Positions 1-32,000 of a stretch of 32,000 nt of DNA are shown here, piece after piece; position 1 is the first letter of the stretch; each line of letters begins with the position of its first letter. The translations under genes were made by a program, and so were the position numbers. Source of the DNA: Acaryochloris marina S15 (GTDB lineage Bacteria; Cyanobacteriota; Cyanobacteriia; Thermosynechococcales; Thermosynechococcaceae); NCBI RefSeq assembly GCF_018336915.1, contig NZ_CP064923.1, positions 1,410,001 through 1,442,000 of the forward strand. The letters run 5' to 3'. The notes beneath the pieces are model-generated. The model was not told the DNA's origin, made no database searches, and worked only from the letters and a program-made list of their open reading frames with translations.

Positions 1-66
1 GTCCTGTCATAAAAAAAAATCGAGGCGTCAATAGGCGAATACCTTCAGCAAAAAGGATCAAGCCCA

Positions 67-675
67 TTAAAGAGGGTTTTTGGATGGCAGTAATTTCGCT
101 ATCCCTTTTTCTGTGCAAATAGCCTTTAAGGGTTGGTCCCAAGATTCAGTGGGAAGTTGCTCTAAGAGATCTCGTTCAAAGACAATTCCGATGGTTGGGA
201 TATCAGCCCAACTGGGTGAGGCTAATAAGCGGTCGTAATATCCACCGCCATACCCCAAGCGATACCCGTTGCGATCGCAAGCCACAGCTGGCACCAAAAT
301 CAGATCAATCTCATCAGCCGATAACTCAGGAAAATCTGGATAAGGTTCCCAAATTCCATACTTACCCTTTTGCAGCATTTGGGAGTTTAGGGGATTACAG
401 CGATGCCAAATCAAATGCTGTCCCACACATCGAGGGAGGCCCCACTCTCGGTCTTGTCCTTGTAAAAACAGCCAGCTTAAATCGGGTTCTTGTCGAAATG
501 TCATATAAGCCAAAACGGTTTTGGCTTGCCCCCAGAGGGATGAATCTAGTAACTGCTGGCAGAGAGTCTGACTAAAAAGACGCCATTGCTCAACAGGCAT
601 CGATTGACGCTGCGTCAGCAATTGACGTCTCAAAGTATTCTTGTCGAGTTGAGGATTAGAGCCAGAAGACTGCAC
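67..675 (-). CDS. 5-formyltetrahydrofolate cyclo-ligase family protein
   Basis: 202-aa ORF with the family's C-terminal signature (LILVPAVACDRNGYRLGYGGGYYDR). The start codon is GTG (675-673) and overlaps the TAG stop of the upstream gene by 1 nt. Confidence 0.8.
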   Translation of the reverse strand: MQSSGSNPQLDKNTLRRQLLTQRQSMPVEQWRLFSQTLCQQLLDSSLWGQAKTVLAYMTFRQEPDLSWLFLQGQDREWGLPRCVGQHLIWHRCNPLNSQMLQKGKYGIWEPYPDFPELSADEIDLILVPAVACDRNGYRLGYGGGYYDRLLASPSWADIPTIGIVFERDLLEQLPTESWDQPLKAICTEKGIAKLLPSKNPL

Positions 676-1385
676 TAAAACTGGGTTGCCACCAATAAGA
701 ACAAACTATCCACTAGCAGCGTGCCCAATACAGATCCTGAGAAAGCCCACCAACAGAGCTGGTCTTTTTGCCCTGTCCAGGTATCCGGGGGCAGTAAGGG
801 GCGAATACTCATCACACAGAGTCCAACCACTAAAACCATCGCCCAAAATTGTCCCCAAGGGGTTTGGGTATGCTCTAAAGCTTTTGGCAATAGTGCCATA
901 GCTTCTGTTTGATCCGTTTGAATCAAGACTCGCCAGGTGGGCATTAAATCCACCAGGAAGAAATACACATCCGTGACGGTTGAGCCAATCAAAGACCCTA
1001 AAAAGAACAGAGAGCCAATTTTAAGACGGGAATTGAGTAAGGCCCAAATGGCGATGGGTAAACCAATCGCTTCCATCGGCACGTGCCATAAAGGCTCTGC
1101 TCGAAACCAACCCCAATAAATTGAGCCGGAGAACCAGGCCAAAGCAAAGCCAAACAGCAAATCACCCCAGATTTGAGTTTTGTCTTGACGCATCAACCCA
1201 TAACTTCCCAAAAGCCACCCTCCTGTGGCCACCAGACTTAGCCATGGCCAAGTCCTCACCAAAGGCGCTTGGATCAGCACAGGTAAGGACACCAAAAACA
1301 TCGCGGCGCTGAATAGCATCCAGCTCTGAAACGTCCCCATGCTTTGAATGGTTTGCCTGAGGGAGCTTTGAAAAGTTTGTTTCAA
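675..1385 (-). CDS. multi-pass integral membrane protein, function unknown (conserved cyanobacterial DUF-type)
   Basis: 236-aa ORF with several long hydrophobic segments (WMLFSAAMFLVSLPVLIQAPLV, LLFGFALAWFSGSIYWGW, FFLGSLIGSTVTDVYFFLV). No catalytic motif recognised. The 1-nt overlap with the downstream 5-FCL gene suggests co-expression. Confidence 0.6.
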   Translation of the reverse strand: MKQTFQSSLRQTIQSMGTFQSWMLFSAAMFLVSLPVLIQAPLVRTWPWLSLVATGGWLLGSYGLMRQDKTQIWGDLLFGFALAWFSGSIYWGWFRAEPLWHVPMEAIGLPIAIWALLNSRLKIGSLFFLGSLIGSTVTDVYFFLVDLMPTWRVLIQTDQTEAMALLPKALEHTQTPWGQFWAMVLVVGLCVMSIRPLLPPDTWTGQKDQLCWWAFSGSVLGTLLVDSLFLLVATQF

Positions 1386-1625
1386 GGATTATTCTCCAGA
1401 TTTTTTCAAAGTTATAAAAATGCTAATAATTCAATATGATTGATTAGGCAATAATCGTTAATATTCGTTAATATTTTGCGTTTATTGAGTCATCCTTAAG
1501 GTGGCATGTAATTCAGATTAGTGTATCACGGGAAGGTCTGATGGCTGTGCCTTCTACAACCTAGCTACAACTAGCTCTCCTGCTTGAATTACTAATAATT
1601 AATTAAACATATCTCCTCAAATCTA

Positions 1626-2084
1626 ATGCGCATTATTTTGCAAAGAGTTAATGAATCACGGGTCGAAGTTGCGGGTCAAATGATTGGCGAAATTCAAAAA
1701 GGTCTCAATTTATTAGTAGGAATTACCCCTTCTGATACGGAGCAAGAAGTGGCTTGGATGGCCCGTAAATGTTTGGAGCTACGAATCTTTCCCGATTCGT
1801 CGGGCAAGCTGTCCCAGTCTGTCCAAGATATAGAGGGCGAATTACTCGTGATTAGCCAGTTTACATTGTATGGAGATTGTCGGAAGGGGCGGCGGCCTTC
1901 CTTCGATCAAGCGGCACCCGGTGCCATCGCAGAAAAGATTTATGATCAATTCGTGGCCAAACTGAGAGCCAGCGGTTTACAGGTCGAAACGGGACAGTTT
2001 GGCGCCATGATGAATGTTTATATCGAAAATGATGGTCCTGTAACTTTAATTTTGGAACGAAAGGCTGAAAGGCAAATACCATAA
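1626..2084 (+). CDS. dtd: D-aminoacyl-tRNA deacylase
   Basis: 152-aa ORF with the MRIILQRV N-terminus and the SQFTLYGD...GRRPSF and NDGPVT motifs characteristic of Dtd. Confidence 0.9.
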
Positions 2085-2232
2085 ACCCCCACTATTCTTT
2101 GCCCCAAAATAATGCCTGCTTACAAGCTCAAAAAAGGGGATATTCAAGATAGATGACGTTAGGGATTGCCATTTCTAGCGGAGTTGAGTCAAACTGCCTG
2201 TGTGGTAATCAATAGCGGGTCTCTCCAGAATT

Positions 2233-4119
2233 ATGTGCGGTATTGTCGGTTACATTGGTCCTCAGACGGCCAGCGGAATTCTGCTCTCAGGTCTACAAAA
2301 ACTGGAATATCGAGGTTACGATTCAGCGGGGATTGCCACTGTGTCAGAGGCCCAGCTCCAATGTATTCGGGCTAAGGGCAAACTTCATCACCTGGAAGAG
2401 AAGTTGGCCAGTTGGGAAAATTCGGCTGTTCTGGGCATTGGCCACACGCGATGGGCCACGCACGGCAAACCTGAAGAACATAACGCCCATCCCCATCGAG
2501 ATGCTCACGACCGCTTGGCTGTGGTGCAAAACGGGATTATCGAAAACTATCGAGACCTCCGAGAGGAACTGAAAGAGCGGGGCTGTACATTTCGCTCTGA
2601 AACCGATACAGAGGTTATCCCCCATCTAATCGCGGAAAAGCTTGACGCTCTGAAATCGGCTGGAAAGCCTTCCCTACTAGAAGCGGTTCGACAAGCAGTC
2701 AATCAGTTGGAAGGCGCATTTGCGATCGCAGTGGTGTCCGCTGACTTCCCAGATGAACTGATCGTGGCTCGTCAGCAAGCCCCCTTAGTGGTGGGATGTG
2801 GGGATGGCGAATATTTCTGTGCCTCCGATACACCAGCTTTGATTCACCATACCCGCACGGTCTTAAACCTAGAAAACCAAGAACTGGCCCGCTTGACTAC
2901 TCAGGGGGTCAACCTCTACCACTTCGATGGTAACCGGGTTCGTCGCCCACCCCACACCCTCAACTGGAATCCAGTCATGGTGGAGAAGCAAGGCTTCAAA
3001 CACTTTATGCTCAAGGAAATCTATGAGCAGCCAGGGGTCGTGCGCACTTGCCTGGAACAGTATGTAGATAGCAGCTGGCAGCCGGAACAGGAGAAAAGTC
3101 CCATTCGCCTGAATTTAGCGCCAGAGTTGACTGAGAACCTAGAAAGCATTCAAATTATGGCCTGCGGGACTAGCTGGCATGCCAGTTTGGTGGGCAAGCA
3201 TCTGCTGGAACAGTTGGCAGGTATTCCAACGGTGGTTCAGTATGCCTCGGAGTTTCGGTATGCACCGTCACCCTTGACGGCCAATACCCTCACGATTGGG
3301 GTTACTCAGTCCGGAGAAACCGCCGACACTCTAGCTGCATTAGAAACGGAACAACAGCGTCGTGCCCAGCAACCTCCTCATTTACAGGCTCGTCTGTTAG
3401 GTATAACCAATCGCCCCGAAAGTTCTCTGGCTCGCCTAGTGCCCGCTATTATTGATACCCATGCCGGGATTGAAATTGGGGTGGCAGCCACTAAAACCTT
3501 TATGGCTCAACTGATGGCCTTTTACTTTTTGGCGATTGAGTTGGCCCATCAACGCAAAACAGTTCCCCCCCAGCGCTTAGGTGAAATTATCAATGGTCTG
3601 CAACAGCTCCCTGCCCAGCTAGAGCAGGTTTTAGAAAGTCAGGAGCGCTATGTGGAAACCCTGGCCCATGACTTTGTAGAAACCCAGGACTTTATCTATA
3701 TCGGTCGAGGCATTAATTTCCCCATTGCCCTAGAAGGAGCACTAAAGCTAAAGGAAATTAGCTATATCCATGCGGAGGGATATCCGGCAGGGGAGATGAA
3801 GCATGGTCCCATCGCCTTGCTCGATGCCAAGGTACCAGTGGTTGCGATCGCAATGCCAGGAACGGTCTTTGAAAAGGTTCTCTCCAATGCCCAAGAGGCA
3901 CGGGCACGGGATGCTCGGTTGATTGGCGTTACTCCCATGGATGAGCGGGAAGCCAAAGAGACCTTTGATACGTTGTTACCTGTACCTGCGGTGGATGAGA
4001 TTATTTCGCCATTACTGACGGTGGTGCCGTTGCAGTTGTTGTCCTATCATATTGCCGCCCTGCGGGGTTTAGATGTGGATCAACCTCGCAATTTGGCTAA
4101 ATCCGTGACGGTTGAGTAA
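2233..4119 (+). CDS. glmS: glutamine--fructose-6-phosphate aminotransferase (isomerising)
   Basis: 628-aa ORF starting MCGIVGY (N-terminal nucleophile Cys2). It has a class-II glutaminase domain followed by two SIS domains and ends ...NLAKSVTVE, as GlmS proteins do. Confidence 0.95.
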   Translation: MCGIVGYIGPQTASGILLSGLQKLEYRGYDSAGIATVSEAQLQCIRAKGKLHHLEEKLASWENSAVLGIGHTRWATHGKPEEHNAHPHRDAHDRLAVVQNGIIENYRDLREELKERGCTFRSETDTEVIPHLIAEKLDALKSAGKPSLLEAVRQAVNQLEGAFAIAVVSADFPDELIVARQQAPLVVGCGDGEYFCASDTPALIHHTRTVLNLENQELARLTTQGVNLYHFDGNRVRRPPHTLNWNPVMVEKQGFKHFMLKEIYEQPGVVRTCLEQYVDSSWQPEQEKSPIRLNLAPELTENLESIQIMACGTSWHASLVGKHLLEQLAGIPTVVQYASEFRYAPSPLTANTLTIGVTQSGETADTLAALETEQQRRAQQPPHLQARLLGITNRPESSLARLVPAIIDTHAGIEIGVAATKTFMAQLMAFYFLAIELAHQRKTVPPQRLGEIINGLQQLPAQLEQVLESQERYVETLAHDFVETQDFIYIGRGINFPIALEGALKLKEISYIHAEGYPAGEMKHGPIALLDAKVPVVAIAMPGTVFEKVLSNAQEARARDARLIGVTPMDEREAKETFDTLLPVPAVDEIISPLLTVVPLQLLSYHIAALRGLDVDQPRNLAKSVTVE

Positions 4120-4121
4120 TA

Positions 4122-5222
4122 TTACTCAGACTGATTTCTTGCCGTCTCTTCAGCTCTTTTATAGACGGCTAGAGGATCTATCAGCATGTCACCCGGTTGA
4201 GGTTCTAAATCAGCCGTCGACAACAAAACTCTTCCTTTTTCTATATCCATCCAAGTGATGATAGCTCTGACCCAAGCATGTCGTCGAAAAACTTGTTTGG
4301 GATCGTCAATAGGATCATGAGAAATAGCGGAATTAAGCAATAGGGCAAAACATCCTCCAATATCTACAAAAACACCATCGGGTTGAATTTTATGAACTTT
4401 ACCGTCTACGATCTGTCCAACTTGTAGAGTTTCCAGACGTGCTTGGCGTTCATGATAAATATGTGCGGGATGGCGATGACCTGAAAAATCTAGTTCGCCT
4501 ATTTCTTGATGGATTTTAGACTGCCTTTCTTGATACCAATGTAAATCAATTTCGTTTACTGCCAGATCAGTGATGAGATTCTCATAAAAACTTGAGAGCT
4601 TGTAAGCATCAATTGGTCGTCCATATACCGCTAGCAGAAGAGATGTGGAAAGATCAGCGATAAATTGCCGTAAGATTTGTTGGGTTACGGTCAAGTACTT
4701 TTGTCGATGTTGCTGAGCTTCTTGAGCATTTCTGTCTTCACCTCCTCCATATATTGCTAGCCTTTGCTCCCAGCGATCATAAGCAGTGTTTTCTGGGGTG
4801 AGTAAGTTGTGCCAATTAATATTACTAAGATTGTCAGAACTTGACCACCGAGAACGCTGATAGTGGAGATCAATAAATTCAATAATGCTATTAGTAAAAG
4901 CTAAAACTAGGTTGCTTGGTTTGATGAAAATTTTGAGTCGCGTTTGGTCTTCATAAGACATCCATGGCTCAATCCTAAAACAGAGAAGGTCTGTCTCAGT
5001 ACTTTCTGCAATCAGCTCAACTCCTCGACCTTCTTCATTGATTACCATTTTGGCGGGAAGATGAGAATCTCGAATTTTTCCTAGCCACACATAAAGCTCT
5101 GGATAAGGATCAAATACTGAGGATGTGTGAATGACGGTACAAATCTCATCAGTCTCTATATGCATAAAGATCCAACCCTTGGGTGACTCATTAACTTTAT
5201 TTTGAGTAAAGAGGACTTTCAT
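4122..5222 (-). CDS. S1 RNA-binding-domain protein with a ~270-aa N-terminal region of unknown function
   Basis: 366-aa ORF with an ATG start. The C-terminal ~75 aa read as an S1/OB fold (GQIVDGKVHKIQPDGVFVDIGGCFALLLNSAIS...VRAIITWMDIEKGRVLLS). I recognise no domain in the N-terminal three quarters. The DNA is visibly more A+T-rich than glmS next door. Confidence 0.7.
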   Translation of the reverse strand: MKVLFTQNKVNESPKGWIFMHIETDEICTVIHTSSVFDPYPELYVWLGKIRDSHLPAKMVINEEGRGVELIAESTETDLLCFRIEPWMSYEDQTRLKIFIKPSNLVLAFTNSIIEFIDLHYQRSRWSSSDNLSNINWHNLLTPENTAYDRWEQRLAIYGGGEDRNAQEAQQHRQKYLTVTQQILRQFIADLSTSLLLAVYGRPIDAYKLSSFYENLITDLAVNEIDLHWYQERQSKIHQEIGELDFSGHRHPAHIYHERQARLETLQVGQIVDGKVHKIQPDGVFVDIGGCFALLLNSAISHDPIDDPKQVFRRHAWVRAIITWMDIEKGRVLLSTADLEPQPGDMLIDPLAVYKRAEETARNQSE

Positions 5223-5290
5223 CGTTAATGATTGAAGGTTGAAAAAATTTTGGAGAATTTAGAAGCTGAAGACAAGAAGTATTTGACAGG

Positions 5291-6811
5291 CTAATCGATT
5301 CTTGAGTTCTCTGGAGATCGGGTATATCGGTGTTTAATCCCTACTGGAAAGTAGGTCGGATCGCCGTTAGCCAATAAGTGAATCTGTGGGGTTTGATAGC
5401 TTGCAGGAACATAGTTAGCAAATTCACTATTGAGTCTGCGAAGCTGTTGCAAGATGGATTGAGCCATCGCATGCTCTCTGGCTATGCTAGCCGTTTGACC
5501 TGGTGCAAGTTCTACATAAATCACTAAATGAGAGTTTTGATCGGCATCCGTTTGCACCTGCATCACAAATTTGCCTGTGACCCAATCGCAAATCTCCGGC
5601 TGTTCTAGACCCACCGTCACATTCTCTGGATAGATATTGGCCCCAAAAAACGATACGGTGAAATGAGAGCGGCCAAATACATAGACAAAGGGTAGGGGGC
5701 GAATAGGGGCATGGCCTTGTTGTTGCAATGTTGTAATCGCATCAAAGCCATGAGCCTGCAAAAACGCCAACATCTGATCGTAGGGGAAAATACCACCGCG
5801 ATCGCAAATGTGATACCGAATGAGGGGAATTCCATTATTACCCGAGAATAGAAGTGTTCCCTCTTCAGTGACTTCGAAATATCGACTCGTGGGATCGTAC
5901 TGAACTAGGGTCGGCAAGCGAGCTTCCCCAAATACCTCAGCTGCAATATCTGGATGATTAGCCAAAAATCGACGAATACAAATGCTGAGCGGGGTTTCAT
6001 TTCCCAGTACCCCGGCATCTGCTGTGCCATACAAAGAGGCCGAGTCAAAGCAGGAGTTAGTTGAACCGACCCGCGTCCCGATTAAATCTCGCCATGCTTC
6101 GCTAAACACTTCCCCGGCCATCACCCATTTGAGATGGTATTGAGGCCACGGAACCCCTTCTGTCAGTCCTGTATCAATGACATCCTTGAGAAATGGTGGA
6201 TATCCCAGCAGTACAACCTGCTCAAACATCGGCCCCAGGGCTTGTACCACCCGCAGAATTTCAGTTTTATTATTGCCAGGCGTAATCACTGTGAGGGGAT
6301 AGCCTTTACTGGCTAAATGACGACAACAGTTGGCGGTATACATCCCTCCTACCCAGGTCCCTAAGGCAAAGCAAACCACCGCGAGAGTCCGCTTTTGATC
6401 TGCGGCAAAGCTATCGGCAAAAATTTGCTCAAAACGAGTCGCAATTTGATATTCATCAGTGATGAAGCGCGGCCAAAAGGTCGGTTCTCCCGTCGATCCA
6501 GAAGATACCGCCATCATGTCACAGGTCTCCAACTTGCCGTCACGACAGAGACGAGGCAGTGGAAACTGCCGTAAATAATTATCTTTAGTCGTTAGAGGTA
6601 GAGTGACAAAGTCTTCTAGCGTCTGAATTTGTGTAGGGTCAATCCCCTGTTGTTGCAGGAAGTCTTTGTACGCCGGAACCGTCTGGGCAACCCGATGAAA
6701 CAAAGATAGGACTTGCGCAGAGACAGAAGTTGGGGAAACAATCAGCTCCTCTAAGGACGTGTCGAGGAACGTCTGTAAAGCCTTAATTGTATTCCGGAGA
6801 GAGCCAGCCAT
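5291..6811 (-). CDS. adenylate-forming enzyme of the phenylacetate-CoA ligase (PaaK) / coenzyme F390 synthetase-like family
   Basis: 506-aa ORF with an ATG start. It has the P-loop-like AMP-binding motif SSGSTGEPTFWPR and a later YGTADAG motif, giving PaaK-like rather than classical long acyl-CoA synthetase architecture. Confidence 0.7.
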   Translation of the reverse strand: MAGSLRNTIKALQTFLDTSLEELIVSPTSVSAQVLSLFHRVAQTVPAYKDFLQQQGIDPTQIQTLEDFVTLPLTTKDNYLRQFPLPRLCRDGKLETCDMMAVSSGSTGEPTFWPRFITDEYQIATRFEQIFADSFAADQKRTLAVVCFALGTWVGGMYTANCCRHLASKGYPLTVITPGNNKTEILRVVQALGPMFEQVVLLGYPPFLKDVIDTGLTEGVPWPQYHLKWVMAGEVFSEAWRDLIGTRVGSTNSCFDSASLYGTADAGVLGNETPLSICIRRFLANHPDIAAEVFGEARLPTLVQYDPTSRYFEVTEEGTLLFSGNNGIPLIRYHICDRGGIFPYDQMLAFLQAHGFDAITTLQQQGHAPIRPLPFVYVFGRSHFTVSFFGANIYPENVTVGLEQPEICDWVTGKFVMQVQTDADQNSHLVIYVELAPGQTASIAREHAMAQSILQQLRRLNSEFANYVPASYQTPQIHLLANGDPTYFPVGIKHRYTRSPENSRID

Positions 6812-6868
6812 AGAGAGAGAGGAAAGTACTCCCCTTATCTTGGCAAACCGCTAGCGTTCGAGTCGATA

Positions 6869-8497
6869 TTATTGAGACTGAAATTGTAATTCTTGAGATG
6901 CCTGGTCAGAGGGTCCTAATGTATCAGCAAAGGAGGGGATATGGATCAAGGCATGTTGATTGCGTCCCGCATCCTTGGCTTGCATCAAGGCTTGCGTGGT
7001 TTTATCCACTAACTTTGTCATGGGGATATCATGGGCAGGTCGCACAAACCCGATCCCTATACTGACAGTGACATATTCACTAATGGGGGAATAGATATGT
7101 TTGATTTTTAAGGCTTCTATGGATTCGATACAGCGCTGAGCTAGAGGTTCGGAATTAGCGGTATTCGGTAGCAGTAGAGCAAAGGTTTCCCCTTCAAATC
7201 TGGCCACCAGGTCTGCAGGACGCTTGAGAAGAGATTCTAATTGAGACGCAATTTTTTTCAGACAATCATCGCCAGCAACAAACCCATATCCCTCATTAAA
7301 TTGTCGGAAAAAATCTAGATTGATCAGAAATAGTGTCATGGGAGTCTGCTCACGAATCGCTCGCTTCCACTCTTTATCCAAACAGTCATTGAAATGCCGT
7401 CGGTTGGCAATAAAGGTTAACTCATCAGTGGTAGAGATCAGAGAAAGTTTTTTGTTGGCTTCTTCTAATTCCTTGGTGCGATCGCGGACAACGGTCTCCA
7501 CAATCTTCGACTGCCGTAGGATAAAGAACACATAAGCTTCAGCCAGCACCGTAAATACTAAACCAACCCAGAACACCGCCCAGGGTAAGCCACTTCGCTT
7601 CTCATTGAAATAAACATTAGAGGGGATAGCAGCGATAGTCCATTGCTGACCCGCAATAGGTTTGAGATCGTATCGATACTCATGTTCAGACAGCGACTGG
7701 CCTAATTTCGATTGCCGAGCATAAGGAATGTTCTGATTGGCCGTGTCAATGAGTTGAAGGTTGATGGCATCAACAGCACCCGGTTGAATAGCAGCATTGA
7801 CCAAATCACTGATTCGGAAGACCCCCAAAACCAAACCTTGCAAACGTTGGCGTCTGCTGTCTAATGTGTTGGGTTGGTCTTGATAGACGGGGATGAAGGT
7901 GATGAAGCCTTTTTGGTCTTCTCGCTCCTGCACCAAGGTCAAATTAGTTGTGGATTGGACCATCCCCGTATCTATTGCTAAGGTGATAGCTTCCATGCGA
8001 CTGGCATCGGATGCAAGATCAAATCCTAAAGCTAATTCATTGCCTGCAAAGGGTTCCAGAAACGATACTGGAAAATAGTTTGATCGTTTCTGGGCACGAA
8101 CCATCTTGCCTTGACTGACCTGTTGGGTAATTTCAAAAGCAGGATAATCTTGTTGCCGCTGTTTGATAAAAGTTGCCCGGTCTGCATGTTTAACTTTAGG
8201 TACCCATTCCAGAGCTTGAATATCTTTGTGACGAGCTAAGAGGTTGTGAGTGAACTGTTTGAATTCTTTTGGTTTGACCTGATCAGAACTATCAAACAAA
8301 AGTTTGAGGCTATTAATGACTTCCATCTTGGCATCAATATTGGCCTCCAAGCGATGGACCTGCTCATTGATATCCTGCTGAAAATCTTTCTGAATAGATT
8401 GAGTTTCTAGATAATAGAACTTCGTTGCCAATAACGCTGATAGACCAATTCCCAATATTCCTGTGGGAATAGAAATTAACGCTATTTTTCTGTTCAA
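6869..8497 (-). CDS. membrane sensor protein: CHASE extracytoplasmic domain + degenerate GGDEF domain
   Basis: 542-aa ORF. An N-terminal TM helix, a CHASE-like periplasmic region (IQALEWVPKVKHADRATF...) and a second TM helix (WAVFWVGLVFTVLAEAYVFFIL) precede a GGDEF fold (TDELTFIANRRHF...TVSIGIG...AKDAGRN). The signature reads EGETF instead of GG(D/E)EF. The start codon is TTG (8497-8495), preceded by GAGGGGAG about 8 nt upstream. Confidence 0.85.
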   Translation of the reverse strand: MNRKIALISIPTGILGIGLSALLATKFYYLETQSIQKDFQQDINEQVHRLEANIDAKMEVINSLKLLFDSSDQVKPKEFKQFTHNLLARHKDIQALEWVPKVKHADRATFIKQRQQDYPAFEITQQVSQGKMVRAQKRSNYFPVSFLEPFAGNELALGFDLASDASRMEAITLAIDTGMVQSTTNLTLVQEREDQKGFITFIPVYQDQPNTLDSRRQRLQGLVLGVFRISDLVNAAIQPGAVDAINLQLIDTANQNIPYARQSKLGQSLSEHEYRYDLKPIAGQQWTIAAIPSNVYFNEKRSGLPWAVFWVGLVFTVLAEAYVFFILRQSKIVETVVRDRTKELEEANKKLSLISTTDELTFIANRRHFNDCLDKEWKRAIREQTPMTLFLINLDFFRQFNEGYGFVAGDDCLKKIASQLESLLKRPADLVARFEGETFALLLPNTANSEPLAQRCIESIEALKIKHIYSPISEYVTVSIGIGFVRPAHDIPMTKLVDKTTQALMQAKDAGRNQHALIHIPSFADTLGPSDQASQELQFQSQ

Positions 8498-8552
8498 AAC
8501 GAATACTCCCCTCTGGATTACTTACAAAAACAGGTCGATAAAGCTAGATCAG

Positions 8553-8561
8553 TCATCCATC
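8553..8561. repeat. 9-bp target-site duplication (TCATCCATC), left copy, of the ISKra4-like element
   Basis: An identical 9-mer directly abuts both outer ends of the inverted repeats (8553-8561 and 10048-10056). Confidence 0.8.
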
Positions 8562-10047
8562 GGGCGTAAGCAAAGGATCGGGGATGCATGGCTCAAAGAA
8601 AAACGGGTCAAGGACAATAGATCCTGTACCCGAACCAAAAAACTATCATGACCCTACCATCGCAATTGCTAACCGTGCTAGCCCATGACGAATTTCTAGA
8701 ACAAACTGAAGCACTCAAAGTATCAACCAGCCTGAGTCAGATGGTTTATATCGTTCTGCAAATGGGCTTGTTTCTAGCTCGCTGTCTTCTGGAGGATGAA
8801 CTCTCAAGGCGCGCGAAAGCAGTATTTGTATGGCCTGTATGTACTACCTGCGGAACCCGCTTACATTCGAAGGGATGGGAATCTCGTCAGATGCAGACAC
8901 TGGTAGGCACTATCTCTTGAAAGCGACGGGTGGGCCGTTGTCCCAAAGGATGTCCAGGCAGTCTGTTGACTCCCCTGGATCAAGCCATTGGGATTGCCCC
9001 CTATCAGCACAGCAGCGAAGAACTGGTGCGTCTGGGCTGCTTGTTGAGTCTGTTCATGCCCTATGAACTGGCCAGTTGGATGCTGGGTCAGTGGAGTGGT
9101 CTATCCGTGAGTCCATCCAGTTTGTGGAACTGGGTGCAATCCGTGGGTAACAAAGCTCAGCAGGAATTAGAAGCTCAACTCAACGCTCAATCATCAGGGA
9201 CTCAGGCCCCTTGTGAAGCGATTTCAGAGATGTTATCTGCTCTACCTTTGGCCATTGCCGCCGATGGTGTGATGGTCCCCTTTCGCCCCACCCCGAACTC
9301 ACCCAAGGGAAAAATCCAGTGGCGAGAAGTCAAAGTCGCCATCTTAGCTCGCCTGGGAACACGGGTTACCCGAGCTAAAAAGGAGGTCCCCCAATTACTG
9401 CGTCGAAGACTGGTGGCAGTATTGGGCGATATCGACCAGTTCATCCCTTTACTTCAACTCGAAGCTCACAAACAAGACTTTGAATCTGCTCCAAAAGTCA
9501 TCTGGCTCAGTGATGGGGGACGAGGCTTCTGGCGAGTCTATCGCACCTTGTTCTCTCATTGTGCTGTGGCAGTCCTCGACTTTTTTCATTCAGCAGGCCA
9601 TCTGGCACGAGCAACTAAAGCGATGTTTGGAGATGCCCGCTCTGCTCAAGCCCAAGCCTGGTTCCGGCACTGGCGACACCAATTGCGACACGGGCAACAC
9701 CTACTTGTATTACGGTCCTTGACGATATTGATTCACTCACAACTGTTAACGGGAAAGTCTTTTTCAACGTTGCTCCAGGTGCAGGCTTATTTCCAACGCC
9801 ATCATAACCACATCCGTTATCGGCACTTTGAACAGCAACAGATTCCTCTCGGGTCAGGAATGGTTGAAAGTGCATGCAAGTGGTTGATTCAGCAGCGCTT
9901 TAAGGGAGTTGGCATGCGCTGGAGTGAGGATGGTTTCAACCATTTACTGATCTTGAGAATTGCCTGGGTCAATGAACGGTTTGACTCCTTATTCCCAGAG
10001 GTGACCATTCCGAAAACTAAGGCATCCCCGATCCGCTAAATACGCCC
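8562..10047 (+). mobile_element. ISKra4-family-like insertion sequence (1486 bp)
   Basis: Terminal inverted repeats are GGGCGTAAGCAAAGGATCGGGGATGC (8562-8587) and the reverse complement of 10022-10047 (GGGCGTATTTAGCGGATCGGGGATGC), matching 21/26. The element is flanked by a 9-bp direct repeat and carries a single transposase reading frame. Confidence 0.8.
8648..10039 (+). pseudogene. ISKra4-like transposase interrupted by one in-frame TGA (8918-8920)
   Basis: The 90-aa and 369-aa track ORFs are in the same frame. Read through, the sequence is ...CTTCGTRLHSKGWESRQMQTLVGTIS*KRRVGRCPKGCPGS..., a continuous Cys-rich N-terminal module. TGG to TGA (Trp to stop) is the simplest explanation. Confidence 0.75.
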
Positions 10048-10056
10048 TCATCCATC
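10048..10056. repeat. 9-bp target-site duplication (TCATCCATC), right copy
   Basis: See left copy at 8553-8561. Confidence 0.8.
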
Positions 10057-10874
10057 CTGTTTCATTGGGCAAGTAATAATTATCATTCTGTATAAAAAAT
10101 AGGGACTCACCGACTAGTGAAAATATTATTATTAATAAATCAATGTTGTCCTACGCCTATTTTGCCCACTTAACAGAGGTAAATGTAACAATCATTTTAT
10201 GCTTTGCTGACGAAATAAATTTATTTTTTCAGGCAGCTAAAAACCTAAAGTCATTAGCCACTTTGGTTCCTGGATAAAGGTATAAGAACCAAAGCTCACA
10301 CAAGTAGAATAAGTTTTCATAAAAATGATTTTTATCATACAAAAGTTATACAAAAATGCATTAAAAATATTCATCTATATTTAGAAGATTATCGATATGT
10401 CTTACTGGGGGCATGTTACCCAAGTGTTGGCTCATCGGTGTGCTTATCTGAATGGCCTAATGGGCTTGCAAAGATGCCATGCTTCCCTCTTGTGGTGGCT
10501 CTTAGATGTCTGGGTTAGTACGAACATTAGCAGATAATTCTTGTGCCTTGTCCAGTTCATTCCGGAAAAATTCTACTGAATTGTCACTTGTCTTGACACT
10601 TGTAAGTTGCGTCAATAGAAGTTTGAATTTATTCTGGAAAAATGAAAGTGTCAGCATAACGACTGATGGCTATACCATTTCTTTTATGAACTCAAGGATT
10701 AGCTTTACGATATCTATTGCGATGGCAAGCTTTAACTGATTGTTCATTGCTAAATCAATAGTAGTGGCCGAGAGTAAGAAAGACGCTAGGATTAAAAACT
10801 TTTGTCAGAAAATAAGATCGAATATACTGCAAGACCTCTGATAATAAGCGGGTATTCTAAGTAAAAAAGTATTC

Positions 10875-11837
10875 ATGACAGTGTCGTCCTTGCCGATGTC
10901 CGGGGTTTCCGGCCAAGAAATCTATCGCCGCTTAGCCAAAAATATCCAAACCGTTGTCAAAGGACAGAAGCCTGCCATTCGCAAATTATTGGCAGCCTTT
11001 GTTAGTGGTGGGCATGTGCTTTTAGAGGACTATCCCGGCACGGGTAAAACGACCTTGGCCAAAGCCTTGGCCCTATCCGTTGATATTGAATTCAAACGAA
11101 TTCAATTTACCCCTGATCTACTGCCCTCAGACATTTTGGGTGTATCGATTCTCAATCCCAAAGACCAAACCTTTGAATTCCACCAGGGCCCCATTTTTGC
11201 CAATTTGATTTTGGCGGATGAGATTAATCGGGCCTCTCCTCGCACCCAGTCGGCCTTACTAGAAGCGATGGCCGAGTCCCAGGTCAGCATTGATGGCCAG
11301 CAGATGAAACTGCATGATCCATTCTTTGTGATTGCCACTCAAAACCCCATCGATTCTCAAGGCACCTACCCTTTACCTGAAGCTCAGATGGATCGTTTCT
11401 CCATCCAGTTTGGACTCGGGTACATCTCCGCTGAAGAAGAGGTAGAGATTTTATCCAATCAGATGCAGGCCCACCCGATTGAACAGTTGCGTCCCTGCCT
11501 ATCTCTAGAAGATGTTTTTACCCTCAAACAAGCGGTGAAGCAGATTACCGTTAGTGAGGACCTCAAGCAATACGTTGTCAATATCGTCAATGCCACCCGT
11601 CAAGCAGAGGAAGTCCAACTTGGGGCCAGCCCCCGAGGGTCCATTGCCTTGATGAAGATTGCTCAAGCCTTGGCCCTGTTTGATGGCACCCCTGCTGTCC
11701 GCCCCAAACATATTCAAGAAGCCGCAGTTTCAGTCCTAGCCCACCGCCTAGTGATGGATCCGCAAGCAAAATTCGCGGGAAAAACATCGGAGCAGGTGGT
11801 GATGGATATTATGAGACGGCTTCCCGTTCCGGCATAA
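10875..11837 (+). CDS. MoxR-family AAA+ ATPase, copy 1
   Basis: 320-aa ORF with Walker A (YPGTGKTTLAK), Walker B (LILADEINRASP), the FVIATQNP...PLPEAQMDRF sensor region and a C-terminal lid (LGASPRGS). All are hallmarks of MoxR. Confidence 0.9.
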   Translation: MTVSSLPMSGVSGQEIYRRLAKNIQTVVKGQKPAIRKLLAAFVSGGHVLLEDYPGTGKTTLAKALALSVDIEFKRIQFTPDLLPSDILGVSILNPKDQTFEFHQGPIFANLILADEINRASPRTQSALLEAMAESQVSIDGQQMKLHDPFFVIATQNPIDSQGTYPLPEAQMDRFSIQFGLGYISAEEEVEILSNQMQAHPIEQLRPCLSLEDVFTLKQAVKQITVSEDLKQYVVNIVNATRQAEEVQLGASPRGSIALMKIAQALALFDGTPAVRPKHIQEAAVSVLAHRLVMDPQAKFAGKTSEQVVMDIMRRLPVPA

Positions 11838-11840
11838 CTC

Positions 11841-12803
11841 ATGGTGGTCTTAGCAACTCAAACCCATTGCTCGGAAGGGCAAACCATTTATCGTCACTTG
11901 GCTGACAATATCCAGCAGGTGATTAAGGGGCAGAATGCGGCCATTCGCAAATTACTGGCGGCCTTTTTTAGTGGTGGCCATGTGCTGTTGGAAGACTATC
12001 CCGGCACGGGTAAAACCACCCTCGCCAAGACCCTGGCCTATTCTGTCGATATTGCTTTTAAGCGAATTCAGTTTACCCCTGATTTGCTGCCCTCAGATAT
12101 TTTGGGAGTGTCCATTCTCAATCCCGAGGACCAGACCTTCCATTTTCATGAAGGTCCGATTTTTGCCAATCTGATTCTGGCAGATGAAATTAACCGGGCC
12201 TCTCCTCGCACTCAATCAGCTCTCCTAGAAGCGATGGCTGAGTCCCAAGTGACGATGGATGGCCAGCAGCGAAAGTTGCGTGATCCCTTTTTTGTGATTG
12301 CCACCCAAAATCCGGTGGACTTCCAGGGCACTTACCCTTTGCCGGAAGCCCAAATGGATCGATTTGCCTTGCAATTTAGCTTAGGATTTGTGTCCCCTGC
12401 TGATGAAATTAAAATCCTGACCCAGCAGCTAGAAGAACATCCCCTCCAGCAGGTTCAACCTTGCATCTCCTTAGAAGAGATCTTTACTCTCAAGCAGGCG
12501 GTGAAACAGGTGCGGGTCAGTCGGGAACTCAAACGCTATATCGTCGATATCGTCGCTGCTACTCGGCAGGTACCGGAGGTCCAACTGGGGGCGAGTCCTC
12601 GCGGATCACTCACCTTAATGAAAGTGGCCCAAGCCTTAGCCCTGTTCGATGGCTATGAGTATGTCACTCCCGATCATATTCAGGAAGTTGCCGTAGATGT
12701 GTTGGCCCATCGGCTGGTGATGTCTCCCCAAGCTTGCTTTGCCGAACAAACCGCCCAGGATTGCATTGACCGTATTCTGACTAGTATTCCGGCGCCTGCC
12801 TAA
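11841..12803 (+). CDS. MoxR-family AAA+ ATPase, copy 2 (tandem paralogue)
   Basis: 320-aa ORF, collinear with copy 1 without gaps. I count 88 mismatches in 320 positions by hand (~72% identity). The same Walker A/B and sensor motifs are intact. It starts 3 nt after the stop of copy 1. Confidence 0.9.
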   Translation: MVVLATQTHCSEGQTIYRHLADNIQQVIKGQNAAIRKLLAAFFSGGHVLLEDYPGTGKTTLAKTLAYSVDIAFKRIQFTPDLLPSDILGVSILNPEDQTFHFHEGPIFANLILADEINRASPRTQSALLEAMAESQVTMDGQQRKLRDPFFVIATQNPVDFQGTYPLPEAQMDRFALQFSLGFVSPADEIKILTQQLEEHPLQQVQPCISLEEIFTLKQAVKQVRVSRELKRYIVDIVAATRQVPEVQLGASPRGSLTLMKVAQALALFDGYEYVTPDHIQEVAVDVLAHRLVMSPQACFAEQTAQDCIDRILTSIPAPA

Positions 12804-12806
12804 GTT

Positions 12807-14138
12807 ATGGATGTATTGACGTATCGCTGTCTCCGTTTCATCTATGTCACCCGTAAATGGCTGGTGCAGCAGTTTACGCCTGCAGGATTAGGGGTATTGG
12901 GGGGCGGTATTGGGAGTGCGATCGCAAGTCTCGGTTCCACCCGCAGCATGTGTCACATTCTTTTCTTCTTTGCCTTTGCTTTGCTGATCTTGGCTACCAT
13001 TGGCAGTCGGTTGATTCAGTTTCGGTTTAAGGCCACCCGCCTGCTGCCCCGCTTTGGCACCGTTGGTGAACCCTTTCCTTACCAAGTGGTGATTCAGAAT
13101 CTCTCTCCCCAGCCCCAAAAGGGATTAAAGCTGGTCGAGACTTTTGCCGCCCCCTTTCCCAGCTTCCGCGAATTCATTCAGATTAAGCGCCGCTATCCCG
13201 TTGGCAACCAATGGCGGCCCCATTGGCGGCGCTACCTAGTCGAGCAGCAGTGGGCTAAGGCTCATCTGCAGGATCTGCCACCCCTCTCCACCAAAGGTAA
13301 AACCAAAGCTATGGTGGAAATCCTTCCCTTGCGACGGGGCAGTTTGCATCTCGAAACCATTACTCTCGCTTGTCCTGATCCCCTGGGCTTAATTTATAAA
13401 CACCACACCTACGACGTCGGCCAATCCTTGTGTATTTTGCCTCAACGCTATCAGCTCTTGCCGCTAAACCTCTCCCAAGCTAGTCAATACCAGTCTGGTG
13501 AAACCCTCCGCACCTCCGCAGTAGGAGAGGCCCTAGAATTCCGCTCCCTACGAGACTATCGAGCGGGAGACCCCACCAATAAGATTCACTGGAAAAGCTG
13601 GGCTAAAGTCGGTCGTCCCATTGTCAAAGAGCAACAGGACGAGACCGCCATCCACCATGCCTTGATTCTAGATACCTTCCAGCTAGAACCCCACAGCCCC
13701 CTCTTTGAAGAAGCTATTGCTGTGGCCATCTCTTTTCTAATGCAAGAACAGCCTGAAGCCTCTCTACTGGATGTGATCTATGCAGCAGCCGATCCTCGTT
13801 TAGTTACCGTGGGCAAGGGACTGCGCCAACGGGCACAAATCATCGAAACCGTTGCTACTCTCAACCCCAACCCCCATCGAGAACTGGAGTGCCTCAATCC
13901 GATCCTTCAATCTCGCTTGTCCCGACTCAGCGGCTGCTTCTGTATTTTGCTGGGCTTTGATGACACTCGCTATGCATTTCTGAAAATGCTCAGCCAGTAT
14001 GGCATTCCCATCAAGGCTATTTGTCTGTCAGACCTTAGCCTGCATATGGATCCCCAGTTTCAAGAATATTTTGGCCCCCAGTGTCAGCTGCACTCCGGGA
14101 CCATATCCAATCTACAACAGGAGTTATTGGCCCTATGA
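12807..14138 (+). CDS. DUF58-domain membrane protein (MoxR-associated, VWA-like)
   Basis: 443-aa ORF with two N-terminal TM helices and the DUF58 core motif FRSLRDYRAGDPTNKIHWKSWAKVGRPIVKE. It starts 3 nt after the MoxR-2 stop. Confidence 0.85.
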   Translation: MDVLTYRCLRFIYVTRKWLVQQFTPAGLGVLGGGIGSAIASLGSTRSMCHILFFFAFALLILATIGSRLIQFRFKATRLLPRFGTVGEPFPYQVVIQNLSPQPQKGLKLVETFAAPFPSFREFIQIKRRYPVGNQWRPHWRRYLVEQQWAKAHLQDLPPLSTKGKTKAMVEILPLRRGSLHLETITLACPDPLGLIYKHHTYDVGQSLCILPQRYQLLPLNLSQASQYQSGETLRTSAVGEALEFRSLRDYRAGDPTNKIHWKSWAKVGRPIVKEQQDETAIHHALILDTFQLEPHSPLFEEAIAVAISFLMQEQPEASLLDVIYAAADPRLVTVGKGLRQRAQIIETVATLNPNPHRELECLNPILQSRLSRLSGCFCILLGFDDTRYAFLKMLSQYGIPIKAICLSDLSLHMDPQFQEYFGPQCQLHSGTISNLQQELLAL

Positions 14139-16828
14139 AGCAATCAGCGCCAACTCTCTGTAGCCTATCCCTCTGCTTTTGGGGCTATCAAACCGGAGCA
14201 TGGATCGTCGCGATTCCCATGGCCTTAGCCCTGGAAGCTAGGGAAATGGTTAAACAGCGCTGGCCCCTCACCCTAGACCGACTCAAGCAACTTCATGTTG
14301 TAGCCCTATTTTTATGGTTGCTAGCTGTATTTTTTCTCCCCCCGAATTCTCCCGAGGCCATCCCCTACGCAGCCAGATATCATTTGATCAAATGTTTGCC
14401 CATCGGACTATTTCCCTTCGTCCTGGCTCAGACTTACTGTAGAAATTTCGTCTCAGTCTATCGCCAATATCTAGGCAATATCGCCCAGTCTTGGAAAACA
14501 GTTAATTGGTATTACCCCTACTTTGGCATTTGTCTACTCGCCGCCAGTGCCACCGGCGGCAACCTGTTCGTCTTCCTGGCTATCAGCGCAGTACTCATTG
14601 CGCTTTTCTTAGGAACAGTACGCTGTCCCGTTAACCGCAAACTCTCCCTACGATTTTCCCAGTCCACTTTTTACGGTCTGATTGTTCTGGCATTGGTCCT
14701 TAGCCTGATCAGCACTCATCAGGTCTATTGGCTCCAGGCCAATGTTCGGCTCCCCGGCCCCGCTGTTTTCGGCGACTTTATTCAGAAAATGGCTCGAATT
14801 TGGCCCGACGATCCAGGTCGAGGTTACCAAGGGGATCTGGATCGGTTACTGGAGGATATGGAGCTAGAAACTGACACAATTGTTAGGTCCAAAAACGGCA
14901 ATCAAAATTCCAATACGCCTGGCAGTACTGACTCGCCCAGCCATTCCAGCGGCACCCCTTCAAGCACCCCAACATCGGGAACGCCAAGCAACTCTGGCAA
15001 CAACAATAGCAACCCCTCCACCCCCGATGGTGCTACTCCAGAAGATTCTACTGAAGACTCATCCGCCACACCTGAGCAAGAACCAGATTCAGACATCAGT
15101 CAGCCCAACGAGGAAACCAGTTCCCCAGACATTTCCGATCCCAGTCCTGCACAGAACCCTGGAACCTCTCAACCCCCAGATAATTCAGCGCCAACCAGTG
15201 GACCAGGCCGTAAAAATCCAGGACAGACGAAAGCTCCTAGTCAGCAGCCCCAGCCCGGTCAAAATGATGGGCAATCCCTCCCTAGTCTTGTGCAACGATC
15301 AGGCGGCATCGTTGACCCTGAAAAAGCCCAAACTCAAATCGGTAATATTGGGTCTCTGCAACGTTCCAATGCCATTCTGTTTCGGGTTGCTCTTAACCAA
15401 AAAGCCAATAGCCCCAAACCCCAATTTCCGCTCTATATTCGAGAAGCTACCTACAACCAATACCAGTCAGGTAGCTGGAATGCTGTCTGGTCCAAATTTA
15501 CGGCCAAACGTCCACGGTCCAAACGCCAGAGCTGGCGCTTTGGTGCAACAACGAACCGAACGACTTCAGTCCGCATTTCATCTGAGTTACTCCAGAAGGA
15601 AGGAATCTTAAAACTGCCCCTGGGTACTTCTGAAGTCAACCAGCTTAAGGTTAGAACCCTGAAAGAAAACCAGTACGGTACGGTTGGTATCCAGGGAAAA
15701 CCCGGTCCTCTCGCCTATACAGTGCAGTTTGATCCTAGACAATCTCTAGACAGTCCACCCACCGTCTTTGATAAAGCTGTCCCTACCGCTGAAAAGCCTA
15801 CCCTCAAAAAAGTTCTTAATTCCTTGGATCTAGATGGTAAATCTGATGCAGATAAGGTTGAGGCCGTTTCAGCTTTCTACAAAACCCAGGGGTTTCAATA
15901 TTCCCTCGATCTGCCAAAACCCAAGAAAAACAAAACGCCGATGGCAGCTTTCTTGCTAGACCATCGGTCGGGCCATTGTGAGTACTATGCCTCGGCTACC
16001 TCACTATTGCTCAGATCGGCAGGCATCCCTACTCGCTATGCGGTTGGCTATACCGCCCATGAATACAGCCCCACGGAACAACAATATATTGTCCGCCTCA
16101 AAGATGCCCATGCCTGGGTCTTAGCCTATGTAGACAATACCTGGGTCAAAGTCGAAACCACCCCAGGTGGTGGAATGACCCCAGAGCAAAATACGGGGAC
16201 GGCCCAAAGTGGCAACGCCCAAGAGGGTTTCACATCACGGGATGGAAACTCAGCCCAGGACGGCACCTCATCTGAAGATAGCTCCTCAATGGGGGAAAAT
16301 AACAAGCCACCCTCTAAATCTTTTTTCGAAAAACTATCTGAAGCTTGGTCTGAATTAATGACCCTGCTCTCTAAAAATTCGGAGACCCTGATTTGGGCCG
16401 GTTCAATGATTGTGCTGGGACTGGCGATTATTTTTGGATCTATCTATTTAATCTGGAGGATGATCCATAAAAAACGTTCACAGCAGTCAAAAAGACGGAG
16501 GTATCAGGGAGCAGAACGCCCCCGAAAACCGACCACTGGCGGGCTAGACTCTGAGTTTTACCAAATTGAGAAACGTCTGGGAGATTGGGGGCTTGCACGT
16601 CTGCCCTCGGAAACTGTCCGCAAATGGTTGGGGCGATTGGATCAGGAACTGCCCGATGCATATATGAGTGAACTGCATCAAATAATCGATTTGCACTATC
16701 GCTACCGTTTTGACCCCCAAGGTCTCACTGAGGAGGACAGAGAAAAGTTGAAACTCATGATCCAATCTTGGCTCAGTGAATTTAAACAACTCTCTGTGCA
16801 AAGACCTCGCTCAGCCATAAATCACTGA
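14135..16828 (+). CDS. transglutaminase-like (TgpA-type) polytopic membrane protein with a C-terminal DUF4129-like domain
   Basis: I prefer the ATG at 14135 (MKQSAP..., ATGA overlap with the DUF58 stop) to the track's GTG at 14081. The protein has an N-terminal multi-TM block, a ~130-aa Pro/Ser/Thr/Asn-rich linker and a transglutaminase core (SGHCEYYASATSLLLRSAGIPTRYAVGY...DAHAWVLAYVDNTWVKVETTP). A second low-complexity stretch, a TM helix and a cytoplasmic tail follow. Confidence 0.85.
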   Translation: MKQSAPTLCSLSLCFWGYQTGAWIVAIPMALALEAREMVKQRWPLTLDRLKQLHVVALFLWLLAVFFLPPNSPEAIPYAARYHLIKCLPIGLFPFVLAQTYCRNFVSVYRQYLGNIAQSWKTVNWYYPYFGICLLAASATGGNLFVFLAISAVLIALFLGTVRCPVNRKLSLRFSQSTFYGLIVLALVLSLISTHQVYWLQANVRLPGPAVFGDFIQKMARIWPDDPGRGYQGDLDRLLEDMELETDTIVRSKNGNQNSNTPGSTDSPSHSSGTPSSTPTSGTPSNSGNNNSNPSTPDGATPEDSTEDSSATPEQEPDSDISQPNEETSSPDISDPSPAQNPGTSQPPDNSAPTSGPGRKNPGQTKAPSQQPQPGQNDGQSLPSLVQRSGGIVDPEKAQTQIGNIGSLQRSNAILFRVALNQKANSPKPQFPLYIREATYNQYQSGSWNAVWSKFTAKRPRSKRQSWRFGATTNRTTSVRISSELLQKEGILKLPLGTSEVNQLKVRTLKENQYGTVGIQGKPGPLAYTVQFDPRQSLDSPPTVFDKAVPTAEKPTLKKVLNSLDLDGKSDADKVEAVSAFYKTQGFQYSLDLPKPKKNKTPMAAFLLDHRSGHCEYYASATSLLLRSAGIPTRYAVGYTAHEYSPTEQQYIVRLKDAHAWVLAYVDNTWVKVETTPGGGMTPEQNTGTAQSGNAQEGFTSRDGNSAQDGTSSEDSSSMGENNKPPSKSFFEKLSEAWSELMTLLSKNSETLIWAGSMIVLGLAIIFGSIYLIWRMIHKKRSQQSKRRRYQGAERPRKPTTGGLDSEFYQIEKRLGDWGLARLPSETVRKWLGRLDQELPDAYMSELHQIIDLHYRYRFDPQGLTEEDREKLKLMIQSWLSEFKQLSVQRPRSAINH

Positions 16829-16895
16829 GGTATAGACTATCCATTAGAGGATCATTCTTTCTCATTGACAGCATGTTTTGAAACCAGTGAATTCA

Positions 16896-17402
16896 ATGGA
16901 CACGATTACAGTTCGGCAGTCAGCCAAGCTATATATTCACTGGCCTGAAGGAGGTGGATTCCAACAAATTGAGATGCTGATTAACGGTGTCCCGCTTATT
17001 GAACTTGTCCGAGAAGTGGAATTACCTTATGCAGAGGAAGAATTCGATCAACGAACTGCCGATGGTGAAGGTATAGACGATTTAGGTTCGCGAGGAGCAC
17101 TGGCTGGTGACTATCACTACTTACCTCCATCCATAGCACTACCCCCTTCACAAAATTTTTTTGGCGAACCATACAATCACGGACTTTTGACAGAATCTGA
17201 TGACCCAGTCAACCTAAAGTCTGTGATTTTGTCATGCACCTGTGGTGTCACTGAATGTTGGTTTCTTATGGCTAACATCACATTGAAGGAAAAATTGGTG
17301 GTATGGGACAATTTTCAGCAATTTCACCGCGATTGGGCCTATACGCTAGGACCGCTTGTGTTTGATCGAGAGCAGTATACAGCCGCATTTAATGCTGCAT
17401 AG
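16896..17402 (+). CDS. hypothetical protein (168 aa from the ATG; the track ORF begins at a TTG at 16878)
   Basis: Open frame with protein-like composition, an acidic central stretch and a Cys cluster (SCTCGVTECWF). I recognise no family. Confidence 0.5.
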   Translation: MDTITVRQSAKLYIHWPEGGGFQQIEMLINGVPLIELVREVELPYAEEEFDQRTADGEGIDDLGSRGALAGDYHYLPPSIALPPSQNFFGEPYNHGLLTESDDPVNLKSVILSCTCGVTECWFLMANITLKEKLVVWDNFQQFHRDWAYTLGPLVFDREQYTAAFNAA

Positions 17403-17431
17403 CCAATTACCGCTACAAAATAGCGATATAA

Positions 17432-17560
17432 GCCGAAATTGAGCGTAATGAATATCGTTTTTGTAGATTAGGGATGTACAACATCCACAGCAACTTATAA
17501 TTTTGAGTTTTGCAGGCAGATAGCGGATCCGTTGATGTTGAGATTGTTGATTATCACTAA
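17432..17560 (+). pseudogene. higB: decayed 3' stub of a higB (RelE/ParE-superfamily) toxin gene
   Basis: The frame ending at TAA 17558-17560, 4 nt before the higA ATG, reads ...IHSNL*F*VLQADSGSVDVEIVDYH*. The ...V(D/E)xxDYH* ending is the typical HigB C-terminus. A neighbouring frame reads ...YNFEF.... The stub has stops and at least one frameshift, and only ~158 nt are available upstream where ~280 nt would be needed. Confidence 0.45.
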
Positions 17561-17564
17561 CATT

Positions 17565-17876
17565 ATGAGCAAACCAACTAATCGTATGCGCCCCGTTCAT
17601 CCAAGAGAAATTCTTAGGGAAGATTATCTTATCCCTCTCAATATGAGCGGCAATGCATTGGCTTTAGCCCTGAATGTTCCAGCGACTCGGATCCACGAAA
17701 TTGTGAAAGAGCGTCGTTCCGTTACTGCTGATACAGCTGAGCGCCTCGCTCGCTACTTTGGCGGAGATGCAGCCTCCTGGCTAAATCTTCAAGCGATGTA
17801 TGATCTCAAAACACTACCAACACGAGATGAAATTATTAGGCGAGTTAAACCTCGATCAGTGAAGCAATCAGCTTAA
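17565..17876 (+). CDS. higA: HigA-family antitoxin (XRE-type HTH)
   Basis: 103 aa from the ATG at 17565: MSKPTNRMRPVHPREILREDYLIPLNMSGNALALALNVPATRIHEIVKERRSVTADTAERLARYFGGDAASWLNLQAMYDLK. This matches the HigA antidote consensus almost position for position. Confidence 0.85.
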   Translation: MSKPTNRMRPVHPREILREDYLIPLNMSGNALALALNVPATRIHEIVKERRSVTADTAERLARYFGGDAASWLNLQAMYDLKTLPTRDEIIRRVKPRSVKQSA

Positions 17877-18280
17877 TCTTTGTTTTCTCAAAAATGGATC
17901 AAGTAAAAATCACAAGATCATCGTGAACTGACGTTCCTTGAGAGCGCATCACTTTTTACAGATAAAAAATAAACTCCTGGTTTTTTGTTCTCTCACAGTT
18001 ACCAAATCAATGGGTTTGAGCGCAGTCTGAATATTCTTTCAAAAAGGTGACATGCTCCCAGCTCCTTCAATCCAGTATGCGGTGGGTAAAAAAATGCGTG
18101 GATTTAGGTGAGTGTCGAAAAGGTAAGTTTACTTGTTGTGTTGAGAATGTTCACTCGCATTCAGAAAGGGGAATTCTGGATACACAACGAAATTCCTAAT
18201 GGTTACGGGTCGTTCATGGGTAGCTTTTTCGCTTTTGCCTGACTCAAAACCAAAAAAGACCTGAGCTAGGAGTGCAACCA

Positions 18281-18604
18281 ATGAGCTATAAAATTATCCA
18301 ACCCATTAGCCTGACAGACGGGATTGGTCTTAACCAATTACGCAATGAAGTTAACACTGTGTTAGACGGAGGAGTATCCACGATCCTTTTAGATCTACAA
18401 GATGTCACCTTTATCAATAGTTCGGCAATTGGTGCCTTAGTCGCGATGCATAAAGCAGTGCACGGTAAAAGTGGCACTCTATCTTTATGTTCCATGAGAA
18501 AACAGGTTAGTCTTGTCCTTAAATTATCTAGAATGGACCAAATTTTTGAGATTTTTGCAGATCAGCAAGCATTTCAGCAAAAACAGGAGACTCCTGTTAT
18601 TTAG
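18281..18604 (+). CDS. STAS-domain protein (anti-sigma-factor antagonist, SpoIIAA-like)
   Basis: 107 aa from the ATG at 18281, with AGGAG 8 nt upstream; the track ORF starts at a GTG at 18272. The FINSSAIGALV motif (phosphorylatable Ser region) and the ...LSRMDQIFEIF tail are typical of the family. Confidence 0.8.
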   Translation: MSYKIIQPISLTDGIGLNQLRNEVNTVLDGGVSTILLDLQDVTFINSSAIGALVAMHKAVHGKSGTLSLCSMRKQVSLVLKLSRMDQIFEIFADQQAFQQKQETPVI

Positions 18605-18737
18605 CCTTCTAGCATAAATTCAGGCTGCATATCCCACGGTGGAACGCAGATTACGCAAAAAAGCGTTCTCCAAACAGATCAAACCCAACCCAGGTCAGTC
18701 GCTTTAAAGGCCAAGGGACTAGATAGAGCAGGATATC

Positions 18738-20486
18738 CTAACCTGGGCTAGGAGCATGAACCCGATCTTTCACAGATTGGGGCTGGCCCCAAATTACTTG
18801 CTCATGCTTATAAATCACCATCCCTGGCTTGGCCCCTTTAGGCTTATACACATTTTTGGATTCGGTATAAATGACAGGAACCTGGTGGCTTTGTCGAGCC
18901 CGACTATAGTAGGCCGCCATATTGGCAGCAAACTGCATATCTCCTGGTTCAGGAACAGCTCCTGCTTCTAATCTCAAGAGCACATGGCTACCCGGAATTT
19001 CTTGGGTATGAAACCACAGATCGTAGGTAGTGGCTGTCCGAAACGTGAGCAGGTCATTCTGACGATTATTGCGACCAATCAGTAGCTCCCATCCCGAAGG
19101 AGATTGATATTGGTAAAACGGAATTTCAGGTGGGGCATCTTTGCGATACTCCAGCTTCGGGAAATAGTTTTGTAAGATCAGTTCATCTCGAATATCGTGT
19201 AGCGTTAACAAATCCGCAGCATCTTCAAATTGCTCTAACTGCTGGATACTGGCTTCCACTTGATCTAAATAGGCAACCTCTGACAGCACCTCTTCTAGCA
19301 AAGGCTGCACTTGGGCACGAGAGCGTTTCAGTTTTTGATGGCGTTTGTACCAAGCTTGGGCATTTTGGACTGCGTTTTTTTCTGGATTGAGGGTCAGCGT
19401 TCGAGGTTCACCGGATTCAAAATCCTTCAAAGTTAGGGTTTTCATTCCCAACTGCCATTCATGCAAATGGGCCATCAGTAAGTCAGCCCGTTCTCGATAG
19501 GCTTCAGCCGTGTCTGAAGCCTTCAACTGATCCTGAAAGGTTTTAGCTTTCGTGTTGAGTTTCTTGAGATGGCCTTTGACCTTTTGCTGCAGCTGATGCC
19601 GAAGTTGTTTAAAGACCTGCTCGCCTAACTGCTGACTGTAATACTCATCCAGCAGGATTTGAGTATCGGTAGCAGGATGCGTGATATCCCACCCCAATAC
19701 CGTATAACTCAGAGACTCGCCTCGACACCATCCAGGGGTAAAAGATTGGTTCTCTAAAGCCGACAGCCAATCCTGCCAAGCTTGAAATAGCCGTTGCCAA
19801 TCTGCTTCTTGTAGCTGTTCTGTAGAGAGATCGGGTTTCAGAGCAACGGTAGAAAGCATGGACAACACCAAAGCCGAACTCAAACCTCGATAGGTTTTGA
19901 GTAAATTCCGTTTGAGGGGACCCGGCACTAGGCCTACTTGCCGTTGCCAATGTTCAAAGGATTCTGACAAGGTCGGAATGGGGTCGGTGAGGTGAGGTGG
20001 GGGTTGGTAGAGGTCTCCGGTTTGAATAGGGCGAACACTGGACTGTTGAGCGCTAACTTGGTGGGCTGCCGTGACAATTCGATTTTCCGCATTGGTCAAT
20101 ATGACATTGCTGTACTTGCCCATGATTTCTACATAGACATGCCAATCAACGGGGGCTTGAGGGCGCTGTCCAATCTGCAGGTCAATCACCCGTTCCCAAG
20201 CGGCAATCGGTTCAATGGCAATCAAAGCAAGGCCATTAAGCTGATGGCGTAGCTGTTGGCTAAAGGTAAAGGTATCTGCTCCTTTGGGTGGGGGTGTTCC
20301 CATACAAATTCGGGCAGCTTGGGGATGCCAACTGAGGGCCAGCCACCCCCGCTGATCGAGGGTACGCAGGCCAATATAGACCGTGAACCGATCTTGCTGA
20401 ACCACCTGTTCGATGCGTGCGGGTAGCCATTGCGATCGCAACTCGCAGCACGCCGCTGTTAATGTCGTAAAGTCAACCTGTTGCAC
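18738..20486 (-). CDS. NFACT-family protein (FbpA/RqcH-like ribosome quality-control factor)
   Basis: 582-aa ORF with an N-terminal NFACT-N region, a central coiled coil, and a C-terminal NFACT-R/DUF814 motif (YDLWFHTQEIPGSHVLLR...AAYYSRAR). Confidence 0.8.
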   Translation of the reverse strand: MQQVDFTTLTAACCELRSQWLPARIEQVVQQDRFTVYIGLRTLDQRGWLALSWHPQAARICMGTPPPKGADTFTFSQQLRHQLNGLALIAIEPIAAWERVIDLQIGQRPQAPVDWHVYVEIMGKYSNVILTNAENRIVTAAHQVSAQQSSVRPIQTGDLYQPPPHLTDPIPTLSESFEHWQRQVGLVPGPLKRNLLKTYRGLSSALVLSMLSTVALKPDLSTEQLQEADWQRLFQAWQDWLSALENQSFTPGWCRGESLSYTVLGWDITHPATDTQILLDEYYSQQLGEQVFKQLRHQLQQKVKGHLKKLNTKAKTFQDQLKASDTAEAYRERADLLMAHLHEWQLGMKTLTLKDFESGEPRTLTLNPEKNAVQNAQAWYKRHQKLKRSRAQVQPLLEEVLSEVAYLDQVEASIQQLEQFEDAADLLTLHDIRDELILQNYFPKLEYRKDAPPEIPFYQYQSPSGWELLIGRNNRQNDLLTFRTATTYDLWFHTQEIPGSHVLLRLEAGAVPEPGDMQFAANMAAYYSRARQSHQVPVIYTESKNVYKPKGAKPGMVIYKHEQVIWGQPQSVKDRVHAPSPG

Positions 20487-20754
20487 GGGTAATTACAAGT
20501 AAATGGACCTCTTGGCTGTGGATCCAAGACTCTCAAACCAATCTTTCACAAATTTATCCATATTTTAAGGATTTATACTGATTTGTCGATTCAAGCCTTG
20601 GAAAGCTGATTTTACATGACTATTTTGTATAACTCGATACATTTTTGCCTAAGTAATCCTGTAAATCCTTAAAAAGCTTTCTATGACTAGAAATAAATAC
20701 TTAAAAATAGGTTGTAGGTCTAGATCTTTTGTGGATAAGATGGAAAAAAGGAAG

Positions 20755-20789
20755 ATATCAGAGCTTTTTTGGGTGATGCGCTCTGATAT
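20755..20789. repeat. perfect 10-bp inverted repeat with a 15-nt spacer upstream of remA
   Basis: ATATCAGAGC (20755-20764) and GCTCTGATAT (20780-20789), ending 36 nt before the remA ATG. Confidence 0.5.
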
Positions 20790-20825
20790 TACAAAAGGTT
20801 GGAATCTGCGTGAGGATTTGTATTT

Positions 20826-21095
20826 ATGGACATCAAGTTAATCAATATAGGCTTTGGCAATATTGTCTCTGGAAATCGAGTGATTTCCATAGTCAGTCCA
20901 GAGTCTGCACCCATTAAGCGTATCATCAGCGAAGCTAGGGATCGGGCCCAGTTGATCGATGCTACCTATGGGCGGCGCACACGCGCAGTAATCGTAACCG
21001 ATTCAGGCCATGTTGTCCTGTCTGCAATTCAGCCAGAAACGGTGGCTCATCGTTTTATGTCCAATAAGGACACGACTAAGGATTCAGATAAGTAG
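20826..21095 (+). CDS. remA: RemA/DUF370-family protein
   Basis: 89-aa [76 protein letters not shown], which closely matches the RemA (YlzA) consensus. It lies immediately upstream of gmk. Confidence 0.85.
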
Positions 21096-21355
21096 GACGA
21101 CCTATCTCCTTCAGGATTGGTATCGAGCAAAATGTTTCCTTTACCCGGTACATCCTCCACCAGTCCTCGAAGGGAATGCCTCGTTATTTGGCATTTTATT
21201 TTCATAAAATGAACGGAGTTCGGTTTAGTCTGAAATTTAAATTTTCGTGCTGACTAACCCCCTTATTTCTTCATAGAAAAAGTTCAAATCAGGCTTAACC
21301 CGAACGGGCGTTAAAATAAGGTGTTTTTCCCCTATGAAACGCAAGGTCACAGGTA

Positions 21356-21913
21356 ATGACAAAAACGGGTAAGCTGATCGTCCTGACCGGACCCAGTGGT
21401 GTTGGCAAAGGCACCCTACTACAGCGGCTCTTGCAAGCCTGCCCAGACTTATATCTTGCGGTTTCAGCCACGACCCGTTCCCCCCGAGAGGGAGAAGTAG
21501 ATGGCAAGCATTATTATTTTTTGACCAAAGATCAATTTCAAACCCGAATTGATCAAAATCAGCTCTTGGAATGGGCCGAATATGCGGGAAATTTCTACGG
21601 AACGTTACGGGAACCCGTAATGCGGGAAATTGCCCAGGGGCAGAAAGTTATTTTAGAAATTGAATTAGTTGGGGCTCGTCAAATCCGAGAGAAGGTTGCT
21701 GAGGCCTGTCAGATCTTTGTTAGTCCCCCCTCTGTGGCCGATTTAGAAGCTCGCATTCGAGGGCGAGGCCAAGATTCGGAGGCCGCCATTACCCGTCGTT
21801 TAGACCAAGCCAAAATCGAACTGGCCGCAGCCGATGAATTTGATTTTCAGCTGGTCAACGATGACCTAGACTCAGCGTTGCAAACCCTTAAATCTAAGGT
21901 GTTGTCGTTATGA
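21356..21913 (+). CDS. gmk: guanylate kinase
   Basis: 185-aa ORF with the P-loop GPSGVGKGTL, the TTRSPREGEVDGKHYYF GMP-binding motif, and the LEARIRGRG...RL lid. Confidence 0.9.
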   Translation: MTKTGKLIVLTGPSGVGKGTLLQRLLQACPDLYLAVSATTRSPREGEVDGKHYYFLTKDQFQTRIDQNQLLEWAEYAGNFYGTLREPVMREIAQGQKVILEIELVGARQIREKVAEACQIFVSPPSVADLEARIRGRGQDSEAAITRRLDQAKIELAAADEFDFQLVNDDLDSALQTLKSKVLSL

Positions 21914-22413
21914 TGCTTCGCCGTCTAGTGGCCGTATTGCTATTGCTGCTGAGTCTGAATATATTTCCCCTGCCAGCCCAGGCTGAAACCCATCTCTACC
22001 AGGAGAAACCAGGGCAAGTGACGTTGCGATCGCAACAGAGTCTCCAAGACCAGGCCCAACGCAGTTGGCAAACCATCCTCTTTAAGCGCTATATCGACAA
22101 CCAGCTCGAAGGAATATTCTTGCGTCTCGTGGGATTTCCTGGGCAAGTTGAAGTGGCTCCTGAGCAACCCTTGCAATTTAGCATCGCCGACCAATTTCGT
22201 TGGCAGTCTCAACCCGCCATGGATGGGACCACATTGATGCTTCCAGATAACGTCGGTCAGTACGACGTCCAGCCCCTGCTTGAAAATCTAGATAACGATA
22301 CTCGCCTCGTCTTAGAAATTCCTCTAGTGAGTGGTGTACCTGCCAACCTTGTCGCCCCTCCTGCAGTAATTCATGAATGGCGAGAAGTGACTCAGTTTTC
22401 TCCTCACAGCTAA
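21910..22413 (+). CDS. secreted hypothetical protein (cyanobacterial DUF-type, possibly DUF3122)
   Basis: 167-aa ORF with a signal peptide (MMLRRLVAVLLLLLSLNIFPLPAQA). ATGA overlap with the gmk stop. The family assignment is from memory only. Confidence 0.6.
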   Translation: MMLRRLVAVLLLLLSLNIFPLPAQAETHLYQEKPGQVTLRSQQSLQDQAQRSWQTILFKRYIDNQLEGIFLRLVGFPGQVEVAPEQPLQFSIADQFRWQSQPAMDGTTLMLPDNVGQYDVQPLLENLDNDTRLVLEIPLVSGVPANLVAPPAVIHEWREVTQFSPHS

Positions 22414-22655
22414 ATTGAGCCCCCTAGAAGACTGAGAGGCCATGATTCAAGCAAGCCTCTAAGCCTGAAAATCTTATGCTGTTTTGAATTCAAGGATTCC
22501 TAGCTTGATTTCAATCCCTCTATTTTTCAGGATTATTCTTAGTCAACTACATTAAGAACTGTTTCTCGGTCGGGAAACCGGGCATTATCCGAATTCGGTT
22601 ATGGCATGATCTCATTTGTAACCACATACCGACCTTTCATAACAGGAGTTTCACC

Positions 22656-23291
22656 ATGTCTTTGCGACTAGGGGACACCGTACCTAACTTTACTCAAGAT
22701 TCCACTGCTGGCACAATTGACTTTTTTGAATGGGCTGGCGATAGCTGGGTTGTTCTCTTCTCGCATCCTGCGGACTACACCCCCGTTTGTACCACTGAGC
22801 TTGGGTCTGTATCTAAACTCAAGCCTGAGTTCGACAAGCGCAACGTCAAAACCATTGCCCTGAGCGTCGACGATGCTCAATCCCACAAAGGCTGGATTGG
22901 CGATATCAACGAAACCCAAAATACAACGGTTGATTACCCCATCTTGGCGGATGCGGACAAGAAAGTGTCGGATCTCTACGACATGATTCATCCCAACGCC
23001 AATGCCAAAGTCACCGTCCGCACGGTATTTATCATTGACAACCATAACAAGCTCAGAGCCTCCATTACCTACCCCCCCAGCACAGGTCGGAATTTTAATG
23101 AGATCTTGCGGGTCATTGACTCACTCCAACTAACCGATGACTATCAAGTGGCCACTCCCGTAGATTGGAAAGATGGTGACGATGTCGTCGTTGCTCCCAC
23201 CATTCCCACGGAAGAAGCCAAAAAGAAGTTCCCCAAGGGAGTCACTGAAATCAAGCCTTATTTGCGGATGACCCCTCAGCCCAACAAATAA
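22656..23291 (+). CDS. 1-Cys peroxiredoxin (Prx6-type)
   Basis: 211-aa ORF with the active-site motif FSHPADYTPVCTTEL and no resolving Cys in the C-terminal region. A GGAG Shine-Dalgarno sequence lies upstream. Confidence 0.9.
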   Translation: MSLRLGDTVPNFTQDSTAGTIDFFEWAGDSWVVLFSHPADYTPVCTTELGSVSKLKPEFDKRNVKTIALSVDDAQSHKGWIGDINETQNTTVDYPILADADKKVSDLYDMIHPNANAKVTVRTVFIIDNHNKLRASITYPPSTGRNFNEILRVIDSLQLTDDYQVATPVDWKDGDDVVVAPTIPTEEAKKKFPKGVTEIKPYLRMTPQPNK

Positions 23292-23320
23292 GCCTTTCGT
23301 GATTAAGACTGCGATTTCCA

Positions 23321-23342
23321 GCCCCCGTTAGGGGGTTTTTTA
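23321..23342 (+). terminator. rho-independent terminator of the peroxiredoxin gene
   Basis: CCCCC-GTTA-GGGGG hairpin (23322-23335) followed by TTTTTT, 30 nt after the stop codon. Confidence 0.7.
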
Positions 23343-23409
23343 ATGTCCTGGGAATGGAGCACGGCCATCTTGTTGTTCTGTTCTAGGGATCAGGCATCCG
23401 TTGAGTCCT

Positions 23410-24204
23410 TCAGAGGCATGATGCCCCGTCTTGAATCTCAGGAACAAAGGGTCTAGGAAATTTCAACCGTTTCCACAGAAATGCCCCATAGGCTTGCCGC
23501 CGGCGTTCAAGCTGCTCGGCCACCGCGCCTGGACGACAGAGGGGCTGCAAAAAACAATCTGGGAGTTGGGCCACAGTATTTTGGATCACTTCTCTAGAAA
23601 GCTTTGCTGTCAATGCTGAGTCCCATTGATGGAGTGCAGTGGCCTTTTCCCAAAACAGATGACGATCCATGGCGTAATTTAACCGACGGGGAACGTCTTC
23701 GGTGACATTTGACCAGTTGTACTGAAAGGGAAGAGCGGCTCCATGATCAATCACCCACAGCTGATTTTGGCCAACCATCAGGTTGGGATTGGACGGGGTA
23801 CGGTCTCGATTCATGACCAAGGCATCCAACCACATGACCTGACAAGCCAAATCCTGATCAACGCCATCGACTTCTCTAGGGCGAATATCTCTAGCCCTAT
23901 CTAGATATTGAAAGCCCAAATTTAGGCCATGACTGGCCCCTAAAAGATCTAAAAACTCATCTTCATGGATGTTGTTATGGGTAGCAGCATCAATTGAAAT
24001 CAGGACTTGACTGGGAACCCATAGCCCTATCGCTTCAGCCAATGCCGCCACCACTATCTCTGATACCAAGGCTGCGGTACCTTGGGCCGCCCCTCGCAGC
24101 TTGGTCAAGAAGTATCCGGCCTCCGTCTCCACCACTATTGGCCGAGAACTGCCACATCTGGGAGCCGACATAATCCGAATGGCCCGATAAGTTGGGAGTT
24201 GCAC
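23410..24204 (-). CDS. HipA-like / PI3-4-kinase-fold putative kinase
   Basis: 264-aa ORF. Its catalytic-loop-like motif LVMNRDRTPSNPNLMV is followed by LWVIDHGAAL (DxG-type metal-binding motif), and the N-terminal part has ...FLTKLRGAAQG.... The start is GTG at 24204; an ATG alternative exists at 24171. Confidence 0.6.
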   Translation of the reverse strand: MQLPTYRAIRIMSAPRCGSSRPIVVETEAGYFLTKLRGAAQGTAALVSEIVVAALAEAIGLWVPSQVLISIDAATHNNIHEDEFLDLLGASHGLNLGFQYLDRARDIRPREVDGVDQDLACQVMWLDALVMNRDRTPSNPNLMVGQNQLWVIDHGAALPFQYNWSNVTEDVPRRLNYAMDRHLFWEKATALHQWDSALTAKLSREVIQNTVAQLPDCFLQPLCRPGAVAEQLERRRQAYGAFLWKRLKFPRPFVPEIQDGASCL

Positions 24205-24374
24205 AATGATGCCCCAAAGCGTGAGGTTGCTTCTCTAGCATTGCATCTCACTCGGTGATCTGCGGCGAAGTTAACGACCGATTGAGAACTGTATCAAAAA
24301 AGACTGTTCACCAGAATAGGGTTAACAATGGTGATGTAAGTTTTGCGACTCAATGCAGGTCTGTCATGTCTCAG

Positions 24375-24713
24375 ATGAGGACAATCACCGCATTAATCAG
24401 GCCCCATCAGTGTGATGAGGTCAAAATGGCCCTTGTCCAACTGGGAATTGTCGATATTACCCTGTCGGATGTTAAAGGGTTTGGTAGGCAGAAGGGATTA
24501 CTGCAACAGTATCGAGGCTCAGATACCGAGATTCGGTTTCAGAGGAAACTAAAAGTAGAAGTCAAGGTTGACCAAGAGATGGTCGCGGCTGTCGTTGAAA
24601 AGATAGCCTTAGCGGCTCGAACAGGCCAAGTCGGAGATGGCAAGATATTTGTTTCCCCTCTACTGAAGGTGGTTCAGGTTCGTACGGGGGAAGAGCGGAT
24701 TGAATTGGCATAA
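24375..24713 (+). CDS. PII (GlnB/GlnK)-family signal-transduction protein, divergent paralogue
   Basis: From MRTITALIRP the ORF is exactly 112 aa, the canonical PII length. It has the T-loop GFGRQKGLLQQYRGSDTEIRF, the B-loop TGQVGDGKIFV, and VRTGE near the C-terminus. The track ORF extends to a GTG at 24255, and an ATG at 24366 is also possible. Confidence 0.8.
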   Translation: MRTITALIRPHQCDEVKMALVQLGIVDITLSDVKGFGRQKGLLQQYRGSDTEIRFQRKLKVEVKVDQEMVAAVVEKIALAARTGQVGDGKIFVSPLLKVVQVRTGEERIELA

Positions 24714-24718
24714 ATATA

Positions 24719-24997
24719 GTTTGGGCTATTACTTCCGCTTTCTCCCATTGTCCTGCCTGGAGTGCCGTTGATGTTGCGGGTTGGTTTTACCCCTATAGCA
24801 TTGCGAATGGAGCAGACACCATCCCCTTTAATTTAAGTGGGCATCCTGCTGTAGTGATTCCAGTTGGGCAAACCCAGAAGAGCTTACCCATTGGTTTACA
24901 AATAGTCGGTAAACGATGGCGAGAGATGAAACTTTTTGCGATCGCAAAAGAAATTGACCAAATGGTTGGCGCTTTTCAAAGCCCCAAAGGCTATTGA
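24719..24997 (+). pseudogene. 5'-truncated remnant of an amidase-signature-family gene (C-terminal ~90 codons only)
   Basis: The frame ending at TGA 24995-24997 reads ...ANGADTIPFNLSGHPAVVIPVGQTQKSLPIGLQIVGKRWREMKLFAIAKEIDQMVGAFQSPKGY*, the conserved C-terminal block of amidases. There is no start codon, the frame opens only at 24704, and it runs into the 3' end of the PII-like gene. It contains a HIP1 site (24938-24945). Confidence 0.7.
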
Positions 24998-25122
24998 GAA
25001 GTCCCGAAGGTTTAACTGAGCCAGCAAACATTGCCCGTTCTAGATATGTGTTTGTAGAGTCTATGAACTCCTTGTTGTTTAGAACAAGACAAGAGCTTAG
25101 TTTTACCGAGAAGAGCATCAGA

Positions 25123-25130
25123 AAAAATTT
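25123..25130. repeat. 8-bp target-site duplication (AAAAATTT), left copy, of the ISL3 element
   Basis: The same 8-mer abuts both IS termini (25123-25130 and 26516-26523). Confidence 0.75.
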
Positions 25131-26515
25131 GGCTCTCTGGGAATTAGCGTGGTAGCCGCTAGATATAGTATTTAGGTCAAGGCAAAAGTCTGATACCCAT
25201 TGAGGTCAAGCGAAATTCTTTGGAAGAGCCTTTCAATATCGAAAATACCGTAGCATCGTCTTTTTAGGACCTTAACTCGGTTGTTAAATCCTTCGACAAA
25301 GCCACTGGTCCATCCCTCCAGAAAATAGTTGGTCATCTCATCCATCCAATTGTTGACAGTGGTCAGGAAACTCTCAAAATCCTTGATGTCACTTTTGAGG
25401 ACTCGTTTACACCAAGCCCGGATGGCACATTTAGCTCCGTTTTTGGTGTACCTACCCTCAAATATCTGTGTCAATTCCTCTCGGAGTTTGTAGGCCTGCT
25501 TCATCTCAGGAGAATAAGCAAACACTCGCTCAAGCAACTGTTGTTCTGACTCCTGGAGATTCTCAGGCCGTTTTCGAAAGGCCCACATCGCACCTTTGAT
25601 ACTGTCATAGTCTTGCTTAGGGAGTTCTTGGCGTAGACGTTTGACCTCCCGTTTACGAACTGTATCGGCACCATTACGATAGGCTTTGGCCACATGAAAG
25701 CGGTCAATGACAATTTTTGTTTGAGGGAGTTGTTCACGGACTGCACTGACAAATCCTTGATACATATCAGTACAAACCCGCTCAATGGTTTGGCGTAAAT
25801 GAAGGGGAATCGATTGAAGAAAATTTGCAACGGTCTGTTGTTTGCGGTCGGCCAGAACTGCCAATATGTCTACTCCGCCTGTGGTAGGAATCGTGATCAA
25901 AACTACAAAATCACGGTGGCCTCTTTTCAGAGAAATCTCATCAATCCCGATGACTTGGAGGTCTAAATATTCGCTCCAGTCAACTTGACAGGCAATCCAG
26001 CGATCAATGGTGCCACTGACGACATCCTCACTAACGCCTAGTTTCCTAGCAACATCTGAGACCGTTGAGTTGATCAGGATACGCAGAAGCCAATGCTCAT
26101 AAGCTTTGGTATTGGGACTACGAGGTTCATGCCATTCTAAGCGTTGAGTTGTTGTGGGATGGTCATCGCAATACCCGCATCGATAGCGCTTGGGCCGAAT
26201 TTCTAAATACACTGGTACTTCGAACAATGGCAAGTGACGAATTCGAAGAGCCTGATCATGGCAGTGAAGGTCAGTAATCTCATGTCCACATTTGTGGCAG
26301 GTTGTTCCTTGCAGAGTACTGTCAATTTTGATCAGCCAATCCCCTCGCTCCGTCTTCGATAGCTCTAAAACTCGAACATCGGGAAGGTTGAGCGGGATGC
26401 GAATTGAGTTATCCATTGCGCCATTGCTCTGAAGTACTACCCTAGATCATTTCATAGGGATGAAAAAGGGAACACACTATATGTAGGGCTTCATCACGTT
26501 AATTCCAGGAGAGCC
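25131..26515 (-). mobile_element. ISL3-family insertion sequence (1385 bp), apparently intact
   Basis: The terminal inverted repeats begin GGCTCT. GGCTCTCTGGGAATTAGCGTG (25131-25151) matches the reverse complement of 26495-26515 (GGCTCTCCTGGAATTAACGTG) at 18/21, and weaker similarity continues to ~39 bp. The element has an 8-bp flanking direct repeat and a single uninterrupted transposase ORF. Confidence 0.85.
25172..26416 (-). CDS. ISL3-family transposase
   Basis: 414-aa uninterrupted ORF with an N-terminal zinc-finger-like region (TCHKCGHEITDLHCHDQ...RYRCGYCD) and a DDE transposase body typical of ISL3. Confidence 0.9.
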   Translation of the reverse strand: MDNSIRIPLNLPDVRVLELSKTERGDWLIKIDSTLQGTTCHKCGHEITDLHCHDQALRIRHLPLFEVPVYLEIRPKRYRCGYCDDHPTTTQRLEWHEPRSPNTKAYEHWLLRILINSTVSDVARKLGVSEDVVSGTIDRWIACQVDWSEYLDLQVIGIDEISLKRGHRDFVVLITIPTTGGVDILAVLADRKQQTVANFLQSIPLHLRQTIERVCTDMYQGFVSAVREQLPQTKIVIDRFHVAKAYRNGADTVRKREVKRLRQELPKQDYDSIKGAMWAFRKRPENLQESEQQLLERVFAYSPEMKQAYKLREELTQIFEGRYTKNGAKCAIRAWCKRVLKSDIKDFESFLTTVNNWMDEMTNYFLEGWTSGFVEGFNNRVKVLKRRCYGIFDIERLFQRISLDLNGYQTFALT

Positions 26516-26523
26516 AAAAATTT
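26516..26523. repeat. 8-bp target-site duplication (AAAAATTT), right copy
   Basis: See left copy at 25123-25130. Confidence 0.75.
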
Positions 26524-26528
26524 GGGTC

Positions 26529-27092
26529 ATGAACAAGTTTATTGCCAGTCCCATAAGGGGGGAGAACACCCTATTCTTCCCGAAAGCCAGGGAGTTACAT
26601 AGAGAAAATTCAGCTGATTTTATGAGTTTGGATCAGGCATCAGTCATGCATACTGACACCATAGATACTGGAGGTATGACTCACCTTCCTCACCCAACCG
26701 CTTCACCCAACCATTTTTCAGGTCTTGCCCCTATCCTGAACGTCAGTAATATTCCTAGGAGTATTGATTTCTACGTTAATCTCCTTGGCTTCCAGCAAGA
26801 TTGGGCTTGGGGAGACCCACCTACATTTGCCTCAGTTTCTAGGGATGATGTCTGCATCTTTCTATGCCAAGGTGCACAAGGTCAATCTGGTATGTGGCTA
26901 TCCATTTTTGTCCATGATGTCGATGCACTATACGCAATGTATAAAGATAAGGATGTCAACATTCGATAAGCACCGACCAATTTTGCTTGGGGGATGAGAG
27001 AGATGAATATCGAAGACCCTGATGGACATCGTTTACGCATTGGGACTGCCACTGATGCACCAAGCGATGGCATCCCTTTATGTGAAAGTTGA
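26529..27092 (+). pseudogene. VOC-superfamily (glyoxalase/bleomycin-resistance-like) gene with an in-frame TAA at 26967-26969
   Basis: The 146-aa track ORF ends ...DALYAMYKDKDVNIR*. The same frame continues APTNFAWGMREMNIEDPDGHRLRIGTATDAPSDGIPLCES* to 27092, supplying the conserved C-terminal WG.RE....DPDGH.LR block of the fold. The true N-terminus is uncertain because the ATG at 26529 lies 13 nt from the ISL3 end. Confidence 0.7.
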
Positions 27093-27302
27093 TGATTAGG
27101 CAATGGTTTGCGCAGTTTTCAATCCATAAAAGTTTAGATCGGGGTAGGATTCATTCCCCGTTTGCAAATCTTGTAACCCAATAGACCAGAACATTCGGTA
27201 TGATTCTGGGAACAGAGTAGAGCGGCTGAACCGAAATAAGCCAGCTATACTCCTAATATATGGATCTTTACGATTGTTGTTTATCATTCCACATTTGAAT
27301 TC

Positions 27303-27974
27303 ATGGTCTACGGAACATCCTCTGCTCGGGCTGAAATGAGTGAACTGCGGCGTCTGCGAACGCTCCTGCCACCTGAGCTGCAAAGCTGGGTTACCGTAGA
27401 AGCGACAACCGCCACCAACGCCTCCCTAATTACCTGTGAAGAACTAGGTCAAGATGAGGTGGAAATCCAAATTGACCTGCTGAAGTGGGAGCAATATGCC
27501 AAGGACCAGCGCAACCTCCTGTTTTGGCATCAAGTGGCTCGGGTTCAGAACGACACCATTCCCCGGGATGGCTGGGAAATGGCAGCCCTAGCTATTGGTT
27601 TAGGCGGTGCAGTCGGTGAGCTATGGGTTCAAGATGGATTACTGCTGATGTTGGCCTTGGGCCTATGTGGCGTATCGGGATGGCGACTGTATCAGCGCAA
27701 TAACTCCCAAAAAAGTGTTGATGATCTAACAGCTGCGGATCAAAAAGCGATCGCCCTCGCGACTCGCTTTGGCTACACCCTCCCCAATGCCTATAAAAGC
27801 TTAGGCAGTGCCTTAAAAATCTTGATTGATCAATCTCCTAGCCGTCGTAACCGTAAGCGATATGAAACCCGCCTGCAGGCATTGAAAGATAGTGCTGCAG
27901 AAGCTAAAGCTAGAAGCCAATCTATGCGCGCAGAGCAGCGCAACCGGATGCCGGACATGAACTACCCTTCCTGA
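27303..27974 (+). CDS. conserved hypothetical membrane protein (cyanobacterial DUF-type)
   Basis: 223-aa ORF; an alternative start at 27336 (MSELRRL...) is at least as likely. It has two adjacent hydrophobic helices (WEMAALAIGLGGAVGELWV, LLLMLALGLCGVSGW) and a basic C-terminal tail. The 3' end overlaps the convergent RNase II/R gene by 13 nt. Confidence 0.6.
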   Translation: MVYGTSSARAEMSELRRLRTLLPPELQSWVTVEATTATNASLITCEELGQDEVEIQIDLLKWEQYAKDQRNLLFWHQVARVQNDTIPRDGWEMAALAIGLGGAVGELWVQDGLLLMLALGLCGVSGWRLYQRNNSQKSVDDLTAADQKAIALATRFGYTLPNAYKSLGSALKILIDQSPSRRNRKRYETRLQALKDSAAEAKARSQSMRAEQRNRMPDMNYPS

Positions 27975-30004
27975 GCAGCATCAGGCGAGGCAGTGAAACA
28001 TTCCTGCAGCTGAATCCGATCCAAGCGGGGATTTACAGACGCCACTTTGACATCCAGACGGTCCCCCAAAACAACAGGGTGATCCAAGCGCATCACTAAT
28101 TCCAGTCCTAAATCTTCTAGCAGAATCAGGGCCAGGTTCTCATGCTCACGCAACCACCGCAATACCATTGCTGGCCAGACCGTCTGGCCATGCTGCCGTA
28201 AATACTCCAAACTCCAGTAGCGATTGGTTTGCCGTTCTAGAAGAGTTGCCTCTTGGGCCGCCGTGGTCACGCTTGGAATCAGCGTTGTTAAGTCAGTTTT
28301 GCTGAAGGGCAAATCCTCCTCTCTGAGGTGAGCCTTAATTTGGAAATGAGCTACTAAATCCGCATAGCGACGGATGGGGGACGTGACTTGGCAATAACAA
28401 TCCAGCCCCAAGCTGGCATGGCGAGCGGGACTAATACTGACTTCACTGCGAGGCATGCAGCTACGGATAGCGCAATAGCGGACAAACCCTGGTGCGAGCT
28501 GTAAAAGTTCTTCTTCGGGGGGCAGTTCGGGCTGAGGTTGGTGACGGAAGGGCAGCGGCAAGTCATTATCTTGACCATACCGGGCTGCAACCTCCCCCGT
28601 CAGAATCATCATTTCAGCCACCAGGTTGCGGGCAGAAGAATCGTATAAGACCTGGATATCAACCTTTTCTCCCTCTACTTTGATAGAGGATTCTGGCATC
28701 TGGATGCTGATAGCTCCTTGGGATTTTCGCCAGACTTGGCGTTGTTTTGCCCATTGGGCCAAAGCCAACAGTTCAGACTCTGCCTCTACCCCAAGTTCCA
28801 ACATCTCATCCACATCGGCATAGGTAAGACGATAGGTGGGCTGGACCTGGCTACAGCGAATCTCATAGGACTCAATCGCCCCTTCCGCCGAAAGGATGAC
28901 GCCAAAGCTCAGGGCACAGCAGATCTGCCCCTGAACTAAACTCATGGGTCCCGTAGAAAGCTCCGTCGGGAACATGGGAATCATGCCCGTGGGCAGGTAA
29001 ACCGTTGTGCCTCGGCGTTGGGCCTCCCGGTCCAAGTCATCTCCCAATGTGATCCAACGGCTGGGATCGGCAATATGGACCCAGACCCGCTGCTTACCGT
29101 CTGGCAAAACTTCTAAACTAAGGCCATCATCTATCTCAGACGTGCTTTCATCATCAATGGTATAGACTTTCAAACTGGTCAAGTCGTGACGTTCAGCATG
29201 TAAGTCTGGTGGCGGCATTTTCAGTAATTGATCAACGGCAGCGACAACAGACGACGAAAACTGGAGTGGGGTTTTGCTGCGATATAGATGTAAGTTTTGG
29301 TGGGGATCCCAGATCTTCACATCCACTAACAACTGAAAAGCCGCATCTGGCGAGGTCGCTCGCTTCAACGTTGACAAGATTTCAGTGGCAGTCGCACGAG
29401 TGGTGGCTTCATCTCCTAAAGCCGCAAATTTTTCTAAAGCTTGGAGATAGGTGCGCTCGTATCCTTCCCACTCTAAGGTATTACCCGCGATCGCCTGCTC
29501 TAGTTTTTGATAAAAAGCTTGTTGTTCTTGCTGACGCTTGGCTTGCTGCTCAAGCTGATGCTGAAGTTCTGCGACTTGGCTAGCTGAGCGAGGTTCAAAG
29601 CGGTCCCCTTTTTGCTTAAAGTAGATTCGGTCATCGGTCAGCAAGCAATGGGCCGCATAACAGAGCGGTGGACTTTGATCTGAAAACAATAGCTGGGCCA
29701 AATCAGCTGGTGAGGCTGACTGGGAATCTTCAAGCAAAATCTCCCAAGCCACCTCTAAGCTGCTTGGGTCAATATAAGACTCGGCCTCTGTCTGAAATTC
29801 AGTAATTTCAGAAGGCATACAGGTTTTCCCCGCAACCACAAAGGTAAATTGTCGAGGATGAAGCGTATGGGATTGTCCAGATTGATCGACAACAACCCAA
29901 TTCTTCTTACCTTCGGGTCGATCAACTACGCCCAATTGAAAGGGACGTTGCCCTTCGGCACAATCGCCCCGCCTTTTAAATTCAATTAATGTTCCTTTCT
30001 CCAC
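27962..30004 (-). CDS. rnb: RNase II / RNase R-family 3'-5' exoribonuclease
   Basis: 680-aa ORF with a GTG start. It has the RNB-domain motif YTIDDESTSEIDDGLSLE, the downstream conserved block SPIRRYADLVAHFQ, and a C-terminal S1-like segment. Confidence 0.85.
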   Translation of the reverse strand: MEKGTLIEFKRRGDCAEGQRPFQLGVVDRPEGKKNWVVVDQSGQSHTLHPRQFTFVVAGKTCMPSEITEFQTEAESYIDPSSLEVAWEILLEDSQSASPADLAQLLFSDQSPPLCYAAHCLLTDDRIYFKQKGDRFEPRSASQVAELQHQLEQQAKRQQEQQAFYQKLEQAIAGNTLEWEGYERTYLQALEKFAALGDEATTRATATEILSTLKRATSPDAAFQLLVDVKIWDPHQNLHLYRSKTPLQFSSSVVAAVDQLLKMPPPDLHAERHDLTSLKVYTIDDESTSEIDDGLSLEVLPDGKQRVWVHIADPSRWITLGDDLDREAQRRGTTVYLPTGMIPMFPTELSTGPMSLVQGQICCALSFGVILSAEGAIESYEIRCSQVQPTYRLTYADVDEMLELGVEAESELLALAQWAKQRQVWRKSQGAISIQMPESSIKVEGEKVDIQVLYDSSARNLVAEMMILTGEVAARYGQDNDLPLPFRHQPQPELPPEEELLQLAPGFVRYCAIRSCMPRSEVSISPARHASLGLDCYCQVTSPIRRYADLVAHFQIKAHLREEDLPFSKTDLTTLIPSVTTAAQEATLLERQTNRYWSLEYLRQHGQTVWPAMVLRWLREHENLALILLEDLGLELVMRLDHPVVLGDRLDVKVASVNPRLDRIQLQECFTASPDAAQEG

Positions 30005-30089
30005 CCAATTGGCTCATCCAATCTCAGTAGTTATGACAAGTATGAACTAGCCCATAGCAGGGGTAGTTCAAGAAGCCTGTACCTACCAT

Positions 30090-30305
30090 CTAACCTTCGC
30101 GGTTGATGAAAGGAAGCAATGCAACGACTCGAGCCTGCTTGATGGCACGGGTCAAATCTCGCTGTTGGCGAGCAGTGAGGCCAGTAATCCGTCGAGGCAA
30201 AATCTTGCCGCGTTCTGTGATAAAGCGACGGAGTAGATCAACATCCTTGTAATCAATCGGATCACCTGGCTTGATCGGAGAAACACGGCGACGATAGTAA
30301 GGCAT
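30090..30305 (-). CDS. rpsR: 30S ribosomal protein S18
   Basis: 71-aa ORF with [43 protein letters not shown], the near-invariant S18 core. Confidence 0.95.
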
Positions 30306-30337
30306 AAGGTCTTGATGAACGTTTAATAGGTGGACAA

Positions 30338-30526
30338 CTACTTGATTTCTTTGTGGTTCGTATGCTTATTGCAATGGGTACAGAATTTCTTCAGTTCCAG
30401 ACGAGACGTGGTATTTCGTCTATTTTTTGTGGTTGTGTACCGGGATACCCCTGGTGATCGCTTATTGGAGTTGGACCGACATTCGGTACATTCCAATGTG
30501 ACGATGATCCGAACACCTTTTGCCAT
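30338..30526 (-). CDS. rpmG: 50S ribosomal protein L33
   Basis: 62-aa [22 protein letters not shown]...[34 protein letters not shown], carrying the four-Cys zinc-ribbon form of L33. Confidence 0.95.
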
Positions 30527-30628
30527 GTGTTTTTACCGCATCAAAATTTCTAATTGGACACAAACGATAATTATCTCATGATTGATCGAAAATCAGCTAC
30601 TTTTTTTTTACGTTTTTCAATACTGCAA

Positions 30629-31999
30629 TTATCCCTCACCTATTTGATCTACAGGAGCTGACTGTCGAGACAACCGATGGTAAACCTTGACAAGATCTTC
30701 CGATTGGCCAACATTCCCCGGAAATAAAACCACCAGCATTTGAGGGAAATCATGATTCGGTGCAGTTTGCACGACACAACACCCAGGCAAAACTTGGCCC
30801 AATAGTCTGACAGAAGACAAGTTTAGACCGCGAGCCAAAATAACATTCGAGGTCATTCCTCCTTTGCTCACTAAGTACCCTAGATGAGTGGGCAGTTGTT
30901 GCACAATATCTGCTAACAAACTAGTAACCCGGACACTAAACCGGAGTCGCTCTAGCAAATCTGAAAAGTCTAGAGGTTGGCGACTCGTATAAATCACGGG
31001 TGTATTGTGTCGGTGCAGCATGGCATCAACTTTCTCCAAAACCTGGGCTTTGATCAGGTTGCTATCCACTTCGCTATTTTGGAGGGGAGTGAGATTAATT
31101 TCGATTCCCGCGACTTGAGGCAAGGCTAATAAGGCCGTGAGTTGAGTCGTCGTTCTCTGGACGTAGGAGCCGACGATAAAAACCCCTGGATAAGCACTTT
31201 GAACCGTTTGCCCCATTGTTTCTGCTGGAATGGGTTGGGGAGGTAGATTTCCAAATGCGGTCAGTAGGCTGGCTGCACTGCGAAATAAAAACCGTTTTCC
31301 CTGAGCAGAAGCCAATAGGGTTCGTTGAGCAAAACGATCGAGATCGGCTTGAACGGCTGCATCTACAACTGCATATTGGTTGTCTTGCAATCCCATTAAT
31401 CGCTCTAAGCTGGTTGCTTCAGGTTCATTCGTTGGAAAATAGGAGACTTGGGAGGCAGAAACTCGCCCCTCTGTTTTCTCGGCGATATAGTCTGCAAGAA
31501 AACTATGGCAATAGCCAAAAACGGGATCTTGGGCAAATTCAGTTTCGTGAACCGGAACAAGCTGATCTTGAGTTTGGATATAGTGAATACCGTTTTGGGT
31601 GATTCTGCCCCCTTCTAGGAAGGCCGGAACCAGGAACTGAGCATCAAAGGGGCCAAGTTCTTCCGTGATCACATCCGTCTCTAAAGGGTAATGACCCCGT
31701 AAGGTTGAGTCTGAACGGCTAACGATTAAATAGCGTGTGAGACAGTCTTTGCTATCTGTCGCAGATTGGATTTGCGCCATTGCCATCTTTAAATTGCGGC
31801 ACACTTCCCGAGTGACTTGGGCTGCTTCTTCAGCCGATCGAGCACGGGTATTGGTCAAGATAAACAAAAGTGGCGACGCGTCTAATAACCCCTGGCAGAG
31901 AGTTTCTACATCCCACTGCAGCAATAACAAGCAACTATGGACGGTTTGCGATCCAGTTGGATCATCATCCAACACCACAATTTTGGGAGAGTCAGCCAT
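30629..31999 (-). CDS. four-carbon acid sugar kinase family protein (DUF1537-type)
   Basis: 456-aa ORF, with its ATG at 31999-31997 just inside the window edge. It has the N-terminal motif KIVVLDDDPTGSQTVH and a C-terminal nucleotide-binding half (LVSKGGMTS). The family call is from motif memory only. Confidence 0.6.
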   Translation of the reverse strand: MADSPKIVVLDDDPTGSQTVHSCLLLLQWDVETLCQGLLDASPLLFILTNTRARSAEEAAQVTREVCRNLKMAMAQIQSATDSKDCLTRYLIVSRSDSTLRGHYPLETDVITEELGPFDAQFLVPAFLEGGRITQNGIHYIQTQDQLVPVHETEFAQDPVFGYCHSFLADYIAEKTEGRVSASQVSYFPTNEPEATSLERLMGLQDNQYAVVDAAVQADLDRFAQRTLLASAQGKRFLFRSAASLLTAFGNLPPQPIPAETMGQTVQSAYPGVFIVGSYVQRTTTQLTALLALPQVAGIEINLTPLQNSEVDSNLIKAQVLEKVDAMLHRHNTPVIYTSRQPLDFSDLLERLRFSVRVTSLLADIVQQLPTHLGYLVSKGGMTSNVILARGLNLSSVRLLGQVLPGCCVVQTAPNHDFPQMLVVLFPGNVGQSEDLVKVYHRLSRQSAPVDQIGEG

Positions 32000-32000
32000 C

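Follow-up and report, generated by a model that had tools for sequence, protein, structure and literature searches.

A three-gene operon, MoxR-vWA-YebA(TGL), was described by Zhang & Aravind 2012, who proposed that it constitutes a membrane-proximal degradation system (PMC3495828), and the 'YebA-coupled system' is an entry among the MoxR-vWA dyads of Kaur et al. 2020 (PMC7159879). In Pseudomonas aeruginosa, the homologous genes PA2875 (MoxR), PA2874 (DUF58) and tgpA (PA2873) are co-transcribed; TgpA is essential and its periplasmic transglutaminase (TGase) domain is active in vitro (Milani et al. 2012, PMC3507681). The MoxR-DUF58-transglutaminase triad also occurs in the PFNA cluster of Bifidobacterium (pkb2-fn3-aaa_atp-duf58-tgm), which differs from the locus studied here in its additional Ser/Thr kinase and FN3 genes, its single MoxR, its actinobacterial origin and its host-interaction context (PMC8430577, PMC6803598). 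The present locus from Acaryochloris marina S15 shares three protein families, their order and their location on one strand with MoxR-vWA-YebA(TGL), and gene order with the P. aeruginosa cluster, but carries two diverged MoxR paralogues where these have one. RavA-ViaA is similar in that a MoxR-clade AAA+ ring is paired with a vWA-domain adaptor, as is also the case for CbbQ-CbbO, NorQ-NorD, BchI/BchD Mg-chelatase and midasin. Such systems comprise either one ATPase gene or an ATPase together with a degenerate AAA-vWA fusion (BchD), and none of them is known to have two intact tandem MoxR paralogues.

Four ORFs occupy positions 10875-16828 on the + strand of the window, i.e., the whole analyzed stretch of 32,000 nucleotides (Table 1). 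Pfam, PDB and fold matches bear out their original assignment as MoxR-MoxR-DUF58-transglutaminase, and we read the operon as the widespread MoxR / DUF58 / TgpA-type transglutaminase module with a doubled ATPase. The module had been called functionally unexplained; this is not entirely so, given the proposal in PMC3495828 and the P. aeruginosa data in PMC3507681, but stands for cyanobacteria, for which our literature search found no functional data. The predicted 3-nt, 3-nt and ATGA junctions are confirmed by the ORF coordinates and by the junction sequences (in order, TAA-ctc-ATG, TAA-gtt-ATG and ATGA). This tight gene coupling is real and is conserved throughout the clade with a doubled ATPase: across the 15 doubled loci, MoxR-A and MoxR-B are 319-322 aa long and separated by 0-28 nt, and the overlap of the DUF58 and transglutaminase genes is kept in 15/15. 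A longer version of the fourth ORF, with a GTG start at 14081, is possible, but the ATG at 14135 is favored because every one of these loci keeps the ATGA overlap. We infer a single mRNA with coupled translation for all four genes. In the spacer upstream of MoxR-A, the ORF list contains no ORF of at least 80 aa, and GC content is 0.37 at 10001-11000 versus ~0.5 within the operon. DNA synteny with other Acaryochloris genomes starts at 10805-10827, and a sigma-70 consensus scan of the upstream region yielded 9 sites versus 9.4 expected and so was uninformative.

Table 1. Features of the MoxR-MoxR-DUF58-transglutaminase locus (positions in the window).
Feature	Position	Strand	Description
Upstream spacer	10040..10874	+	AT-rich, non-coding; presumed promoter region
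MoxR-A	10875..11837	+	320 aa, MoxR-family AAA+ ATPase, slower-evolving paralogue
MoxR-B	11841..12803	+	320 aa, MoxR-family AAA+ ATPase, faster-evolving paralogue, adjoins DUF58 gene
DUF58 protein gene	12807..14138	+	443 aa
TgpA/YebA-type membrane transglutaminase-like gene	14135..16828	+	897 aa; start overlaps DUF58 stop (ATGA)

Both ATPases match the Pfam profiles AAA_3 (PF07726; MoxR-A 214 bits, E = 6.6e-64; MoxR-B 212 bits, E = 2.9e-63; gathering cut-off 27 bits) and AAA_lid_2 (79 bits, E = 1.9e-22 and 81 bits, E = 4.1e-23, respectively; cut-off 22.7 bits). The nearest solved structure to MoxR-A is 2r44 (2r44_A, E = 4.8e-74 over residues 21-317). A neighboring DUF58/vWA gene is the context of the MRP subfamily of Snider & Houry, as cited in PMC12067865, and the DUF58 gene indeed begins 3 nt past MoxR-B. 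These matches and this context place both paralogues among the MoxR-family (MoxR-proper/MRP-type) AAA+ ATPases. BLASTP aligns them over their full 320 aa with 232/320 = 73% identity, 84% positives, 0 gaps and E = 3e-178, close to the ~72% originally counted by hand. Walker A (GTGKTT), Walker B (DE), sensor-1 N157, Arg-finger R174 and sensor-2 R254 are invariant in all aligned copies (12 A copies, 13 B copies and 16 single-copy relatives); the expectation of two intact ATPases thus holds in 25/25 copies, none of which has lost a catalytic residue. Judged by these motifs, both paralogues are full-length and active-looking, and dN/dS values around 0.03 relative to other Acaryochloris (0.024-0.034 for MoxR-A; 0.030-0.043 for MoxR-B) point to strong purifying selection on both alike. 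The AF2 monomer model of MoxR-A has a pLDDT of 36.

The third protein scores just under the DUF58 (PF01882) cut-off (22.4 versus 23.4 bits), and most of its orthologues, at 40-89% identity, are annotated with this family. Its predicted architecture comprises an N-terminal helical membrane anchor (hydrophobic segment 48-66, followed by a K/R-rich stretch), an Ig/MG-like beta-sandwich and a C-terminal vWA-like domain. Foldseek matched its AF2 model (pLDDT 80.6) to ITIH1 (6fpy, E = 6e-8) and vWF A3 (1atz/1fe8, target TM 0.54-0.56), and to C3 MG / TRAP-beta sandwiches, as is consistent with a vWA (Rossmann-like alpha/beta) fold in the modeled protein. The vWA domains of the RavA-ViaA-type systems generally retain a MIDAS, whereas the canonical DxSxS is absent from the vWA-like domain of the DUF58 protein, which in this respect also differs from the MoxR-vWA-YebA(TGL) operon. 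The site, as positioned by strand 282-288 of the AF2 model, reads LILD289-T-F-Q-L, and D289, T290, F291 and Q292 (DTFQ) are invariant across 19 family members.

The fourth protein carries a Transglut_core domain (PF01841; 67.9 bits, E = 1.1e-18, cut-off 23), which also matches the P. aeruginosa TgpA structure 6g49 (E = 7.9e-13 to the TGase core), and a C-terminal DUF4129 region (28.9 bits, cut-off 24.8) that is found in 71/79 loci. The TgpA_N match is weak (29.5 bits, cut-off 30) and covers only the C-terminal part of that domain. N-terminal TM helices, a P/S/T-rich disordered insert, the TGase core, a last TM helix and the DUF4129 region are predicted in this order. A Kyte-Doolittle scan gives hydrophobic segments at 50-68, 144-162, 174-192 and 752-770, the last followed by K/R residues, and the TGase core (567-674) lies between them, which fits a TgpA/YebA-type polytopic membrane protein with its TGase domain between TM segments. 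From the K/R distribution in this crude hydropathy scan and the P. aeruginosa precedent (PMC3507681), we infer that the TGase domain is extracytoplasmic, whereas Zhang & Aravind assigned the TGL domain to a cytoplasmic loop (PMC3495828). No exception to the catalytic Cys occurs among 73 homologous loci, and the His is present in all 70 loci where its column aligned; both are shared with P. aeruginosa TgpA. At the third position of the triad, the window protein and 7 other loci have Glu, whereas 60 loci have Asp, as does TgpA; compared with TgpA, the window protein is also larger (897 aa) and has a long P/S/T-rich insert.

The distribution of the doubled ATPase was surveyed in ~170 related loci, all reached through DUF58 relatedness, of which ~150 have the same MoxR-DUF58-transglutaminase order. 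Two adjacent MoxR genes occur in 9/80 genome loci, 1/80 metagenome loci and four further contigs. These 14 loci and the window, which make up the 15 doubled loci (one with its A copy cut by a contig end), all belong to one DUF58 clade of Acaryochloris and Thermosynechococcales-like cyanobacteria; no other clade in the survey has the arrangement. Of the remaining evaluable loci, almost all carry a single MoxR, and ~10 have none adjacent. The doubling is thus clade-wide, and we found no published description of it. It is real and apparently undescribed, and departs modestly from a known module of still hypothetical function.

The MoxR tree answers whether the duplication is ancient or recent. 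The A and B clades hold the same set of genomes, and bootstrap values are 193/200 for the A clade with the A-only single copies, 194/200 for the B clade with the B-only ones and 141/200 for the joint clade. Synonymous divergence between A and B is saturated (pS 0.71), and every genome compared shows 69% nucleotide identity between them, so there has been no gene conversion. Tree and divergence together indicate one ancient tandem duplication in the ancestor of Acaryochloris and the related Thermosynechococcales-like cyanobacteria, after which the paralogues were vertically co-inherited. It is extremely unlikely that one paralogue has degenerated into a non-catalytic regulatory subunit or that the pair results from a recent duplication or an assembly artefact, a view that would draw on the general expectation of frequent decay or mis-assembly among tandem duplicates. 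A degenerate copy is rejected by the invariant motifs and the low dN/dS of both paralogues, a recent duplication by the low nucleotide identity and saturated dS, and an artefact by the same arrangement in the complete genome of A. marina MBIC11017 (L001) and 13 other independent assemblies.

Either copy has been cleanly lost in some relatives. A-only operons are present in L010, L161 and L168, which are sister to the doubled L165 in the DUF58 and MoxR trees (163/200), and a B-only operon in L012/L162; no remnant of the lost copy was found at these loci. The operons otherwise look functional: their DUF58 and TGase partners are unchanged, and the DUF4129 region is still there. Neither copy is therefore strictly dependent on the other, and each can apparently serve alone. 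These losses with the remaining operon intact agree with largely redundant, interchangeable ATPases that are kept for dosage or by drift and have no mechanistic meaning, as do the identical catalytic motifs, the small number of mostly conservative fixed differences (see below) and the non-essentiality of the P. aeruginosa MoxR homologue itself (PMC3507681). Redundancy is unlikely, however, since both copies persist in 15 doubled loci, and the B type in 37 distinct protein clusters, despite saturated synonymous sites, since no homogenization has occurred, and since clade-wide paralogue signatures, including K278 versus D278, indicate distinct constraints.

As originally noted, the paralogues diverge most at the first ~12 residues, in the lid region and over the last ~26 residues: from 0.85-0.92 in the ATPase core, A/B identity drops to 0.17 (residues 1-12), 0.46 (181-215) and 0.38 (295-320). 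The accompanying interpretation of these segments as partner surfaces received no specific support. They are variable family-wide, with a mutual identity of 0.31, 0.57 and 0.52, respectively, among single-copy homologues, and being the least conserved among orthologues and single copies they reflect low general constraint rather than demonstrable partner surfaces. Fixed differences between the paralogue clades number only ~8, lie mostly in or near the lid half and are mostly conservative. Derived changes are T276R and E278K in the A clade and S161F, Y183F, I184V, V234I and V309I in the B clade. The charge at residue 278 is reversed between A (K) and B (D; outgroups have E), and residue 276 is R in A and T in B; the B signature present in the 37 clusters is F161 F183 V184 I234 V262 T276 D278 I309. 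Their location in or near the lid half suggests a mild sub-functionalization of ring contacts or partner docking.

A stronger form of sub-functionalization would be separate rings, i.e., A and B homo-hexamers for different partners, clients or conditions, for example with one ring type on the vWA-like domain of the DUF58 protein and the other on the transglutaminase's DUF4129 tail. This is a tentative, somewhat unlikely alternative. It is in keeping with the clustering of fixed residues in the lid/C-terminal half, including positions 276 and 278, with an A/B divergence that exceeds the within-clade divergence in residues 181-320 and not in the core (46-180), and with the long retention of both copies at dN/dS ~0.03. 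Yet the ATPase cores, which bear most inter-protomer AAA+ contacts, are 85-92% identical, a divergence no greater than that among orthologues, only ~8 positions differ consistently between A and B, and the A-only and B-only lineages hold the same partners. With near-identical cores and co-translation from adjacent cistrons, avoiding co-assembly would need specific barriers.

Mixed, facultative MoxR-A/B hexamers are the likeliest arrangement, as the almost identical cores and side-by-side synthesis favor co-assembly. A hetero-oligomeric ring, as the original prediction put forward, is plausible; an obligate heteromer is argued against by the A-only and B-only operons. Eukaryotic Rvb1/Rvb2, Pex1/Pex6 and the cyanobacterial FtsH hetero-complexes are AAA+ paralogue hetero-rings with demonstrated co-assembly. 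MoxR-A and MoxR-B resemble them as two similar, catalytically competent-looking paralogues that could share a ring, but differ in that their co-assembly is a prediction and either copy is apparently losable. The mixed ring would dock on the cytoplasmic vWA-like domain of the DUF58 protein and possibly also on the transglutaminase, through its cytoplasmic DUF4129 tail. Driven by ATP, it would remodel or activate the DUF58/transglutaminase membrane complex, which in turn may control a Cys-His-Glu/Asp transglutaminase/peptidase that works outside the cytoplasm on proteins of the cell envelope. We assign a probability of about 0.5 to this reading as a whole, i.e., a known module with an old ATPase duplication in which facultative mixed hexamers act on a membrane complex.

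An ordered hetero-hexamer (e.g., alternating A3B3), in which one subunit type docks on the DUF58 vWA-like domain and the other on the DUF4129 tail, is quite doubtful. If true, MoxR rings would have their first natural hetero-hexamer, which would also be a living prokaryotic counterpart to the initial step leading from homo-hexameric MoxR towards the differentiated concatenated AAA+ rings of midasin and dynein.

Two observations count against mixed rings: pure redundancy equally predicts the reciprocal losses of A or B, and the excess A/B divergence in the lid half (181-320) could reflect separate partners and not ring contacts. Mirror-tree correlations with the DUF58 protein are non-discriminating (r = 0.88 for A and 0.85 for B). 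Orthologue distances of MoxR-B are 1.35 times those of MoxR-A.

The operon formed by MoxR, DUF58 and TgpA-type transglutaminase genes is among the commonest conserved bacterial modules that still lack a mechanism, and the triad itself is not new. Zhang & Aravind 2012 (PMC3495828) described a 'very common' three-gene operon of MoxR, vWA and YebA-like TGL genes and proposed membrane-proximal degradation in which the vWA protein recruits, MoxR unfolds and the TGL cleaves; the same operon returns as the 'YebA-coupled system' in Kaur et al. 2020 (PMC7159879). In bifidobacteria, the triad lies inside the PFNA cluster (PMC8430577, PMC6803598). For P. aeruginosa, PA2875-PA2874-tgpA were found to be co-transcribed, with an essential tgpA, a non-essential MoxR gene (PA2875) and a periplasmic TgpA domain that has TGase activity in vitro (Milani et al. 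2012, PMC3507681). The operon of A. marina S15 carries two adjacent MoxR genes, the upstream MoxR-A and the DUF58-proximal MoxR-B. This doubling is real and, as far as the literature was searched, without earlier description: no paper was found on MoxR, DUF58 and cyanobacteria combined, nor on doubled or hetero-hexameric MoxR. The doubling amounts to an architectural variant of the known operon, restricted to one clade, and not to a new kind of system.

The original prediction of four packed same-strand ORFs, including two MoxR genes of exactly equal length, was borne out in every particular by the ORF list, the junctions and BLASTP. Successive genes are joined by TAA-ctc-ATG, TAA-gtt-ATG and an ATGA stop/start overlap at 14135-14138. 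The transglutaminase ORF can be extended upstream to a GTG at 14081; because the ATGA overlap is kept in 15 out of 15 doubled loci examined, 14135 is its likely start. Across the doubled loci, the spacers measure 0-28 nt from A to B and 0-29 nt from B to DUF58. The four genes would thus be expressed as one transcript with coupled translation, as suggested by the co-transcription of their P. aeruginosa homologues (PMC3507681). A scan of 10000-17600 returned 9 promoter-like sites (9.4 expected) and 4 terminator-like sites (7.9 expected), neither above chance, and therefore provides no evidence on the transcript ends.

Features of the doubled MoxR operon and its surroundings
Feature	Position	Strand	Detail
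MoxR-A	10875-11837	+	320 aa, ORF list
MoxR-B	11841-12803	+	320 aa, ORF list
DUF58 gene	12807-14138	+	443 aa, ORF list
Transglutaminase gene	long ORF to 16828; likely start 14135	+	ORF list
CHASE-GGDEF diguanylate cyclase	6869-8497	-	
174-aa ORF	16878-17402	+	no family match
HTH_3 protein	17532-17876	+	
STAS-domain protein	18272-18604	+	
NFACT/RqcH-like protein	18738-20486	-	NFACT_N, E = 6e-122

MoxR-A and MoxR-B align by BLASTP with 232 identities over 320 residues (73%) and no gaps (E = 3e-178). Both match Pfam AAA_3 (E ~1e-63) and AAA_lid_2, neither reaches the cut-off of any NCBIfam equivalog, and the nearest solved structure is the MoxR protein 2r44 (E = 4.8e-74). MoxR length varies from 319 to 322 aa across doubled loci, and the ATPase motifs are invariant in every A and B copy compared. 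Both genes are under purifying selection, with a dN/dS relative to four other Acaryochloris genomes of 0.024-0.034 for A and 0.030-0.043 for B. At the nucleotide level, A and B share 69% identity in every genome and pS is saturated (0.71), so no gene conversion has occurred; in protein identity, the two copies are about as far apart as MoxR orthologues of different cyanobacterial orders (70-76%). This low identity, the saturation and the invariant motifs refute the alternatives that one copy is degenerate and regulatory, that the duplication is recent or that the pair is an assembly artefact.

To tabulate the doubling, DUF58 homologues were aligned, 80 species-representative genome loci and 80 metagenome loci (mainly cyanobacteria and Desulfobacterota) were taken, and MoxR, DUF58 and TGase were mapped on them by tblastn. 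Among these DUF58-related loci, two adjacent MoxR genes are confined to one clade. They occur in four Acaryochloris loci (L001, L002, L003 and L007), one of them from the complete A. marina MBIC11017 genome (NC_009925, about 5.3427-5.3487 Mb), and in five MAGs (L005, L006, L008, L009 and L013) labeled as Thermosynechococcus, Thermosynechococcaceae, Acaryochloridaceae, Stenomitos or 'uncultured'. The metagenome loci added one doubled case (L081) and 37 more with a single MoxR, and the contigs encoding DUF58 proteins at 53-57% identity yielded four further doubled loci (L163, L164, L165 and L167) and three single-copy loci (L161, L162 and L168). Nearly all other evaluable loci, spread over many cyanobacterial orders and Desulfobacterota, contain one MoxR gene, while about ten have none adjacent. 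A tblastn search of MoxR-A against plasmids matched 415 records, nearly all at one place, and is uninformative on tandem pairs in other phyla.

The loci with no MoxR within 4.5-8 kb upstream of DUF58 comprise three Xenococcaceae MAGs (L069, L075 and L077) as well as L100, L110, L119, L121, L137, L157 and L160. Most of them still carry the transglutaminase gene; the ATPase is therefore not always encoded beside its presumed partners. Some members of the group have two separate MoxR-DUF58-TGase modules per genome. The Acaryochloridaceae MAG OTE_25_metabat_464 combines L013, in the doubled clade, with L014, a more distant single-MoxR locus whose DUF58 is 45% identical, and thus holds three MoxR paralogues of this kind. 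MAG MFD12179 bin10 carries L015 and L011, the contig of the latter breaking off inside its MoxR gene.

In neighbour-joining (NJ) trees with Kimura correction, all upstream copies fall in a clade A and all DUF58-proximal copies in a clade B, with the same genomes in each, so that the two copies are co-inherited. Single-MoxR loci join either clade: L010, L161 and L168 group with A (bootstrap 193/200), L012 and L162 with B (194/200), and the whole group has a bootstrap of 141/200. In the DUF58 tree, which is independent of MoxR, the doubled loci form a monophyletic clade (56/60) whose sister is L012; in a denser DUF58 tree, L010 and L168 group with the doubled L165, and L161 branches beside them. 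At eight diagnostic residues, L012 and L162 show the B state seven times and never the A state, and L010 shows the A state six times and never the B state. Placement of these singles as a long-branch artefact was consequently rejected on the diagnostic states, the DUF58 tree and the bootstraps of 193-194/200, all trees being NJ only. No remnant of a second copy was detectable in the single-copy loci. The simplest reading would be one tandem duplication at the base of the clade, after which some lineages lost B and one lost A; the duplication is an ancient one.

That B-only lineage, comprising Lyngbya confervoides BDU141951 (L012) and Logan SRR19750695 (L162), is the only one found. Its branch is very long in both trees, that of MoxR (63-67% identity to A as well as B) and that of DUF58, and its whole operon is fast-evolving. 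The two entries probably represent the same organism, as they give identical tblastn identity and length for the MoxR queries.

Divergence between A and B is highest in the first ~12 residues, around residues 185-215 of the lid and in the last ~26 residues, just as originally proposed. Their reading as partner-contacting surfaces lacks specific support, since conservation among orthologues and single-copy relatives is likewise lowest in these three segments, which thus mostly reflect low constraint. Over the lid half (181-320), however, divergence between A and B exceeds that within each clade, which is not so for the ATPase core (46-180). About eight columns hold fixed differences, given as the A and B residue, respectively: 161 (S, F), 183 (Y, F), 184 (I, V), 234 (V, I), 262 (I, V), 276 (R, T), 278 (K, D) and 309 (V, I). 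Relative to outgroups, R276 and K278 (a charge reversal) are derived in A, and F183, V184 and I309 in B; F161 and I234 are probably also derived in B, with a weaker outgroup majority. In a 5.8-billion-protein database, 37 distinct 90%-identity clusters show the B signature. Distances between B orthologues are on average 1.35 times those between A orthologues, and a Tajima-type relative-rate test counts, relative to outgroups, more unique changes in B than in A for 12 out of 12 genomes (~30 versus 22), although the difference is individually significant in one genome only and the 12 genomes share a stem branch. An AF2 model of MoxR-A meant for mapping the fixed differences (31-sequence alignment) reached a mean pLDDT of 36 and a pTM of 0.18, probably due to an alignment that was too shallow and too similar, and was left unused.

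The DUF58 protein scores 22.4 bits against Pfam DUF58, one bit below the gathering score, and most orthologues carry PF01882. Its AF2 model (19-sequence alignment, pLDDT 80.6) is predicted to consist of N-terminal helices, a beta-sandwich and a C-terminal alpha/beta domain. Foldseek linked this model to the vWA-containing inter-alpha-inhibitor heavy chain 1 (E = 6e-8), to vWF A3 (target TM 0.56) and to macroglobulin / TRAP-beta type sandwiches. A profile search against PDB sequences found nothing, so the vWA assignment rests on the fold search. The expected MIDAS DxSxS site reads D-T-F-Q (residues 289-292; window 13671-13682), invariant in the family; any MoxR-adaptor role of this DUF58 subfamily is therefore probably independent of a MIDAS metal. 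A hydropathy scan places a K/R-rich stretch after the hydrophobic anchor, by which the bulk of the protein (residues ~70-443) is probably cytoplasmic.

The transglutaminase matches Transglut_core, DUF4129 and, sub-threshold, TgpA_N in Pfam, and P. aeruginosa TgpA (6g49) with E = 7.9e-13. Across 73 homologous loci the catalytic Cys never varies, and the His is present in 70 out of 70 with an aligned column. At the third triad position, 60 loci have Asp, as does P. aeruginosa TgpA; the window (motif KVETTP, 16190-16200) and seven other loci, among them A. marina L001 and the A-only L010, have Glu. According to the hydropathy scan, the TGase core sits in a ~560-residue loop between TM segments, in agreement with the periplasmic TGase domain of P. 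aeruginosa TgpA (PMC3507681), and a K/R-rich tail (residues ~771-897) follows the last TM segment, suggesting that DUF4129 is probably cytoplasmic. DUF4129 does not correlate with the doubled ATPase; 71 of 79 loci have the C-terminal region. A long P/S/T/N/Q-rich low-complexity insert (residues ~250-400; window ~14880-15330) falls in the loop predicted to be extracytoplasmic. In relatives with a single MoxR it cannot be aligned, tblastn breaking there into two HSPs, and it is a probable contributor to the strongly negative GC skew at 13-16 kb.

MoxR rings may act from the cytoplasm on the vWA-like DUF58 domain, and perhaps also on the DUF4129 tail, and would thereby remodel or activate the membrane transglutaminase/peptidase, whose catalytic domain would face the envelope. 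We favor facultative mixed A/B hexamers (probability about 0.5), because A and B are synthesized next to each other and share 85-92% identity in the cores that form most of the ring contacts. Lineages that retain A or B alone speak against an obligate heteromer. Separate homo-hexamers of A and of B with different partners are conceivable but doubtful, though the lid-half divergence fits such a split. Mirror-tree correlations with DUF58 (r = 0.88 for A, 0.85 for B) do not discriminate. That A and B are near-redundant, or kept for dosage, seems rather unlikely. In the favored mixed rings, the lid changes might add a mild specialization of A and B.

The immediate significance of the finding is limited: a gene has been duplicated within an operon type already known, and no phenotype is attached to it. 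Nonetheless, doubled, A-only and B-only relatives constitute a natural experiment on MoxR-partner and MoxR-MoxR contacts, and matched systems for how a MoxR ring engages a vWA-like adaptor and a membrane enzyme. These genomes allow a test of whether newly duplicated AAA+ subunits stay mixed in one ring, and of which residues of the lid (161, 183/184, 276/278) determine the specificity for partner or neighbor.

The operon DNA is 82-86% identical to that of other Acaryochloris, with synteny beginning ~50-70 nt upstream of MoxR-A. The flanking genes seem to have no relation to the operon; a counterpart of the 174-aa ORF lies at 13613-14159 of A. marina L001 (82% nucleotide identity). Just beyond the syntenic region, 835 nt upstream of the operon, two consecutive ORFs (8648-8920 and 8930-10039, +) jointly match the ISKra4-family transposase NF033572 (23 and 222.9 bits, respectively), covering profile positions 20-82 and 89-421, and the pair looks like an interrupted or pseudogenized IS copy.
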